A DNA stretch of 64,000 bases, from assembly GCA_963849325.1 (NCBI GenBank), contig CAWKHF010000007.1, positions 256,001 through 320,000 on the forward strand. The letters are read 5' to 3'. The notes under the pieces are model-generated. The model saw only the letters and a list, made by a program, of their open reading frames with translations. It was not told where the DNA came from and did not search any database. Positions 1 to 64,000 of the stretch are shown here, piece after piece. Positions within the stretch are counted from its first letter, which is position 1, and every line of letters starts with the position of its first letter. This DNA is from an uncultured Planctomycetota bacterium. Lineage in GTDB: Bacteria; Planctomycetota; Planctomycetia; Gemmatales; Gemmataceae. The translations under genes and the position numbers were made by a program.

Positions 1-514
1 GATCACCTGTGGCTGAAGCGATCCGAGTGGCGGAGTCTCGTGCCGGCCAGCGCGAAGAAGGGCGACCGCATCGACATGCCCGCCGCGCTCGCCGAGCGTC
101 TGCTGCGCTATCATCTCGTGGACAACACGCGCGGCGAACCGTCCTTCTGGGAGGCGCGAGAGGTCCGCAAAAAGAGCCTGACCTGGACCGTCGAGCGCGC
201 CACGCAGGAGGAGATGCGGCTGCGGCTGGACGGCAGTGCTCTGCTGGCCACGAACGCAAGACCCGGAGAAGGCGGAGCGCGGCTACGAAGTGCGCGTGCT
301 CGGTTTCCTTCACTACGACCGTACACGCCAGAAAATCGACCGACTCGACCTGGTCGCCATCGGCGAGCACTGGGGCGAGGGCGAGTTCACGCCAGGATCG
401 CGGCCGGGACGGAAACCGCTCGGCGTCGCTCTGGAGCTGAGCACCGGCGAGCGCGACTCCGACCGCATCCCGCCGCAGGCCGCCCGCGATTTGCAGGACT
501 ATCTCGGGAAATAG
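1..514 (+). CDS. C-terminal part of a conserved planctomycete hypothetical protein (5'-partial, one frameshift near 255-260)
   Basis: Frame from base 1 (DHLWLKRSEWRSLVP...LLRYHLVDNTRGEPSFW) switches to ORF 236..514 (DPEKAERGYEVRVLGFLHYD...QDYLGK*). Confidence 0.6.
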
Positions 515-623
515 GGTTTAGGGTTTAGGGTTTGGGGTTTAGGGTAAAAGGCAGAAGAACGAGGGTCTGGGTTGAGGGAGAGGCCCGAGACCCTAAACCC
601 TAAACCCTAAACCCTAAACCCTA
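512..623. repeat. Inverted pair of heptamer tandem arrays (TAGGGTT)n / (AACCCTA)n
   Basis: About 5 TAGGGTT units at 512-545 (one TGGGGTT variant) and about 5 complementary units at 590-623. Confidence 0.95.
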
Positions 624-2096
624 TGAGAGTCGTCATCGTCGGTGGAGGCATTTCCGGGCTGGCCCTCGCCTATCGGCTCGAACAGAACGCGCCGTCCGTG
701 GAGGCCATCGTTCTGGAGGAACGCTCCCAGTTGGGCGGCACCATTGGCACCGAGTACCACGACGGTTTCCGCATCGAAATCGGTCCCAACGGCTTCCTCG
801 ACAACAAGCCGTTCGCCCTCGACCTGTGCCGCGAATTGGGGCTGGGACCGCAACTCCTCGCCGCCAGCGACGCGGCGCGGCGCAACCGCTATCTCTTCCT
901 CGACGGCCGGCTGCGTCTGTTGCCGAATAGCCTGCCGTCGTTTCTGACCAGTGACGTCCTCAGCTGGCGCAGCCGGTTCTTGCTCCTGGCCGAGCGTTTT
1001 CGTCCGCCGCGGCGGGACGGCGGCGACGAGTCCATCGACGCCTTCGTCCGCCGTCGCGTCGGCCGCGAGGTGGCCGAGACACTGGCCGACGCCTTCGTGA
1101 CCGGCATTTACGCCGGCGATCCGAAGTTGCTGAGCGTCCAGGCCGCCTTGCCGCGCCTGTCCGCCCTGGAGCGCGAACATGGCAGCGTGCTACGCGGCAT
1201 GGGACGGAACGCCCGGCAGCGACGAACCGAGGCCATCGCGCGCGGCGAACCGCCTCCTTCCGCCGGGCGCATGTGGTCGTTCCGCGAAGGACTCGGACGG
1301 CTGATCGACACGTTGCGCGGCGCGCCTCCGCCATCCCCCGTTGACCGGCGTGGCGGTACGGACGATCCGGCGGACGGAGAAGTCGGGCTGGCGCGTACAG
1401 GGCGATGGCCGCGACGGCTGGGACGCCGAGGCGGTGGTGCTGGCCTGTCCGGCCCCGCGACAGGCGGCGATCTTGGCGGACGAAGACGCCGGCCTAGCGG
1501 CGGTGATCGATGGCATCCCCTTCAACCGCGTCGCCGTCGTGGCCCTGGGCTATCGCGTCGCGGACGTGCCGGGTCCGCTGGAAGGGTTCGGCTACCTGTC
1601 GCCACAGCGCGAGCGACGCGACGTGCTCGGCGTGCAGTGGTGCTCCTCCATCTTCCCCGACCGAGCGCCTCCGGGAATGGTGCTGCTGCGAGCCATGTGC
1701 GGCGGTTGGAATCGGCCGGAAATGCTCGACTGGGACGACGACCGGCTCGTCCGCGCCGTCCGCGGCGAGCTGCGGCTGGCGATGCGGATCGAAGCGGCGC
1801 CCGTTTTCCGCCACGTCGTCCGTTGGCGGCGAGCGATCCCGCAGTATCACCTTGGACACCTTGAGCGCGTCGCCTGGATCGAGGGCCGACTCGCGCATCA
1901 CCCCGGTTTGTTCCTGGGCGGGAACGCCTATCACGGCGTGGCCCTCAACGATTGCGTCGAACAGGCCGACATGCTGGCGCGGCGAGTCAGCGCGGCATCT
2001 ATCAAAAGTTGGAGACACCCTCTGATCGGAACGAGAAGGAAATCGTCCTACCGGCTTTGCGAGCGGGAACTGAACCACGGTACAATCCCCGCATGA
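623..2096 (+). CDS. hemG: Protoporphyrinogen/coproporphyrinogen oxidase (HemG/HemY family); frameshift near 1320-1340; 3' end uncertain
   Basis: GGGISGL FAD motif, EIGPNGF, GIYAGD, then in a second frame GFGYL, RWRRAIPQYHLGH, GNAYHGVALNDCV. Confidence 0.88.
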
Positions 2097-3175
2097 ACGA
2101 GAAGCGTCCCCAGGCCAAAGGCCGAGGCTCTCAGATCGACCCGCCCAATCGTTTCGGAGGGCCGTACCACCTACCCGACCTCGAACACGTCGAACACGAT
2201 CAGGATTATCTGGATAGTCTGCACGACCGGCCAACCGAGTATATTCCCGACCACGCCCGCACCGTGGTCACGGAGAACAACAGCCCCAACGTCGGCTTCC
2301 GCTACAGCATCAACCCGTACCGAGGCTGTTCGCATGGTTGTGCCTATTGCTACGCTCGACCAACCCACGAATACCTCGGCCTCAGCGCCGGGCTGGACTT
2401 CGAGACGAAGATCTTCGTCAAGCACGCCGCCCCCGAGCTGTTCCGTGCGTTTCTGTCGCGGGACCAATGGCGACCCGAACCCATCGCCCTGTCGGGCGTC
2501 ACCGACCCCTATCAGCCGGCCGAGCGTCAGTTCCTCCTGACGCGCCGCTGCCTCGAAGTGGCGGTGGAAGCTTTCCAACCGATCAGCATCATCACCAAGA
2601 ACGCCCTGGTCTTCCGCGACCTGGACCTTCTCCGGCGCATGGCCGCTGTCCATCTGGTCCACGTCAACATGAGCGTGACCACGCTGGACGCCGAACTCGC
2701 TCGCTCGATGGAGCCACGGACAAGCACTCCAGCGGCCCGGTTGGAGGCGGTCAAGGCACTTGGAGAAGCGGGGGTGCCGGTGCGTGTGTTGATCGCCCCG
2801 GTGATTCCCGGCCTGACCGACAATGAGATCCCCGCCATTCTCGCCGCCGCCAAGGAGGCAGGGGCGCAGGCGGCAGCGTTCACCATGCTGCGTCTGCCCT
2901 TGACGGTCGCCCCGGTATTCCGTGAATGGCTGGAACGGAGCCATCCGACACGCCGGTCGCGCGTGGAAGGTCGGATTCGAGGGGTACGGGGCGGCAAGTG
3001 GAATGATCCCGACTTCGGTACGCGGATGTGTGGCACCGGCGTGATGGCGCGGCAGATCGCCGACCTCTTTGCGGTCTTCGCCCGCAAGCACGGACTCGAC
3101 GGCGGGTTGCCGCCTTATGATTGCTCGCGATTCCGTCCCCCGGCGGACGCATCGGGACAGCGGTGGCTGTTTTAG
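2093..3175 (+). CDS. PA0069/Rv2578c-family radical SAM protein
   Basis: INPYRGCSHGCAYCYARPTHEYLG (CxxxCxxC), SGVTDPYQPAER, APVIPGLTD. Confidence 0.9.
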   Translation: MNEKRPQAKGRGSQIDPPNRFGGPYHLPDLEHVEHDQDYLDSLHDRPTEYIPDHARTVVTENNSPNVGFRYSINPYRGCSHGCAYCYARPTHEYLGLSAGLDFETKIFVKHAAPELFRAFLSRDQWRPEPIALSGVTDPYQPAERQFLLTRRCLEVAVEAFQPISIITKNALVFRDLDLLRRMAAVHLVHVNMSVTTLDAELARSMEPRTSTPAARLEAVKALGEAGVPVRVLIAPVIPGLTDNEIPAILAAAKEAGAQAAAFTMLRLPLTVAPVFREWLERSHPTRRSRVEGRIRGVRGGKWNDPDFGTRMCGTGVMARQIADLFAVFARKHGLDGGLPPYDCSRFRPPADASGQRWLF

Positions 3176-3192
3176 CTTTTCCATCTCTTCTC

Positions 3193-3241
3193 TTGACATT
3201 CGCGGCCAGACGGGTAAAGTTTAGACTGAGATTCAATCTCA
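3193..3241 (+). promoter_or_regulatory. Sigma70-like promoter with a perfect 7-1-7 palindrome (candidate Fur-family operator) upstream of feoAAB
   Basis: TTGACA 3193-3198, 16 bp, TAAAGT 3215-3220; TGAGATT-C-AATCTCA 3227-3241. Confidence 0.65.
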
Positions 3242-3287
3242 ATAAGGACGGCTTGCGATTCCCACCGACTGACAAAGGTGTCCTCTT

Positions 3288-3528
3288 GTGAACGTTGAAA
3301 CGCTTCTCCCCCTTGAATTCCTGCGACCGGGCGAATGGGCGGACGTGGCCGAGGTATCGGGCGAACCGAGTTGGGTTGGCCGCCTGGCCGAGCTGGGCGT
3401 GCGGGCGGGCAGCCGTTTGCGGATGCTGCAGGCCGGTTGGCCGTGCCTGCTGCAAATCGGCGGCAGCCGTTTGTCCCTGCGCGGCGAACGTGGCGCCCGA
3501 GATCCTCGTTCGGCCGGTCGCCTGCTAA
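3288..3528 (+). CDS. feoA: FeoA-family protein 1 (frameshift near 3485 makes it appear fused to FeoA2)
   Basis: LEFLRPGEWADVAEV...RLAELGVRAG...GGSRLSL; alternate frame ends EILVRPVAC* at 3528. Confidence 0.75.
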
Positions 3529-3530
3529 CC

Positions 3531-3761
3531 ATGCCCCCTCTCGATCAGCTACGGCCGGGTCAGCGCGGTCGCATCTCGGCCCTGGAGGGCAGCGATGCTC
3601 TCCTCCAACGTCTCATGGAGATGGGTCTGTTTGAAGGGGAAGAGATCGAAGTGATCGCCTTGGCCCCCCTGGGCGATCCCCTCGAAATTCGCCTCGGCGA
3701 TTCCCGCCTCAGCCTCCGCCGTAGCGAGGCCGCCCGCGTACACGTCCAGGTGACAGGATGA
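3531..3761 (+). CDS. feoA: FeoA-family protein 2
   Basis: LDQLRPGQRGRI...RLMEMGLFEG...APLGDPLEI...LSLRRSEA. Confidence 0.9.
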   Translation: MPPLDQLRPGQRGRISALEGSDALLQRLMEMGLFEGEEIEVIALAPLGDPLEIRLGDSRLSLRRSEAARVHVQVTG

Positions 3762-3773
3762 CAAGGTGACAAG

Positions 3774-3776
<3 letters not shown>
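3749..3776 (+). repeat. Short 8-bp tandem (TGACAAGG-like) joining the feoA stop to the feoB GTG start
   Basis: GGTGACAGGA-TGACAAGG-TGACAAGG-TG. Confidence 0.6.
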
Positions 3777-5979
<2,203 letters not shown>

Positions 5980-6002
<23 letters not shown>

Positions 6003-8004
6003 CCAAGCGTTCCAGGGCTGCCTTGGCCTCGCGGGTGATCCAGGCATGGGGAGCGCCGTGGGCCAGTGTTTTCAAGACTTGCCGGGCATCCGCTGTGCCT
6101 AGATGCTCCAAAGTTTCGATGGTCCGCACTTCGCGGAGGCGTTCGGGAGAGGTGGAGAGCGCTCGAATTTTCCCCAATAACTCCTCGATGCGCTTACGGG
6201 CCTCCAATGCCGGCTTGTTCGTGAGCGCTTCCACGAGCGCTGGCTCGGCATGTTCGCCGAGTTGCTGCAGTTGCTCTGTCGCTTTCTCGCGGACAGCGAA
6301 CTCCCCACTGTCGAGGTCGGCGAGGAACCGGGCCGCCTGTCGGCCCTCGGCAGGTTCGGCCGCTGGCCGCAGCTTCGATTGAAGGAAAGAGACGGTTTGC
6401 TCCGGAGCCGTGGTTAACAGGCAGATCGCATCGAAGGCCTTGGCGGCGTCCGTGCTGGCCAGGGTCTTCCACAATTGTTGCTGTTGCTCGGCTGAGAGAG
6501 CCACGCTCTCGCGGACAGACGCGTCGAGCACATCCCAGACCAGCGCGGTCGTGTCGGAGCTGCTGGATACCAGCCATTTGCCGTCGAGTGAGAAAGCAAC
6601 CCTTGAGATCCCACCACGATGCCCCTTCCACTCGCGCCGCTTCTGCCCCGTGGCGACCTCCCAGAGTTGAACAAGGTGCTCCCCATAACGGCGATCGCGG
6701 TCCCCGGACTGCCCCTCATAACCGACGGCCAGGGCGCGTCCGTCAGGAGTGAAGGCAAGGGGCGTGGTCCGGCCGGTATGAGGCAGACGAATTTGACGCT
6801 GCTCCGTTCCGTCCCGCACATCCCAGAGATGGATCGTGTAGCGGTCATATTTGGTGGTTGTGATGCTCTCGGTGGCCAGGAGATGGCCCGTCGGGGAAAA
6901 TGCCAGCGCACGAAAGCTCCGATCCGCAAGCGCGAGAGTTCGTATCTCCTTGCCCGTCGCCACGTCCCGCAGGACCACTTTCCCCGCTTCGAGCACGGCC
7001 AGAACTTTGCCGTCGGCGGAGAAGGCCAAGAAGCCGACCCAGCCTTTGTGTCCATTGGCTTGCCAGAGGAGCCTGCCGGTAGCCACGTCCCTGAGCTTGA
7101 CCTCTTTGTAGCCGGTCGCCAGCATTTTGCCGTCGGGAGACAACGCCAGGCGATAGACAACCTCGTCCGGCGCTCGCCGCGTCCGCTCGCCGCTGGAGAG
7201 ATCCCACAGGTCGAACCCTTTTGGCTCAATGGCTCTTTCGCCATAGCGCACGCCGGCCGAGGCTAATTGTTTGCCGTCCGGCGAGAAAGCCACGCCAAGC
7301 ACTTCGTTCGTATCCGGGTCGAGCGAGAAGCGACGGATCACTCGTCCTGTAGCCGTATCACATAAGCGAATTGATTCCCCAAGGCCGCCTACGGCCACGG
7401 TTCTGCCCTCTGGAGAGATAGCCAACGTCTGGATGTTATTGTTCGGCTCCTCATTCCGCTGTATTTCCTTGCCGGTGGTGATGTCCCAAAGCCGGATCGA
7501 GCGGTCCTGGCCCACGGCCAAAGTTCGGCCGTCCGGAGCGAGGGCCAAGGAGAGCGTCCCGTAGGGGATGGCGATTCGCCGGCGCGGCTTGATCTCGGGG
7601 GTGGTGTCCCAGATTTGCAAGAGTCCATAGCTGGGCCGCCCGGATGGCTTCGGATCGCTTCCGTTGGCACCTCCGAGGAACAAGGCTTTTCCGTCGTGGG
7701 AGAAGATCACGCTGAATACCGCACCGGGCTGCTCCATCTTCTGAATTGCCTTGCCCGAAGCCATGTCCCATAGGCGAACCGTCTTGTCCTCGCTGCCGGA
7801 GACGACGACTTTGCCGTCAGGCGAAATAGCCGCGGAATAAACCGTGTCCGTGTGCCCCTCGAACCGATGCAGTTCCTCTCCCGTGGCCACGTTCCAGATA
7901 CGCACGGTATTATCTTGTCCTGCCGAGACGAGCTTGCTGCCATCGCTGGAAAAAGAGAGAGACAAAATCCCTTTTTGATGACCTTTCAAACGAGCCGCCG
8001 CCAT
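5980..8004 (-). CDS. WD40-repeat protein with a C-terminal HEAT-like helical domain; possibly 5'-truncated
   Basis: Repeated GH..V..AFSPDG..LAS...D.TVRLWD units; C-terminal LADLDSGEFAVREKAT...RTIETLEHLG. Confidence 0.85.
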
Positions 8005-8068
8005 GCTGTGAGCTGACTTCTCCCGCTCCGGTTCTGGAAACCGCTTCTACGGGGCGTCCAGCAATAAC

Positions 8069-8144
8069 TTCGGCGAGCGGGTTCGCGTCAGCGCCCCGAG
8101 AACGCCGCGGTCTCTTGGGCGCTAACGCGAACCCGCTCGCCGAA
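8069..8144. repeat. REP-like palindrome with ~32-bp arms
   Basis: TTCGGCGAGCGGGTTCGCGTCAGCGCCC ... GGGCGCTAACGCGAACCCGCTCGCCGAA. Confidence 0.85.
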
Positions 8145-8170
8145 ACTTGGAAGTCATTCGTGGACGTGCC

Positions 8171-9871
8171 CTAAACGAGGATTCGCTTCTTCCGCGTCAC
8201 GGAGGACGCAACTCGACTCGCCCCTCGCGGCGTGGTCCGGTCCACCGCGCGGGCGACACGCTTCGATTCGGAGATGGGCGCTCCGGTGTCCGGATCGATC
8301 GCCAGGCAGGCGCCGCCGACCATGCGGGTGACGATCTGGCCGAGGGCGGCGGCGTTGCCGCGCAGGTGCGGCGCATCGAGCAGGCCGATCTCCACCGCGC
8401 GGGCGAGCGTGTCGGGGTCGGTGTAGGGATCGCGGTCCATCGGCGCCAGACGAGTGATGGCGTCGAGGAGCACGGCGGCATCCGCCAGTAGTTCCGCCTT
8501 GCGCCGCTGCACGCCGGCGTCGGCGGTCATGTCCGGCAGACCGAGCAAGCACTGCGAGATGGCGCCGTCGGCGATGCGGCAGGCCTCGATCAGTTCCTCG
8601 GCGGTCGTGGCGTGGTGCGCCTCGGTGTGGCCGACGATGTGAACGATGTGCGGCTTCAGCTGCATTTGCAGGCAGACCGTGGCTGCCAGGTGGCCGCGAG
8701 CCACGCTCGGGTCGGGAGGATACGAGGTCAGCCCGCCGCGTGTCTCTCGCCAGACGCGGAAGTATCCGTCTTGCAGCGATTCCACCAGCTCCAGCTTTGC
8801 CAGCATCTTGCCAAGATCCATCGTCGGCGAAGTATTCGGCGGATTGTTGAACATCAGCTGCTGCACGTAATCGCGCACGCCCGCCGCGCGGGCGTTGTAG
8901 GCGGCCAGGTAGGCGGCGACGACGGCGACCACGTCCGGAGCGTCGCGCAGGCTCCAGTGGTGCGATTCGTTCATCTCGACGGGGATGTCGTGCTCGGCGT
9001 GCCAGCGCATCAGCGCCTGCGTTTCGGGGATGGCCTCGCGCAGCGGACGGGGACTGCGGCCGTCGAGCTGCGTGTACCAGAACAGCGGAATGGCGCACCA
9101 GGCGTTGTGGATGGTCCGCGCCAGCATCGGCGCCCAGCGCAGCGTATCGCGCGTCCCGCTGTAGCAGCGCATCAACGGGTAATTGCCGAGACGAGTATGG
9201 GCGTAGATGGTAGCCAGGTCGGCCTCGGTGCGCACCGGCACGCCGCCGGCGCCGTGCGCGCCAGGGTCCATCTCCTCCGGCCGGAAAAAATGCTCCTGGG
9301 CGTTCTGATCGGTGCCTAGCGAGAGGACATCCAGGCATTCAGCGTGAGCGATGGCCACGACGCCGGCCACGGTTTCGTCCACCGTCGGCCGGCCGAAGTG
9401 ATGACGCAGCAGCGGATAGGGCACCTTCCAGCGGATGCGCTCGGCCAGCGTCTGCGGCGGCGGCGATCCGATAGCGGACTCCGTCTGTTCGCCGCGCAGA
9501 TAGGCGACCACGGCCGGTTTCGAGGTGCCGCTGGCGAACGTCATGCGGAAGAGTCCGCATTCGCGGGCGGCGGCCACGCACGGCTCCGTCCCTCCGAACA
9601 GCCAGGCGCGCCGTTCCTCGCCGCGCTGGGCGACCTTGGACGCAAGCTCGTTCAGCAGGTTATGGCAATTTTCCGGCGTCAGGCGATAGCCGACGGCGAC
9701 GATGGACGGGTCCAGGGCCGCCACCTTCTCCAGCAAGGTGTCCACCGAAACCGCCGGTCCCAGGCAGATGGTCTCATACCCCAGCTGCTCGGCGAGGTTG
9801 AGGAAGTTGACGACGCCGGCGACGTGGACGCAATCGCCGATGGCGGCGCCGACGATCAAACGGTCTTTCAT
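8171..9871 (-). CDS. Cobalamin-binding protein: N-terminal B12-binding domain plus a large catalytic (probably barrel) domain of unknown function
   Basis: GDCVHVAG (variant of DxHxxG), LGPAVS, VAVGYRLT, FGGT; C-terminal ~430 aa with LLRHHFG, GAGGVPVR, GNYPLMRCYSGT. Confidence 0.8.
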   Translation of the reverse strand: MKDRLIVGAAIGDCVHVAGVVNFLNLAEQLGYETICLGPAVSVDTLLEKVAALDPSIVAVGYRLTPENCHNLLNELASKVAQRGEERRAWLFGGTEPCVAAARECGLFRMTFASGTSKPAVVAYLRGEQTESAIGSPPPQTLAERIRWKVPYPLLRHHFGRPTVDETVAGVVAIAHAECLDVLSLGTDQNAQEHFFRPEEMDPGAHGAGGVPVRTEADLATIYAHTRLGNYPLMRCYSGTRDTLRWAPMLARTIHNAWCAIPLFWYTQLDGRSPRPLREAIPETQALMRWHAEHDIPVEMNESHHWSLRDAPDVVAVVAAYLAAYNARAAGVRDYVQQLMFNNPPNTSPTMDLGKMLAKLELVESLQDGYFRVWRETRGGLTSYPPDPSVARGHLAATVCLQMQLKPHIVHIVGHTEAHHATTAEELIEACRIADGAISQCLLGLPDMTADAGVQRRKAELLADAAVLLDAITRLAPMDRDPYTDPDTLARAVEIGLLDAPHLRGNAAALGQIVTRMVGGACLAIDPDTGAPISESKRVARAVDRTTPRGASRVASSVTRKKRILV

Positions 9872-9915
9872 GCGATCGCCTCCCGATTAAGGGCCACGAA
9901 CCAAATACAATTTCA

Positions 9916-9998
9916 ACCACGGATAACACGGATAACACGGATAAAGAAAACCAGAACCCTTCTTGGGTTTTATCCGTGTTATCCGTGTTATCCGTGGT
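9916..9998. repeat. Inverted pair of 9-bp tandem arrays (CACGGATAA)3 / (TTATCCGTG)3
   Basis: Perfect 30-bp arms 9916-9945 and 9969-9998. Confidence 0.95.
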
Positions 9999-10021
9999 CA
10001 AAATGCATTTGATTCATGCCT

Positions 10022-11203
10022 CTAAAGCTGCGGAACCAACGCCTGTGCCGAGCCGAAACTTGCGTAAGCGGGAATGCCGGCCGTCGCCAGCCTCGCCGCG
10101 GCCGGAACGTGACCGCGCTGGACGAACGCTCGAATCTCCTCGGGGCGGAGTCCGTCCAGCCCGAGAGCGTTGAGAGTGCGCGGACGCTGCCAACGCTGGC
10201 CGCCGAGCAACAGACGGGCCAGGTCCACCAGGCCCGCGAGGGTGGGCGTGGCGACCCCGGCGGCGCGACCCAACTCGATGAGCGGAATCAGCCCGGTCGG
10301 CACGTCTTCCAGCAGATAGCGATGGGCGAGAGTGTCCGGCGCCTTGATGCCGACGTAGGCCGGGTTGCCGCCTACCGCCGCGTGCAGAGTGTCGGCGCGG
10401 TGGCCGTAGGTCTGACCGACCCAGGCGCGCAGAGAGCAGGCGTTCACGCCGAAGGCGCGGGCGATGGCCAGGCGCTCCGCGTCGGCGTCGGCCAGGACGG
10501 CGGCCACCCGCGGAGTAACGCCGTCGGTGTAAAAGTCGAAGGAATCGCCATCCTCGATGCGCGCGGCGTTGAGCAGCGTGATGATGGGGTGCAGGATGGC
10601 GCCGAAGTTGGCCAGTCCGGTCTCCAGCACGGAGCGGGCGGGGGCCAGCATCGGCAGCAGCGGCCGAAAGGCGGCGAGCAGCTCGGCCGTGCGATTGGCC
10701 GGCAGGGAAGCGGCCAGAACCTCGGACTTGACGCCGAAGATGACGGCGTCCGCCGGTCCAACGCTGCGCGCGGCCAGGGGGAAGGTGTTGGCCTCGCCCA
10801 GCAGGACGCGGGCGCGACAGCCGGCGCCGCGACAGGCGCGACGGAACTCCAGGGCGCCTCCGGTGCGGCCGGGCAACAGCAGCACGGCCTGCCCGTCGCG
10901 AAGGTGCGGCGCACAGGCGCGGGCGATGTCGGCATGACCGCAGGCCGGCACCGCCACCACCACGAGGCGGGCGCCAACCAGGGCCGAGGCGATGTCGCTG
11001 GTGGCGACGTCAATCGGAGCATGGACCGCGGCCGAACCGGGCGAACTCAGGCGGACGCCGCCCCGCTCGGCCACGGGGACGACGCGCGCCGGGGAACGAT
11101 TCCACAGAGCGACGCGATGCCCCTGCCGCGCCAGGGAGGCGGCCAGGGCGAGGCCGCCGTGACCGGCGCCGAGAATCGCCACGGATGATTTCCGATGAAA
11201 CAC
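10022..11203 (-). CDS. NAD/NADP octopine/nopaline (opine) dehydrogenase family protein
   Basis: VAILGAGHGG Rossmann motif, LLPGRTGGALEF, ETGLANFGAILHP, FDFYTDGVTP, DAERLAIA, HRYLLEDVPTGL; GTG start after GGGAGAGG. Confidence 0.88.
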   Translation of the reverse strand: MFHRKSSVAILGAGHGGLALAASLARQGHRVALWNRSPARVVPVAERGGVRLSSPGSAAVHAPIDVATSDIASALVGARLVVVAVPACGHADIARACAPHLRDGQAVLLLPGRTGGALEFRRACRGAGCRARVLLGEANTFPLAARSVGPADAVIFGVKSEVLAASLPANRTAELLAAFRPLLPMLAPARSVLETGLANFGAILHPIITLLNAARIEDGDSFDFYTDGVTPRVAAVLADADAERLAIARAFGVNACSLRAWVGQTYGHRADTLHAAVGGNPAYVGIKAPDTLAHRYLLEDVPTGLIPLIELGRAAGVATPTLAGLVDLARLLLGGQRWQRPRTLNALGLDGLRPEEIRAFVQRGHVPAAARLATAGIPAYASFGSAQALVPQL

Positions 11204-11240
11204 GTTTCCTCTCCCTTGTCTCGCAAACAGAGCTTGGACA

Positions 11241-12264
11241 TCAGCGTTTCGACCTCTCGCCAGGTAGTACGGCGCCAGACTCTCGCATCTGGCACCCGCA
11301 CATCGTTTTTTCACTCTCGGTCGCAAGCCCCTGCCGAATGGCGCGATTTCTCCGTGGAGACGGGTCCGTTGGCTGGTCTGCTTGTCGCGCCCGGCCGGCC
11401 ATCACCCACGCCGTCGGCGCCAGCACCAGCCCGATGCCGGCCAGCGTGCTCGGCGAAAACGTCGGGCCTTCCAGCACCAGATCCAGACCCAGGGCGAAGA
11501 CGATTTGCATCAACCCGACCACGGACACGCGCACCGGCTGACCGGACGTGAAGGCGCGCGTGATGCACATCTGTCCCAGCGTCGCCGCTATTCCCACCCC
11601 CAGGAGGAGAAGTAGGACCTTCCCTTCGGACAACGGGGCAAGGTTCGGCGCCCCGCCGGCGACCCACGAGCCGAGCACGAACAGGGTGGCGACGCCGGAG
11701 TAATGCACGACAATCGCCCAGGGATGGACGCCCTGAAGACGGTGCAGTCCTAGCATGGCGACGGCCGACGTCAACGCCGCCGACAGCGCGAGGGCGACGG
11801 CCCAGGTGGCGTTGCCGTCCACCTGGAAATGGGGCGACTGGATCAGGGCGACGCCGAGCACGCCACAGGCGGCGGCCAGCCAGACCGACATCGAGGGTCG
11901 GACTCCCAGCAGCGGCCACGACAGGAACGCCACCCAGATCGGAAAAGTGTTCGTGAGCGTTAACACCTCGGACGTGGGCAACTGGGCCAGCGCGTAGAAC
12001 GTGGCGAGCAGGCTGAGGCTGCTGGCACAACCGCGAAGCCACAGCGCGCCGGGTCGCCAGAAGACGAGCGGGGCGCCCGACACGCGGGCCAGGCCGAAGG
12101 CGAATGCCAGGGCCAGGGCACTTCGTGTCAGGGCGACGATGCGCCAATCGCAGCTGTCCTTCAGCAGATGAGCGAACTGCCCCATCCAGGCGGTGAAAAA
12201 ACATCCCGTCAACATCCACAGGTACGGGGCGTAAGAACGATTCGACGCGGCGGAAATGTCTCAC
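11241..12264 (-). CDS. EamA/DMT-family transporter (probable frameshift near 12225)
   Basis: About 10 hydrophobic segments, LWLRG...ATFYALAQLP.SEV..LTNTFPIW; GGAGGAG precedes a GTG at ~12264. Confidence 0.85.
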
Positions 12265-12439
12265 CTCCTCCGTGGCGGAGCATGGGCGCAACGTCATCCC
12301 GAGGATGAATACGGGGCGAGGATCTGAAATCTGGCAGGAGGATGCCTCTTTTCCGCTTGGGCCGCGAAAGCGGATGACGGCCACAGAGTCTTCCCAACGA
12401 CTCTCTTGCCAAGTAGGATGCGACAAAGAAGGATCAGCC

Positions 12440-12649
12440 ATGACCATTCGCGCAGTCTATGAGAACGGCGTGTTTCGCCCGTCGGAAAAGGTTGACTTGC
12501 CGGATCGCTGCGTAGTGGAGGTCGAGATCCGGCAGGTGAAAGAAATTCCCCAAGTCCCGACTCTGGACGAGGTGTACGCCATTCTGGACAGGCGTCATTG
12601 CTCGGGTGAGCATGACCTTGCCGAGCGTCACAATGAGCATCAGCCATGA
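12440..12649 (+). CDS. DUF104/AF2212-like antitoxin
   Basis: MTIRAVYENGVFRPSEKVDLP motif; ATGA overlap with a PIN gene. Confidence 0.8.
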   Translation: MTIRAVYENGVFRPSEKVDLPDRCVVEVEIRQVKEIPQVPTLDEVYAILDRRHCSGEHDLAERHNEHQP

Positions 12650-13047
12650 GTGTCGTGTTTCTCGACACGGTGGGGCTGATCGCCAAGTGGGACACGAGTG
12701 ATCAGTGGCACGCTTTGGCAGAGGCAGCTTACCAGCGGATCGTCGCCCAACGTCAATCGGTCCTGACGACCACGTTCATTTTGTTGGAATGCGGCAACAC
12801 GGCGACCCGGCGCACTTTTCGCAGCGATGTATGTGCGTTGCGGCAGGCACTGGAACTTCGCAACGAATGGATCGTTCCGAACGAAGACGATTGGAAAGAC
12901 GCCTGGGCAGCCTACGAGCGTGGGGAGGCAGCGCAGGCCGGAATCGTCGATCACGTCTCCTTCGTCGTGATGCGTCGGCTCGGTGTCACGGAAGCTTTCA
13001 CCAACGACCAGCATTTCCAGGCTGCCGGCTTCACCACGCTCTTCTGA
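12646..13047 (+). CDS. vapC: VapC-family PIN-domain toxin
   Basis: VFLDT, ILLE, GIVDHVSFVVMRRLG..EAFTNDQHF. Confidence 0.9.
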   Translation: MSVVFLDTVGLIAKWDTSDQWHALAEAAYQRIVAQRQSVLTTTFILLECGNTATRRTFRSDVCALRQALELRNEWIVPNEDDWKDAWAAYERGEAAQAGIVDHVSFVVMRRLGVTEAFTNDQHFQAAGFTTLF

Positions 13048-13214
13048 GTTCCGTCGAAGAAGAAAAAGTACAGTACGTATTCACGCTCTTATGGATCGCA
13101 AAATGTACGCTGTCCCCTTTTCGCCCTTCTGTCCCCTTTTCGCCCTTGGTTAGCTGCCGCCTTTGCCCTAGCTGCGACCGCCAGGAAGCGCCGTCACTGT
13201 CGCGGCTAAACGAA

Positions 13215-13661
13215 TCACTTCTTCGCCGCAAACTCCTTCAATTCGAATTGGTACAGGTCGCCGCGGGTCGGGAAGGGACGGTTCCAGTCCGCTTCGTCTT
13301 CCACGAACTCGAAAAACGCCTTCTCCAGTTGCTCCGGTGCGATTTGGAAAGTGAAGGTGGTCAGTCCTTCGGCAGTAGTCCGTTTTACCGCGATGGGCTT
13401 GTCGTTCCCGTGCCCAATTACGATCACCCAGCCGCCTGGTGCCGACGGCGGCCGCCACGTAAGGTTGCCGATGATCCCCGTGATCGTGATTTCGAACACC
13501 TTGAACTTCCCCACGTCCTTGACCTTGACGGACGCTTTGAAGGGCAACTTGTCGATGCTCGCCGGAGTCACGCTGTGGTGCATGCGTCGGGCCAGCGCCT
13601 CGCTGGCGACGAGGAACAGAATTGCCACTGCGAGCACAACGGCGAGATGTTTCGTATTCAT
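13215..13661 (-). CDS. Hypothetical secreted protein
   Basis: 148 aa with signal-peptide-like N-terminus (..LAVVLAVAILFLVASEALA) and AGGGAG RBS. Confidence 0.65.
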   Translation of the reverse strand: MNTKHLAVVLAVAILFLVASEALARRMHHSVTPASIDKLPFKASVKVKDVGKFKVFEITITGIIGNLTWRPPSAPGGWVIVIGHGNDKPIAVKRTTAEGLTTFTFQIAPEQLEKAFFEFVEDEADWNRPFPTRGDLYQFELKEFAAKK

Positions 13662-13802
13662 ATTCTACTCCCTTGGGTACTGTGGCTTACGCCACCGGCT
13701 CGGTAATTTCTCGGGCTATCTCCCTATTGTTTTGACGAATGACGCCCGCGTCTGGTTTGTATCTTGAAACAGAAAAAGCTAACCAATTTGATTAGCTTGC
13801 CG

Positions 13803-13886
13803 GCGCCGGTCATCCTATTAACGAGCGCCGGTCAGCCTATCACGGCGCCGGTTGAGCTATTGGCGCGCCCCAGTCAGCCTATCACG
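13803..13886. repeat. Four imperfect ~21-bp direct repeats (GCGCCGGTCAGCCTATCACG consensus)
   Basis: Units start at 13803, 13825, 13845 and 13865. Confidence 0.7.
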
Positions 13887-14088
13887 GCAGTGGACGCGGC
13901 CCTGCGGCCCTTGTCAAGCGCAAAAGCGGACACGGCCGGGGATCCCGGGTAGCCAACCTTTCGGGCTTGGGGGAACGTGTTTTCGCCGCTGCGGAGGATG
14001 CGGCACCCGCCTGATCTTGGGCGGTTCGCCTTCTCACGGTAGGATGGGCAGGCGGCGGAAGGTCTGTCGATCAAGGGGAGAATGACTC

Positions 14089-15681
14089 ATGCTCCGCTAC
14101 GGATGGGCTGTCGGTCTGTGGATACTGACCTCGGTGTCGGCGTGCGCCGCGCCGGCCGAGGGACAGTGGATCGTCGTGACGGCGCCCGTTTTCCGCAAGG
14201 CCATCGAACCGCTGTGCCACCAGCGCCGGAGCCAGGGGTTGCATGTCGTCGTCGTGCCGACCACGGACGTGCTCTCCGCCGACGAGATTCGCAGCGGCGA
14301 CGCTCGGAAGCTGCGCGAACATATCAACAAGCTCTGCCGCGAATCCAAGGGGCCGTCCTTCGTTCTCCTCGTTGGCGCCATCGACCCCGGCCGCATGGCG
14401 GAGCCGGAGAAGTGCGTGCTGCCGGCGCTCCGCGGCACGGCCGGCCGCATGAAGGACCAGCCCAGCGACAACGCCTACGGCTGTCTCGATGACAGCCGTT
14501 TGCCCACGGTGCCGGTCGGCCGCTTCCCGGCGCGAACGGAGGAGGAAGCTCGCGGCATGGTCGCCAAAACACTCGAATACGAGCGCTCTTCGCCGCCGGG
14601 AATGTGGCGTCGTCGTCTGACCATTCTGGCCGGCATTCCCGCGTACAATCCGCTGGTCGATCGCATGGTTGAGAGCTTGGCCCTGGCCCGCTTCGCGCGG
14701 CTGTCGCCGATCTGGACCGGACGGGCCATCTACAGCAACCCGCAATCGCGCTTCGCCCTGCCGGACGATTTACTGCACAAACGCGCTCTGCAATATGTCG
14801 AGGACGGCGAGGCGTTCACGCTCTACCTGGGCCACTCCAGCGCCGAGGGACTGTACGGCGGGCGGGCGCCGTACCTTGACCGCGACGACTGGTCCCATCT
14901 GCGGATCGGTCGCGGCAAGGGCGTGTTCCTTACTTTCGGCTGCAACGGTTGTCAGTTGAAGGGCCGCGACGGCGAAGGCTACGGCGTCGCGGCGGCGCGG
15001 AACCCGAACGGTCCGGCGGCCGTCGTCGGCTCGCACGGCATTTGCTTCGCCGCGATGGTGCAGCTCGCCGCGGACGGCCTGTTCGAGTGTACCTTCGCCA
15101 ACCGCCCGCCCCGGCGACTCGGCGAAACGTGGCTGGCGATCGAGAACGGTGTGGCTCGCGGCAAGATCGATGATTTCACCTACGGTCTCCTCGACGCCGT
15201 GGACGGCGACAAGAAAATTCCGCAAGCGACGCAGCGGCAGGAGCACCTCGAAATGTTCCTGCTGCTGGGCGATCCGGCCCTGCGCTTGCCCGTCATGCCG
15301 GAGGACGTCGAGCTGACAACGCCTGTGGCCGTCGTGCCCAGCGAGACGTTGACTGTGAAGGGCCGCGTTCCTTCTCGTCTGTCCGGCGCAGGGATACGGC
15401 TGAGCCTGGAGCGCACGGTGAATAGCGTGCCGAGCGATCTGGAGCCGCTGCCGAAAGACGCCGCGATGCGCGACCGCATCGTCATCCGCAACCACGAGCG
15501 CGCCAATCGCTTTGTGCTAGCGACCGGCGAAGTCGTGGCGAAGGACGGTCAATTCGAGATCAAGCTGGCAGTCCCAGCGAAACTACCGTGGCCGCGTCTG
15601 GTGCTGCGCGCCTACGCCGCCACGGAACGAGAGGAAGGCATGGCCGTGCGGATGCTGGAAGTAAAGAAACCCCCGCGCTGA
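14089..15681 (+). CDS. Peptidase C25 (gingipain-like cysteine protease), secreted
   Basis: Signal peptide; FVLLVG, SDNAYG, VPVGRFPART, YLGHSS (His), TFGCNG (Cys), LLLGDPAL. Confidence 0.85.
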   Translation: MLRYGWAVGLWILTSVSACAAPAEGQWIVVTAPVFRKAIEPLCHQRRSQGLHVVVVPTTDVLSADEIRSGDARKLREHINKLCRESKGPSFVLLVGAIDPGRMAEPEKCVLPALRGTAGRMKDQPSDNAYGCLDDSRLPTVPVGRFPARTEEEARGMVAKTLEYERSSPPGMWRRRLTILAGIPAYNPLVDRMVESLALARFARLSPIWTGRAIYSNPQSRFALPDDLLHKRALQYVEDGEAFTLYLGHSSAEGLYGGRAPYLDRDDWSHLRIGRGKGVFLTFGCNGCQLKGRDGEGYGVAAARNPNGPAAVVGSHGICFAAMVQLAADGLFECTFANRPPRRLGETWLAIENGVARGKIDDFTYGLLDAVDGDKKIPQATQRQEHLEMFLLLGDPALRLPVMPEDVELTTPVAVVPSETLTVKGRVPSRLSGAGIRLSLERTVNSVPSDLEPLPKDAAMRDRIVIRNHERANRFVLATGEVVAKDGQFEIKLAVPAKLPWPRLVLRAYAATEREEGMAVRMLEVKKPPR

Positions 15682-15714
15682 GAGACGCTTCGCGCCAACC
15701 GAGGGCGGTACACC

Positions 15715-16143
15715 ATGAGTCAGGACTATCAGGAGGACGGCATCTCCTTCCGCTATCCGGACGACTGGCGCCTGGACCGCGAGGACAGCGCCGACGGCTG
15801 GACGGTGCTGTTGCAAAGTCCGGGCACGGCGTTCCTGACGCTGACCTGCGATCGCAGTGGGACCAGCACGGAGGAGATCGCGCAAGCAGCCCTGGAGGCG
15901 CTCCGCGCCGACTACCCCAACCTGGACGCCAACCCGCAAATCGACACGCTCGCCGGTCAGATGGCGATTGGCCACGACATAGAGTTCATCAGTCTGGACC
16001 TGACCAACACCTGCTGGACGCGCTGCTTTTACAGCGACGCCGGCACCGTGCTGGTCCTGTGTCAGACGAACGACCTGGAGCTGGAAGAATACGAGCCGAT
16101 CCTGCGGGCCATTTGCGCGTCGTTGACCGTTGAAGAGGAATAG
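15715..16143 (+). CDS. Conserved hypothetical protein (PsbP/Mog1-like fold suspected)
   Basis: GISFRYPDDW motif, acidic 142 aa. Confidence 0.7.
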   Translation: MSQDYQEDGISFRYPDDWRLDREDSADGWTVLLQSPGTAFLTLTCDRSGTSTEEIAQAALEALRADYPNLDANPQIDTLAGQMAIGHDIEFISLDLTNTCWTRCFYSDAGTVLVLCQTNDLELEEYEPILRAICASLTVEEE

Positions 16144-16194
16144 GCAGAGGAGGCCAGAGCCTTCTCACAGACCCCATACCGAGCCAAACAAGTC

Positions 16195-16554
16195 TTACGG
16201 CACGCCGACACAGAGGGCGATGGCCTCGGCAATCTCGTCCAATTGGGCAAACGTGACCTCGCCCAGCCGATTCACGAAACGGGAGAGAGAAACCGATTTG
16301 GTCTGAAACGTATCGGCTCCCGAGTCTTTGGTCAGTCCATTTGTGGGGACAGCAGGTAGTTCCACAAACCAGGGATAGCCGGAATACGATGGCTTCCAGT
16401 CGGTGATGGGAACGACCAGCCGCAAAGGCAAACGCCCGACGGTATCCAGGTTGATGACGACGGCTGGCCGAACTTTCCGGATCTCCGCACCAACCGAGGG
16501 GTCGAAGTCAATCAACCAAATCTCGCCTCGTCTGGGTGCTGGCACTATCGCCAT
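16195..16554 (-). CDS. mazF: PemK/MazF-family toxin
   Basis: PRRGEIWLIDFDPSVGAEIRKVRPAVV...VVPIT...NGLTKDS.ADTFQ. Confidence 0.92.
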   Translation of the reverse strand: MAIVPAPRRGEIWLIDFDPSVGAEIRKVRPAVVINLDTVGRLPLRLVVPITDWKPSYSGYPWFVELPAVPTNGLTKDSGADTFQTKSVSLSRFVNRLGEVTFAQLDEIAEAIALCVGVP

Positions 16555-16729
16555 ACAGGTCATCCTTGCCGAAGGCCTCAAAGTCCGTCAATTCCGGATC
16601 GTTGCGGTAGTCCTCTTCCGCTCGTATGGCCGCTGCTTCGAGAATCGCATCTCGTTGCTCGGCGGGTAGTTTTCGCAATTCACTGGCCTTCCAGCGTTTC
16701 GCTGTGCCGGTAGTTGTCTGGTGGTTCAT
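16508..16729 (-). CDS. Putative antitoxin upstream of mazF
   Basis: Small acidic ORF (..AAAIRAEEDYRNDPELTDFEAF..) overlapping the toxin start. Confidence 0.7.
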   Translation of the reverse strand: MNHQTTTGTAKRWKASELRKLPAEQRDAILEAAAIRAEEDYRNDPELTDFEAFGKDDLYGDSASTQTRRDLVD

Positions 16730-16841
16730 CCGTTTGTCCTCCAACCTCTTTCCGATCTAGTTTCCCTAAACACGTGCCAGGAGTCAACGGAAGAGGGGCG
16801 CCCTGGCACGGACGCTAGAAACGCCCGAAATTCACCAAACT

Positions 16842-18854
16842 TCACTCCGGCAACCGCCACACCCGAATCGTCTCGTCGCGGCTACCCGAAAAAATCTGCT
16901 TGCCGTCGCTGGACACGTCCAGCGACGTGACGGCGGTCGTATGGCCGCGACAGCACCATAGCTCGCAACCGCTGTCCGGATCCCATATCCGCAGCGTACC
17001 ATCGTGACTGGCCGAGACGACTCGACCGTCGGCGGTCACGGCCACGGCGGCGATCATCTGACGATGGCCGCTGAAGCGCCGCAGTTCCCGACCGGTCTCC
17101 ACCTCCCACAGACGGACCGTCGTGTCGAAGTGGCCGGACGCGACGGTTCGGCCGCCGGGGGCGAAGGCCACGCCGAACACCAGGCCGCGCGGCGCCGCAA
17201 AGAGACGCACTTCACGACCGCCGCGCACGTCCCACAGACGCAATGTCTGATCGCGGCCGCCGGAGACGACATGCTGTCCGTCGTCGGACAGGGCGACACT
17301 GGTGATCTCGCCACGGTGGCCGACCCAGCGCTGAATCTCGCGGCCGCTGTGCAGGTTCCACAGGCGCAAGGTGCGATCGTCGCCGCCGGTGACGGCTTGC
17401 CGGCCATCGCGGCTGACGGCAATGCAACGCACCGCGTTGGTGTGGCCGGTCAGCCGATCCGCCTCTTGCCCCGTCGTCGGATCCCAGATACGCACGCTCG
17501 CTCCCTGGCCGGTGAGCACGTGCCCGCTGCCGGGGACCATGGCGAGACCGCATATTTCCAGTGACGATTGCCCGAAGCGCAGACGCTCCTCGCCGCTCTC
17601 CCCGTCGTAGACGCGCAGCTGTCGGTCGGCGCAGGCCGCCACCATCGACCTTCCGTCGCCGCTGAGGACCACCGCGACGACCGGGCCGCCGCTGCCTCGG
17701 ATCAGGCGTGTCTCGTGCAGCGGTTCGGGCTGCTGACCGGCCGGCAGCACGCCGGTGCGTGTCAGTTGTTCCAGCGCGGACGCCAAGTCGCCGGGTGTGC
17801 GAAAGCGATCGTCGGGGTGCTTGGCCATCAATTTGCGGACGACGCTCGCCACCGCCGCCGGCACTTCCGGGCGCAACTGATCGACCGACGGCGGCGTCTC
17901 CCAGCGCTGACGGTCGAGCTTCTGGATCAGCGTGCCACCGGGGAACGGTACACGGCCGCTGAGCAGGAAATAGAAGGTGCAGCCGAGGCTGTACAGGTCG
18001 GCGCGGATGTCGGCCTTGTGCGGGTCTTCCAGCTGTTCGGGGGCGATGTAGTCAGGAGTGCCGAGCACGGCGCCATCGCGCGTCAGCGTCGTCAGCGAAT
18101 CCTCGCCGAGGTCGCGTAGCTGGTACAGGCGGGCGACACCCATGTCGAGGATCTTGACCAGCGGTCGCGGCGGCAGAGCGAGGCGCTGTCCCGGCTGCGG
18201 CGTGCCACTGTTGGGGGCCACGATCATGAGGTTGGACGGTTTGATGTCGCGGTGGACCAGCGCCTGCTCGACGGCGTGCTGCAAGCCCAGCGCCGCCTGC
18301 CGGATGAAGTCGCAGGCCAGAGGAACCGGCAGGGGGCCGTTGTGCTCCACCAGCGTTTGCAGCGTGAGGCCGGGTACGTACTCCATCGCCAGGAAGTGCG
18401 TCTCGCCGTCCTGGTCCAGCTCGTGAACGACGACGATGTTGGGATGCGACAGCCGAGCGGCGGCCTGGGCTTCGCGGCGAAAACGGCTCAGCGCCTCCGG
18501 ATGCGACAGGCGCTCCTTGCGGAAAACCTTCAGGGCGACGACGCGGTTGCGCTGGACGTGGCGGGCCTTATAGACGATGCCCATGCCGCCGCGTCCCAGT
18601 TCCTCCAGGATCTCATAGTCGGCCAACGTGGGCCGAGGCGAGGCGGAAAGCGGCGTCCCTTCCGGCGGCGGCGGCGGAGGAGGAACCAGGAGAGTGGTCG
18701 GACTGTATTCACTCTTCTCCAGCGAGCCGCAGATGGGGCAGGGCGCCGTCGCGCCGCCGGACGGCATCGCGGCGGCGCTGATCTCCCATTCGTGGCCATT
18801 CGGACAGCGCAGGTGCGACATGGAAGACGGACTCTCCAGGCACAGAACGTCCAT
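16842..18854 (-). CDS. Ser/Thr protein kinase with N-terminal Zn-ribbon and C-terminal WD40 repeats
   Basis: CPNGH..CPIC; LGRGGMGIVY, VALK, HRDIKPSN, DMG, GTPDYIAPE; about 7 WD40 repeats. Confidence 0.93.
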   Translation of the reverse strand: MDVLCLESPSSMSHLRCPNGHEWEISAAAMPSGGATAPCPICGSLEKSEYSPTTLLVPPPPPPPEGTPLSASPRPTLADYEILEELGRGGMGIVYKARHVQRNRVVALKVFRKERLSHPEALSRFRREAQAAARLSHPNIVVVHELDQDGETHFLAMEYVPGLTLQTLVEHNGPLPVPLACDFIRQAALGLQHAVEQALVHRDIKPSNLMIVAPNSGTPQPGQRLALPPRPLVKILDMGVARLYQLRDLGEDSLTTLTRDGAVLGTPDYIAPEQLEDPHKADIRADLYSLGCTFYFLLSGRVPFPGGTLIQKLDRQRWETPPSVDQLRPEVPAAVASVVRKLMAKHPDDRFRTPGDLASALEQLTRTGVLPAGQQPEPLHETRLIRGSGGPVVAVVLSGDGRSMVAACADRQLRVYDGESGEERLRFGQSSLEICGLAMVPGSGHVLTGQGASVRIWDPTTGQEADRLTGHTNAVRCIAVSRDGRQAVTGGDDRTLRLWNLHSGREIQRWVGHRGEITSVALSDDGQHVVSGGRDQTLRLWDVRGGREVRLFAAPRGLVFGVAFAPGGRTVASGHFDTTVRLWEVETGRELRRFSGHRQMIAAVAVTADGRVVSASHDGTLRIWDPDSGCELWCCRGHTTAVTSLDVSSDGKQIFSGSRDETIRVWRLPE

Positions 18855-18951
18855 TCCGCCCTGCCATTTTAGCGACCTCGCCAGCGCCCTGCACAGCCAA
18901 GCAGGAGACGAATCCCGAAGCGAGCATGGTTGCGGAATACCTCATCCGATG

Positions 18952-20788
18952 TCATTCCGCCATGACCTCGGGAATGGCTTCCTTGAGGGTCCGCCTGCCC
19001 TTGTCGGTGACCTGGGTGCCGCCTAGGGCCACCAGACGCAGCTTTTTCAAACCGACCAGTTCTTTCATGCCGGCATCCGTGACCGCCGTTTGGCTCAGCC
19101 ACAGCGACTGCATCCGGGGCCACTTCGCCACCACTTTGAGGCCCTCGTCCGTTACGCTGGTATTGGCGATACTTACCAGGTACAGTTTTTTTAAGCCGCT
19201 CAGCTCCTTCAGGCCCGCGTCCGTCAAGCGGATGGATTCAATCCCCAGCACCTCCACGTTCCGGAACTTGGCGACCTCCTTCATACCGGCGTCCGTGATG
19301 CCGGCATTAAAAGAGATGGCTAATCTCCGCATTTCTTGCAGACCGACGAGATGTTTCAGTCCGGCGTCCGTCACCTTGTTTCGATAAACGGCCAGCCACC
19401 GCAGCTGCTTCAAACGGGCAACCTCCTTGAGGTCGTCATCCGTGGTCCCACTGCCATCCAGCCACAAACGCAAACAGCGTTCGGGCGAGGGAAGCGTACG
19501 CAGCTTCCCGCGCGGAAAGACCCGAAAGCGAACCGCCGCGAAAAAGGCGCGCTCCGGATCTTCTCGATTGAACGGCGAGTCCCCTTTGGGAGCTACTCCC
19601 GTGTATTCTTCGGCCGGTACAAAATGCGGCCCCCCGCCGAGTGGGGTGGTTCGGACCCAGCCGAATTCGGCGCCGGCCTCCTCCCAGGCGGCGACGATGG
19701 CCCCCATCGGACCGGCGCGGGGCCAAACCCGCACGGTCCTGTCCGCGCCGGCGCTGATCAGGCGCTGGCCGTCCGGCGCGAAAGCCAGTGCGGTAATGCC
19801 ATCGCCATGCCCCTTGAGGGTTCGGCGCAGCTGGCCCGCGCCCGGCTCCCAGAGCCGAATCGTCCGGTCGAGGCCGGCGCTGGCAATCGTCTTGCCGGTC
19901 GGCGAAAACGCCAGCGTCCAGACTTCGTCCGTGTGGCCCTTGAGCTGGGCCCGCTCCTTGGCGCCGGCCACGTCCCACAAACGCACCGTATGGTCTTCAC
20001 TGGCGCTGGCGAGAATCCTTGCCATCGGGAGAGAAGGCCAGGCAGCGGACCGTACTCTCGTGCCCCTGGAGGACGACCCGTTCCCGCCGTGTCGCCAGGT
20101 CCCAAAGCCGGATCGTGCGGTCGCTACTGCCGCTTGCCAGCAGCGTGCCGTCCGCGGAAAACGCCAACGCTCGGATGGAAGCCTTGTGCCCCGTCAGGAC
20201 GGCTTGCGTCTTTCCACTGGCCGCATCCCACAACCGAATCGTCTTATCGTATCCGGCGCTGGCCAACGTTTTGCCGTCGGGAGAGAAGGCCACGGCGTAG
20301 ACCCAGCTGGTGTGGCCTTCGAGGGTGTGGACCTCCTTGCCGGTGGACGTGTCCCACAGCTTGATTTTCTGATCGGGACTGCCGCTGGCGAGGAGCTTCC
20401 CGTCCGGCGCGAACGCCAGGCAGGTGACGGCGTCGGTATGGCCCTTGAGCGTGTAGCGGACCTTGCCTCCCGGTATGGCGCGAATCTGGATGGTTTCGCT
20501 CTCCTCGGCCAGGGCGATGGTTTGGCCGTCGGGAGCGTAAGCCAGGGCCAGGACCGAGCTGTTGACGCCCGGCAACAGGTAGCCGTACCGATCGAAGTCA
20601 AGAGCTTCCTCAACCGGCTTTCCGGGCGGACCCGCTTCCACTTTCGGCTTTTCCGATCGAGCATTCGCGTCGGGCGATTTCTTCCGCGTCTCGGTTTGAC
20701 CGGACGCCATCGGCAAGAAAAGGACGCCCAACACGATGGCGAACAACCCGGCAATGAGTTGGCGGCCGATTGGCAAGACGTGCATCAT
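18952..20788 (-). CDS. Secreted WD40 plus leucine-rich-repeat protein (frameshift near 20020)
   Basis: Signal peptide, WD40 repeats in ORFs 19997..20788 and 18952..20025, then repeated VTDAGLKxL LRR units. Confidence 0.82.
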
Positions 20789-20792
20789 GCTA

Positions 20793-21647
20793 TCATCCTT
20801 TCCCGATTACGGAACCTCGCTCACACGACGGTCTCTGTTCGCCCTCACGTAGCTCGAACCGCAACTCTCTCCCCGGCGCCGCCGCGAAGGCGGCACGGAA
20901 ATCGTCATTGCTTTGGTAGTCCCGATCCGGCACGACGCAGGCACGCACCGAGACAAGCAGGGGACAGCGATCGAAAGGATACGGCGTCACGGCCACCGTC
21001 TGGTCCGCGATCGGCCGAAGTACCAACTGCGTCTCGCCGCCCTCGTAATCGCGGGGCACCGGCTCCAGCGTGGCCGGTCGCGGCGGCGCCGTGCAGAAGT
21101 ACAGCGACAGTCGATCGAACACTTGCAGCAGCTTGTAATTGCACCACAGCGGCCGCTCCTCCAGCCATGCCAGAGCCACACCACGATGAGGCAGGTCTCG
21201 CCGCAGTGCCGCCTGCTGCGCCTGCAACTCATCGAGAAATCGGCGCTGCATGTCCTCTTCCTCGGCGGAGAGCGTCTTGGCCGTCATCTGCCGGTCGGTG
21301 CCGAAGCGCATCTGGTACAGCCCGGCCAGGTGCATGGTGGTGAGTAGACCGGCGTAGGGATCCCGGGCCAGCACGCGGTCGATGCCGGTCCGGTAGAAAC
21401 CGACGTGCTCGGCGATCGGCATGGCGGTGAACTGGTACGGCCGGCGCGTGGACGGGTCGATGCGCGGCGCTGCCTCCCACGACAGCCAGCCGTCGTCGTG
21501 GTGAGTAGCGGCGATGAGCAAGGGTTCGCGCGGAGACGGAGTGGCGAAGGCGGCGTTGCCCCAATGCTCGGCGAAGACACCGGCCAAAGCGGCGTGGTCG
21601 GTCTGCCGGATCAGCAGTAGCTGTCCGTCGCGGGCTTGCACGATCAT
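20793..21647 (-). CDS. DUF3891-family protein
   Basis: LLIRQTDHAALAG...HHDDGW...PYQF, LQVFDRLSLYFC, VTPYPF. Confidence 0.8.
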   Translation of the reverse strand: MIVQARDGQLLLIRQTDHAALAGVFAEHWGNAAFATPSPREPLLIAATHHDDGWLSWEAAPRIDPSTRRPYQFTAMPIAEHVGFYRTGIDRVLARDPYAGLLTTMHLAGLYQMRFGTDRQMTAKTLSAEEEDMQRRFLDELQAQQAALRRDLPHRGVALAWLEERPLWCNYKLLQVFDRLSLYFCTAPPRPATLEPVPRDYEGGETQLVLRPIADQTVAVTPYPFDRCPLLVSVRACVVPDRDYQSNDDFRAAFAAAPGRELRFELREGEQRPSCERGSVIGKG

Positions 21648-21769
21648 GAAAGGCTCCCGGCCAGCAAAGGACAGGCGAGACGTACCGCCGTCGATTATAC
21701 CGCGCTCCGGGAGCTAGAGGGGGCCGCCGACGGCCGGACGCCCATACGTCCGGCCGTCGGCGGCTCGCC

Positions 21770-22180
21770 TCATCGGCGCTTGAACGTCAGCGCGAAATCG
21801 TCGAACTGAAGGGCCTTGTGGCCGTTGCCCGAGTCGGCGAAGAACTGCTCGAACAGATCGCGGACGTGAGCGGAGGCCAGGTGGTAGTAGTTGTGTTTGC
21901 CGTCGCGGCGGAAGCCGACCAGGCCGACCATGCGCATCAGCGTCAAGTGGTGGCTGACGGCCGGCTGCGACTGGCCGAGCAGGTCGCACAGGGCCGAGAC
22001 GTGCAGTTCGCTGTCCTGGGCCAGGGCCAGGACGATCTTCAGGCGCGACGGGTCGGCCAGCAGCTTGAAAACGGCGGTCAGACGCGCGATGGTCTCGTCG
22101 GAGACCTGGATCGGCGACGACGACGACGATGTCGCGGCCTTGGGTGAACGGGATCGGACGACGGTGGCGTTACTGGTCAA
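21770..22180 (-). CDS. ArsR/SmtB-family transcriptional regulator
   Basis: FKLLADPSRLKIV...ELHVSALC...SQPAVSHHL...GLVGFRRDGKHNYY; TTG start after GGAGG. Confidence 0.9.
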   Translation of the reverse strand: MTSNATVVRSRSPKAATSSSSSPIQVSDETIARLTAVFKLLADPSRLKIVLALAQDSELHVSALCDLLGQSQPAVSHHLTLMRMVGLVGFRRDGKHNYYHLASAHVRDLFEQFFADSGNGHKALQFDDFALTFKRR

Positions 22181-22374
22181 GTTGAATCCTCCCACGTACC
22201 GCGTGTCCGCCGGCGGAAACTTGCACGGTCGCATCCATTCACTCCGAAGGTGCAAGAACGATCCGACAGACGAGCGCGGCCCCCGATGAGTACTTGCGTC
22301 CCGGCGTGGAACGGAGCGGTGACACCGAATCGTCTCTCCCTTTCCTCGCCGTCTGCTTTTACGAGTCAGCTAGT

Positions 22375-22402
22375 AGAATATCAAGGGATTCACGTGCGTC
22401 AA
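22375..22402 (-). promoter_or_regulatory. Sigma70-like promoter for the arsR gene
   Basis: Minus strand TTGACG-16 bp-TATTCT in an AT-rich patch. Confidence 0.5.
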
Positions 22403-22436
22403 ATAAATTCCTGTGAATTTCTTCACGCTCCGCCGT

Positions 22437-23330
22437 TCACGCCGACAAACCGTAGGCGCGGAGGGTCTGGGCGACGCGCGCCTCGCCGGCGGCGTCGGGG
22501 GGACACAAGGGCAGGCGCAGCTCGCCGTTGCCGCGACCGAGTATTTTCAGGGCCGTTTTCACGGGGATGGGATTGGTGGCCACGCCGAGCATATCGCGGC
22601 AAAGCAGGAACAGACGACGGTGCCACTCCAGCGCCTCGGCCGGTCGGCCGGCGTCGTGGGCGGCGACCAGCGCCTTGAGGTCGCGCGGCACCAGGTTGCC
22701 GACCACCGACACGACGCCGCGGCCGCCGATGCTCATCAGCGGCAGCGTCAGGCTATCGTCGCCGCTGAGGATGGTCAGGTCGCACAGCGAGGCGATGTGC
22801 GACGCCTGGTCGAGCGAACCCGTCGCCTCCTTGATGGCGACGATGCTCGGCAGCTGGGCCAAGCGGGCGATGGTCTCGGGCAGGATGTTCGACGCGGTTC
22901 GAGCGGGGATGTTGTAGAGCACGATCGGCAGGTCGCACGCCTCGGCCACGGCGGCAAAGTGGCGATAATAACCTTCCTGCGTCGGCTTGTTGTAGTACGG
23001 CCCGACCATGAGAGCACCGTCGGCGCCGGTTCGCTGAGCGAAGCGCGTCAGACGGATGGCCTCGCGCGTGCTGTTGGAGCCGGTGCCGGGCACGACCTTG
23101 ATGCGTCCGGCGGCCTGCTCGACCACGGCGGCGATGACGCGCTCGTGCTCGTCGTGGTCCAGCGTCGGCGATTCGCCGGTAGTGCCGACCGGCGACAAAC
23201 CATCAGTCCCCTGCTCGACGTGCCAGTCCACCAGCCGGCGCAGGGCGGCAAAATCGATGTCGCCATCACGGAACGGCGTCACCAATGCCACCGTCACACC
23301 GGCGAACCGTTCCCCTTTGGTCTTCTTCAT
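22437..23330 (-). CDS. dapA: 4-hydroxy-tetrahydrodipicolinate synthase
   Basis: [49 protein letters not shown]. Confidence 0.96.
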
Positions 23331-23491
23331 GTGTACATTCTCCGATGCTTCCAGACGCGAAGCCGCCAGCGGCCCCTGGAGCCTTTTTACCGAAATCCGC
23401 AAGAAGACAACGGCACGAACGAATAGAATAATGGAAAGGCCGCGCGGAAACCGCTCCTCGCGCCGCCGCCGGAGGTCCGGAGACGAGGACG

Positions 23492-23910
23492 ATGCTGGAA
23501 CAACTGGTCTACACGGTCGAGTCGGGTCTGGCGGACCTGGGCCGTCGTCTGCTGCGTCCCAGTCGCGCGAACAGTTGCAGGACGACATCGACCGCCTGAG
23601 CGAACAGCTGCTCCAGCACCGTGCCGAGCTGACTCGGACGCGGATGGAACTCGGGTCCGTCAAGCGTCGCCTGCGCGACAACCCGACCGCCGCCGCCCTT
23701 CTCCACTCGCGCATCGAGATGGCCGTCCGCAACCGACAGACAGATCGAGCCTGGCAGCAGGCCATCGAGCTGGATCAGCTCCGGCAAACGCTTGCTTCCG
23801 ACCAGGATGCTTGCCCGCGCCTGGAGCAACGGTGCTGGAGCCTGCAATTCCTCGTTCGCCAGCTTGAGCGGCGACTGGCCCGCGTGCAAGAACAGCTCTA
23901 CCCGTACTGA
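23492..23910 (+). CDS. Coiled-coil protein, PspA/IM30-like; probable frameshift near 23560
   Basis: [30 protein letters not shown] then heptad-rich [12 protein letters not shown]...[13 protein letters not shown]. Confidence 0.5.
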
Positions 23911-23926
23911 GCCGATCCAGGTGCCG

Positions 23927-24607
23927 ATGCTCCCCCTCCCCCCCGTTGTCTTCTTCGATGCCGTTGGTACTCTCCTTCATCCCGAGCCGTCCGCTGCCGC
24001 CGTGTACGCGGCGGCCGGACGACGTTTCGGCAGCCGGCTCGACGAAGCCATCCTCATGGACCGTTTTCGCACCGCCTTTCGCCGCCAGGAAGAGGCGGAT
24101 CGCGCCGACGGCCTGCGCACCGATGAGGCCCGCGAGGTCCGGCGCTGGCGGGCCATTGTCCGCGAAGTGCTCGATGACGTGGCCGACCTCGAAGCGTGCT
24201 TTCAGGAACTCTACGCTCACTTCGCGCGGCCGCCAGCCTGGCGCTGCCTGCCGGAGACGGCCGACGTGCTGGCCGATCTGTCCGCTCGCGGTCACGTGCT
24301 CGGCATCGCCTCGAACTTCGACCACCGTCTGCGCGGCCTGGTCGAAAGTATTCCCGCGCTGCAGCCGATCCGACATCTTATCCTTAGCTCGGAGATCGGT
24401 TGGCGCAAGCCGGCCGCGACGTTCTTCGCCGAGATGTGTCGCCGCGCCGCTTCGCCTCCCGAGCAGGTCCTGTACGTCGGCGATGACCCGATCAATGACT
24501 ACGAGGGTGCCCGAGCCGCGGGTTTGCGCGTGATGTTGCTCGACCCTACTCGACGCGCCTCGGTGCCTGTGGAAGCGGTCCTCCCGTCGCTGACCGATCT
24601 GATGTAG
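23927..24607 (+). CDS. HAD-IA family hydrolase
   Basis: FFDAVGTLL, ASNFD, IGWRKP, YVGDDPINDY.GA. Confidence 0.92.
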   Translation: MLPLPPVVFFDAVGTLLHPEPSAAAVYAAAGRRFGSRLDEAILMDRFRTAFRRQEEADRADGLRTDEAREVRRWRAIVREVLDDVADLEACFQELYAHFARPPAWRCLPETADVLADLSARGHVLGIASNFDHRLRGLVESIPALQPIRHLILSSEIGWRKPAATFFAEMCRRAASPPEQVLYVGDDPINDYEGARAAGLRVMLLDPTRRASVPVEAVLPSLTDLM

Positions 24608-24709
24608 AGGCAAGCCGCCGCATCTCCGCTGGGTCACGAACGCGCAGCCGTTTTCCAAAATGCGCTCTTTCTCCCATTCCCGAACGAAGACATGCAATTG
24701 CCGGCAGAC

Positions 24710-24810
24710 GCAAACCGGCGACCGGGCGGGATTTCGCTTGACGGGGAATCGCCCTGAGCTTGAGATAGCGGTGTTAGGATGCGCCGGCGCCCTCGAAGAA
24801 TGAGTTCGGC
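24710..24810 (+). repeat. ~100-bp direct repeat copy 1; attI-like site with a promoter
   Basis: Similar to 26085-26184; TTGACG at 24738; ends CTCGAAG-AATGA-GTTCGGC. Confidence 0.65.
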
Positions 24811-24873
24811 GAAGAGGAGGCGACATGGGCGTATGCGGCTGGCGACTCGGCTCGCATCTGTGCCGCTTGGAAA

Positions 24874-25182
24874 TTGGGGGAGCGGATGTCGGTAGCACCG
24901 GAACCTTACTTGTCGGCCTGCCTGACGGTCCTCTACCGCGCCACCGTCGCCTGCCGCATGTGGGGCTGGTCCGGACGAGTTTCGCCGGAGCACCTGGCGG
25001 ATCTGATGGACGCCATCCACAATATCCCGGAGTTGGTCCAGCATTGGGAGCGCTGTGACGTGGAGTTTCTGCGGACAGCCTTCCTCCGAGTTTACGAGCA
25101 AAAGTGGCTTGGCCGGGGTGGCTTGGCTCTCTGCCAGATCTTTGACGACATAATCGCCCAAGGAGAGGTCAACGCCGAATAA
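24874..25182 (+). CDS. Small hypothetical protein with gene-cassette architecture (start may be MSVAPE, slightly downstream)
   Basis: Follows GTTCGGC (24804); its stop codon overlaps GCCGAAT (25174), the complement of that core. Confidence 0.65.
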   Translation: MGERMSVAPEPYLSACLTVLYRATVACRMWGWSGRVSPEHLADLMDAIHNIPELVQHWERCDVEFLRTAFLRVYEQKWLGRGGLALCQIFDDIIAQGEVNAE

Positions 25183-25210
25183 GGCGCTGCGGCAGACCGA
25201 CCACGCGACC
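25174..25210 (+). other. Left half of an attC-like site (R''-spacer-L''); right half not found
   Basis: GCCGAAT-AAGGC-GCTGCGGC-AGACC, same layout as the rebuilt attC at 27548. Confidence 0.55.
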
Positions 25211-25316
25211 AACCGTATCTTGATGGGCTTGTCAGCGACCTGCCGAAACGGAGCAGACAGGAGCGCAGGTGACCCGCTACGCTGGAGGTGCCTTACCACC
25301 GTCGTCGGAGGTGCTC

Positions 25317-25631
25317 ATGAAGGACTCGTTGGTTACCTTATCCTGGCCGGTCATTCCGCCCGAAGTTGAGAAATTCGCCGTCGAGAAGGGGGTCAGCCGA
25401 TACCTGAACGCGGTGATTGACCTGGCCCGGCAAGCTTTCCCTTCGTCGATCCTGTTCGTGTCTCTGGGACAAGATGCCGAAGACGAAAGGCATCAGTACA
25501 TTGCCCTCAACGTCGAGGTCGGCGGCCAGGCAAGCGAGAAGTTGCTAGCCGGGCAGCGAACTTGGTCCGCGGGGATCCGTCACGTTTGCCCGTCACGTCA
25601 TGCCGTCTGCTTTGTACTGGGTTGGCGATGA
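25317..25631 (+). CDS. Small protein translationally coupled to a HEPN gene (putative antitoxin / MNT-like)
   Basis: GGAGG RBS, ATGA overlap with the next gene. Confidence 0.65.
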   Translation: MKDSLVTLSWPVIPPEVEKFAVEKGVSRYLNAVIDLARQAFPSSILFVSLGQDAEDERHQYIALNVEVGGQASEKLLAGQRTWSAGIRHVCPSRHAVCFVLGWR

Positions 25632-26066
25632 ATTGGCGTGACTTTCTGCTACTGGCTACTCGATTGGCCGCGGGAACCACTGAGGCGGACTGGCGAACCG
25701 CCGTCAGCCGAGCTTACTACGCGGCCTTCCATGTCGCCCGGACCCTTGTTTGCCGATTTGAAGTTTACCGTACCCCGAGCCGACCGGGCGCATCAGTACC
25801 TTGTGTTTCGCCTCGCCAACAGTGGCGAGGCCGCCGTGGAACAGGCGGGGCGCGACTTGGACACGCTCCGGCGGTTGCGGAAACGTGCGGACTACGACGA
25901 GATTCCTGCACTCACGCAACCCCAAGCTGTCGCTGCCGTTCAGGTCGCCGAAGGCATTATCCAGGTGCTCGACGCCGCCCGGCAGGAGCCGGCCCGCACC
26001 CGGATCAGGGATGACAGGATCGTCTACGAGCGTGACGTGCTCCACGACGTTACCTGGCAGCCCTAG
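25628..26066 (+). CDS. HEPN-domain protein (frameshift near 25745)
   Basis: RTAVSRAYYAAFH; LRRLRKRADYD. Confidence 0.8.
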
Positions 26067-26084
26067 CGGCAGGGAATGAGGATG

Positions 26085-26184
26085 GCAAACCGGCTGACCG
26101 GCGGGGATTTCGCTTGACGGAGAATCGCCCTGAGTTTGAGATAGCGGTGTTCGGGCGCGCCGGCGTGCGAAGAATGAGTTCGAC
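26085..26184 (+). repeat. ~100-bp direct repeat copy 2; attI-like site with a promoter
   Basis: TTGACG at 26114; ends TGCGAAG-AATGA-GTTCGAC. Confidence 0.65.
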
Positions 26185-26194
26185 GGAGCCTCAC

Positions 26195-27004
26195 ATGAAA
26201 TTCGCGTATGCTCTCCCACGTCGGTGGATGGGCTTCGCCGTCATCCTTGTTGTTCTCACACGCCTCCTGACAGTCGTTCGCGGTGAGGTTTCGGGGAGCG
26301 AGAAGCGGGAAGCCGATGCCAAGCGCGCGGCCGAGATGGTGAATGCAATCGTGAACCGCAATAAGGCGCCCAAGTTGGTGAAGTGGCGAGGCGATATTAC
26401 TTCATGGGCAGCATTCTTCCCCGAAGATCACGATTGGAAGTAGGAGGCGCGAGTTCACAAAGCGATATCTCAACTGGAAAGGGATCAGACCGAAGAGGTC
26501 TGGGAAGAACTGGTGAAACGAACGGGTGATCGGCACTATAGCGAAACGGTCACGAGCGTGAAGACGGGGGATGCGTATATCGAAGATGTCGGGACCATCT
26601 GCGCGTGGCTTGCCCACTCGCGCCTCATCGGTGTGTTCTGGCAGCACTTGCCGCTTAGCCCATTCAAGGATGGCGAGACACTCTCGCTGGATGTCGGTAT
26701 CGGCGATCTATCCAGGTGGCGCGAGCAACGGGCCGCAAAGTCGCTCTACGAGCTACAGATTGAAGTATGCGAGAGAGCGAACAAAGTTCTGGCGAAAGTG
26801 GAGGAGGTTCCGCAAGCGGAGAAGGAGCAGGCGCGGAAAAAGATCGAGGCCGAGATAGTGAAGCTGAAAAAGACCAAACAGCCCGTCCATATTCAGGGTG
26901 GTCACAGTTATCGAGAGCGCGGCGTGTACAACGCCGAACTTGCCAAACGGGTTCGCGACGGAGTCAAGAGCGGTAAGTATGGCCGCTTGGGCATCATCAA
27001 GTAA
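26195..27004 (+). pseudogene. Hypothetical exported protein interrupted by an in-frame TAG (26441-26443)
   Basis: ORFs 26114..26443 and 26513..27004 are in the same frame; hydrophobic N-terminus. Confidence 0.6.
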
Positions 27005-27102
27005 GATGATCGCTCGACATCGATGAGGTGTGAGATTCCATCGTCCGCCGCATCGGCTATACTGGTGTGAGATAAAACGGCTGGCCTTGTGAGGATCGAC
27101 TT

Positions 27103-27600
27103 ATGACGGCGGCAGCAGCGGCCCTTGACTTAAGCGTGTTGTACGAGCGGGACGAGACAGCGTGGTTGGAGGCCATGTCGTCCCTGGCGGCCAGCGGGCG
27201 GTACGCCGAGATAGATTACCGGCACCTGAGCGAGTATCTGGCAGACATGGCCAAGCGCGATCGGCGAGAAGTGTTCAGTCGGCTGGTTGTACTCCTGTCC
27301 CATCTGCTGAAATGGGAACATCAACCGGAACGCCGATCCGGTTCGTGGCGGGGCACGATTCGAGAGCAAAGGCGTGAGTTGCGGCAACTGCTGGAGAGTG
27401 GCACCCTGCGTAACCATGCGGAGGCGGTTCGGGCAGACGCTTACGCAGAGGCAAGGCGCCAGGCGGCTGACGAAGCGGAGCTGAGCCTGGACGTGTTTCC
27501 TTCCGAGGACAGGCGGGGCTTGGATGAATTGTTGGCGGAGCCAGACGTTCGAATCCGGCGCTGCAGATGTAACGTTCAATGTCAAGTCCCGTCCCCGTGA
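27103..27600 (+). CDS. DUF29-family protein; C-terminus reads through the attC half-site into the IS end
   Basis: LYERDETAW...HLSEYLADM...LLSHLLKWEHQPERRSGSWRGTIREQR. Confidence 0.88.
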   Translation: MTAAAAALDLSVLYERDETAWLEAMSSLAASGRYAEIDYRHLSEYLADMAKRDRREVFSRLVVLLSHLLKWEHQPERRSGSWRGTIREQRRELRQLLESGTLRNHAEAVRADAYAEARRQAADEAELSLDVFPSEDRRGLDELLAEPDVRIRRCRCNVQCQVPSP

Positions 27601-29693
27601 TGACGGCCGGTAAGAACGGTTTCCTCTTTCCTGTCTGCGCAATGCGGACGGCTCCGTCCCAAGGGCGTATTCTCTCCACCGACACGGTCAACCGTTCCTT
27701 AACCGTTCCTCTTCTCTGTTGCCGGGCGTGCCGAAGGCTCCAACCCAAACGTCCGCACCAGGTCCAAGGCCGCTTCCCGCAGCGACAAGCCATGCAACGC
27801 CGCCCACAGGTCGATCACGTCCCCCTTCTGACCGCACGTCTTGTCGAAGCACTGGAAGACGTTGGCCTCCAGGTTGACGCTGAAGGTCCGGCCCCGGCCA
27901 TCGCCGCGATGCAGCGGACAGGCACCGCGACGCTGCGGACCATTGCCACGCAAGCGCGTCAACAGACCGAGTTGATCGAGCACCTGCACCAGCGACAGTT
28001 GCGCCTTGACCTGCGCAAAATCCACAAAGGAACTCTCGCCACGGGCGGCGGTCTCGGCTACGCTGTCGGCACAGGCCGCAGTGACCACTTTCTCAGCCGG
28101 CATAGCTTCCGGCTTGTGGCCCGCGGCCTGGCTCGTTGCTGACATACCATTGTCATCGGATGCAGCATTTACTGACGTGGCATTGTCATTCTCCTTGATG
28201 TGGGCCGGCGTCTGCCACGGATAGTGATCGCGGTCAAAAGGCCGGCCCGTTTTCCCAATGGCGAACACCAGATGCAACAGTTTACGCATGGCGTGGCCGA
28301 CGGCGACCGCCTTGTGCTGGGGATGCTTGGCCACGACACGGGTGTACAACGCTCGCACCGCCGGATTGAAGCGGATGGCGCTCAAGGCTGCCATCCACAG
28401 ATAGCGACGCACCAGGTCATTGCCGCGCCGACTCATGACAAAACGCCTGGGCGAACGCGGCTGGCCGTCGCGGTCCACGCCGCTGGAAGCCTCGATGGGC
28501 AAGACACCAAAATAGGCCACCAGCTTACCCGGCGGGGCGAAGCGATCGATGTCGGCGATGAAAGCTGTCAGCACCGCCGCCGTGACGGCGCCGATGCCCG
28601 GGATGGTGTCGAGGTGGTTGGTCTGGGGCAGGGCGTGATAGGCACTAACCAGCAGGGATTCCAGGCGTTTTTGCCGCGCGCCCCTATCGCGTAGTTGGCG
28701 GACCTGGTCGCGGACCAGCTCCTCGACGGCCGCGTCGTTCAGCGAGGCGATGGAGGTCTGTGCTTGTTGCAACAGCGGCGTTGCCAGGTCATCGGGTAGA
28801 TAGAGGATGGCAGCCAGTGTGGTGGGTCTGGCCTGGGCCAGGCGGGCGGCGGTCGGGTAGCGGTGGACCCGTTCGAGGACCCAGCCGGCGGCGATATCCT
28901 TGGTGAGCAGGGCCAGCTCGGGGAAGGTCAAGGCCAGGAGATGATGGAACGGGTTAAGGAGCCGTGTGCGTTGGCGGACGACAGCCTGGAGTCGGCCGGC
29001 GATCTGGCGGAGGATGCGGAGTTCCAGGGACAAGGGTTTGTCCCTTCGGGGTCGCTCGGTCACGGCATAGCGTGCGGCGACGCGGGCTTCGACGGGATCG
29101 GACTTGTGACTGCCGAAGAAGGCGGCGCGATAGTTTTTGTTGCGTTGCGGATCGCCGCAGGAGAGGGTGAGGGCCAGCGGCTGGGCGGCGTTGGCGGGGT
29201 CGGCTGGCGGCGTGGCCTGTTGGTGGAGAAAGTGCAGCAAGTTGTCGGCATAGGGTCCGGCCACGTCCAGACGCACGGCGAAGTCCACGGCGCCGTATCG
29301 TTGGACAAGGGCTTGGAGGCGTTGGCGGAAGAGAGCGTGGCCGGCGGCAGACTCGGGGAAGGACAGCTCGTCAGCAGCGGATTGGAGATCGTCGGTGAGA
29401 AAGACGGCGTAATGTCCGTAGCGGGAGGTGTCGATGCCGACGCCGATGCGTTGCGGTGATTGCGGCGCGGGAGCTGGCTGCTTTTCTAAGCAATGCAAGA
29501 GCAATTTTGGTGAGGATGCCGGCACGCTGGGTGCGCACGGTCATTGCTCCTTTGCGACCCCAATGGTCGCAATTGTTCCGTGCCACCGTCTGACCCACCG
29601 TGCCTACCGACTACCCTGCTCTCGGCGACTCGCCAACTACTCCTCCTCGGCACTTCAACGCTCGGCTCTCTCCAAGCTTTTACCTGGAATGTA
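27567..29693 (-). mobile_element. IS110-family element A, bounded by ATGTA at both ends
   Basis: ATGTA at 27567-27571 and 29689-29693; outward-facing TTGACA near the downstream end; ~130-150-nt non-coding ends. Confidence 0.8.
27699..29525 (-). CDS. IS110 recombinase fused to a C-terminal CHC2 (primase-type) zinc finger; true start may be the ATG at 29544 with a frameshift
   Basis: GIDTS, RLDVAG, KSDPVEA, LDTIPGIG, LVAYFG..PIEASSG, AMRKL; C-terminal CPLH-x19-C-x4-C..GDVIDL. Confidence 0.9.
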   Translation of the reverse strand: MPASSPKLLLHCLEKQPAPAPQSPQRIGVGIDTSRYGHYAVFLTDDLQSAADELSFPESAAGHALFRQRLQALVQRYGAVDFAVRLDVAGPYADNLLHFLHQQATPPADPANAAQPLALTLSCGDPQRNKNYRAAFFGSHKSDPVEARVAARYAVTERPRRDKPLSLELRILRQIAGRLQAVVRQRTRLLNPFHHLLALTFPELALLTKDIAAGWVLERVHRYPTAARLAQARPTTLAAILYLPDDLATPLLQQAQTSIASLNDAAVEELVRDQVRQLRDRGARQKRLESLLVSAYHALPQTNHLDTIPGIGAVTAAVLTAFIADIDRFAPPGKLVAYFGVLPIEASSGVDRDGQPRSPRRFVMSRRGNDLVRRYLWMAALSAIRFNPAVRALYTRVVAKHPQHKAVAVGHAMRKLLHLVFAIGKTGRPFDRDHYPWQTPAHIKENDNATSVNAASDDNGMSATSQAAGHKPEAMPAEKVVTAACADSVAETAARGESSFVDFAQVKAQLSLVQVLDQLGLLTRLRGNGPQRRGACPLHRGDGRGRTFSVNLEANVFQCFDKTCGQKGDVIDLWAALHGLSLREAALDLVRTFGLEPSARPATEKRNG

Positions 29694-29707
29694 TCGCCCC
29701 ACGGCGA

Positions 29708-31246
29708 CCATCGAATGGGCTCCCTCGAAGATCACGCCCAACGCCTCGGTCATGGCCCCTCCATACGGAGCTGGATGCTCCTTCCAGGCACGAGCAGCCG
29801 ATGCGGAAGGTGGCCCACCGAGGAGAGGTTGCCGACTTCGTCGTCGCTTCCTCCTTTCGTTGCTCAACTCCTCTTGCCCACGCCCGCGTCCAGCGACACC
29901 GTGCTGTCGGCCGTCAGACTTCGATATAACCGCGCCCGGTCGAAGGGCTCGCCGCGGCCGCCGACCCGGTACAACGCCAACGCCAACTTACGCATCACAC
30001 CGGCCAACGCCGGCTTGGCAGCGCCACGCCGTTGCGCCTTTTGCCGCACATACCAACTGCGCACCGGCTCCTGCCGCACCCAACGCAACGCCGCCAGGTA
30101 CAGCCAACGCCGTACCACGCTGGGACCCCGCTTGCTGATCTTGAGCTGGCCCTGCCAGCGACCACTGCTGCGTTCCTTCAGGTTCAGCCCCATCGCCTTG
30201 CGATAGGCCGACCCACAGTGGTAGTCCTGGGGATTGCCCAACGCCACCCACAGCACACACGCCGTCGCCGGGCCGACCACTGCGGCCATCGCCTGGATGA
30301 CCGGCTGCGTTGCCGCCAGTTGCCGCCGCCGCCGGGCCTGCCGATGCTGCTGCAGCCCCTCTTGCACCTGTTGGGCATAACGACGCAGGCGTTCCTCGTC
30401 CCAGCGTCCGACCGGCACGCCCGCCGTCTGCCGGGCGCTGGCTGCCAGCGCCTCGGCCTTGTCCCGGCGCAACAGACCCTTGCCCCAACGGTACAGCCGG
30501 TCTACCGCCTGGATGTCCTCCGCCAAGCCGCCTGGCCCGCCGTAGCGTAGCAGGCAGCGTCGCAGCACCCCGGAGGTCAAGGGCAACAACGCGGTCGCCT
30601 CGGGCCAATGCCGGCTCCAGAGCGCTTCCAGCCGGCCGTACCACAACTGCGTCTGCCGCCTTGGGCCTTCGAGCCACTCGACTTGGTAAGCCAGTTCCTG
30701 TTCGGCCTCGCTGGGCAGGACCAGCGGCCAGGGCCAACTGCGTCCCTGAGCGGCCAATTCGGCCACGATGGCGGCGTCCTTGCCGTCGTGCTGGGACGGG
30801 ACGCCGTCGAAGATCTCGGCGTAATCGGCGGCGGCCTTGGGGCTGATCCGATGCACCATCAAGCCGGCATGCTGGAGAGCGTGGCGAAGGGCATCGCCGT
30901 AGGTGCCGGTCGGCTCCAGGGCGACGACGAGCTGGCGGCCCTGGCCGAGGCGCTGCCGGGCCTGGGTGAGGCAGGGGAGGTCGGCGGGGTTGCGGCAGCG
31001 CCAGGGGCGCTCGAAGTCGTGGTTGTCCCAGCGGAGCACGCAGAGGATGGAGTCCTTGCCGACATCGAGGCCGGCGTGGACGAGCGTCTCGTGCCGCGGG
31101 TGCAGCAGGCGATCCAGGTAGATCGGATTGACAGCGACGGCGCGGTATGCTGTGCTCTTCATGGGGATGACCTTTTGTACGTGGACTGGTGATCGTAGCT
31201 GACACCACAATAAACCACTTTCGAGGCATCCCCATTCTTATAGCCC
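29708..31246 (-). mobile_element. IS110-family element B of IS1111 type
   Basis: Sub-terminal IRs GAATGGGCTCCCTCGAAG (29713-29730) / CTTTCGAGGCATCCCCATTC (31218-31237); CCA at both junctions; ~150-nt downstream non-coding region. Confidence 0.82.
29864..31162 (-). CDS. IS110/IS1111 recombinase
   Basis: GLDVGK, ALEPTG, HDGKDA (DEDD), ERSSG, ISKRG, VMRKL. Confidence 0.92.
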   Translation of the reverse strand: MKSTAYRAVAVNPIYLDRLLHPRHETLVHAGLDVGKDSILCVLRWDNHDFERPWRCRNPADLPCLTQARQRLGQGRQLVVALEPTGTYGDALRHALQHAGLMVHRISPKAAADYAEIFDGVPSQHDGKDAAIVAELAAQGRSWPWPLVLPSEAEQELAYQVEWLEGPRRQTQLWYGRLEALWSRHWPEATALLPLTSGVLRRCLLRYGGPGGLAEDIQAVDRLYRWGKGLLRRDKAEALAASARQTAGVPVGRWDEERLRRYAQQVQEGLQQHRQARRRRQLAATQPVIQAMAAVVGPATACVLWVALGNPQDYHCGSAYRKAMGLNLKERSSGRWQGQLKISKRGPSVVRRWLYLAALRWVRQEPVRSWYVRQKAQRRGAAKPALAGVMRKLALALYRVGGRGEPFDRARLYRSLTADSTVSLDAGVGKRS

Positions 31247-31260
31247 ACTGAGCTTGGTTG

Positions 31261-31460
31261 GTCGGCGAGTTCCTCGGCGAGGTTGACGGCTCCGGTGCAG
31301 GCTTCCCGTGCGGCGCCGTGGACGGTGCCGAGTCGTTGGATGGCTTGGTTGATGGCGTCGGCGGAGTCGGGCACGGCGCGGTTGCAGAGGACTTTGCCGG
31401 TGTTGTCCAGGACGCAGAGTTGGACGGCGTGTTGGGAGTAGTCCAGTCCGACGACTCGCC
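31261..31460 (-). pseudogene. N-terminal fragment of a third IS110 recombinase
   Basis: VVGLDYSQHAVQLCVLDNTG...EACTGAVNLAEEL. Confidence 0.7.
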
Positions 31461-31464
31461 TTCC

Positions 31465-31713
31465 CAACGGCTCACGCCGGTGGATGACCGCGAACAACGC
31501 CCGCAACGACTCACGCAAGCGTTCCCCAGAAGCACGCGCCGGAGTGTCCGGCAAGGTCGTCAGGAACTTCACGTCCCCGATCAGGGGGGCCAGGCAGAAC
31601 GGCATCACGACGCCGCACGCACGCAGGTAACGCCGGTAGGCCGAGAAGTAGTCGCAACCCAGCACGCCGTGGAACTCCTTCCCCAACCCCTCCAGCAGCA
31701 CGTCGGCCCGATC
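31465..31713 (-). pseudogene. Internal fragment of an IS66-family transposase
   Basis: VLLEGLGKEFHGVLGCDYFSAY...FCLAPLIGDVKFL. Confidence 0.7.
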
Positions 31714-31791
31714 AGCGAAGTGCTCATGCGGTCGTCCTTTCCACCGAAGAGGCCGCTTGCGGCCGGGCGCTCGTGCCCGGCCGCAAGCGGA

Positions 31792-32943
31792 TTAGTCCCC
31801 TCCGTGTACCGCATCCTCCTTCGCGAACGGATACGTGGCGAACAGCACGTCACCCAGTCCCAGGTAGGGGTCGTCGAGGTCGGCGTGCAGCACGTCCTTG
31901 TAGATGGGGCGAGTCACCTTCTCCGGCCGCACCAATCCCGCGGTGGCGAGCAGTTCATGGATCTGACGGCGGCGCGTGCGCTCGTTGAGTCGGGTATCTT
32001 CTTCTAGCTCTTTCCAGCGGGCCACATCCTCCGCGGCGGTCAGGACCGGTTTCGCCTGCGTCCGCGGCACAACCGAAATCGGCGTTGGTAGGAGGGTCCG
32101 TTCAATCGGCTTCTCGATCACCCCCTTGGTAATGGGCACCATCTTTTGGTCGGCGGCCGCCTGACCCGGCTTGGCCATTTTCTTCAAAGCTTGTGCCTGG
32201 CCGCGATGATAAGCGCGGACCAGCAGGTCTCGATTCGCCTCGGAGCTGGCCTGAGCGTTTTTAGCGACCGCACAAAGAAGGCTGAGTTGAGCCACATATC
32301 CGGACTCGGTGTATATCCCCGGCAGTGCATCCACCACCAAACCGTCGGGAGTGCAGACCGAGCTGAGGATGTTGCCGTGGAGGGTGCGGGTCAGCACCTT
32401 GCCGTTGCCGAAGTCGATCCGCACGATCGGCACCGGACGCACGCTCTCCCACACAGGCTCGAACGATTGGTTGATGAAGTCGGCGACGCGGTCCTGGGAG
32501 AACAACACGGTTCTCGCGAGACGAGCGTTCGTTCAGCAGAAGCGGTCGTCGAGCCGGCCCATCATCTGAAAGAGCAGCACGGGCTTGCCCGACTTCTTCG
32601 CCGCCGCGCAGGCCGTGTCCAAATCCTTGTGCCAGCGGACCTTGCCGGGCTGGACCTTGGGGTTGACGAACGTATCACCGGGAGGGGTCGCGGCCGGGAC
32701 GGTTCGCGCGGCCAACACCTTCTCGGTGGGGACTTCGATGACGTATTTGCTGAAATCGCGTATGTCGATGACGTTCGGGACGTTCGGTGCCGGTGCGGCC
32801 ACGAGGTTCATGGCCGGCTGCGGGGTGGGCGGCTTCGGGGGTCTGTCGCCGGCGAAGGCACGCGCCAGGAGTAGGACGGTCAGTCCGACCACTCCGACTT
32901 CCACGATACACGAGAGACGATGGCGCCGTAGGGTTCGTTTCAT
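31792..32943 (-). CDS. Putative selenoprotein N-like, thioredoxin-fold exported protein with in-frame TGA (32533-32535)
   Basis: W...A...A...GKPVLLF..GRLDDRFC-TGA-TNARLARTVLFS..V...INQSF..VW; both halves are in one frame. Confidence 0.75.
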
Positions 32944-33269
32944 GACAAGAATCCTCCAGTACGGGATTAACCGGCTCGGAAGGCGAGCAACGGGTTTCCG
33001 GGAGGATTCTACCCGCGGACGTGGGAGGATTGCGCAACAAGTTGGTAACGAGTGAAGGGAGGTCTCGGCGCTACTGGATGCGGAGGCTGCGGACGTACTC
33101 GGCCTCGCGGGCGATCTCCCCGTCGGAGAGGCCATCTTGCCGCTGGTCATGTCCAGGGCCATGACGTCGATCAGGCCGTTGCTGCCGACGCCGCCGCGCA
33201 CCTGCACCGGCGCGGCTCGGCCCGGCTGTAATCTCTCCGCGCGGTACAGCCCCGCAAGATCGCGCAAGC

Positions 33270-33612
33270 TGTCCGCATAGCACGGATTCGCCGTCGAAGG
33301 AGACGAACGGATCGGTGATGGTGTCATCGCCGGCGGCGACGAGGACTTCCTCGCGGCCGTTGGGATGGAGCAACATCAGGTCCGAACCCGGCTCCCCTCG
33401 CAGCGGGCTGAACACTTCCGTCCAGGCGATTTGCTTGTCGTCGCCCCGGCGCGGTGCCCGCACGTAGACGAGGTCGTAGTCGTAGCGAATGGATTGGTCG
33501 GCCGCGAGGGGCGGCGGGTTGACGTTGTACACGCGGTTTTTTTGTCCGGCCCGGCCGAAACCATCGCCGACAGAAGGGCCATCACCAGGATGGCAAAAGC
33601 GACTCGCTTCAC
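33270..33612 (-). pseudogene. Truncated N-terminal part of a secreted beta-propeller (TolB/HzsA-like) protein
   Basis: Signal peptide, then (frameshifted) YDLVYVRAPR...GSDLMLLHPNG.EEVLV...DPFVSFDG, ending abruptly. Confidence 0.5.
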
Positions 33613-33639
33613 CGTCTTCTCCCCTCGGAAGTACCAGGT

Positions 33640-34995
33640 TTACTTGTTTGCAACCGCTCCAGGTAGCGCGGCAACCGGCACGGGAACCAGCGATTGGAGG
33701 AGTTTACCGCTGGGCAATTCGTAAAGCTGAACGAGTCCGCTCTTGCTACCCAGGGCGAGGCGCGAGCCGTTGGCATTGAGCGATACCGCGTACACCGGGG
33801 CGGGCGCCTTGCTGAGGAGGGCGACGCGCTGACGGTTGGCGATCTGGTAGACACGAACTTCGCCGAAATGGCCGGCGACGGCCACGAGCTTGCGATCGCC
33901 GCTGACGCCGAGGGCGTGGACCTCGCCCGGTTGCGCCTCGAAGTTGCCGGCATATTGATTGCGCGGGACGCCGCTCAGAGCGGTCTTCAAGGTGTAGGCG
34001 CTGAGGGTCCGCGCCCGGCCGGCCGAGATCGCATAGAGATCGTTGGCGGCCACGGCGCCGATCAACTCCGGCGAACTGTCGATGGTCCGCAGCAACTCGC
34101 CGGTCTGGGCGCTGGCGACCTTGGTGGCCTTGTCGCGTCCACCGCTGACGAGCATCTTGCCGTCGGGCGTGTAGGCGACCGACAACACCCAATCGCTGTG
34201 CAGCTCGAAACGGCGGAGCGGCTGCTTCGGGTCAACGGGGACGACGTACACGGCGCCGTCGGCGCCGCCCAGGGCGATCGCTTGGCCGTCGGGAGCGAAG
34301 TTGCCGCGAAAGAGCGTGTCCTTGCCGATACGGCGAGCGGAGACGAGTCGGCCGTCCGCCGGGTCGAGGAAGCGAGCCTCGCCATACTGACCGGGCGTGC
34401 CGCCGACGGCCGCCAACAGCTTGCCGTCCGGGCTGAACTCGACGTGTGTGACCAGGTCGCTGGCCGTCGGCACGCGCGCGGTCGGCGCCGTTCCCTCCAC
34501 GTCCACCAGGACGACCTCACTGCGGCAAGCCGCCGCCAGGCGCTTGCCGTCGCCCGACAGCGCCACGCTCGTGACCGCCGGCGCGAACGTGTACGTCTTG
34601 GGAGCCTTGATTTCGATGCGCGGCTTGTCGGCCGGCGAGTCATCGGGAGCGCCGACCGCGATCCACTTGCGGAGTATCTCGATCTTTTGAGGCGACAAAG
34701 GTGGCTGCTTCTGCGGCATGGCCGGCTCGGGGCCGCTGATGGCCTCGATCAGCAGGCTATCCTCGGGCTTGCCGGCCTGGAACAACGGGCCGCTGCGGCC
34801 ACCCTTGCGCATGTCGGCGACCGTGTCCAGGCTCAACTTGCCCTTTGGCTTGGCCGAGGAGTGACAACCCCAGCAGTGTCGTTTCAAGATCGGCTGCACC
34901 TCGTTGCGATAGCTGACCGCCGGCTCGGCGCTCCGCGCCGGCAGGACCATCCCGAGAAACAGACTTGCAGTTATCAGCATCGAGCGGCGTCGCAT
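33640..34995 (-). CDS. Planctomycete cytochrome c domain plus WD40 protein
   Basis: Signal peptide, VQPILKRHCWGCH, MPQK, WD40 repeats. Confidence 0.88.
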   Translation of the reverse strand: MRRRSMLITASLFLGMVLPARSAEPAVSYRNEVQPILKRHCWGCHSSAKPKGKLSLDTVADMRKGGRSGPLFQAGKPEDSLLIEAISGPEPAMPQKQPPLSPQKIEILRKWIAVGAPDDSPADKPRIEIKAPKTYTFAPAVTSVALSGDGKRLAAACRSEVVLVDVEGTAPTARVPTASDLVTHVEFSPDGKLLAAVGGTPGQYGEARFLDPADGRLVSARRIGKDTLFRGNFAPDGQAIALGGADGAVYVVPVDPKQPLRRFELHSDWVLSVAYTPDGKMLVSGGRDKATKVASAQTGELLRTIDSSPELIGAVAANDLYAISAGRARTLSAYTLKTALSGVPRNQYAGNFEAQPGEVHALGVSGDRKLVAVAGHFGEVRVYQIANRQRVALLSKAPAPVYAVSLNANGSRLALGSKSGLVQLYELPSGKLLQSLVPVPVAALPGAVANK

Positions 34996-35027
34996 GGCCC
35001 GGATCTCCAATCCTCGTGGCGGGACAG

Positions 35028-37486
35028 TTAATGGACCAGGAGGAAATCCTTGCTGTTGAGCAGCGCCCACATCAAATCCTGGGCCGCCTCCGTCCGTTTC
35101 GCGCTGCCATAGGTTTGGAACAACTGGAGCGACACCTGCTTTTCCTTGTCGCCGGGTCGGCGGCACAGTGACCACAGGTAGATCTGTTCGACCAACTGCT
35201 CGTCACTCGGTTTCGCCTTGAGGAGTTGAGCGAGCCGGCCGTTGGCGGCGTTGACGCGGTTGACGATGACGTTGCCGTTGAGGAAGTGCAGCGCTTGTAG
35301 CATGTTCGAGCCGTCGTCGCGTTCGCACTCGCACGCCTCGACGCGCTGCGGCTTGCCGAACAGGTTGAGGAATTCGCTCTGGACCTCGGCATCGGGCAGC
35401 TGCTTGGCCGTGAACCCCGCCGGTGCCCCGCCGAAACGCTCGGGGACGCCCGTGGCCTGTACCAGTGCGTCGAGCAGCGACTCGGCCGGCAGCCGGCGTG
35501 GCACCATCCGCGAAAAGTTCATGTCGTCCTCGGCATTGGTTTCGTTGGGGATGCTGCTGCGCTGGTAAGTGCGTGAGTTCACGATGGTCCGCATCAGATG
35601 GCGAACGTCGAACTGATGGGCGACGAAATCTTTCGTCAAGGCGTCGAGCAACTCGGGATTGACGGGCGGGTTCGTGGTGCGGATGTCGTCCACCGGGTCG
35701 ATGATGCCGCGATGGAAAAAATAGCTCCAGACGCGATTGGTCAGGCTGCGAGCGAAGAACGGATTGTCCGGCGACGTCAGCCACTTCGCATAGGCTTCGC
35801 GGCGATCGACGTTAAGAAGGTCGATGTCCGCGCCGCCGAGGAAACGCGGTTTTTGCAGCTGTCCCGAGCGCGGGTTGCGCGAATAGCCGGCCGTCTTGCG
35901 GACGAGGATGGCCCGCGCCGTGGGACGCTGGGGAGTCGCGGGTCGTCCTTGGCGGCGACCTGGTTGAAGAAACTGTGCAGACCGTAGTAATCGGCCTGCG
36001 TCCAGTTCTCGAAGGGGTGGGCATGGCAGCGGGCGCAGAGCATACGGATGCCACAGAAGACCTGCGTGACGCGCTGCAAGGAGTCGTCGGCGTCCTTGCT
36101 GATGGCAAAATACGCCGACGCCGGATCGTCGGCGACGCCGCCGCGGCTGGTCAGCAGGCGACGGGCGAACTCGTCCAACGGCATGTTCGAGGCGACGACG
36201 CCGCGCAGCCACTCGCGCAGGGCGTACACAGCCGGTTCGCTCAAATGCTTGCGGCTGTTCTGCAACAGGTCGCCCCATTTCAGCGACCATTGATCGACAA
36301 ACTCCGGCCGTCGAAACAGGACATCGATGACCTTCGTGCGCTTGTCCGATCCTTTATCGCTCAGAAAGGCGAGTACCTCGTCGGCAGTCGGCTGGACGCC
36401 GATTAGGTCGAGATGGACGCGGCGGAGGAAGGTGACGTCGTCGGCCAATTCGGATGGCTGAAGGCGCAGATCGTTGAGCTTGCGGGCGACGAACTTGTCG
36501 ATGAGATTGTCCTCGGGCGGCGGCGCCGGTTGGAAGCTGGGGTTGGGCTTGAGGACGATGAAATTGGCCGTGGCGAAGACGCGCTCGAAGCGAGCGGATA
36601 CCGCCGTCTCGCCCAGCTCGCGGGCGGTGACAAGTCCGGCTTCCTCGACGCTGGCGACGCGCTCGGTGTTGACGGTGTAGATGCCCAGGCGCGTCACGTC
36701 GCGGACGCTGCCGTCGCTGTAGCGGGCGAGCAGTTGCAACGGGTGCTGCATACCGGGTGAAAGGACCACTTTTTGCGGAACGATGTCGAGGCCGACCATC
36801 TTGACCGGGTCGTCGAGGTCGGCTCGCGCCCCTTCGCGGACCCAGCCGAACAGCGCTTGATGCAGCAGGCCGTCGCGCGGGAAGCGGATGCCTCCCTCGT
36901 GCGGCACGTCACCGAGCGGCTTGGTCAACAGCAGACTGGCCGGCGGGTTGTGGCGGTTGACGCGGCGCTCGAAAAACTCGTCGGTGAGCCATTGGTAATC
37001 GTCGGCCGGGTCGGCGCCGCGCAGCGACAGTTTGAAGCCGTTCTTGCCGAGAGAATAGCCGTGGCACGCCCCCTGATTGCAACCGCCCTTGGACAGGACC
37101 GGCATGACCTCGTGACGAAAACTGTAGGGCGGTTCCTTTCCGGGCAGCTGGACCTCGACCTTGACCACGGCCGACTTGCCCCCGGCCGCGATGGTGATGT
37201 CGGCACGGCCCGAGCCGATCGGCCGCGCCCAACCGTGTACATCGACCTTGACCACCTTGTCGTTGCTGGAGCGATAAGCCGCCTGCGCCGTCAGGTCGAG
37301 CGACAGGCCGTCGGCGGATCGGCCGGCGACAAGCAGGGAGTGCGGCCGGCGCGGATGCGTCAGCCGCAGCGACGCCGGTTGCACGCGCAGGTCGCCCACC
37401 GGAACAGGCGGCGCCGCGGCCTGGACCGCCATTGCCGCCAGCAGACTTCCGACGATCCCGTATCCACTTCGCATCGGCGTGAACAT
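35028..37486 (-). CDS. DUF1549/DUF1553 protein with Ig-like domains (frameshift near 35930)
   Basis: GCNQGACHG, FLRRVHLDLIG, CARCHAHP, NPFFARSLTNRVW, CECER, WALLNSKDF. Confidence 0.88.
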
Positions 37487-37509
37487 ATCTTGCTTCTCCG
37501 CGCGATCGG

Positions 37510-39854
37510 TTACTTCTTCGCGGACGCTGCCGGTTGCGTGAACCGCACACGCACCGTCACGGAATCACTCCGGTTGAGCAGCGGCGTGGTCGGACGGTAT
37601 CTCCCCGTGGCGAAGACTTCGAGCGCGTTCCACTCCAGCGCCTTGAAGGTGCCGGGGAACCGCAGAGTCAGCTGGAAGTCGGTCTTCTCCGCCTTGACGA
37701 CTGCCGACGGCACGGCGACCCCCGCCGGCACACCGGCCAGCGACACGGTAACGTCGCCCTTGAAACCGCCCCGGCGTTCGACCTTGCCCGTCAGTTTGAC
37801 CTCGGCCCCCGTCTTCGGATCGAGCGGGACCGTGAGGGACGATGCCGCCAACTGCACGGCCAAGGGATTGAGGACGGCGAAGCGGCGCACCGGCGTGAAC
37901 GCCTGGGCAATGACCCGCGTGCGGTCCTTGCTGAGCAGATCGGCGCGGAAGGCGAGATCCTGCGGCACGCTCGGCAACGTCGCCGGCAGCACCACTACGA
38001 ACTCGCCCTGCGTCTTGCCGGCGGGCAGGTCCAGGAAGGGGCCTTGGTCCTTGCGCAGCGCCTGGTTGGGGTCGGGCCGGCCGTTGACGAGCGGCGGCCG
38101 ATGACTGCTCAAAAGATAGAATCGAACTCCTCCATGTTGTTCTTTAGGAGGCGTGAACTTCAGGGCAGCCTTGAAGGACGAACCCGCCACCAGTCGAGCG
38201 TCGTCCGGCGCATCGCCCCAGTCGGCGGTGAAGGCGAGCGTTTCCTTCGGCGTCAGGGCGACCGCCAACTCTTCCGCGAGCCAGGGTTGCAGCTTCCGCA
38301 ACGGGTGGTCCTTCTCCTGTGCCACGCACGTCCTCTTCTCCTTCGGATCGGCGCTCGTGCCGCGTAGGGACATCAAGCCCGCCGTCGGCGTCCGTCCGGT
38401 CCCCGTGAGAACGAGCAAAGCGCCATTGGCACCGGCCGGGACATCCAACCCCTGCTCCTGGACGCCGGCCGGCAAGCCATCGAGGGCGAGGCGGATCGGC
38501 CCGGCGTAGCCGCGACGCTCGACATCGACCTCGGCGACGTGATGACCGCCCATCGGTACGTTCAGCGCGGCACTCGGAAGGAACACACGAAAGTCCTTGA
38601 CGCCGGCGTCCGCGCCGATCGGCCGAACCACGACGCGGTAGATGAAATTCGCCTGGCCGCGGCCGTGCAGATCCTCGACGATGACGACGAGCGCTTGCAG
38701 ATCGACCGGCACGGTGAAATCGAGGGCTGGATCGGGACTGTCCGGCGCGTCGTCGGCCTGGGCGAGCAGGGCGCCGTTGTCGCGCTCCAGCTTCAGCACC
38801 GCGTCCATGGGCGAACCGATCCGGTCGGCGAAGACCTCGAAACGGAGCTTGGCGCCGGGCTGGACCTGGAGGCGAAATCGATCGCTCTCGCCCGGCCGGA
38901 CGATGCGGCCATTGAGGGCCGCGGGCAAGACGGTCACTTCCGCAACGCCGCCGTCCTTCTCGACAATCTCGGGCAGATCGCTGACGAGGACGCGCGGCCG
39001 CATCCCGCTGGCACTTGTCGGCTCGGACCAGGGGAGCGGCACGACGGAAGCATCGCCGTCGGCCTGGACCTGAACGCGCTGCCCGGCGCTGCTGCCGACC
39101 AGTTCGATCGTGCTCCGCGCCCCGGCGCACGGCGGGAGGGAAAACGGCGTCCACGTACTGCCAGGCGCCGAGCTTGAGCCGGACGTTTCCGGGTGCGCCG
39201 GCCGCGTACTGCGCATCGTGTACCTCGACGGTGTACAGACCATCGGCCGGCAGCGTGACCGTGAGCCGGGCGTCGCCGCCGAGCGACGGACTCGGCGCAG
39301 GCCCACGCCCGTTGTCGGCCGCGTTCGTCGTAGAGGTGCAATATCGGCTTCACCTTGCCGCCCAGCCGCTGCGCCTCGACCTCGCAGAGGACTGTCTGTC
39401 CCGCCTTGCCGGCGAACGCGGTTACGAGTTTGCCGCTGCCGGCCAGCGTCCCGTGCAGCGACACCGGCAAGTCAGCGACCTTCGGCCCCCAGGTGTGTTG
39501 CGGCAGGTGATCCACGGCCACGACGCGCCCGGCCGACACGCCGTTGGCGTTGGCCAGGCGAAGATTGTACAGTCCCGGCACCACGGCCTTGTCGAGCGTG
39601 ACCTCGATGGCGACGCGATTGGCCGTGCTCCCCGGCTGCACGACCTGCTTGACGATCGGCACGGACAGAAGGAGCTTCGGCTCGGGCAGCAAGTTTTCGC
39701 CGTCGAGGGTCAAGATGGTGCGGCCGCCGATTTGAATACCCGGCCGGTCGAGATTACGAAGCGTCGGCGGCGCCGCGCGGACAAAAGAAGGAGCCGCCAA
39801 GACGCCAAGGACACCAAGAAAAAGACGCCAAAACAATTCTCTTTTAACTCTCAT
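37510..39854 (-). CDS. PPC (pre-peptidase)-domain secreted protein of DUF1501 clusters (frameshift near 39300)
   Basis: CEVEAQRLG, LNGRI..PGESDRF, FADRIGSPMD.VL...DPAL.F. Confidence 0.78.
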
Positions 39855-39901
39855 TCTTTGCTCTCTTATTTTTCCTTGGCGTTCTTGGCGTCTTGGCGGT
39901 T
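39792..39901. repeat. Inverted pair of CGCCAAG-type tandem arrays spanning the gene junction
   Basis: CCGCCAAGACGCCAAGGACACCAAG ... CTTGGCGTTCTTGGCGTCTTGGCGG. Confidence 0.85.
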
Positions 39902-39907
39902 TTTCCT

Positions 39908-41299
39908 CTATGCAATCAGCTCCGGAATCGGCTCGGCCTCGATCAGGCGGATCGGCCGCCCGCCGGGGCCGGGCATCATCGTCGTGTCGAGGTCGATGCC
40001 CATGCCGTGGTAGATCGACGCCAGCACCTGCGGCGGCTCGATCGGGTAGTCGTGCGGCGCGGCGCCGATCTTGTCGGTCGAGCCGATCGACCTGGCCGCC
40101 GCGGATGTTGCCGCCGCACAGGAAGTTCGTCCAGGCGGCGGGGTAGTGGTCGCGGCCGCCGCGGCCGTTGAGCCTGCGGCGTCCGGCCGAACTCGCTGAG
40201 CACGGCCACCACCGTCTCCTGCAGCAGGCCGCGCTCTTCCAGGTCCTCGATCAGGGCGGTGAAGGCCCAGTCGAACTGCGGGCACAGGTGCCGCTCGTAA
40301 TCGAGGTAGGTGTTGTTCAGGCCGCCGCCGTCGGCGTGCATGTCCCAGCAGGAGAGGTTGAAGACCGTGTCGAAGTGGTTGACCGTGACGTAGCGGACGC
40401 CGCCCTCGATGAGCCGGCGGGCCATCAGGCAGCTCTGGCCGAAGGTGTTGCGGCCATAGCGGTCGCGCAGGCGCGTCCGGTCTCGCGGTTCAGGTCGAAC
40501 GCCTTCTTCGTCCTGCGGCGAGGTCAGCAGGCGGAAGGCGCGCTCGTAGGCGCTGTCGTGCATCTGCGTGCTGCTCGGTCTCGGTGCGGCGCTGCAGGTC
40601 GTCGAGCTGCGTCGAGCAGCTGCCGGCGGGCGTCGAGCGCGGAACTCGCTCAGCCCCTGCGGGCACTTCGAGGTCGGCGACCTGGAAGTCGGGCCGGGCC
40701 GGGTCGGCGTTGAGGAAGAACGGCTCGTGGGCGCTGCCGAGGTAGGCCGGCGGTCTGGCCGTGCAGCGGGCCGGCGCCGGTGTTGCCGATCGGGCCCGGC
40801 AGGACGACGTTCGGCCGGCAGCTCGCCCTTCGGGCCGAACACGCGCGAGATGACGCTGCCGGTGTGCGGCTTGACGCTGTCGGCGTTGAAATCGTGGCCG
40901 GTCATCATCCAGCGCTGGCCGTTCTCGTGCGTCGCGCCGGTGTTGTGGTGCAGGCTGCGGATCAGCGCCACCTTGTCCATCATCCGGGCCATGAGCGGGA
41001 AGTGCTCGCAGATCTGGATGCCGGTCACGTTGGTGCGCGATCGGCTTGAACTTGCCGCGCACCTCGGCGGGGGCGTCGGGCTTCATGTCCCAGGTGTCGA
41101 GGTGGCCCGGCGAGCCGACCAGGAAGATGCGTGATGCAGTTCTTGATCTTGGCGCGGCGCCGTCCACGGCGCCGGCCTGCTGGAGTCCGAGCAAGTTCGG
41201 CAGCGTCAGGCCGGCCATGCCGGCGGTGCCGACCTGCAAGAAACTCCGCCGCGTCATGCCCGCGCACAGCGGCACCTGGGCGTTTCCGATGTTCAGCAT
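39908..41299 (-). CDS. DUF1501 protein with Tat-like RRSFL leader; many frameshifts
   Basis: PGHLDTWDMKPDAP, YGRNTFGQSCLMARRLIEGGVR, WDMH, SEFGRTP. Confidence 0.85.
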
Positions 41300-41302
41300 G
41301 GC

Positions 41303-41629
41303 TCACTCCCTTGTCCGGGGCCTTCCAATCCGGTAGGAGACCTTGTTCGAGACGTCGATGAACTGGCTGTTGACGAATTCGCCGTCCTTGCCTTTGCGGT
41401 AATCGACATACTTCCACATTTGCAGGACGATCTCGTAATTTCCGGGCGTTGGATCGGGGTGTTCGTAGCTGTCGGAGGCGCGGGCCGGCACGGCGGCGAC
41501 CACCTTGCCGTCGCGGCGGACCAGCCATTGCAGGCGCGAGCCCCAGTCGTTGACGACCTCGCCGCGAACGACGCGGCGGCCCTCCAGGCGGACTTCCGCT
41601 TGCGGCGTTCCCTCAAACTTCTGATCCAT
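41303..41629 (-). CDS. Hypothetical protein
   Basis: GGAGG RBS; typical codon usage; upstream of DUF1501. Confidence 0.6.
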   Translation of the reverse strand: MDQKFEGTPQAEVRLEGRRVVRGEVVNDWGSRLQWLVRRDGKVVAAVPARASDSYEHPDPTPGNYEIVLQMWKYVDYRKGKDGEFVNSQFIDVSNKVSYRIGRPRTRE

Positions 41630-41924
41630 GACGACATACCTCCGCACAAAGGATCGGACGGCAGGTTCGGATCGACGGCGTGGGTTTGGTCCAGGGTCGG
41701 AAAGCTATCCGGCAGGGGCGTACAGGGGAGAGTACAAGGACCACCTAGGGCAGCGAGGGGTGATCCAAATGTGAACGATACCTCATCGTCGCGGGGAAGT
41801 CACGCGCGGAAATGCCGTCCGCAACAAAAAAAGACGCGAGGGCCGTCCATACAGCATCGCCAAGTCGGCCTGGGATGTCGAGCGCTGGGGCCGTCGGACG
41901 TGATACTGGCTGACCGTGGACCCG

Positions 41925-42105
41925 GCCGACACGCCCAGCCGCGGCGTGCCAATTCCTGCACCACCGGCAACAGCGCTTGATGCTCCAGGTACAAGGCAAA
42001 GATGGCACGCACCCGCGTGGTCGCGTGGTTTCTTGCTCATTGACGTGCAATCGTCGGCCGCGGGGATCGAGGTCATAGCCGAGCACGGGCATGCCTCCCG
42101 ACCCT
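41925..42105 (-). pseudogene. Fragment of a large serine recombinase
   Basis: GGMPVLGYDLDPRGRRLHVNEQE / VRAIFALYLEHQALLPVVQELARRGW. Confidence 0.65.
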
Positions 42106-42169
42106 AGCGAAGGCATGCCGGCGACAGAGCCAAAGTTGTCGCCGACGGCGGACAGCGGGGCCGCAACCC

Positions 42170-43216
42170 TCAAATCGGCACTTCGCTCACGGACGAACGG
42201 AGATGAAGAGTCTTTTTCAGCAAATTGTGCTCGGAATTCAGGTAGCGTACCGTGCCGCTCCGCGAGCGCATCAGCAGGGAATGCGTGACAGCCGTTGCCC
42301 CATGGACCTCGACGCCCTTGAGCAAGGGACCGTCGCTGATGCCGGTTGTGGTGAACAAGATGTCCTCGCCGCGGGCGAGGTCGCGCGAACGATAGACGGT
42401 TTCCAGCCGATCGCCCCAACCGCTTTCCCTCAGGGAGCGACGTTCGGCGTCATCGCGCGGCCAAATCTGGGCCTGCATGCCGCCGCCCAGACAACGAAGC
42501 GCTGCGGCTGCCAGAACCCCTTCCGGGGCGCCGCCGATGCCGGCGTAGAGATCGACGTTGGAACGGCGCAAGGCCGGGGCCAGCGCCGCCGCGATGTCCC
42601 CGTCGGCGATCATGCGGAGCGACGCTCCCGCGCGGCGGACTTCCTCGATGTACGGCTGATTGCGTGGGCGATCGAGGATCATCACCACCACGTCGCGGAT
42701 CTTTTTACCCAGAATTTCGGCGGTGATCCGGATTACTTTCTCCAACGGGGTCGCGACGCTGATGGGGATCGAAGGGTCGGCCACCCAGGCTTTGCGTACT
42801 TCGGGCGGGTAGGCCAGCTTCTTCATGTAAAAGGCGGGGATGTCCTGCAGGCCCGACCGGCCCTGATCATCGGGAGTGGCCGCCGCGATGCAACTGATCG
42901 AATTCGGCATCCCTTTGCTGAGGTTCGTCGTTCCGTCGATCGGATCGACGGCGATGTCGAAGCGTGGCGCACCGTCCCGCCACATGCCGAGCCGCTCGCC
43001 TCGGAAGATCCCCGGTGCCTCGTCTTTGATCCCTTCGCCGATGACCACCTCGCCGCAGATGTCCGTGATGTCGAACATACCCCGGATGGCGTCACAGGCG
43101 GCCGCGTCCGCCGCTTCCTTGTCGCCCTTGCCCATCCACTGCATGCAATTCAAGGCGGCGATTTCCGTGGCACGAAGAAAATCGAACTCGACGAGGCGTT
43201 GAATGTCGAACTCCAT
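42170..43216 (-). CDS. glpX: Fructose-1,6-bisphosphatase class II
   Basis: RATEIAAL, GDKEAADAAA, VVIGEG, DIAVDPIDGT, LDRPR, DGDI, GIGGAPEGV. Confidence 0.96.
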   Translation of the reverse strand: MEFDIQRLVEFDFLRATEIAALNCMQWMGKGDKEAADAAACDAIRGMFDITDICGEVVIGEGIKDEAPGIFRGERLGMWRDGAPRFDIAVDPIDGTTNLSKGMPNSISCIAAATPDDQGRSGLQDIPAFYMKKLAYPPEVRKAWVADPSIPISVATPLEKVIRITAEILGKKIRDVVVMILDRPRNQPYIEEVRRAGASLRMIADGDIAAALAPALRRSNVDLYAGIGGAPEGVLAAAALRCLGGGMQAQIWPRDDAERRSLRESGWGDRLETVYRSRDLARGEDILFTTTGISDGPLLKGVEVHGATAVTHSLLMRSRSGTVRYLNSEHNLLKKTLHLRSSVSEVPI

Positions 43217-43722
43217 GAGACCACCCCCTTCCGCGTACTGCGAACCTCGGCCGCCGGTAGGTAGACAGTATAGGAGGGCCGAAAGGAGTTTCCCGCCCCT
43301 CTCTCTTGCGTTCGGTGCCTGGGACGCCGTTTACAACCGCTTCCGTCACGGAGCCCACTCCGGCAACATGGCACGTTTATTGGAACTACGGACGGCCAGC
43401 TCCCCGAGTGGCAGGGGCTTGTCACCCCCGAATGAAACGACCGCCGTAAACTCAAGCACGACATTGTGTCGGCCAACGTCCCGGTCAACCTGGCCTACCA
43501 CCACGACCGCATCGAGAAGAACGGCCTGGTCCTGCTCGCCGTCGGCCCCGAGTTCATGACATCGGCGCTGCTCCTTCGCCGTTCGGGCTGACACGCTGTC
43601 GTCATCCGGCTTCCCTTCATTCAAGTTCTCGTAACGATCCGGGCTATGGACTTCGCCTCCCTCAACGATTACTTTGGAGGGCGTCTCTCCAGAACGGAGA
43701 AGTTCGCTGGGAGCCGACGATC

Positions 43723-46700
43723 ATGGCGCACGGTCCTTGTCCCCGTTGCCATTCCCTGAGCGACCGGGAGACGGTTGGTCCCATCGGGACAGGCCCCTGT
43801 CCCCTCTGCGGCTACCACGCGGCGACCTTCCAGGAGCCCGGCCGTCCGACCGAGGCGGATCGCCTCCTCGAGAACGAACACACGGTCGATCTTTGCCGAG
43901 ACGGAGAGCCGGAACCTGCTGGATCGGCCGTCTCCTCCCTGGTCTTCGGGCCTTATCGCATTCTGGGCCTGATCGGCAAGGGCGGGATGGGCATCGTCTA
44001 TCGCGTGCGCCACGAACCGACGGGTCGAGAGGCGGCGCTGAAGACCGTCCGCGCCCGCCGGCGGGAGATTTTGCACTGGTTCCGGCGTGAGATGCACGCC
44101 ATGAGCCGCATCCGTCACCGAGGCGTGGTGGCGGTCCTGGAAACCGGGCAAGCGAAGGGACAGCCCTGGTATGCAATGGAGTTGCTCCAGGGGGCGACCC
44201 TCCACAACTATTTGCAGACGGCGTGGGACCACTCCAGCCCGGAGGCCGGCCTTGGGTCCGGTTCCGTGCCCTCCTCCCGGACGCCGACCGAGCCGTTGCT
44301 CGATCCGCACCACCTCGACGGCCGCGCCGCGAGCTGGTGCGGACCACCCTCGCGGCCCATGCCCCTCACCGCCGGCGCCCTCCAGGACTTCCTGACGCTG
44401 ATCGCCCGCCTTTGCTCGGTGCTGGCCTACCTGCACGGCGAGGGCATCGTCCACCGGGATCTGAAGCCGCGCAACATCGTCGTCCGCCCGGACGGGACGC
44501 CTGTGTTGTTCGACTTCGGTCTGGCCTCCCACTTCGGTGCCGCGCGGGCGGGAGAGCTTGCAAGTCGGCGGCAAGCTCGAAGGCACGCCGGAATACATGG
44601 CCCCCGAGCAGATCCTGGGCGAGTACGTGGATGCGCGGGCCGACCTTTACGCGATCGGCTGCATCCTTTACCAGGGGGTGACGGGCCGTGTGCCCTTCCC
44701 GTCGCGGACCACGCCCGGCCACCTGGAAGCGTGTGTCCGCGACGACCCGGTCCCTCCCCGTTGTCTGGTGAAGGGCGTCCCCCATCTGCTGGAGGAGTTG
44801 ATCCTTCGCCTGCTGGTCAAGCGGCCCCGCGACCGGATCGGGCACGCCCGCGCCGTCATCGCCGTGTTGGCCCGCCTGGGCGGTGAGGTCGGCGACTGGG
44901 GGGCCGAGCCGGTCGGGCGCGACTACCTCTATCGCCCCGGTTTCGTCGGCCGCGACGAGGTGCTGGATCCCCTGGAACACCGCGTTGGCGACGGACGGGG
45001 AGGTTTCGGCCGCTGTCTCTTCCTTCGCGGGCGGAGCGGCTCCGGGAAGACACGCACCATCATGGAACTGGCCCGCCGGCTGGAACGTTCCGGCCAGACG
45101 GTGATTACCGGCGAATGCTTGCCGCTCGGCGCCGGCGGCGCCCGACGAAGGCCCCGGCGTCCGCTCGCGGCCGCTGCACCCGTTCCGGGCCTTCCTGCAA
45201 GTCGTGGCCGACGCCTGCCTCGAACGAGGAGAGGCCGAGACCGATCGGCTGCTCGGCCGCCGCGCCAAGATTCTGACGGTGTGCGAGCCGTCGCTGGACT
45301 CCCTGCCGGGGCGGCGGCGCCACGCCGACCCACCGCGACCCTCGCACGACGACGTGCGGGCGCGACTGATGGACGCGCTGGCGGAAACCCTCGCCGCCTT
45401 CGCACGCGGCACGCCGTTCGTCCTGATGCTCGACGACCTGCAATGGGCCGACGAGCTGACGTTGAACTTCCTCTCCCTGTTCCATCTCGGCACCTGGGAG
45501 GCGCCCGGCGTGGCCATCCTGGGTACCTATCGCAGTGAGGACGCCCGGGAAGTCGCGCGCGGCTGCGGCTCCGCCTTCGCGGACATCCCCACCGTGGACC
45601 TGGCACCCTTGGGGGAGGAGAGCCTCCACGACATCATCCGCGAGATGCTCGGCTCCGACGAGCCGCACGAACCATTCGTCCATCAACTCGCCCGCCGCGC
45701 GCAAGGCAATCCGTTCTTCGTGGCCGAGCTGTTGCGGGCGGCCATCGCCGAGGAGATACTCTACCGCGACGAGGACGGGCGCTGGCGCGTCCGGCTGCCT
45801 CGGGAGGCGGCGGGCGACATCCTGCCGTTGCCCGACTCGTTGACCGAGCTGATCGTCCGTCGGCTCGACGGGCTGTCGCCGTCCGCCCGCGCGATTGTGG
45901 AACTGGCCGCCGTCTTCGGCCGGGAGGTCGAGGCCGACCTGCTGGAGGGGGCCGGCCTGTTCGACGCCGACCGGATGACCGCCCTCCAGGAGTTGCTCGT
46001 GGCGCAAGTGCTGGAAGATTCCCCCAACGGCGTGTTCCGCTTTCTGCACGACAAGCTCCGCGAGGTCGTCTACTCCCAAATCCTTCCGGATCGTCGGCGT
46101 GAACTCCACCGGGTCGCCGCCGAGGCCATCGAGACCTGCTTCGCCGGCCGCGCGGACCTGCGAGCGCCATTACCCGACGCTGGCCCATCACTGGCACCAG
46201 TCGATCGGTGAGCGCGAGGCCGAGCCGGATCGGTCGGCCCGCGCGATTTTTTACCTGGAAAAGTCGGCCGTCCAGGCGACGCAAAGCGGCCTGCAACTGG
46301 AATCCGTCACGCATGGCCTGGCCGCGGCGCGGCTGCTGGGCGCCGACGTGCCCCACACGCCGGAAGCGGTCGCCGTTGCCCTGCTGGCCGAGTTGGAGAA
46401 CGTCCGCCGCTTGATGGCCGGCCGCCACCCCCTGGATCTGCTCCACCTGCCGCTTGCGGACGACCCGCGGATCGACCGGCTCATCGGCCTGCTGCAAGCG
46501 ATGCACCCGGCCGCCCACACGAGCAATCAGCACCAGCTGTCCGCCTTCCTGGCGGCCAAGAACTTGTGTCTGACCCTCGAGCACGGCCGCGGGCGCACCG
46601 CCCCTTGTGTTTACGCGCTGTTCACGATCGTGGCCCGCAACGTGTTCGAGGACAGCCGCCTGGCGGACGCCTTCAGCCGCCTGGCGATGGAAGAGGACGC

Positions 46701-47691
46701 CCGCCAAGGACACGCCCTGACGTCGATCGTCGCCTTCCTCCGTTCCTGGTTCGTCGGCCACTGGGTCGCGCCCTTCCGGGACAACCTGGAAACCTGCCGG
46801 CTCAGCATCGAGGCCGGCCGGGCCTCGGGGGAGGTCCAGTATCGCTGCTTTTGCCACGCCAACTACGTCATCTGTCTGGCCGCGTCGGGGCCGCCCCTCG
46901 CCGAGGTCATCCGGGCGGCGGAAGAGCACCTCGCCCAGATTGCCCGCCGCGTGTGGACCCCTCACTATCATTGCGTCCTGGAGCGACAATTCGCCCGCGC
47001 GCTGGCCGGCGCGACGAGGGGACCGCTCAGCCTGACGGATGACGCCTTCGACGAGGAACGCGACCTCGCTTCCGTCTGCCGCACGAATAACGCCACCCAG
47101 ATTGGCTACTACCACACCTACCGTCTCAAGCTGCATTATTACCGCGGCGAGGCGCGGCCGGCGCTCGCCTGTGCGGAGCGGGCCTTGGCGGTCCTGCCAT
47201 GCTTCCAGGGGACGCCCGGCGAGATCGATCTGATCTTTTTCCGGGCCTTGACCCTGGCGATGTTGGCCGTGGACCCGGAGGAGACGGCACGTGCTGATCA
47301 CCTCGAAGCGGCCCGAGCTTCACGGACCACGCTGGCCCGATGGTCGGCCGATTGCCCGGCCAACTTCGAGCACAAGGTTTGCCTGCTGGACGGGGAGATC
47401 GCCCGCGCCGAGGGACGCGACGGCGACGCCCTGCGTTGCTACGCCGAGGCCGCTCGCTCGGCCGACGCCTTCGGCTTCCCGCAGCACGCGGCCCTAGCCT
47501 TCGAGCGAGCCGGCCGACAACACGTCCGCGCCGGCGATAGCTCCGCTGCCAAGGCCGCTTTCCGCGCGGCGATCGCTCGTTATCGATCCTGGGGCGCCGC
47601 GACCCTGGTTGACCGCCTGAAGGTTTTCGAGCATTGCGCGATCGCCAACGCTTCGGCGACCTCATGGCCCACCAGACGCAATTCCGACTGA
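43723..47691 (+). CDS. Ser/Thr kinase + AAA/STAND-like ATPase + helical-repeat protein (frameshifts near 44545, 45150, 46165)
   Basis: IGKGGMGIVY, HRDLKPRN, DFG, GTPEYMAPE; GRSGSGKT, LDDLQWAD, GNPFF, FLHDKLRE; C-terminal YRSWGA. Confidence 0.85.
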
Positions 47692-47862
47692 ATGCGTGGT
47701 GCGTCCCAGGTTGGATTTTCACGGGCCATGCGCTGAATGAGCGTCTGGATGTCCTTGGCCAGCGACGGTCTCCCGACTTGTTTCGCGCGTGACTTCCAGC
47801 GCCACCACCAGCGGAAGCCTTGCTGATGCCAGCGAACGACGGTCTGCGGCTGCACCACCAGT
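47645..47862 (-). pseudogene. Fragment of an IS3/IS481-like (integrase-core) transposase
   Basis: VQPQTVVRWHQQGFRWWWRWKSR..GRP...IQRMARENPTW.APRIQSEL. Confidence 0.7.
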
Positions 47863-48259
47863 ACACGAGCGCTGCCTCGATGTCCTCCAACCCGATTGCT
47901 GCCACACCGGCGGTATCACGCAGATGAAGAAGATCGCCGTCCTGGGGGAAGCCTATCAAGTGCCCATCGCGCCGCACTGTACCGCCAGCCTGCTGGGCAT
48001 CGCGGCCAGTCTCCACGTCGCCTGCTCCGTGCCGCTGTTCCTCATCCACGAGTTCTACCCGGACAACAGGGGCTTCAATCCAAAGGGGTTGGTGAAGATG
48101 TCCTACGCGGTGGACAAGGACGGCTACGTCACGCTGCCCGCCGGACCAGGCCTGGGCGTGGAGATCGACGAGAAAGCCCTGGCACAAGCCGCCAAGAAGC
48201 CTCAGACGTACAAATGGCCCGGCGCGAAACTGACGGACGGCTCCATCGCGGATTATTGA
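47863..48259 (+). pseudogene. C-terminal fragment of an enolase-superfamily (galactonate dehydratase-like) enzyme
   Basis: DVLQPDCCHTGGIT..KKIA...APH...IHE...PGLGVE; N-terminus missing. Confidence 0.78.
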
Positions 48260-48397
48260 CGATTCGCAGGGAGAAGCGCCAACGCGCCTCGCAGATGTGA
48301 GCGACTCCGGACCCCTCTACAAGAGGAATCAGACCATAGCCGATTGCGACGGGGAACGGCTCCAGGAGAGTTCGTCTCAACACCGCCGGCCCCCAAC

Positions 48398-48931
48398 CTA
48401 TCTTCTCGTGAAGTCCACACGGATATGGGCGCCGGCCGTGACGCGTACTTCGCGGGTTGCCGTGACGGTTTGTCCCTGTTCCCGCCACTGGGCCCAGACC
48501 TCATAGACGTAGCGACGGCCGGCCGTCAGCGGCGGGGAGGCGAATTTGCGGACGGTCCCCTCTTGCCCCGCCACCTTCGTGCCGTTGAACGAGAGTTCGG
48601 CGTCCGCGGGCACCAACACGATGAGATGTGCCATGAGGTCGGGGGGAGGCTTCTCATCCTGGGGGATCCTGGCCAGGTGCGGAATGGAATCGTGGGACAG
48701 ATGGTAATGCCCGCCATACCTGGGACTGGAGCGATACCCGAAAGAGGGATGATAGGAGGGGAGCGAGCGGTAAGCGGGAGCAGGATTGTAGTAGCCGAAG
48801 TTCGGCAAGGCACTATGAGGGGGTTGATAGATGGGGATGGGTTGTTGGGCGCTGCTCGTTAGCGGCAGTGCCAAGAATCCACCGGTTGCAACGATCAGAA
48901 CCCTCCAGAAGGAAAACGCACGCCTGTTCAT
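48398..48931 (-). CDS. TIGR03000-domain secreted protein
   Basis: VLVPADAELSFNG...GTVRKFASPPL..G..YVYEV.A.W. Confidence 0.85.
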   Translation of the reverse strand: MNRRAFSFWRVLIVATGGFLALPLTSSAQQPIPIYQPPHSALPNFGYYNPAPAYRSLPSYHPSFGYRSSPRYGGHYHLSHDSIPHLARIPQDEKPPPDLMAHLIVLVPADAELSFNGTKVAGQEGTVRKFASPPLTAGRRYVYEVWAQWREQGQTVTATREVRVTAGAHIRVDFTRR

Positions 48932-49172
48932 GGTTGTCCTCCCAAACAATACTCCTTTATCTCATTATACCCTTCTTGTCCTCTCTCCGTATGCGAGAGG
49001 CCGGAGATGACCGTGAAATCGTCCCGAAAGTTCTTGAGCACCTCGTCGTCGTGCCGTTGGCCGTCACCTTAGGCCTGGCCGACCTACGCGGGAGCTCTTG
49101 GTAATCCGCCGCGATGGCGTCGTGGTCGTGTGCCGTTGCCGAATGGAGCAGCGTCCGAACCGGGTGACGTTT

Positions 49173-50609
49173 CTACGCCATCAACTCCTTGATGATCTGA
49201 CCGCCCGTCTGGCTGAGCTGTTTGAATCGGCCTTCATGGAAATAGGTCAACTTGTTGTCATTCAGCCCGAGCAGGTGAAGGAGCGTCGCGTGCAAATCCT
49301 TGATCGGATGGACCACTTCGACGGCCCGGTCGCCCAACTCGTCCGTGGCCCCGATGACCTGTCCGGCCTTGACGCCGCCGCCGGCGAACCAGATGCTCAT
49401 GGCCTTGGCGTTGTGGTCCCGGCCGGCGCTGGTGGCTCCGCCGCGCAGACCATTATCCGGTGAACGGCCGAATTCGCCGCTCCAGATCACGAGCGTGCTA
49501 TCGAGCAGACCGAGCCGTCTCAGATCTCTTATCAGCGCGGCCATCGGCCGGTCCACGGCGCGGATGCGGGCCGCGTGCGAGCGCTCCAGGTAATCGTGCG
49601 AATCCCAGCCGCTGGCGTAAATCTGTACGAAGCGGACCCCTTTTTGCACCAATTTGCGCCCAGCAAACAGCGGCGGCCGAAGCTGTCGGTCTCCGCTTGA
49701 CCGATGCCGTACAGGGACCGGGTCTGGGCGGTTTCGCCGTGGACATCGAGGAGGCTCGGGACTTCGGATTGCATACGAAAGGCCAGCTCGTAAGCTTCCA
49801 TGCGCGCCGCCAGGTCGCTGTGGTGGGGATGCTTGTGCAAGTCGGCGGCATTCGAGCTGGGCGAGTAGATCCAGATTGGCCCGTTGCTGCTCGGCGCGGA
49901 CTCCAGCGGGCGGGTTCAAGTCGAGGATCGGCGCACCGCTCGGCCGCAGGGGAGTGCCCTGATAGGAAGCGGGAAGAAATCCGTTCGACCAGTTCGCCGT
50001 CCCTCCTTGGGGGAAGGCGACTTCCGGCAGCACCACGAACGCGGGCAGGTTCGCGGATTCCGTGCCCAGACCGTAGGTGATCCACGCGCCGACGGCGGGA
50101 TCGCCGCCGAAGCGATTGCCCGTGTTCAGGTGGTAGCAAGCGGTGGGATGATCGATCGACTCGGCGACACAACCGCGATAGACACACAGTTCATCGGCGA
50201 CGCCAGCCAGATGCAGAAAGTGCTCGCACAGGGCGATGCCTGCCTGCCCCACCTTCCGGAAGCGGAACGGACTCCGCACGTAGTAGCGCTTTCCACTGGC
50301 CATCGCCGAGGCGAATGGATCCCGGCGGACAAATTCTTTCATGTGCAGATCGTGCAGCCGGGGTTTCGGATCGAAGGTATCAATGTGGCTCGGGCCGCCT
50401 TCCATGAACAGAAAGATACAAGCCTTGGCCTTGGCCGGGTGATGCGGCGACCGCGGGACGAGCGGACCAGCCGGTTGCGGAGTCGCTGGGGCCGCCTCGC
50501 CGTGGAGCAAGGCATGGAATGCGACGGTGCCCAGCGTGGCGCCGAGTCCGTACAGGAACTCGCGGCGATGGGGCAGCCCTCGGAATGCAGACCTGGGGTT
50601 CATCGGCAA
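49173..50609 (-). CDS. DUF1501 protein (compensating frameshifts at 49.66-49.85 kb)
   Basis: RREFL, FLFMEGGPSHIDTFDPKP, GWDSH, GEFGRSP, GRDHN. Confidence 0.88.
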   Translation of the reverse strand: MPMNPRSAFRGLPHRREFLYGLGATLGTVAFHALLHGEAAPATPQPAGPLVPRSPHHPAKAKACIFLFMEGGPSHIDTFDPKPRLHDLHMKEFVRRDPFASAMASGKRYYVRSPFRFRKVGQAGIALCEHFLHLAGVADELCVYRGCVAESIDHPTACYHLNTGNRFGGDPAVGAWITYGLGTESANLPAFVVLPEVAFPQGGTANWSNGFLPASYQGTPLRPSGAPILDLNPPAGVRAEQQRANLDLLAQLECRRLAQASPPQRPGGAHGSLRAGLSYAIRSPEPPRCPRRNRPDPVPVRHRSSGDRQLRPPLFAGRKLVQKGVRFVQIYASGWDSHDYLERSHAARIRAVDRPMAALIRDLRRLGLLDSTLVIWSGEFGRSPDNGLRGGATSAGRDHNAKAMSIWFAGGGVKAGQVIGATDELGDRAVEVVHPIKDLHATLLHLLGLNDNKLTYFHEGRFKQLSQTGGQIIKELMA

Positions 50610-50616
50610 AACTCCG

Positions 50617-53461
50617 CTCAGCGCACGTAGAGGAATTCATTGGAATTGAGCAAGACCAGACAAAGATCGGCTAGCGCCGCGTTTGCGGTCCCACGTCCCA
50701 GGGCTTCACGTCGTGCCGGTAATCCCGGAGTCCGTCCAATTCTTCTTCCCATTCAAACTCCTCGCCGGTCATCTCTTCGACCATTTTGCGTTTGACGCGG
50801 GTCGGCGGCTTGTAAGGGGTTGGCGGATGGCGCTGGTGATAGTTGGTCATCTTGGCCAAGTGTTCTCGGCACAGTTGGTATTCGGCGGCGACAGGGTCGC
50901 GGCCGTAACACCATCGGAAAGCCTCTTGGATGCGTCCGTCCCTATTCTCCGCCCTTTTCTCCAGGGCGACGGCGACAGCGAGCGCGCGGTCATGAACGAA
51001 CGCGCTGTTGAACAGGGCGAACACTTGCGGCGTCACCGTGGTTTGTCCGCGGCGCTCGCAGGACACGTCGCTGCCGGGCTGGTCGAAGGCTTCCAGCATC
51101 GGCTCGGATAGGGAGCGGCGGCGGAAAACGTAAAGGGTGCGGCGATTGCGCTTCCGGGGCCGCGGCGACGGCTGATACGCCGGCGCCACGGAACCCATAA
51201 TGTGTCGCGGTTGCAGCGCCACTTCCTCGTTGATTTCGGGAAAGACACCCGGCCCGCCCATTTCGCGGTTCAACTCGCCGCTGAGCGCCAACATGCTGTC
51301 GCGGATTTCTTCCGCTTCCAGGCGACGTGGCGAAAAGTACGCCAGCCAGTCGTTCTGGGGATCGATCCGGCGCAGTGACTCGAACGTCGGAGAGCGGGCC
51401 GCTCCGCTGATAGGCCGCCGACGTCATGAGGAGTTCGTGCAGTTTCTTGAGCGACCAATCGTGTTCGATAAACCAATGGGCGAGCCAATCGAGCAATTCG
51501 GGGTGGGTGGGGCGTTGGCCCATCTTGCCGAAGTTATTCGGCGTGGCGACGATGCCTTTGCCGAAGTGATACTGCCAGACGCGATTGACGAGGACGCGCG
51601 CGGTAAAGGTGTTCTTGGGACTGGCGATCCAGTGGGCCAGCGCGAGCCGGCGTCCCCTCATCGTCGCCGGGATGGTAGGGCCAGCCGCCGGCGCTGTCGC
51701 CTCTTGGGGGCCGACGACGGCGCTGAGCACGCCCGGCGTCACCGCTTCCGCGGGTGCCTCCAGAGAGCCCCCGGGAGTATGTGGACTACCTGGACCGGGC
51801 CATCGCGTTGGGCCGGCAGCCGGTTGAGGAGTCGAGTGGAGAGGGAATGGTTCGGTGGACCGTCATAGACGGAGAAGGCGAAGGGCTGATAGCGCATCGC
51901 TTCGCGCTCAAAGTAATCCACGCGCTTCTGATAGAGCTTTTCGAGGCTCCGCTCGAAGTTACTCAGGCCAAAAAAACGCTTCTTCGGACGTTCGTCAACC
52001 GGCAGGTCGGTGACTTTGGCGACGCCGCGCTCTTTCAGATAAGCGGCGAGAGCCTCGTCGCTTTTTTGGTGCAGACCATCGAGAAAATCTCGCGCCGCTT
52101 GCAGGCGTCGTTCCGCGATGGCTCGGCCCTGGGCGAACGAGGATGTGTTCTCGTAAGACGGATACGGCGCCGGCGCTCGGCGAACTGTACAGGGGCGAAC
52201 ACGGCCTGCATTCGGTAATAATCCTTGGTGGGCACCGGGTCAAACTTGTGGTCGTGGCAACGGGCACAGCGCAGGGCTTGACCGAGGAACACCACACCGA
52301 CCTGGTGCGTCACATCGTCGAGCCATTGCTGGCGCGTCACCGCGGCGACGCTCATACCCGTGTGTTCCCAGGGTCCCATGCGCAGAAAGCCGACGGCGAT
52401 CAGCAATTCGGAACTTTGTGGATCGATTTCATCTCCTGCCAGTTGCTCGAGGAGGAAGCGGTTGTAAGGCTTGTCCCGATTGAAACTGCGAATGACGTAA
52501 TCGCGATAGCGCCAGGCGTTGGGACGCTCATAATCGTTGGCGAAGCCGCTGGTGTCGGCGTAGCGCACCACGTCGAGCCAATGCCGTGCCCACTGTTCGC
52601 CATAATGCGGGCTGCTCAAGAGCCGAGCGATCACCCGCGCAAATGCGTCCGGCGCATCGTCGCTCAAAAAAGCGTCCACTTCCTCGGGAGAGGGGGGAAG
52701 ACCAATCAGGTCGAAAGTCGCCCGGCGAAGGAGCGTCCGCTTGTCCGCGGGCGGCGCGGTTCGTGCAATGCCCTTGTCCTTCTGTTTTTGCTGGAGAAAG
52801 GCGTCGATGGGGTTCCGTGCGGCCGCTGGGTCCAAACCGCGAACCGGCACGACGGGGCGTTTCAGGGGACGATAAGCCCAGAGGTCTTTCGGTTTATACT
52901 TGCGATGGCTCCACTCCGGCGAACGTCCGCCGCTGGTGGCGACGGTCACGCCTTCCGGTGCGGAATCATCCCATCCGGTAGCGGTTTGCTGGGAAACAGT
53001 TGGCCAGGGAGCGCCGGCGGCCACCCAGGCGCGGAGGACTTCGACTTCCGCTGCCGTCAACTGGTCATTTTCCTTGGGAGGCATCGCGAGGTTCTGGTTC
53101 TGCCGCGTGATCGCGACATACAACAGACTCTTGGCGGGATCACCCGGCACGAGTGCGGGCGAGCCGCTTTGGCCCCCTTTGAGCATTCCGGCGCGCTGTG
53201 CAGGTCCAAGGCACCTTTGATTTTTTTCGCGTCCGCGCCGTGACAGGCGAAGCATTTCCGCTTCAGCAAAGGGAGGACACGTTGCTCAAAGGACAGGGCG
53301 GCGTCCTTGGGGGAAAGGGTGGCAGTCCTCGGCCGATCGCTCGGAGGATCGGCGCGGCTCCACGGGACAAGGAATCCCGCCAGCAGCGCCAGCGCCAGAG
53401 CAATCCGCGCGATGAACGGCGAGGTCAAGGTCTTCCTCATGCTCTCGGAAAGCATTTCCAT
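50617..53461 (-). CDS. Planctomycete cytochrome c + DUF1549 + DUF1553 protein; several frameshifts
   Basis: [68 protein letters not shown]. Confidence 0.85.
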
Positions 53462-53577
53462 GTGAACCCAGGGCTTGGCGGCAGACGACTCTGTCGACGA
53501 TTTTCCCAGATGATTCCTTCAAGATCAAGCTGGCGGAGTGGGAGACCAGAAGAAGACTGGAGAATCCCTCTGTAGTC

Positions 53578-55227
53578 CTACGGCGCTTCGTATACGGGCA
53601 GCACGATTCTCGACGGGTATCTCAATGACAAGTGCAGCGTGTTCTTGGCGACCCTGGTTGCCTTGTCGGCGCGAAAGGGTTTGCCGGTGTTGGGATTGGC
53701 CTCGAACCGCGGCGAGTTGGAGGAGGAGACGGCAACTCGGATGCGGTGCCCCCTGTTGAATACCAGCGACGTGCTCCACAAGTCCACGTTCAGCTCGTAG
53801 ACACGGCCCGGCTCCAGAAACGATTCTTTCTCGAACGACTGGTGATAACGCGCCCGCAGGATGCCGTCGCTGACGAGCATCGACCGGCCGTCGGGATACA
53901 CGTCACAGAGTTTCACGGTGAAGTCGGTATCCGGGCAGTCGGACGAGACGAACAGCTTGGCAGTGAGGCGGCCGGTCACCTCGAGCGGTTCCTTCAAGAC
54001 GGGGGAAGAAAACAGCAGCACGTCGGGCCGCTTCTCGACGCCGCGCTGGTCCTTCGGTCCCAGGGGGACGCCCAGTTCCTGCCCGCCAACGGTCTTCACC
54101 GGATCCTTCGGGTCGTAAGTGTAGGTCTTGCGGTCGTCGCCCTCGGGCGGTTTGTCCTTCACAAGTGTGCCGTCGGCGTGGAAGTAGAACCGCGCCGGTC
54201 GGGAAGGAGGCGGCCAATCGTCCTCGTGCCGCCAGCGGTTGCCCGGGGCTTGCGGATCGGTCGGATCACCCATGACGTAATAATGGACGGCCTTTTCTTC
54301 GGCGATGGCGTTTTTCTTGCCGAGGAGGACATGGTCGAACCAGGTGAAGACGTCGCCGCACGCCGGACCCTGAGAGGCGCTGATCGGATATTTCAACTCG
54401 GTGATCGGTCCATGGCCGATTGGGCTGATGACGAGGCGGCACTTGCCCCTGGCTCGCTCGCCGCCGTGATAATGGATGGCCCGGAACGAATTGATGGTGC
54501 CTTGCAAAAAGATGTCGTACCACCCGCCCAGGAAGACCCCCGGCGCTCGTACCTGGGCCGCCCGCGTTTCCGAATTGAGTCGTTTCCAGAAATCATCATA
54601 GCGCGGGTGGGCCACGAACGTCGCCAGGTTCTTTTCGATCATGCCGTTGGATCGTAGCCAAGGTTCGAGGAGTTGGGTACGGAACGCGCCGCCCTGGTAG
54701 GCGGCCTGGCTGTAGTAATCGGAAAAGGCGAGGGCGACGTGCTGGGCCTTCAGCTCGGCAGGCGCCACGGGAGCCGTCATGTTTTGCGTGATGCCCAGGG
54801 CCGAGCTGCCCCAACTGCCGATCTTACCGTTGCACCAGGGTTGCTTGGCGATCCATTCGAGGGTGTCGCGGCCGTCCTGGTGCTCGCCCAGCCCCTCGTT
54901 GCCGAAGATGATGGCGTGGTGTCCCTCGGACTTGAAGCGGCCACGCAGATCCTGGATCACGAACGCGTAACCGTGTCGGGCCGACCGCGCCGCCAGGCCG
55001 GCGGCCCCCCGACTTTTGTCGTAGGGGGTGCGCGCGACAATGACGGGATACCTGCCGGTGCCGTCGCCAGGGAGATACACGTCCGTCGCCAAGCGGACGC
55101 CGTCCTGCATGGCGACCATGTGCGACACGGCCTTGGGAGCCTGTCTGTCCTGGCAACCCGAGCCGATCCCTACGGCCCCGAGGAGCAGCGTCGCCAAAGC
55201 CCACGCCTGCCTGTCAAGCCTGTGCAT
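53578..55227 (-). CDS. CocE/NonD-family hydrolase, probable lipoprotein
   Basis: Lipobox-like GSGC; MQDGVRLATDVYLP, RTPY, QDLRGR..SEG, GSSALG, GGWYD, SSSNSPRF. Confidence 0.92.
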   Translation of the reverse strand: MHRLDRQAWALATLLLGAVGIGSGCQDRQAPKAVSHMVAMQDGVRLATDVYLPGDGTGRYPVIVARTPYDKSRGAAGLAARSARHGYAFVIQDLRGRFKSEGHHAIIFGNEGLGEHQDGRDTLEWIAKQPWCNGKIGSWGSSALGITQNMTAPVAPAELKAQHVALAFSDYYSQAAYQGGAFRTQLLEPWLRSNGMIEKNLATFVAHPRYDDFWKRLNSETRAAQVRAPGVFLGGWYDIFLQGTINSFRAIHYHGGERARGKCRLVISPIGHGPITELKYPISASQGPACGDVFTWFDHVLLGKKNAIAEEKAVHYYVMGDPTDPQAPGNRWRHEDDWPPPSRPARFYFHADGTLVKDKPPEGDDRKTYTYDPKDPVKTVGGQELGVPLGPKDQRGVEKRPDVLLFSSPVLKEPLEVTGRLTAKLFVSSDCPDTDFTVKLCDVYPDGRSMLVSDGILRARYHQSFEKESFLEPGRVYELNVDLWSTSLVFNRGHRIRVAVSSSNSPRFEANPNTGKPFRADKATRVAKNTLHLSLRYPSRIVLPVYEAP

Positions 55228-55269
55228 GAGAGGGCCCTTTCGCGGTGAAGGATACGGGCGCGATACGGC

Positions 55270-55380
55270 ACCGATCGATCCGCGCCTCCCGCCGCCGGGC
55301 ACCATCCTAACCCGACGCTACAAGGACGGCAACTGCACGTCCAGGTGCTGACGGACGGCTTCAACGTTTATTCGTCGCTC
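55270..55380 (+). pseudogene. DUF2924-like fragment
   Basis: DPRLPPPGTILTRRYK..(fs)VQVLTDGF. Confidence 0.55.
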
Positions 55381-55574
55381 AAGGTTCTGGCGCCGTGCTC
55401 CCTGATTCGCGATCCGCCATCGGCTGCGCGACTGCTCCGATGGGATTTTTGATAGGGACACGGGTATCGTGATCGACTCGGCGGTGTCGGCCCCTCCCGC
55501 AAAAGCAAGGCACCGCCATGGTGTTCGGCGTGGTGTCGTTCACCGCCGGCGGCAGGGAGCGAACCGCAAAGGCG

Positions 55575-55730
55575 CTTCCCGAACGCCAGGCTGGTCTACC
55601 TGTCGAGCCGGACCTACGGCGGCTGGGCGAAAGCGCCGCCAGGCAAGGTCGGCGGATCGGGCAATTCCGAGCCGTACTCCTACGAGACCGGCTTTGCCGT
55701 GAAATGGCTGATCGAGCAGCAGCTCGCAGG
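55575..55730 (+). pseudogene. Internal fragment of a planctomycete hypothetical protein
   Basis: PNARLVYLSSRTYGGWA...SEPYSYETGFAVKWLIEQQL, with no start or end. Confidence 0.45.
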
Positions 55731-55871
55731 CGCGGCACAACGGCGCGCAAGGATTTGGTCGCGCGGCGGTAGGACAAGCGTCGTGAATCTCCTTGCCGAC
55801 CATCTCCGGAGGGCGTACATTCGAATCATTCTCGCCCAGCCGCAATGCTCCCTCCTCGACGTAGCCTTCTA

Positions 55872-56582
55872 AGTACAGCTACGCATTGAAAGCAGCGCTA
55901 ATTGACATCAGCTGGGCAAGAAGGACAATCGGGGTTACGAGCATTCCAGGCTTTCTTTCCCCGGTGTTCCCATGCGCGGCCGCAAGAAAATGTTCTCCGT
56001 AGAATTAACCGATCCCCAACGAGCGGAACGGCTGCGCTGGCAGCGCTCCACCACCCTCCCCGCAGGGCTCGTTCGCCGGGGGCGACTGATCCTGCCCTTG
56101 AGCGAGGGCCGCTCCGTGACGGAGGCCGCCCAGATCGCCGGCCTGGCGCCCAACAACGCCCGCAAGTGGGTGCGCCGCTTCCTCGGACAGGGGACCGCGG
56201 GGCTAGACGACCAACCGGGGCGCGGACGCCGGCCGGTCTTTTCCCCCCGAGGTCGCGCTGCATCTGGTTAAGGTCGCCTGCGAACGGCCCGATCGCTACG
56301 GCCGCTCGCTGGCCCAGTGGGATTGCCAGGAACTGGCCCGCCAACTGGTCAACGACGGTTTGGTCGAGAGCATCTCGGCCGACACCGTCGGCCGGATGCG
56401 GAGCGGCTGGAAGCGTTCCTTCGGGAGTGGAACGAAGTCGCTCATCCGTTTGCCTGGAGTACGAAGTCGGTGGCGAAGATCATGGCCAAGTGCGAGCCGC
56501 GACTGCCGAACGAATCGAGCAGTCCGCCCGAACCCGCACAGGCCGCATGATTTCGCCACCTTTTCAATGCCTTTGTGTACTA
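55872..56582 (+). mobile_element. Internally deleted IS630-family element
   Basis: Terminal IRs AGTACA-N5-GCATTGAAA; HTH part (ARKWVRRF...GLDDQPGRGR) joined directly to the C-terminal WNEVAHPFAW; DDE core absent. Confidence 0.8.
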
Positions 56583-56594
56583 AGGATCCTCCCC

Positions 56595-58965
56595 ATGCCG
56601 ACTCTTCCACAAAAGATGCACTCTCGGTCTCGAACGCCTCTCTATCACCCGCTGCTCTGCCTGGGTGTGATGCTGCTGAGCTGCTCTCCGGCCACTGCGG
56701 AGAGTCTCTCCACTGTGCTACGCTCGGCGCGTAGCGGTCCCTGGTCGTCGGCGACAACCTGGGAGGGCGGCAAGGTTCCCGGCGCGGCAGCGCGTGTCCA
56801 GATCCGCACCGGCCACCGTGTCGAGTACGATGTGGCATCGGACGCGGTGATCCGCTCCATCCACGTCGCCGGCGTCCTGAGCTTTGCCCGCGACCGCGAC
56901 ACGCGCCTCGACGTCGGCCTGATCAAGATCCAGCCCGGCGACGATGCCAGCGAGGACGGCTTCGACTGCGACGCCCACATTCCCTCTTCCGGTCCCAGTG
57001 CCGCACGGCCTGCCCTGGAGGTCGGCACGCCGGAGCGGCCGATCGCCGGCCGGACACACGCGCCCTGATCCGCCTGACTTACGTCGCGGGCATGGACAAG
57101 CAAGTCGTGCCCGGCCATCGTCTGCTGCGGCGGCCGCATGGACTTCCACGGCGCCCCCCTGAGCCGCACCTGGGTCAAGCTCGGCGACACTGCCAAGGCG
57201 GGCGACACTGCCGTGACACTGGCCGAGCCGGTGACCGGCTGGCGCGTCGGCGACCGCGTCATCGTCACGGCCACGCAGCGCTCTTCTCGCAGGCGTGGAT
57301 CGTTCACCGAGGAGCGCATCCTCACAGGCCATCGACGGCGACCGGCTCACGCTCGACCGGCCGCTGGAGCACGAGCATCTGGGACGCGGCGACTATCGCG
57401 GCGAGGTCGCCAACCTGAGCCGCAACGTCGTCGTCGAGTCGGCCGACCCCGCGGGCGAGCGCGGCCACACGATGTACCACCGCCGCTCGGCCGGCGCCAT
57501 CAGCTACGCCGAGTTCCGCCACCTCGGCAAGCAGGGCGTGCTCGGCCGCTACAGCCTGCACTACCACCTCGTCGGCGACACGCATGCGCGGCAGCTACGT
57601 CATCGGGGCCTCGATCTGGGACAGCGGCAACCGCTGGCTGACCATCCACGGCACCAACTACCTCGTCGTCCGCGACTGCGTCGGCTACAGGAGCGTCGGC
57701 CACGGCTTCTTCCTGGAGGACGGCACCGAGGTCTTCAACGTCCTCGACCGCAACCTCGCCGTCGGCGCTCGCGCCGCCAAGCCGCTGCCCAAGCAGGTGC
57801 TGCCGTTCGACCAGAACGAGGGGGCCGGCTTCTGGTGGGCCAACAGCCTCAACACCTTCACGCGCAACGTCGCCGCCGAGAACGACCACTACGGCTTCCG
57901 CTTCGAGGCCACGCCGAGCAGCGCGCTCAAGCTCACCTTCCCGGTGCATGCAGCCCGACGGCAGCCGCAAGGTGCTCGACATCCGCACGCTGCCGTTCGT
58001 CCGCTTCGACGACAACGAGGTCCACAGCAGCGTCGGCCTGTACGGCGTCAACCTCGGCGAGGGCGTCAACCGCGTCGGCCCGGACGCACGCCATCCGTTC
58101 ATCGTCCGCAACCTGAAAATCTGGGACGTCCACTACGCCTTCCGCCCGCAGGTGCCGTCGCTGCTGGTGGAGAACCTGACCATCCACCGGGCGGACTACG
58201 GCGTCTACCACCCCAACTACGACCACCACGTCTACCGCAACCTGACCATCAGCGAGACGAACACCGAGCCGTTCAACCGCGGCCACGACGACCTCAGCGT
58301 GCAGTACGGCGCCCTGGCCGTGGACGGCCTGACGTTCGCGGGCATCCGTTCCGGCGGCGAGATGCCGCTGATCCAGATCAGCGACGACAACCCGACCGGC
58401 ACGGCTGTCATCGCACTTCCGCAACGTCAAGATGGTGAACTGGATCGGGCAGCAAGGATCGGGCGCTGGTGAACCTGGGCGGCGGTCCGCGGCCGCACGC
58501 CGAAGACGGCGAAGGGCGTGCCGGTCTACCTGCACGACTGGTTCGGTCCCGGCCGGCACGCCAAGGTGGTCAGCACGCGCTCGCCCGAGTTCAAGGCGGA
58601 GGCCGGACAAGTATCGCGCCGGAGCCGCTGCTGACCGGCGACGAGTCGCGCGTGGCCGAGGTGCGAGATCGTGGCCTTCCCGAAGCTGCTCGACCCGGTG
58701 GACGACCTGCCGCCGGCGACGGTCATCACGCACGTCCGCGCCGCCGGCGGCAAGCTGGCTGGTGCGCGGGACCACGTCGGACAACGGGACGGTGAAGCGC
58801 GTGCTGGTCAACGGCAAGGAGGCTCGCGCCCTGGCCGAGAACTTCGCCGAGTGGGAAATCATTTTGGACGGCGTTCCCTCCTCCGGGCTGAAGCTGTCTG
58901 CCCACGCCGAAGACGCCGCCGGCAATGTCGAAAAACGGCCGCACGAATGGACGCTTGGACGCTAA
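56595..58965 (+). CDS. Secreted G8-domain / parallel beta-helix protein; many frameshifts
   Basis: SGPWSSATTWEGGKVP, LEVGTPERPI, TGWRVGDRVIV, EVANLSRNV, LGRYSLHYH, GHGFFLEDG. Confidence 0.82.
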
Positions 58966-59115
58966 CAGTCTGTTCCCAAAGCTCCCCTCTCCCCCTGTAC
59001 TCAGGGGGAGAGGGGTTGGGGTGAGGGGGTGCGGTTTCCGCAGGTTTCTCTCCCCCTCACCCCCAACCCCTCTCCCCCCGAGTACAGGGGGAGAGGGGCT
59101 TTCGAGACAGACTCT
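58966..59115. repeat. Large nested REP-like palindrome
   Basis: CCCCTCTCCCCCTGTACTCAGGGGGAGAGGGG ... CCCCTCTCCCCCGAGTACAGGGGGAGAGGGG with outer complementary arms. Confidence 0.85.
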
Positions 59116-59150
59116 GACAGCACCCATCACTCAAGCTGCAAGATGACACC

Positions 59151-61409
59151 ATGGCCCGCTTAACACCCAGCGAAAAGCAAGACATCATCCGCTTCCTCGA
59201 AGCCGACAAGCCGTTGCCGGACAAGTATCGCTTTCTGCTTTTCGACGACAAACGCGAGGTCGAATTGGTCTGGAACGGCAAGACCAGCGAAGTTTGCAAC
59301 GTCGTTCTGCCTTTCCAAGTCATCGAGCAGGTGGACGAGCCGCGCGCCGAAGCGGTCAAGGAGCAGCCGACGCTGTTCAACATGGACGAGCGCGGCCGGC
59401 AGCTTACCGGCTGGACCAACAAGCTCATCTGGGGCGAGAACAAGCTCATCCTCTCCAGCCTCAAAAATGGCCCGCTGCGCGAGGAGATCGAGGCCCAGGG
59501 CGGCATCAAGCTCATCTACATCGACCCGCCCTTCGACGTGGGCGCCGACTTCAGCATGGACATCGAGATCGGCGACGACACCTTCACCAAAAAGCCCAAC
59601 ATCCTCGAGGAAATCGCCTACCGCGACACCTGGGGCAAAGGGGCGGATTCGTTTATTTCGATGATTTACGAACGACTGATCCTGATGCGCGATCTGCTGG
59701 CGGAAGATGGAAGCATTTATGTGCACATGGGATGGGGCGTGGCGCACTACGTTCGAGCAGTGTTGGATGAGGTTTTTGGTAAGAAGAATTGCGTCAATCA
59801 GATCATTTGGAAACGACAAACAGCGCACAGCGATACCGGCCAAGGTTCTGAGCACCTGGGGCGACTTCATGACGTTGTTCTTCTCTATTCAAAGAGCGAT
59901 CGGTTTCCATGGAACATGCAGTTCACTCCTTACGATGAATCGTATCTCCAATCTCATTACAGCCGAGTCGAATCCGAAACTGGCAGGCGATACCGTCTTG
60001 ACAACCTCACGGCCCCCGGCGGGGCAGGCAAGGGTAATCCTACATACGAGTATCTGGGCGTAACAAGATTCTGGCGCTATTCGCGGGAACGAATGGACGA
60101 ATTGTATCGAGCTGGCCGAGTGGTGCAAACGAAGCCGGGCACGGTTCCACAGTACAAGCGATACTTAGACGAAATGCCCGGTGTCCCAATTCAAGATCTT
60201 TGGACTGACCTAACATCGGTGAATTCTCAAGCAAAGGAAGCAGTCGGGTACGCAACACAAAAACCAGCAAACCTGCTTGAGCGGGTGATTTCTTTATCCT
60301 CAAACGAAAACGACCTCGTCGCCGATTTCTTCTGCGGCTCCGGCACGACGGCGGCAGTCGCGGAGAAACTGGGCCGCAAATGGATCGTCAGCGATCTCGG
60401 CAAATTCGCCATCCACACCACGCGCAAGCGCCTCATCGGCGTGCAGCGCGAGCGCAAGGCGAAGGACCAAACCTATCGCGCCTTTGAAATCCTCAACCTC
60501 GGCAAGTACGAACGGCAGCACTTCATCGGCGTCAATCCCAACCTGCGCGAAGAGGAACAGCAGAAGCAGCTCGAAGCGAAAGAGGCCCAGTTCCTCGACC
60601 TGATCCTCAAGGCGTACAAGGCGGAGAAGACGACTGGCCTGCGCGTCTTTCACGGCAAGAAGGCGGGTCGCATGGTCGTCGTCGGCCCGGTCAATCTGCC
60701 GGTGACGCGGCTGTTCGTCGAAGAGATCATCCTCGAATGCCGGCAGAAGCGCATCACGCAAGGTCGATCTGCTGGGTTTCGAGTTTGAGATGGGCCTGTT
60801 CCCCAATGTGCTCGACGAGGCGAAATCGAAGGGGATCGACATCCAGCCCAAGTACATCCCGGCCGAGGTGTTCGACAAGCGCGCGGTGGAGAAGGCTCAA
60901 GTGGTCTTCCACGACGTGGCCGCCATCGAGGTGAAGCCGCTTGTGAAGGGCAAGACGGTGGCGGTGCAGCTGACCGATTTCTCGGTCTACTATTCGCAGG
61001 ACAGCACCAAGGCGGCAGTCGAATCGCTCAAGGAGAAGGGGAGCAAGATCGTCGTCGAAAAGGGGCAAATCGTCAAGGTCGCGAAGGACAAGAACGGCAT
61101 CGTGACCAAGGAGACGTTGACGAAGCACTGGACGGACTGGATCGATTACTGGTCGGTCGATTTCGATTTCGAGAGCAAGAAGGAGATCATCCGCGTCAAG
61201 GACGAGGCGACGGGCGAGATGGTGGAGCGCTGGACCGGCGACTTCATCTTCGAGAACGAGTGGCAGAGCTTCCGCACGAAGAAAGACCGCAGCTGGAATT
61301 GACGAGCGCGGCAACGGAAGTGGACAAGAAGCGAGTGAAGATCGCGGTCAAGGTGGTGGACATTTTCGGCAACGACACGATGACCATTGTGGACGTATCG
61401 CTGCGATGA
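59151..61409 (+). CDS. mod: Type III R-M methyltransferase Mod (frameshifts near 60760 and 61295)
   Basis: LIYIDPPF, YATQKP, DFFCGSGTT, DWIDYWSVD, AVKVVDIFGND. Confidence 0.92.
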
Positions 61410-61589
61410 GCCGCGCACGCAGTAAGCGGTTTGTAGCTGCGCTTACTGCGTGCGCGGCTCGGAAACGCTTATGGCGTGCGCGGCTCGGAAACGCTTATGG
61501 CGTGCGCGGCTCGGAAACGCTTACTGCGTGCGCGGCTCGGAAACGCTTATGGCGTGCGCGGCTCCGACCGCTTACTGCGTGCGCGGCTC
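61408..61589. repeat. REP-like cluster: one inverted arm plus six tandem ~26-bp arms
   Basis: GAGCCGCGCACGCAGTAAGCG then six copies of GCTTA(CT/TG)GCGTGCGCGGCTC, mostly linked by GGAAAC. Confidence 0.92.
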
Positions 61590-61601
61590 TTTGGAGGAAT
61601 T

Positions 61602-64000
61602 ATGGCCCTGCATCCCAACTTTCCCGATGATCCGCAGGCGATTCTCGACCCGGCGATCCGCTGGTTTCCCGCCGACGAGGCCCTGCGCACGTCGAGCTTC
61701 GAGAAACTGTTGCCGCCCCTGGTGCCGACACTTCGCAAGGAAGTCAAGGAATGGCGCGACGGCGGCTACGAAGGGGCCAGCGCGACCAGCAAGAGCCTAC
61801 TGCGCTGGTGGTTTGTCGAGCAACATCTCCTACCGAGGGCGGATGGGACGTTGCAGGAGTTTCATTATTTCTTTGCGCAGCGCGAGGCACTGGAAACCAT
61901 CGTGTATCTTTACGATGTGATTGGCGTGAAGGACAAGTATGACCTGATGCGTTTTGACAGCTCCGGGGCCGTGTCCAGCGGCATGTTTGACGAAACCTGG
62001 CGGCGCTTCGTCGTGAAAATGGCGACCGGCGCCGGCAAGACGAAGGTGCTGAGTCTGATCCTCGCCTGGAGTTTCTTTCACAAGCTCTACGAGCCGGATT
62101 CAACGCTCGCGCGCAACTTTCTCGTGATCGCGCCGAACATCATCGTTCTCGACCGCATCCTCAAGGACTTCGACGGCTTGAAGATCTTCTTTCACGATCC
62201 CGTTCTACCCGATAACGGGTTTGAGGGCCGTAACTGGCGCGATGACTTTCAGCTGACCCTACACGTGCAGGACGAGGTGCGCGTTGTCCGCAAGACGGGC
62301 AACATCTTCCTGACGAACATCCATCGTGTTTACGCCGGCAACGAGTCGCTTCCGTCCGTGGACGACGAAGACACGATGGACTATTTTCTCGGCCCTCGGC
62401 CGACCGGGGCGACGACGGCCAGCAAGGTGGACCTGGGCACGATCGTGCGCGACATCGAGGAGCTGGCCGTCCTGAACGACGAAGCGCATCACATTCACGA
62501 TCCCAAGATGGCCTGGTTCAAGTCGATTGAGGACATCCACCATCGGCTTTTGCAGAAGGATTCGGCGCTTTCGCTGCAAGTGGACACGACGGCGACGCCG
62601 CGGCACAACAATGGCGCCATCTTCGTCCAGACCGTCTGCGATTATCCGCTGGTGGAAGCCATTTCGCAGAACGTCGTCAAGCATCCGGTCTTGCCGGACC
62701 AGGCGAGCCGGGCCAAGCTGCACGAGCGTCCGAGTGCCAAGTACACGGAAAAGTACGCCGACTATCTGCACCTGGGCGTGATCGAATGGCGCAAGGCCTA
62801 CGAAGAACATGAAAAGCTTGGCAAGAAGGCGATCCTCTTCGTGATGACCGACGACACGAGGAATTGCGACGACGTGGCGGCGTATTTGGAAGGAACCTAC
62901 CCGGACCTCAAAGGGGCCGTCCTCATTATCCACACAAAGAACAACGGGGAAATCTCGGAAGCATCAACGGGCAAAAGCAAGGAGGAGCTTGAAGCGTTGC
63001 GCAAGCAGGCCAATGAAATCGATGGTATGGACAATCCGTACAAGGCCATTGTCTCCGTTCTCATGCTCAAGGAAGGCTGGGACGTGCGCAACGTGACAAC
63101 AATAGTGGGCCTGCGGCCGTATGGCGCCCACAGCAAAATCCTTCCCGAGCAAACGCTGGGTCGCGGCCTCCGCAAGATGTATCCGGGAAGGGTAGAGGAA
63201 TACGTGAGTGTCGTCGGCACCGAGGCGTTCATGGATTTCGTCGAATCGATCCAGGCTGAGGGCGTGGTCCTGGAGCGCAAGGCAATGGGCGAGGGCACCG
63301 GCGCCAAAGCGCCGCTCGTGGTGGAAGTGGACAACGAAAACAAGCAGAAGGACCTGGACAAGCTCGATATCGAAATCCCGGTGATGACGCCTCGGACCTA
63401 TCGCGAGTACAAGAACCTGGATCTCATCGATCCGGCGAACATTGAGCACTCGAAGCAGCTCTACCTGCACTTCAGCGACGAAGAGAAACGCGAAATAGTA
63501 TTCAAGGACATCACCAGCGGCGAAATCACCCATACGACGGTACTGGACATTGCCGACGTAGCGGACAGCACCAGCGTCATCGGCTACTTCGCGCAAACCA
63601 TCATGAAGGATCTGCGCCTCGTGAGCGGATATGCCGTGCTGTACCCCAAGGTGAAAGCCTTTGTGCGCGATCATCTTTTCGGGCAAACCATCGAGATGGA
63701 AGACGCCAACACGCTTCGCAACCTGTCGGAACTCGCGGCGACCAAGACGATAATCGAAGGATTCAAGAAGGCGATCAACGCGCTCACCGTGCAGGACAAG
63801 GGCAACGCCGAGATACGCGATCGCATCAAACTTCGGCAAACCCGGCCCTTCGTGACCAAGGATCAGGGGTTCCTCGTACCGAAGAAAAGTGTCTTCAGCC
63901 GGATCATCGGCGACGGCAATCTCGAGCTCGAATTCGCCAGCTTCCTGGACCGATGCGACGATATTGTTTCTTTCGCCAAGAACTACCTCGCCGTCGGCTT
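61602..64000 (+). CDS. res: Type III R-M restriction subunit Res (helicase), 3'-partial
   Basis: GGAGG-ATG MALHPNFP; FAQREA, KMATGAGKT, LNDEAHH, TATP, LKEGWDV, EQTLGRGLR. Confidence 0.92.
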   Translation, partial: MALHPNFPDDPQAILDPAIRWFPADEALRTSSFEKLLPPLVPTLRKEVKEWRDGGYEGASATSKSLLRWWFVEQHLLPRADGTLQEFHYFFAQREALETIVYLYDVIGVKDKYDLMRFDSSGAVSSGMFDETWRRFVVKMATGAGKTKVLSLILAWSFFHKLYEPDSTLARNFLVIAPNIIVLDRILKDFDGLKIFFHDPVLPDNGFEGRNWRDDFQLTLHVQDEVRVVRKTGNIFLTNIHRVYAGNESLPSVDDEDTMDYFLGPRPTGATTASKVDLGTIVRDIEELAVLNDEAHHIHDPKMAWFKSIEDIHHRLLQKDSALSLQVDTTATPRHNNGAIFVQTVCDYPLVEAISQNVVKHPVLPDQASRAKLHERPSAKYTEKYADYLHLGVIEWRKAYEEHEKLGKKAILFVMTDDTRNCDDVAAYLEGTYPDLKGAVLIIHTKNNGEISEASTGKSKEELEALRKQANEIDGMDNPYKAIVSVLMLKEGWDVRNVTTIVGLRPYGAHSKILPEQTLGRGLRKMYPGRVEEYVSVVGTEAFMDFVESIQAEGVVLERKAMGEGTGAKAPLVVEVDNENKQKDLDKLDIEIPVMTPRTYREYKNLDLIDPANIEHSKQLYLHFSDEEKREIVFKDITSGEITHTTVLDIADVADSTSVIGYFAQTIMKDLRLVSGYAVLYPKVKAFVRDHLFGQTIEMEDANTLRNLSELAATKTIIEGFKKAINALTVQDKGNAEIRDRIKLRQTRPFVTKDQGFLVPKKSVFSRIIGDGNLELEFASFLDRCDDIVSFAKNYLAVG

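Follow-up and report, generated by a model that had tools for sequence, protein, structure and literature searches.

We asked whether two different IS110-family recombinases have struck the same integron attC site. attC sites are the sequences at which integron cassettes recombine. In the window, by which we mean the whole 64-kb stretch of DNA analyzed here, two IS110-family transposase ORFs (A, 27699-29525; B, 29864-31210) are arranged tail to head on the minus strand; both match PF01548 and PF02371 in Pfam. They adjoin a DUF29 cassette gene on the plus strand (27103-27600; PF01724, E 7e-35). The original prediction was that one attC hairpin had been hit symmetrically by two unrelated recombinases, of which A might represent an undescribed attC-targeting group. 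Its central idea of two lineages on attC, with A as such a group, is largely supported by our analysis. The word "unrelated" does not hold, as the two recombinases belong to a single superfamily, that of DEDD/Transposase_20 proteins. Very probably, the locus is the attC of the DUF29 cassette, in which two RNA-guided DEDD recombinase elements inserted before deletions damaged the site. Element borders, family-wide insertion positions, guide-flank covariation, and attC identity were all computed here. The source genome is called G000 (8.2 Mb in 14 contigs, cited as C4, C5, and so on), genomes of relatives are called G137 and G112, and X1 is a metagenome run.

Borders of the two elements

Element B (29481-31247, minus strand, 1,767 bp) is an apparently intact IS1111-like insertion sequence with IS110-family matches in Pfam and NCBIfam and with termini as in six copies from G137. 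It consists of a left end of 85 nt (31163-31247), a transposase gene encoding 432 aa (29864-31162), and a 3' noncoding region of 383 nt (29481-29863) that aligns over its full length with that of the 65%-identical G137 relative; GCTTAGAAAAG ends both. Its left end at 31247/31248 is one base off the predicted 31246, and the other predicted outer junction (27566/27567) was right. The inner borders placed at 29693 and 29708 are not element ends; both positions fall within the aligned 3' noncoding region.

This region also carries the candidate target guides of the seekRNA or bridge RNA of B (29761-29800, minus strand). The guide CGGCTGCT (29800-29793) complements AG-CAGCCG of the target top strand, and AGCTCCG (29772-29766) equals the left flank AAGCTCAG at 6/7 positions. 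At the aligned places, the G137 relative has CAACCCT and AAGCCCAG, which match its own flanks, so that the guides covary with the target. The order of the guides in B, first the complement of the top strand and then the match to the bottom strand, is the one given for IS1111-type seekRNAs in the excerpted text of PMC11187229. The same excerpts describe IS1111 transposases as 330 to 350 aa long with a GL-P----S(t)G motif, and IS1111 subterminal inverted repeats as 11 to 13 bp long with 7-bp and 3-bp terminal extensions. B has 432 aa and the motif GLNLKERSSG, with L for P. Its inverted repeats are limited to GGGGATGCC and GGCATCCTC, located 14 and 31 nt from the ends; no convincing subterminal repeat of 11 to 13 bp was found in B, and G137 shows no clear conservation of a 21-bp inverted repeat that B has at 31218-31237 and 29710-29730. 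Membership of B in IS1111 proper is thus doubtful.

Element A (27567-29473, minus strand) is a 5'-truncated IS110-type insertion sequence, rather than the complete element that had been proposed. It retains a right end with a TTGACA -35 box (27567-27698), the stop codon (27699-27701), and a transposase remnant that matches PF01548 (E 4.7e-12), PF02371 (E 1.4e-19), and, with a C-terminal CHC2 zinc ribbon, PF01807 (E 4.3e-9); with NF033542 it scores 123.9 bits, which is under the 140-bit cut-off of that model. The left end, the bridge-RNA region, the start codon, and the first 5 to 6 codons are missing, and since the bridge-RNA region is lost, this copy cannot guide itself. The breakpoint at 29473/29474 was set by full-length relatives and by a contig from X1, which is identical over 29342-29473 and then continues into an intact N terminus and 5' region. 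Further remnants of A were observed in three attC sites of the source genome (C4, C6:48314, and C12:1471970).

Between the right end of B and truncated A lie 7 nt (29474-29480; CAGCCAG on the minus strand) that agree with the attC family variant CAGCAGCCAGCTCACGCG and that we regard as an attC remnant. At 4 of these 7 positions, the intact A copy in X1 has a different base, whereas the adjoining 132 nt are all identical. This rules out direct insertion of B into a pseudo-target in the first codons of A, as does the left flank of B, which is an attC arm and not A sequence.

attC half-sites and probable history of the locus

The outer flanks of the two elements are real integron attC half-sites; both match sites of a 98-nt family from which we built the attC model R1 (9 seed sequences in the consensus), in line with the attC-like character originally noted for them. 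The gene-proximal half (27548-27566) reads TTCGAAT (a degenerate R box), CCGG, CGCTGC, AG on the plus strand, or CT-GCAGCG-CCGG-ATTCGAA on the minus strand. Its right flank, CT-GCAGC, is that of 8 of the 46 readable 3' flanks in the A family, and its R box is spaced as in intact sites. DUF29 homology stops at about 27546, and the ORF runs on through this attC half into element A. A DUF29 paralogue (64% identical; C5:81426-81833) has an intact attC-model match 13 nt downstream.

The far half (31248-31266) reads GCCGACC (R box), AACCAAGCT, CAG on the minus strand, and its ACCAAGCTCAG is identical to an intact site at C9:297303. The left flank is of the same kind in a B-like fragment at C7:458364, which has an intact attC 610 nt away, and in four copies of an IS1111-type element of the source genome that we name ISC (transposase of ∼337 aa, 3' region of 350 nt, near-terminal inverted repeats). 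R-box-spacer-AGCTCAG is the left flank of all four ISC copies, and in 3/4 the attC model detected the right flank. By comparison, none of 7 loci of B relatives in G137 and G112 matched the model. The far R box also forms the last 7 nt of a fragment from the interior of a third IS110-family transposase gene, which is ISC-like and IS1111-type (31260-31454, minus strand, 195 bp) and 86.7% identical to the four full genome copies. In the X1 contig, intact ISC-like sequence continues past 31260; the remainder of the gene was not found in the window. With only these 195 bp present, the idea that IntI put the DUF29 cassette into a secondary site of the ISC-like gene stays unsupported. The adjoining stretch 31455-31791 has a sub-threshold Pfam match (E 0.005, 16.7 bits) that would be IS66-like.

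What survives of attC within these halves and between the elements is spacer and L-box sequence (31248-31259, 29474-29480, and 27555-27566), all of it matching family sites. Because the center is deleted, the site cannot be scored whole. With model R1 and filters off, no intact attC was found in the window, the best match reaching 17.5 bits (E 0.015, 46271-46322), nor was there any attC array within it.

For the RNA guidance of the elements, their movement as circles, and the succession of events, we draw on published IS110/IS1111 biology. By analogy, both types of element would move as circles, guided by RNA from their own noncoding regions, in which two short guide segments would each pair with one strand of a ∼14-nt target that surrounds a core dinucleotide. 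B is inserted in the arm of attC that lies away from the gene, at AAGCTC-AG/CAGCC, the position that ISC uses as well, and A in the gene-adjoining arm, at GGTCTG-CT/GCAGCG. A later deletion, whose junction shows CTC(N)CGCG microhomology, would then have taken the attC center together with the left end of A, including the bridge-RNA region, the start codon, and the first 5 to 6 codons. A second junction would have joined the far R box to the ISC-like gene fragment. B looks intact, and the attC at the locus is no longer able to fold.

It is also possible, with a chance that we put clearly below even, that the half-sites come from two attC sites of a former array, B sitting in one and A in the other, and that a single larger deletion removed everything from the right flank of B to the sixth codon of A, possibly with whole cassettes. 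The outer R boxes GCCGACC and ATTCGAA indeed pair at only 3/7 positions, whereas in the seed of the family none of the six modelled R-box pairs is kept in fewer than 7 of the 9 sequences. Moreover, the genome has many rearranged attC/IS junctions, and A-type and B-type elements occupy different attC sites elsewhere. However, the far R box overlaps, or was replaced by, ISC-like sequence, so that the mismatch says little, and the gene-proximal box is degenerate. Two sites would also call for a deletion that is longer but has identical end points, which is less simple, and no further attC is detectable in the window. Insertion of both elements into the same attC is the simplest reading; for this locus, whose attC center is deleted, it is unproven.

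We consider it very unlikely that the join between B and A is an assembly chimera formed at a 250-bp stretch identical with C5:64069-64318. The identity does stop 2 to 3 nt before the A breakpoint, and 29556-29837 is covered by no public run; as none extends over the 3' region of B or the B/A junction, it is the assembly that documents this join. Nevertheless, an assembly of 8.2 Mb in 14 contigs is rarely misled by a 250-bp repeat, and even with the contexts swapped, the genome would still contain the sequence that leads from the right end of B to truncated A. Among the public sequencing runs, the best contained 0.15 of the sampled words, and no contig spanned any of the elements. No empty-site allele was seen in these runs, which is no evidence of its absence.

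A 98-nt family of attC sites

The consensus of the 98-nt family folds into a structure with R box, unpaired spacers, L box, and an extrahelical base (column 79), and 8/22 pairs show compensatory change. Its R boxes read GCCGAAC ... GTTCGGC; attC R boxes are inverted and pairing, with the sequence RYYYAAC ... GTTRRRY. In the source genome, R1 gave 40 matches at 39 places, in small clusters with cassette-sized spacing; at these sites small ORFs come to an end, that of the DUF29 paralogue among them. At 6/12 loci from relatives, R1 matched arrays beside an intact intI, with up to 4 sites each. Integrase genes scoring above the curated cut-off were present in 64/151 genomes of the bacterial family. 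In the source genome, TIGR02249 gave no match over its cut-off; only an intI remnant (C5:71034-71630), located 4 to 7 kb from one attC cluster, and two N-terminal pieces were found.

That these palindromic repeats are instead an unrelated REP-like family, hit by IS110 elements by chance, seems extremely improbable to us. Such a view could point to the absence of an intact integrase from the source genome, to the many sites scattered singly or in small groups, to the replacement of the R box by GGATACTCAT in some sites, and to the targeting of REP sequences by IS110-family elements that is mentioned in the excerpts of PMC11187229. It does not account for the arrays of 3 to 4 sites directly beside intact intI in relatives, the R and L boxes with unpaired spacers and an extrahelical base, the cassette-sized spacing with small ORFs ending at sites, or the proximity of the intI remnant to one cluster.

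We then compared the attC originally rebuilt at the locus, supposedly of 59 to 60 bp, with this family and found it to be an artefact. The predicted borders yield 54 nt, which fold no better than shuffles (z -0.8 and -1.0) and score -0.9 bits against the profile of the genome's attC family, compared to 45.7 to 61.0 bits for 5/5 nonseed family sites. What had been taken for the central attC stem is a hairpin in the 3' noncoding region of B (29691-29709, minus strand; GGTCGCC-GTGG-GGCGATAC), which is kept in G137 through compensatory changes and is 100% identical in the second copy of this stretch, C5:64069-64318, located in another attC. An Rfam scan of the window gave no matches at gathering scores. 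In an intact site of this family, the two insertion points, supposedly 15 bp apart, would be separated by ∼65 nt (model positions 19/20 and 84/85). The arrangement of a complete A (27567-29693) and a complete B (29708-31246) in a compact attC with the stem TCGCC/GGCGA retains its real outer junctions, its attC-like outer boxes, and its short hairpin, but it has next to no likelihood left: 29481-29730 is part of B and recurs with the hairpin in the attC on C5, the 5' end of A would have to be TCCAGGTAAAAGC whereas the true A 5' region of relatives is unrelated sequence, and the G137 alignment, the fold and profile tests, and the X1 contig together refute it.

Insertion position, guides, and architecture of the A clade

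The A-type set comprised 81 loci, namely, 80 collected ones and the C4 copy. Full-length relatives have a noncoding region of ∼250 nt in front of the ATG, compared to 132 nt at the 3' side. All 46 readable 3' flanks begin with CT, and 8 read CTGCAGC. The left guide repeats the sequence of the left flank, and the right guide is complementary to the right flank. The left guide matched its flank at 4.76/6 positions, against 2.22 for permuted flanks (maximum 3.24 in 2,000 permutations; 21 distinct guides), and the right guide at 4.44/5, against 1.86 (maximum 3.0; 16 distinct guides). Guide pairs of the attC type, GGTCTGCT and GCTGCAG, were present in 9 of the 56 readable pairs. The flanks of homologues of A, which it had been proposed to extract, place the full-length ones at one fixed position, GGTCTG-CT-GCAGC. 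The attC model matched at 6/10 A-type loci, 4 of which had further intact sites at cassette spacing, and the rejoined empty sites fold as R-box/L-box hairpins.

The transposase of this clade reaches about 596 aa because of the C-terminal CHC2 zinc ribbon (PF01807), and the three-domain architecture is found in 117 of the best 120 homologues. The family comprises 2,733 proteins at E ≤ 1e-20 among the 7,999 candidates scored; it is abundant in soil metagenomes, where its annotation reads only "transposase." We thus conclude that A belongs to a clade of IS110-type recombinases of ∼596 aa that target attC, carry a primase-type zinc ribbon, and have apparently not been described before. No such group was found in the literature searched; the supplementary target logos of PMC11187229 and PMC11208160, which lay outside the search, could list one.

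Within the IS110 family, an IS110-type and an IS1111-like lineage home to the arms of attC at mirror positions, antisense to the cassette gene, as had been proposed. The A-clade guides spell the conserved L-box arm, and those of B and ISC the bottom strand of the opposite arm; because the L box forms an imperfect palindrome, the motif read by the two lineages is nearly the same. The cores mirror each other in model pairs 18-84 and 19-83, and in the modelled hairpin the CT core of A and the AG core of B are the same two base pairs.

Taken together, this leads us to a broader view, held tentatively and at a little under even odds: the A family would be an abundant, uncharacterized family, one clade of which had its guides reprogrammed to the planctomycete attC L box. 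Together with IS1111-like elements, this clade would exploit the dyad symmetry of attC, opposite guide layouts cutting the same two hairpin base pairs from opposite strands, and the ribbon may engage single-stranded or folded DNA.

Comparison with known attC-targeting and IS110-family elements

The A clade would be a second independent lineage on attC, with an opposite guide-RNA layout, a CT core, an added zinc ribbon, and a mirror position, implying that RNA-guided recombinases were reprogrammed onto attC more than once. A and B thereby offer a natural pair in which the same motif is read by IS110-type and IS1111-type guide architectures, and the ∼596-aa zinc-ribbon family is a possible tool candidate that may interest developers of bridge recombinases. 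For the DUF29 cassette of the source genome, insertions and deletions have meant immobilization.

An IS1111-attC group (ISPa21, ISPst6, ISKpn4, and ISPa25) was reportedly recognized by Tetu and Holmes in 2008 and by Post and Hall in 2009. According to the excerpts of PMC11187229, its members are DEDD recombinase insertion sequences located at one fixed position and in one orientation at one end of attC, with a guide RNA from the noncoding region downstream of tnp. ISC fits this layout, and B agrees with it in its insertion position and in its 3' guides. B differs in its length of 432 aa and in having no clear subterminal repeats of 11 to 13 bp, and the present elements reside in Planctomycetota and in attC sites of another sequence family. 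Element A falls outside this group altogether. Group IIC-attC introns, described in the abstract of PMC3001079, are likewise mobile elements that home to attC in a fixed orientation. In contrast to the elements studied here, they are retroelements with a reverse transcriptase and not DEDD recombinases, and none is present at the locus.

The closest counterparts of A are the IS110-type elements IS621 and ISEc21 (Durrant 2024, PMC11208160; Siddiquee 2024, PMC11187229; both cited from excerpts). Relatives of A share with them the long 5' noncoding region, the CT core (46/46), and the guide logic, with the left guide identical and the right guide complementary to the flank; the -35 box at the right end of A would likewise create a junction promoter in the circle. 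The clade thus has the long upstream guide region of the IS110 type, a region that is absent from the window copy. It differs in size, the IS110 members in ISfinder spanning 315 to 455 aa according to the excerpts of PMC11187229, compared to ∼596 aa for the A clade with its C-terminal CHC2 (DnaG-type) ribbon. Finally, it differs in its target: one A clade inserts into attC, a target that the excerpts of PMC11187229 and PMC11208160 report only for IS1111 members.

Composition of the locus

The source genome (G000) is assembled to 8.2 Mb in 14 contigs, and the window is C7:256001-320000. Genes around the locus carry the planctomycete-specific domains PSCyt1, PSD1, PSCyt2 and DUF1501, and the nearest relatives of the elements come from MAGs of Gemmataceae and other Planctomycetota. 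A DUF29 gene (27103-27600, plus strand; PF01724, E = 7e-35) is followed on the minus strand by the IS110-family transposase ORFs of element A (27699-29525; PF01548, PF02371 and a C-terminal PF01807 CHC2 zinc ribbon) and element B (29864-31210, with the true ATG at 31162; PF01548 and PF02371). A third IS110-family transposase gene is represented by a 195-bp fragment (31260-31454), whose identity to four full copies at other places in G000, here called ISC, is 86.7%. The ORF holding this fragment extends upstream into a weak IS66-like transposase match (31455-31791; E = 0.005, below the cut-off). The remainder of the ISC-like gene was not found within the window, and an Rfam scan of the window returned no matches. 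The locus has the look of a graveyard in which IS fragments lie nested.

Extent of elements B and A

Relatives of B are present in 5 of 201 genomes of the order (G000 included), and one of these, G137, contains six full copies with 65% protein identity. The G137 copies share a left end, TTGGCTATAGG..., and a right end, ...GGCATCCCCG-A8-CGCCTTGACATGCTTAGAAAAG; in the window, B begins with TGGGCTATAAG at 31247 and its right end, ...GGCATCCTCACCAAAATTGCTCTTGCATTGCTTAGAAAAG, terminates at 29481. The 383 nt past the B stop codon align over their full length with the G137 3' region, including GATC-TC-A-GGAGCC-ATTCGATGGTC...GATACATTCCAGG-AAAAG. Since both the termini and this whole 3' region match the G137 relatives, B is a single 1767-bp element (31247 to 29481). 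When its right end is joined to its left end, a -35 box (TTGCAT) can be read 17 nt from TATAAG, with TTGACA and TATAGG in G137; the spacing in B is that of the junction promoters described for the IS110/IS1111 families.

Full-length relatives of A occur in 16 of the 201 genomes (G000 included), and a further scan confirmed 107, of which 80 loci were retained. They start with TGTATGTTC, followed by a 5' region of ∼250 nt and an ORF opening ATG CTA CCA, all of which are missing from the window copy. A 183-nt contig from the soil-metagenome run X1 shows no differences to window 29342-29473 and continues past 29473 (minus strand) as ...ATTCCGAGGTTCCC-ATG-CTA-CCA-CAA-CAT-C, that is, with an intact N terminus and 5' region. 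Because the full-length relatives and the X1 contig show the missing 5' part, the window copy is truncated: left end, guide-RNA region, promoter and start codon are all gone, and the 599-aa ORF of the gene caller borrows its upstream start from the right end of B. An A-like pseudogene on contig C4 (89% identity) matches only window 27559-29474. Seven bases, CAGCCAG (29480-29474), separate B from A; four of them are different in the intact X1 copy, and the seven match the attC family variant CAGCAGCCAGCTCACGCG. The B/A junction has the microhomology CTC(N)CGCG.

The A-family transposase (∼596 aa) carries a CHC2 zinc ribbon, in which C519, H522, C542 and C547 are invariant in all five aligned proteins. 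Its three-domain architecture is common to 117 of the 120 top homologues. At E <= 1e-20, 2733 homologues were found among 7999 candidates scored; their source annotation is "transposase" and nothing more.

The inner ends differ from those of the original prediction, which had misplaced the inner borders of A and B (29693 and 29708), as the 3' region of B and the truncation of A show. The "central attC stem" that it read at 29691-29709 is part of the B 3' region, lies inside the segment aligned with G137, and is kept there by compensatory changes (GCC/GGC to CCG/CGG). The ∼60-bp attC rebuilt around this stem is therefore wrong, and the underlying observation was only partly right.

An attC family in G000 and its relatives

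During the copy search we found imperfect palindromes of ∼97 nt, GCCGAAC-N9-CAGCAGCCGG...CCGG-T-CTGCTG-N9-GTTCGGC. The consensus fold of nine of them has a 6-bp R box, two 9-nt unpaired spacers, an extrahelical base, a variable stem and an invariant L box (CAGCAG/CTGCTG), with compensatory change in 8 of 22 pairs. A covariance model built from these nine (R1) gave 40 matches at 39 places in G000, mostly clustered at a spacing of 0.25 to 1.5 kb. Of 12 integron integrase loci from relatives, 6 had arrays detected by R1, with as many as four sites, immediately next to the intact integrase gene. Integron integrases above the curated cut-off were present in 64 of 151 genomes of the family. At four relatives' loci (L140, L142, L143 and L149), the arrays lie past the 3' end of intI with cassettes co-directional with it, unlike the divergent layout of clinical integrons.

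The integrase of G000 itself is only a remnant, 4 to 7 kb from one attC cluster; it consists of one ORF (C5:71034-71630) in which the N-terminal part of the integrase model occurs twice in tandem and then breaks off. A DUF29 paralogue (C5:81426-81833, 64% identity) has an intact attC 13 nt downstream, with the relative orientation seen in the window. At C12:879885-879977, C7:540344-540439 and two relatives' loci (L050 and L053), CCTGGATACTCAT replaces the gene-proximal R box; the other strand reads ATG AGT ATC CAG GCG CTG CAG CAG, possibly an ORF start running into attC.

No intact attC was detected by R1 in the window, and the outer flanks of B and A read as attC halves. The flank left of B (minus strand) is GCCGACC-AACCAAGCT-CAG, in which the run ACCAAGCTCAG is shared without change by the intact site C9:297303. 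On its right, A is flanked (minus strand) by CT-GCAGCG-CCGG-ATTCGAA, the family form being CT-GCAGCG-NCTG-GTTCGGC; an ATTCGGC box also occurs in 3 of the 34 sites listed. Separately, GCCGAAC and GTTCGCG lie 11 nt apart at 26933-26957, ∼150 nt upstream of the DUF29 start, and may be a collapsed attC remnant at the other boundary of the cassette or a chance occurrence.

Fixed insertion positions

ISC (1.46 kb; ∼337-aa transposase, 350-nt 3' region) is present in four near-identical copies (C5:65.7-67.2 kb, C5:713-714.6 kb, C7:539-540.4 kb and C12:958.7-960 kb), each inserted in an attC between AGCTCAG and CAGCC. The left flank R-box-spacer-AGCTCAG is found at all four copies, and the right flank CAGCCGGCTCACGCG...GTTCG, detected by R1, at three. 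B has this left flank as well, and so has a fragment of a B-like left end (C7:458364), with an intact attC 610 nt away.

Window 29476-29725 recurs with a single mismatch at C5:64069-64318. The attC there (C5:64055-64391) holds just the last ∼245 to 250 nt of B at the usual position, between CAG and CAGCC and ending in GAAAAG; the left end of this piece, GTAGCCCA, includes the exact reverse complement of the first 7 nt of B (TGGGCTA). The piece could be a B copy that has lost its 5' side, or else a mini-element with the guide-RNA region alone. In G137 (C15:38847-43646; L010 and L017), two copies of the B relative lie 0.5 to 3 kb from integron integrase fragments, in a different palindromic repeat, CCCAGGGT-GCCCGC...GCGGGC-ACCCTGGG, which R1 did not match.

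All 46 readable A-type 3' flanks start with CT, and eight with CT-GCAGC. In the same clade, the 5' flanks (taken from L050, L053, L054, L058, L064, L098 and the C4 copy) end in ...GGTCTG-CT, preceded by an L box and an R box, and the rejoined empty sites fold as attC hairpins. The attC model matched 6 of 10 A-type loci, always in transposase orientation, and further intact attC sites lie nearby in 4 of the 10. A remnants occupy three more attC sites of G000 (C4, C6:48314 and C12:1471970). In the last of these (C12:1471948-1471998), all that sits at the A insertion point is the final 14 nt of an A-type right end (ATTGAACGTTACAT), suggestive of a footprint or of an A copy deleted almost completely. 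As predicted, both element types are antisense to the cassette gene.

Guides and cores

The A-type 5' regions share the motif ...TTTC-[guide 1]-GAGG...GACCTCT-[guide 2]-AT..., in which guide 1 has the sequence of the left flank, CT core included, and guide 2 is the reverse complement of the right flank together with the core. Outside the core, left guides (21 distinct) matched their flanks at 4.76 of 6 positions (permuted mean, 2.22; maximum of 2000 permutations, 3.24), and right guides (16 distinct) at 4.44 of 5 (permuted mean, 1.86; maximum, 3.0). The attC-clade guides are GGTCTGCT and GCTGCAG, and 9 of 56 readable guide pairs are of the attC type or at most two changes from it.

The 3' region of B contains CGGCTGCT, complementary to AG-CAGCCG, and then AGCTCCG; six of the seven bases of the latter agree with the left flank AAGCTCAG. 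At the aligned places the G137 relative has CAACCCT and AAGCCCAG, matching its own flanks. The ISC 3' region has GCCGGCTGCT and GCTCAG-ATGGGG, matching target and left junction. RNA guidance, circle formation and activity of the elements are presumed by analogy with published systems.

On the bottom strand, the B/ISC target is CCGGCTG-CT-GAGCTT, and the A target is CCGGTCTG-CT-GCAGCG; the two targets are the opposite arms of the L-box palindrome. The B core AG (columns 18-19) pairs with the A core CT (columns 83-84) in the consensus fold. "Symmetrically", as the original prediction described the insertions, is apt in that the targets are two L-box arms with paired cores; the spacing is not, being ∼65 nt in an intact site. 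Its main proposal, that two RNA-guided lineages converged on attC, is largely supported at the family level by fixed positions, covarying guides and attC-model matches.

Inferred history of the locus

B and A would have inserted into two arms of the attC of the DUF29 cassette, or of two attC sites, and a later deletion with the CTC(N)CGCG microhomology would have taken out the attC centre and the left end of A. The far R box (plus strand GGTCGGC) coincides with the final 7 nt of the ISC-like fragment, and an X1 contig extends past 31260 with intact ISC-like sequence; this junction could have arisen through microhomology or when an integrase crossed over at a secondary site. The far and gene-proximal R boxes pair at 3 of 7 positions, which neither proves nor excludes a single attC because the far box is a hybrid and the gene-proximal box is degenerate. 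It is slightly more likely than not that both half-sites come from a single attC.

Comparison with known systems

Homing to attC has been published for the IS1111-group elements ISKpn4, ISPst6 and ISPa25 (PMC11187229), and RNA guidance for both IS110 and IS1111 types (PMC11187229; PMC11208160). ISC is a new, ordinary example of the attC-homing IS1111-group kind. B resembles that group in sharing the position and layout of ISC, and differs from the IS1111 family in protein length and in having no clear subterminal repeats. Its candidate guides place the top-strand complement first, as in the IS1111-type seekRNAs described in PMC11187229, the order being reversed in the IS110 type.

The literature search found no paper combining "IS110" and "CHC2", and no IS110-type, upstream-guide, attC-targeting element in the passages that it covered. 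By layout and guide logic, the A family is of IS110 type, with the left-target-guide/right-target-guide arrangement and CT core reported for IS621 (PMC11208160), and with a transposase of ∼596 aa, compared to 315 to 455 aa for the ISfinder IS110 members as given in PMC11187229.

Follow-up and report, generated by a model that had tools for sequence, protein, structure and literature searches.

The window analysed here, a stretch of 64,000 nucleotides, carries an open reading frame in which an IS110-family recombinase core and a DnaG-type zinc ribbon are joined in one frame (Table 1). The explanation that we favour, at a probability of about 0.6, is that this protein belongs to a clade of bridge-RNA-guided IS110-group elements whose recombinases hold the zinc ribbon on a tether, and that the copy in the window is a relic of such an element. 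The literature searched contained no description of the fusion; the ISfinder-wide catalogue (PMC11208160, Supplementary Table 5) may list members.

Table 1. Positions of the recombinase, its functional residues and the neighbouring features in the window.
Feature	Position	Strand	Remarks
Zinc-ribbon IS110 recombinase ORF	27699..29525	-	608 codons from GTG 29525; stop codon 27699-27701
RuvC-like DEDD-type domain	28920..29441	-	residues 29-202
Tnp domain and end of core	28221..28616	-	residues 304-435; nucleophile S348 at 28482-28484
Disordered linker	28032..28214	-	residues 438-498; pLDDT <50
DnaG-type CHC2 zinc ribbon	27738..28016	-	residues 504-596
CHC2 ligand codons	C536 27918-27920; H539 27909-27911; C559 27849-27851; C564 27834-27836	-	
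Acidic residue codons	D32 29430-29432; D87 29265-29267; D143 29097-29099; E146 29088-29090	-	
Right end of element	27566..27698	-	conserved hairpin, TTGACA, terminus ..GTTACA, then core TC (27566-27567)
Truncation point	29474..29475	.	similarity to all relatives ends at 29474, codon 18
Terminal part of element B long right end	29476..29725	-	99.6% identical to solo copy C5:64069-64318
Element B recombinase ORF (P0002)	29864..31210	-	IS110 family; E in second acidic slot; no zinc ribbon
Host ORF	27103..27600	+	3' end runs into right end of zinc-ribbon element

Domain architecture and catalytic residues

A one-frame fusion of IS110 and CHC2 domains had been proposed in an earlier note on this DNA; the ORF is indeed uninterrupted, and both parts were found by Pfam, AlphaFold and Foldseek. 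The ORF end given there, 29544, has to be corrected, as it lies 19 nt past the first possible start, while the database model of the protein (P0003) begins at the TTG at 29498 and comprises 599 aa. Pfam assigned the core to DEDD_Tnp_IS110 (PF01548; residues 29-202, E 4.7e-12, 46.4 bits against a cut-off of 29) and Transposase_20 (PF02371; residues 304-394, E 1.4e-19), and the C-terminal region to Zn_ribbon_DnaG (PF01807; residues 504-596, E 4.3e-9, 36.5 bits against a cut-off of 24.9). The NCBIfam equivalog model for IS110 (NF033542) scored 123.7 bits, under its cut-off of 140. Sequence matches to solved structures comprised IS621 (E 3e-14), ISCro4 (E 1.7e-12) and the primase zinc domain 1d0q (E 8e-5). 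In the AlphaFold model, confidence is high for the core (residues 25-435) and for the zinc domain (about residues 500-600), which are separated by the low-confidence linker, and a Foldseek search with this model retrieved IS621 and ISCro4 at E ~5e-15 (TM to target 0.72-0.75) as well as 1d0q at E 4e-4 (TM to target 0.70). The earlier reading of the C-terminal pattern as the zinc-binding domain of DnaG is thus borne out by a PF01807 score above cut-off and by 1d0q, in sequence and in fold.

The window protein shares the RuvC-like, coiled-coil and Tnp core fold of IS621 and ISCro4 (PDB 8wt6-8wt9, 9t56), at a sequence identity of ~20-22% to these two. The Ser-Gly nucleophile of IS621 is aligned with S348-G349, in agreement with the intact serine motif reported previously. 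Both IS621 (328 aa) and ISCro4 (341 aa) align to their C-termini and, as had been stated for the well-studied IS110 recombinases, lack a zinc finger, whereas the clade protein continues into a C-terminal extension of ~170 aa that consists of the disordered linker and the ribbon. The CHC2 ligands and their surrounding motifs are common to the window protein and the DnaG zinc-binding domain (PF01807, 1d0q); in DnaG primase, this domain is N-terminal, whereas the clade carries it at the C-terminus of a recombinase. The window protein also differs from primase in that Pfam detected no Toprim, RNA-polymerase/primase catalytic or helicase-binding domain in it, and the DnaG model TIGR01391 reached 33 bits against a cut-off of 283.6, with the match confined to the zinc region.

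The acidic tetrad of the window protein reads D32/D87/D143/E146 instead of the typical D-E-D-D, as the earlier note had claimed, and the alignment with IS621 places TDtvDA opposite SDpvEA. The same pattern recurs across the clade: all 33 clade sequences have D in slot 2, and slot 4 is occupied by E (29 sequences), D (3) or A (1), where IS621 and ISCro4 have E in the second and D in the fourth slot. Given these frequencies, D-D-D-E is a marker of the clade, and the substitutions in slots 2 and 4 of the window protein are conservative, since all four positions stay acidic. The CHC2 ligands, D32, D87, D143 and S348 are invariant in all 33 sequences. The neighbouring element B has the usual residue, an E in the second slot of P0002, as noted before.

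A clade of insertion sequences with a putative bridge RNA

The fusion is common among relatives of the window protein. The earlier note had considered that homologues might never carry it, yet PF01807, PF01548 and PF02371 occur together in 117 of the 120 best listed database homologues (71-100% identity), and the zinc ribbon is detected at E<=0.01 in 15 of 33 long cluster representatives (36-66% identity), which were chosen for length from 150 listed. By these surveys, the fusion marks a single clade that is spread through the Planctomycetota. Matches at E<=1e-30 were obtained in 20 of 200 other genomes of the source's family and in 16 of 90 genera, the window's own genome counted. A one-genome-per-species set yielded 151 matching stretches, mostly, as judged from record titles, from Gemmataceae, Isosphaeraceae, Pirellulales, Thermoguttaceae, Planctomycetaceae and Tepidisphaerales. 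The tree of the clade comes from a quick search in which 12 of 26 inner branches are unresolved, and sequences with visible frameshifts (P0150, P0155) or of partial length (P0168, P0197, P0233, P0242) were left out of it. Two genomes, G072 and G100, each hold six copies of an element encoding an intact zinc-ribbon protein (98.7-99.9% identical over 2375-2480 bp in G072 and 98.2-99.7% identical in G100), and these near-identical intact copies suggest that the clade was recently active in both.

Full-length relatives are insertion sequences of ~2.2-2.4 kb, with a left end of ~255 nt and a right end of ~133 nt; one of them, 81% identical, is found in L018/L127. When the left end of C4, the second copy in the window's genome, was used as query, 88 matches were obtained among 93 loci, directly 5' of the ORF wherever coordinates were inspected. 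An alignment of 57 left ends supports 47 pairs, of which 19 show compensatory changes; the paired fraction of cells is 95.6%, as compared to 35-51% in slid controls, and 0/500 shuffles match the observed pairing values. On the strength of this covariation, the left end is predicted to encode a structured bridge RNA with two stem-loops that contain internal loops. An Rfam scan (E-value mode) covering four loci whose left ends are complete returned no bridge-RNA family and one chance-level sRNA match. A candidate promoter formed across the circle junction, in which TTGACA of the right end would pair with a -10-like hexamer where the left end begins, has awkward spacings, 17 to 21 nt as judged by eye.

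The 5' strand of each loop reads in the sense of the left half-site plus core, and the 3' strand reads in antisense to core plus right half-site. The sequence of one loop fits the target (..CGG-TC-TGCAGC..), and that of the other fits the donor junction, formed by the right end (..GTTACA-TC-) and the left end (TGCTTGT..). The flanks of insertion sites share ..CGG-TC-TGCAGCGCCTGGTTCGGC.., a short sequence that matches loops of the left-end RNA, and nothing in these results connects the clade with attC, a target that the earlier note had suggested. Matched changes of guide and DNA are found in the G072 subfamily (ATCTGCCAC vs ATCTGCAGC, GTTGCATCT vs GTTACATCT, and ACAAGG/CCTTGT vs ACAAGC/GCTTGT). 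In a hand count that used the right flank, outside the element, and dropped rows L092 and L126 as misaligned, the guide carries A for 5/6 flanks whose second base is A vs 2/33 others; the agreement between guide and flank is imperfect. The exact core is ambiguous, given that TCTGC is shared in the majority type and only TC in the variants. The target does not appear to be an abundant repeat of the genome, a candidate that we rejected because its 10-mer occurs 9 times, below the expectation from base composition; only one empty-site-like match was found, and an Rfam scan of this candidate site found nothing.

According to Durrant 2024 (PMC11208160), elements of the IS110 group are defined by a left end that exceeds the right end in length and carries the bridge RNA. 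Because the loops match both target and donor junction, we place the clade elements in this group, with the bridge RNA in the left end, and for the same reason we expect recombination to proceed as in IS621, in which case the RNA would bridge the circular donor junction and the target. The resemblance to IS621 and ISCro4 extends to the position of the guide RNA in the longer left end and to its division into a target loop and a donor loop. The IS1111 group, which includes attC-targeting members and uses seekRNA, is described in the same source as part of the IS110 family with RNA-guided site choice (PMC11208160); its elements have a short left end and carry the RNA in a long right end, in contrast to the ~255-nt left end that would do so here.

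The truncated copy in the window

The window copy lacks ~270-285 nt that in relatives comprise the left end, the bridge RNA, the ATG and 5 codons. This 5' truncation is absent from the earlier note. The opposite boundary, at the right end of the copy, is good to ~3 nt and adjoins a host ORF that may be DUF29-like. Matches from relatives in other genomes stop at 29470-29480 and continue, in those genomes, into a different conserved left end. For this reason, and because its counterpart in relatives of element B is their right end, the segment 29476-29725 was rejected as the element's own left end. Element B has an IS1111-like layout, and its right end abuts the break in the window copy. Since no public contig examined spans it, the junction 29474/29475 is known from the assembly alone, and a mis-join at this point retains a small residual likelihood. 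A 183-nt contig of run X1 covers 29342-29473 without mismatch and then passes into the canonical 5' end; therefore, a full-length sibling exists somewhere.

The genome holds two copies of the zinc-ribbon element, the one in the window and C4, which are 89% identical. In C4, the ORF is shattered (18 indels and 205 mismatches over 1936 columns), and both ends are kept; its left end is single-copy in the genome and provides the only bridge RNA of this clade's elements there. Taken by its sequence, the window copy is probably a non-autonomous relic. It could be argued that the two copies complement each other, with the window ORF, translated from a fortuitous start, working in trans on the bridge RNA and the ends of C4. 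The ORF is open over 1.8 kb with its catalytic residues and zinc ligands intact, and C4 retains both ends together with the sole left-end RNA of the genome. We nevertheless consider complementation improbable: neither the in-frame GTG nor the in-frame TTG is preceded by a visible ribosome-binding-like motif, the native start is missing, the AAGGAG-ATG nearby lies in another frame, and a total of just two copies, at only 89% identity, suggests that there was no recent activity.

Selection on the zinc ribbon and its possible role

Comparison of the window ORF with 16 of 80 metagenome loci gave dN/dS values of 0.085-0.273 for the zinc domain (at dS 0.42-1.28), 0.159-0.394 for the RuvC domain, 0.071-0.213 for the Tnp domain and 0.445-1.105 for the linker. 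These ratios point to purifying selection on the zinc ribbon, with dN/dS as low as in the catalytic domains. Most members have a C-x4-C spacing in the second Cys pair, and some have C-x2-C. In 8 of 24 representatives inside the zinc-ribbon clade, Pfam found no match to the ribbon, and the domain can therefore be lost; those members without it that were inspected may be truncated products. The linker contains a motif, AAGHK..K-VVTA (about residues 467-483, 28077-28127), with G469, V481 and T482 conserved, which is present even in clade members without the ribbon. Relatives also score HhH-like matches between the two core domains, and the ESM Atlas offers stand-alone CHC2 proteins of ~105 aa as leads.

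An artefact of assembly or gene calling, or a functionless primase remnant captured once, would account for the fusion without assigning it a role. This reading is refuted by the single-frame arrangement in the close homologues listed above and in the 15 divergent representatives, by its presence in the six near-identical copies of G072 and by the dN/dS of the zinc domain at the given dS, and we discount it almost completely. Given the purifying selection and the known function of the zinc domain in DnaG, we infer that the ribbon is needed for transposition and that it most likely binds single-stranded nucleic acid within the synaptic complex. Riding on a flexible tether of ~60 aa, it would hold either the DNA strands that the guides displace or bridge-RNA segments left unpaired. 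DnaG-type ribbons are DNA-binding modules, and primases read a template trinucleotide. A more specific version, in which the ribbon reads single-stranded DNA in the complex, grips the strand displaced by the bridge RNA, perhaps reads the core, and so aids the melting or proof-reading of GC-rich, partly palindromic targets, is offered only tentatively.

Other functions could be ascribed to the same domain. The ribbon might be a protein-protein or regulatory module that docks onto the core of another subunit to control tetramer assembly, or that keeps the enzyme auto-inhibited until RNA is bound, which would fit a disordered linker whose conserved short motif is retained in clade members lacking the ribbon; since DnaG-type ribbons are DNA-binding modules, we regard this as doubtful. 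Alternatively, as the earlier note suggested, the ribbon might couple transposition to replication, in this case by binding the lagging-strand template or the primase-helicase assembly of the host. In primases, the zinc domain recognises single-stranded template and works in trans on an adjacent primase subunit, the domain of the window protein is of DnaG type by Pfam, sequence and Foldseek, and the long flexible tether would allow the necessary reach. Yet DnaG binds helicase through its C-terminal domain rather than its zinc domain, and the absence from the protein of Toprim, primase catalytic and helicase-binding domains likewise makes replication coupling unlikely.

Bridge (IS110) recombinases are under development as programmable tools for genome rearrangement. 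While the solved bridge recombinases consist of the core alone, a whole clade, apparently active in several genomes, here keeps a zinc ribbon, and selection on it at the level of the catalytic domains implies a recombination step that these elements cannot perform without it. Identifying the ligand of the ribbon could reveal a previously unrecognised requirement of the reaction, be it strand displacement, reading of the core or handling of the RNA, and the ribbon itself could be a portable accessory module. Should it prove to read single-stranded DNA, this clade would be the first among bridge recombinases to have an accessory module for DNA recognition built in, and such a module could be used to engineer their specificity or efficiency.

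An IS110 recombinase with a DnaG-type zinc ribbon

The recombinase of the zinc-ribbon element is encoded by a single uninterrupted reading frame of 608 codons, whose outer coordinate is 29525 and not 29544, as the earlier note had placed it. Pfam assigns the protein DEDD_Tnp_IS110, Transposase_20 and, at the C-terminus, Zn_ribbon_DnaG (36.5 bits; gathering score 24.9). The NCBIfam IS110 equivalog model agrees on IS110 with 123.7 bits, which is under its cut-off of 140, and the NCBIfam dnaG model matches over the zinc region only. By sequence, the solved structures matched were 1d0q, a primase zinc domain, and two recombinases, IS621 and ISCro4; Foldseek likewise ranked both recombinases first (E about 5e-15), with 1d0q in 50th place (E 4e-4, TM to target 0.70). 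In an AlphaFold model built from a 33-sequence alignment (mean pLDDT 80.1), core and zinc domain are both confidently predicted and joined by a linker with pLDDT <50. D32, D87, D143 and E146 make up the acidic tetrad and S348 is the nucleophile, with C536, H539, C559 and C564 as zinc ligands. The single frame, the Pfam domains and these residue positions thus bear out the fusion and the D-D-D-E tetrad described in the earlier note; the tetrad is a conservative change.

Features of the locus and of the window protein
Feature	Window position	Strand	Residues
Host ORF	27103-27600	+	
Recombinase ORF of the zinc-ribbon element	27699-29525	-	1-608
DEDD_Tnp_IS110 domain			29-202
Transposase_20 domain			304-394
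Linker			438-498
Linker motif AAGHK..(R/K)-VVTA	28077-28127		about 467-483
Zn_ribbon_DnaG domain			504-596
Segment replacing the lost 5' part	29476-29725		
Element B	29476-31290		
Recombinase ORF of element B	29864-31210	-	
N-terminal fragment of a third IS110-type recombinase	31159-31701	-	
195-bp repeated stretch	31260-31454		

The linker motif lies inside an otherwise disordered, fast-evolving stretch and is kept throughout the clade, even where the zinc ribbon is absent. A GVITPDAP-like C-terminal tail, which the window protein lacks, is common to several relatives.

Whether homologues carry the fusion, which the earlier note had left to a survey, is answered by the databases: of the 120 top-ranking homologues (71-100% identity), 117 have all three Pfam domains, and the sources annotate them as 'transposase' only. 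An artefactual fusion is excluded. Our literature search found no description of an IS110 recombinase with a DnaG-type zinc ribbon, and the architecture is undescribed though visible, given that domain databases already list the three Pfam matches on these proteins.

A search of cluster representatives returned 9005 matches at E<=1e-3, of which 253 reached E<=1e-30, and a Pfam scan of the 33 longest among the 150 matches listed detected the zinc ribbon in 15 (36-66% identity to the window protein). All 16 sequences (these 15 plus the query) have D32, D87, D143, S348 and the same four zinc ligands; at the fourth acidic slot, 13 have E and 3 have D. In a quick, provisionally rooted tree of 29 core sequences, all 16 zinc-ribbon rows fall in one clade of 24 (SH-aLRT support 100%), with the 8 rows having no Pfam zinc match scattered among them. 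The next branches out, representatives P0199 and P0210, have D at slot 2 and no zinc ribbon; P0209 and P0213, further out, have E. With this provisional rooting, the slot-2 change from E to D would have come before the gain of the ribbon. Matches at E<=1e-30 occur in 20 of 200 other genomes of the window's taxonomic family, and a one-genome-per-species set contains 151 stretches, almost all in records titled as Planctomycetota lineages, with a few short contigs binned outside this phylum. CHC2 zinc-finger proteins that stand alone, about 104-110 aa long, also occur in the ESM Atlas (clusters of 53-129 members; Planctomycetota the sole recorded phylum); they may be free versions or fragments of the fused zinc domain.

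A truncated copy in a nest of elements

Similarity of the window copy to every relative ends at 29474 (codon 18), and the copy has neither the canonical left end nor the ATG and first five codons. The segment in their place is 99.6% identical to a solo 250-bp segment on contig C5 of the same genome (C5:64069-64318) and aligns with the long right end of element B relatives. No ribosome-binding-like motif is visible before an in-frame GTG or TTG, and a nearby AAGGAG-ATG starts a different frame. No public contig examined spans the 29474/29475 junction, so that the truncation is attested by the assembly alone; one 183-nt contig from the public sequencing run X1 matches 29342-29473 exactly and continues into the canonical 5' end, and a full-length sibling is therefore present in that sample. 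The window copy is probably a dead copy, a relic. A second copy (C4:314979-317183) has an intact right end and an intact left end with the bridge RNA, the only left-end RNA of this family in the genome, and 18 small indels, chiefly insertions of 1 nt away from homopolymer runs, disrupt its ORF. It is possible that these two defective copies complement each other in trans.

The element appears to have inserted into the end of the host gene, which is putatively DUF29-like: the 3' end of this ORF runs into the element's right end, and paralogues lie on C1 and C5 (73-76% nucleotide identity). Element B, of the IS110 family, is IS1111-like in layout, its left end being short and its right end long. 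It occurs once in the genome, and relatives at 65% identity account for 8 matches in each of the genomes G143 and G110. Its right-end terminus adjoins the truncated zinc-ribbon copy; the C5 solo copy is the terminal part of this right end, stops at the same base as the window segment and is followed by unrelated DNA. The 195-bp stretch, within the coordinates of the third recombinase fragment, recurs at four further places in the genome (86.7% identity), and we therefore regard the region as a nest of IS110-family elements.

A predicted bridge RNA and its matches to DNA

Relatives in other genomes and 80 soil-metagenome contigs have in common a left end of about 255 nt, which lies immediately before a conserved ATG; nhmmer with the C4 left end as query gave 88 matches among 93 loci searched. 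From an alignment of 57 such left ends, the RNAalifold prediction consists of a hairpin at the 5' end, a closing stem and two long stem-loops that contain internal loops. Of its 47 pairs, 19 show compensatory changes; 95.6% of cells pair under this structure, versus 35-51% with slid partners, and 0 of 500 shuffles reached the observed covariation. Rfam returned no family matching this RNA. By the group definition of Durrant 2024 (PMC11208160), the layout of the element is that of the IS110 group.

The junctions read ..CGG-TCTGC-TTGTATG.. (left) and ..GTTACA-TCTGC-AGCG.. (right). The first loop matches the target, with GGTCTGC on the 5' strand and, on the 3' strand, the reverse complement of ATCTGCAGC; the second matches the donor junction through GTTACATCT and the reverse complement of GCTTGT. 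In the subfamily of genome G072, the DNA differs at three guide-matched places and the RNA is changed to match. The right-flank base, outside the element, covaries with the guide (by hand count, the guide has A for 5/6 flanks with A versus 2/33 of the other flanks). The three post-core bases at the left junction likewise follow the first loop's 5' strand (G in 5/6 versus 0/49), which is what 'handshake' pairing with the element's own end, a concept reportedly introduced with the IS621 structure, would give.

Insertion sites have a longer common context, partly palindromic; that this context is an abundant repeat in the genome was rejected on genome search. At one place only does the genome match the reconstructed empty target well: C12:1173456 (locus L207, about 1057-1090; 4 mismatches in 32), which sits between called ORFs and gave nothing in an Rfam scan. 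A solo 62-nt piece of right end from the zinc-ribbon element (C6:48314-48375, 92% identical) is followed by the GGTTCGGC flank motif, which occurs at many insertion sites. At locus L023 (genome G111, C6), a right-end terminus stands at a distance of 8 nt plus the core upstream of another element's left end, representing either a tandem pair or an insertion beside a resident copy; both G111 copies have the ORF split near residue 356.

Constraint on the zinc ribbon and its possible role

Zinc-ribbon elements are alive: G072 contains six copies (98.7-99.9% identity over about 2.4 kb), G100, another genome of the family, also contains six, and both genomes encode intact proteins, zinc ribbon included. 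Pairwise dN/dS of the window ORF against 16 of the 80 metagenome relatives was 0.085-0.273 for the zinc domain, 0.159-0.394 for the RuvC domain, 0.071-0.213 for the Tnp domain and 0.445-1.105 for the linker. As the zinc region is highly diverged at synonymous sites (0.42-1.28 in these 16 comparisons), the constraint acts on the protein.

Recombination chemistry and RNA guidance would follow for this family from homology and from the RNA-DNA matches. DnaG-type zinc domains are readers of single-stranded template, and the ribbon might play an accessory part in the synaptic complex by binding displaced DNA strands or unpaired RNA. We favor this role, tentatively and with a probability of about 0.4, because of the DnaG-type family, the flexible tether and the strong conservation; the ribbon could possibly couple transposition to replication instead, or serve in protein docking or regulation. 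While interest is tempered by the window locus being probably a dead copy and the tetrad change being conservative, the zinc-ribbon IS110 architecture is of real interest for the bridge-recombinase field.

Follow-up and report, generated by a model that had tools for sequence, protein, structure and literature searches.

A single planctomycete gene, treated by gene callers as two, very probably encodes an exported or membrane-anchored thioredoxin-fold oxidoreductase with a vicinal Cys136-Sec137 active site, and would belong to an uncatalogued family of planctomycete selenoproteins. The window (the whole stretch of 64,000 nucleotides that was analyzed) contains two minus-strand ORFs, 32533..33327 and 31792..32508, which share one frame and have a TGA (32535..32533) as their sole separator. 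When this TGA is read as selenocysteine (U), translation from ATG 32943 to TAA 31794..31792 yields 383 residues with a single U, at codon 137. The residues around it read GRLDDRFC-U-TNARLARTVLFS...INQSFEPVW, with a wider context of ..MMGRLDDRFC-U-TNARLARTVLFSQDRVADFINQSFEPVW.. and the motif F-C-U-T-N-A-R at Sec itself. An earlier, sequence-only reading of this DNA had described two ORFs of one frame split only by TGA 32533-32535, and a 383-residue protein with GRLDDRFC-U..INQSFEPVW. The first description agrees with the ORF listing, and on translation the coordinates, length, and motif of the second proved to be correct. The frame is open upstream of 32943 as far as 33327; the start at 32943 is favored because orthologues begin just before the hydrophobic N-terminus. 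Coordinates are collected in Table 1.

Table 1. Features of the putative selenoprotein gene and of two further thioredoxin-like (Trx-like) frames in the same genome (positions are those of the window unless a contig is named)
Feature	Position	Strand	Remarks
Whole putative selenoprotein gene	31792..32943	minus	ATG 32943; UGA-Sec codon 137; TAA 31794..31792; 383 residues; orthologous frames read through likewise
In-frame TGA read as selenocysteine (U137)	32533..32535	minus	TGA in 96/97 orthologous loci, TGT in 1
Cys136 codon, partner in vicinal Cys-Sec dyad	32536..32538	minus	Cys in 96/97 loci (TGC 86, TGT 10, ACG 1)
Apical hairpin GAGAAC-CGUGUU-GUUCUC, well-supported bSECIS	32498..32515	minus	nt +21..+38 from U of UGA; inside codons +7..+13 (R-T-V-L-F-S)
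N-terminal basic and hydrophobic segment, residues 1-31, ending ..ARAFA	32851..32943	minus	Model helix 7-29; comparable hydrophobic N-termini in orthologues
Predicted thioredoxin-fold domain, residues 97-233	32245..32655	minus	C136-U137 between strand 122-128 and helix 140-149
Conserved C-terminal helical domain, residues 300-383	31795..32046	minus	Alignment A1; helices 304-335 and 340-356 with pLDDT 86-95
Perfect 16-bp inverted repeat, 6-nt loop	31753..31790		2 nt past stop codon; possible transcript end
Trx-like frame ..F-T-U-N-N-A-E-A-L-R..	contig C6:177631-178647 (L150:632-1648)		In-frame TGA
Trx-like frame ..R-C-U-N-G-A-R-D-M-R..	contig C7:475650-476843 (L151:651-1844)		In-frame TGA

Orthologues were sought in 101 genomes of the taxonomic family to which the window belongs, Gemmataceae according to the source names of close homologues, where 17 loci were read through, and in metagenome contigs, which gave another 80. 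TGA occupies the aligned codon in 16 of the 17 genome loci and in all 80 metagenome loci (96/97). The sole exception, L037, has TGT (Cys); the sequence-only reading had proposed such an alignment to see whether TGA is kept or replaced by Cys. All 14 matches with E ≤ 1e-79 in the same-family genomes, the window's own included, carry one TGA. When 301 genomes of the phylum were searched, 41 had a match at E ≤ 1e-10, and the 37 rows with E ≤ 2.2e-30 divide into 25 with one TGA and 12 with none. In alignment A1, whose 16 sequences share 47-62% identity with the protein of the window, W104, H105, G129, L131, D132, F135, and C136 are invariant before U137, as are T138, N139, A140, R141, A143, and R144 after it. 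A TGA conserved in frame, with protein conservation on both sides, goes far beyond what chance would give and is therefore no lesion.

Protein databases hold the family mostly in pieces. A search with the protein gave 952 relatives, and among the best 120, 119 are C-terminal fragments (222-290 aa) starting directly downstream of the TGA. The exception is P0094, a protein of 363 aa with Ser in place of Sec. Likewise, most of the best 150 of the 2603 relatives from a profile search start at profile position 67-68, right after the UGA. The called start of the downstream ORF is a GUG codon within the loop of the hairpin described below. We inspected 22 proteins that span the Sec position (21 from the listed relatives, plus P0094). 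The dyad is C-C in P0126, P0127, and P0174, and, as judged from protein sequences, C-W in P0130 and C-S in P0094; P0145 and P0149 have no redox pair there. A large sister family carries ..S-C-A-N-S-R-F-F-R-T.., with its Cys aligned to Sec. Three Sec forms (L102, L139, and L143) have Thr in place of Cys136, giving a T-U dyad. Public sequencing runs were searched for the window's genome and none contains it (best word share 0.10). Contigs of relatives cross the place of the TGA, two of them from RNA library X7; their letters are those of the relatives, not of this strain, and no transcription is shown by them.

The codons that follow the UGA are constrained in a way that points to the RNA. In the codon table of the 97 loci, all synonymous codons are in use at +3 (Ala), +4 (Arg, CGN in 95/97), and +5 (Leu). 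Codons +6 to +11, by comparison, are fixed as GCG (96), AGA or AGG (97, never CGN), ACC (96), GUG (96), UUG (81) or CUG (16), and UUC (97); the constraint ends at codon +12, whose third base varies. Together, the fixed bases can pair as a 6-bp helix, GAGAAC-CGUGUU-GUUCUC, at nt +21..+38 (window 32515..32498). The hairpin has begun to decay in L037, the orthologue with TGT, which has GCA and, in the loop, AUG. In Sec forms and paralogues at a greater distance, a hairpin occurs in the same register spelled with other letters (GAGAGC/GCUCUC, GCGUAC/GUACGC, GCGAAC/GUUCGC, and GCGAGC/GCUCGC), and the GAGAGC/GCUCUC variant alters the encoded peptide to A-V-S-L-S.

Covariation was assessed on family rows, of which 105 were found after removal of 8 chance pattern matches outside the gene. 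Across 29 rows, hand-picked from the 105 to include every hairpin variant and thus enriched for variants, all 174 of 174 cells of the helix are paired, and three of the six pairs show compensatory changes (9 cells with both sides changed). None of 500 shuffles of these 29 rows matched the covariation score or the percentage paired, and pairing fell to 35-71% in a control in which the 3' arm was slid. Cys forms served as a second control. Of twelve stop-free loci that were retrieved, nine (TGC or TGT) matched the site pattern and were counted, with L154, L158, and L161 left out, and in these nine only 2-4 of the 6 pairs form. Three of the nine encode R-T-V-L-Y-A, a peptide that also occurs in two Sec forms, L148 and L149, and in both of these 6/6 pairs form. 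The hairpin thus goes with the UGA and not with the peptide, since Cys forms with the same peptide lack it. A conserved, covarying stem-loop at the distance of a bSECIS, apparently under selection at the RNA level, is well supported by these comparisons, as is its assignment as a bSECIS.

The bSECIS search proposed by the sequence-only reading thus found a conserved covarying hairpin, although an Rfam scan at E ≤ 10 returned only rows at chance level and no family that matches it. That reading had itself pointed to a TCTC-GC-GAGA hairpin 12-21 nt after the UGA. Such a palindrome, TCTCGCGAGA, does occur at nt +15..+24 (window 32521..32512), but it is not the conserved hairpin, with which it overlaps only in GAGA. 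We rejected it as a functional element: its loop would be 2 nt, and its 5' arm lies in the freely varying codons +4/+5.

The genome (14 contigs, 8.16 Mb) carries the machinery for Sec. On contig C12 are selD (387 bits) and an adjacent selB-selA pair (314 and 287 bits), and on contig C6 is tRNA-Sec (72 bits), which ARAGORN also calls as tRNA-SeC with anticodon TCA; all four exceed curated cut-offs. The window lies on contig C7, and the earlier remark that it holds no sel genes was right; the genome-wide check for the machinery that accompanied the remark has found selA, selB, selD, and tRNA-Sec all present. As assembled, selA is split over three frames (C12:1294158-1295519) and selB over two (C12:1295614-1297495). 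If these splits are real, the strain would be unable to make Sec. The essential gene rpoB is likewise split over several frames (C1:334967-338611), and for this reason all three splits more likely reflect pervasive indel errors of an assembly with a stated completeness of 84.7%.

Could the TGA be a true stop, dividing two genes or truncating one through a nonsense mutation or an assembly error? Gene callers do annotate two ORFs everywhere, the assembly is error-prone, and selA and selB look broken. Nevertheless, we regard this as highly improbable. The same in-frame TGA recurs in 96 of the 97 loci, from many samples, with invariant residues directly upstream, and the GUG called as the downstream start belongs to the loop of the hairpin. 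There are also a Cys orthologue and Cys-Cys relatives of full length, and the errors of the assembly are indels, not substitutions. There is also very little chance that the UGA is decoded as something other than Sec (Trp, Cys, or Gly), whether through a near-cognate tRNA or a reassigned genetic code. Trp is found there in one representative, P0130, an observation that comes from a protein sequence and could stem from a table 4 gene call. Against such decoding stand a dedicated hairpin that covaries only in UGA forms, the presence of tRNA-Sec, selA, selB, and selD, and the replacement of the codon by Cys in the orthologue; Sec and Cys are a classic replacement pair. Taken with the C-terminal fragments, these observations strongly support the central proposal of the sequence-only reading, that one selenoprotein gene has been split by gene callers.

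The domain structure of the protein was examined in an AlphaFold model for which 16 sequences had been aligned (mean pLDDT 62). An N-terminal helix (residues 7-29) is followed by a disordered Pro-rich linker, a thioredoxin fold (97-233), and a helical C-terminal region that is modeled with confidence. In the model, the redox residues are located at the N-terminus of helix alpha1 of the thioredoxin fold, in an active-site loop (133-142) whose pLDDT is < 50. Cys197 is at least 90% conserved. The hydrophobic N-terminal segment is probably either a cleaved export signal or a membrane anchor, which would place the redox domain outside the cytosol. In A1, the C-terminal domain has invariant D316, N320, E321, R325, D358, L361, and G362, and no fold match covers it (residues 300-383).

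The best fold matches are bacterial domains of the Thioredoxin_7/DsbD-gamma-like type. In sequence searches, PF13899 (Thioredoxin_7) scored 15.5 bits and PF03190 12.5 bits, and neither reached the Pfam gathering score of 27. NCBIfam gave matches only to the VPGUxxT types (E 4.2e-5 and 6.9e-4), far under the cut-offs. Five relatives searched against Pfam and NCBIfam returned nothing or the same weak match, and sequence searches of the PDB gave a best E of 0.69 with the protein and of 1 with profile A1. No SelenoN entry was among the PDB matches. An atlas search with the Cys-Cys relative P0126 retrieved only bacterial clusters named 'hypothetical protein'.

A working mechanism can be outlined from these features. 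SelB with Sec-tRNA(Sec) would bind the hairpin at nt +21..+38 and insert selenocysteine, and the N-terminal hydrophobic segment would carry the protein out of the cytoplasm. Sec137, placed at the N-terminus of helix alpha1 where thioredoxins have CxxC, may attack an oxidized substrate (a disulfide, sulfenate, or peroxide). It could then be resolved by Cys136 as a selenenylsulfide, comparable to the GCUG end of thioredoxin reductase; Cys197, which is nearly invariant, could take the same role. A vicinal Cys-Sec selenenylsulfide is not universal or obligatory in the family, because the three Sec forms noted above have Thr for Cys136. The C-terminal helical domain might confer specificity for a substrate or partner.

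Several known systems resemble this protein in part. The folds of the Thioredoxin_7, DsbD-gamma, DsbH, UAS, and AGR type (PDB 3f9u, 2ju5, 7tkv, 2dlx, and 3ph9) have CxxC or no redox motif where C-U is found here. They are also without the C-terminal domain, and the corresponding Pfam scores are under the gathering cut-offs. The VPGUxxT types 1 and 2 (NF041382 and NF041383), the sole NCBIfam matches, are also thioredoxin-like bacterial selenoproteins; they score 23.3 bits (type 2) against a cut-off of 275 and 19 bits against 350, and their Sec motif, V-P-G-U-x-x-T, differs from F-C-U-T-N-A-R both in sequence and in register. The GCUG end of animal thioredoxin reductase has adjacent Cys and Sec able to form a selenenylsulfide, as here, but there the dyad is on the flexible C-terminal tail of a flavoenzyme rather than at the N-terminus of helix alpha1. 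The Cys sister family (Pirellulaceae and others, e.g., P0258) has the same domain order and C-terminal motif, and its Cys aligns with Sec137. It differs in having Ser for Cys136, no UGA, and no hairpin, and it is also uncharacterized; proteins of the P0258 type are named 'hypothetical protein' or 'thioredoxin family protein'.

A resemblance to eukaryotic selenoprotein N (SelN) raises a further question, namely whether the family is truly homologous to SelN, the Cys-Sec thioredoxin-like domain of both having one origin, or is a convergent selenoprotein of thioredoxin fold. We consider that the planctomycete proteins are possibly prokaryotic homologues of SelN, a tentative view for which the odds are somewhat against, the likeness being one of motif and predicted topology as far as SelN is described. 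The longer motif that the sequence-only reading gives for eukaryotic SelN would add further matches in spacing.

SelN is described in passages of two articles (PMC12839072, PMC10650576) as a type II membrane protein of the ER, with a luminal EF-hand and a thioredoxin-like domain containing S-C-U-G. The same passages record a disease mutation of the human protein, Arg466Gln, four residues past Sec462, and in these a review likens SelN to the GCUG center of thioredoxin reductase. As far as those descriptions go, the two proteins have in common a vicinal Cys-Sec in a thioredoxin-like domain, an Arg at Sec+4 (97/97 loci here; Arg466 in human SelN, next to SCUG), and an N-terminal hydrophobic helix preceding that domain, as in the type II topology of SelN, with a membrane segment that is predicted here and a redox domain that here would likewise be non-cytosolic.

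The differences are also substantial. The flanks of the dyad are F-C-U-T in the planctomycete protein and S-C-U-G in SelN. SelN has an EF-hand, whereas the Pfam scan at E ≤ 1 found no EF-hand family in the planctomycete protein, which has the Pro-rich, low-confidence linker between the anchor and the Trx domain. It also has the additional conserved helical C-terminal domain of ~85 residues, which is not mentioned in the SelN passages cited above. The recoding signal is a bacterial in-frame SECIS here and a 3'-UTR SECIS in SelN. The best fold matches are bacterial, as were the hypothetical clusters that alone were returned by the atlas search with the Cys-Cys relative, and the motif downstream of Sec may be shared generally within the Thioredoxin_7/DsbD-gamma-like subgroup. 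Passages of a 2007 paper describe SelN as animal-specific, and those of a 2020 paper as present in a few algae. The main text of a 2026 review of the prokaryotic selenoproteome gives five families that prokaryotes have in common with eukaryotes, and a selenoprotein O-like protein is added in its Table 1; SelenoN is absent from both the five families and that table. A literature search found no paper on a bacterial SelenoN-like selenoprotein.

The surroundings of the gene were compared among relatives. The comparison covered 34 loci with 84 flanking ORFs; downstream there is an OmpR-type regulator in 5 loci, while phosphoglucomutase is adjacent in 4 and GidA in 3. The neighbors differ from lineage to lineage, which suggests lineage-specific synteny and no functional operon; they give no functional clue. 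Directly downstream in the window (29864-31701, minus strand), overlapping ORFs resemble, by eye, a transposase gene broken by frameshifts; in several relatives an OmpR-type regulator or phosphoglucomutase takes their place. In the upstream gene (33640-35175, minus strand), a CxxCH motif occurs together with WD40 repeats (Pfam WD40 on L022:3349-4149). Between this gene and the selenoprotein gene lies an ORF (33071-33532) that appears to be truncated. A consensus promoter and terminator scan at the selenoprotein gene was uninformative; the 16-bp inverted repeat is missing from the terminator results, having no T tract. In contigs of relatives, a joint between opposite strands falls at the place of this repeat (window 31753-31790).

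The superfamily is large. The profile search, run against 1.84 billion representatives, returned its 2603 relatives at E ≤ 0.001, and the source names of relatives are 'hypothetical protein' and, once, 'thioredoxin family protein'. The family is widespread in Planctomycetota, with Cys-containing sister forms. It is absent from Pfam and from NCBIfam release 20.0, and no entry in Table 1 (119 families) of the 2026 review fits it. It appears to be a genuine selenoprotein family, hitherto uncatalogued. The same genome has two further Trx-like frames with an in-frame TGA (Table 1), neither of which matches an NCBIfam model; in L151 the UGA is followed, at the distance seen in the window's gene, by a hairpin of 7 bp with a loop of 4 nt. 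In 50 of the 101 same-family genomes there is a match at E ≤ 0.001, and most of the weaker rows cover residues 100-255 with one TGA each, which points to an enlarged repertoire of Trx-like selenoproteins among these bacteria.

Were the relationship to SelN true, the Cys-Sec module and the Arg at Sec+4 that is mutated in SEPN1 myopathy would be ancient. The planctomycete protein would then be the first relative from bacteria of a human protein that is linked to disease and about whose structure and substrates little is known, and would offer a tractable bacterial model for SelenoN chemistry. For the planctomycetes themselves, hundreds of assemblies from soil and freshwater carry the gene wrongly annotated as a pair of hypothetical proteins, and its recognition would enlarge the bacterial selenoproteome by a large family. 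With a hairpin present in Sec forms and lacking in Cys forms that encode the same peptide, the family also offers a clean natural experiment on the evolution of the bSECIS.
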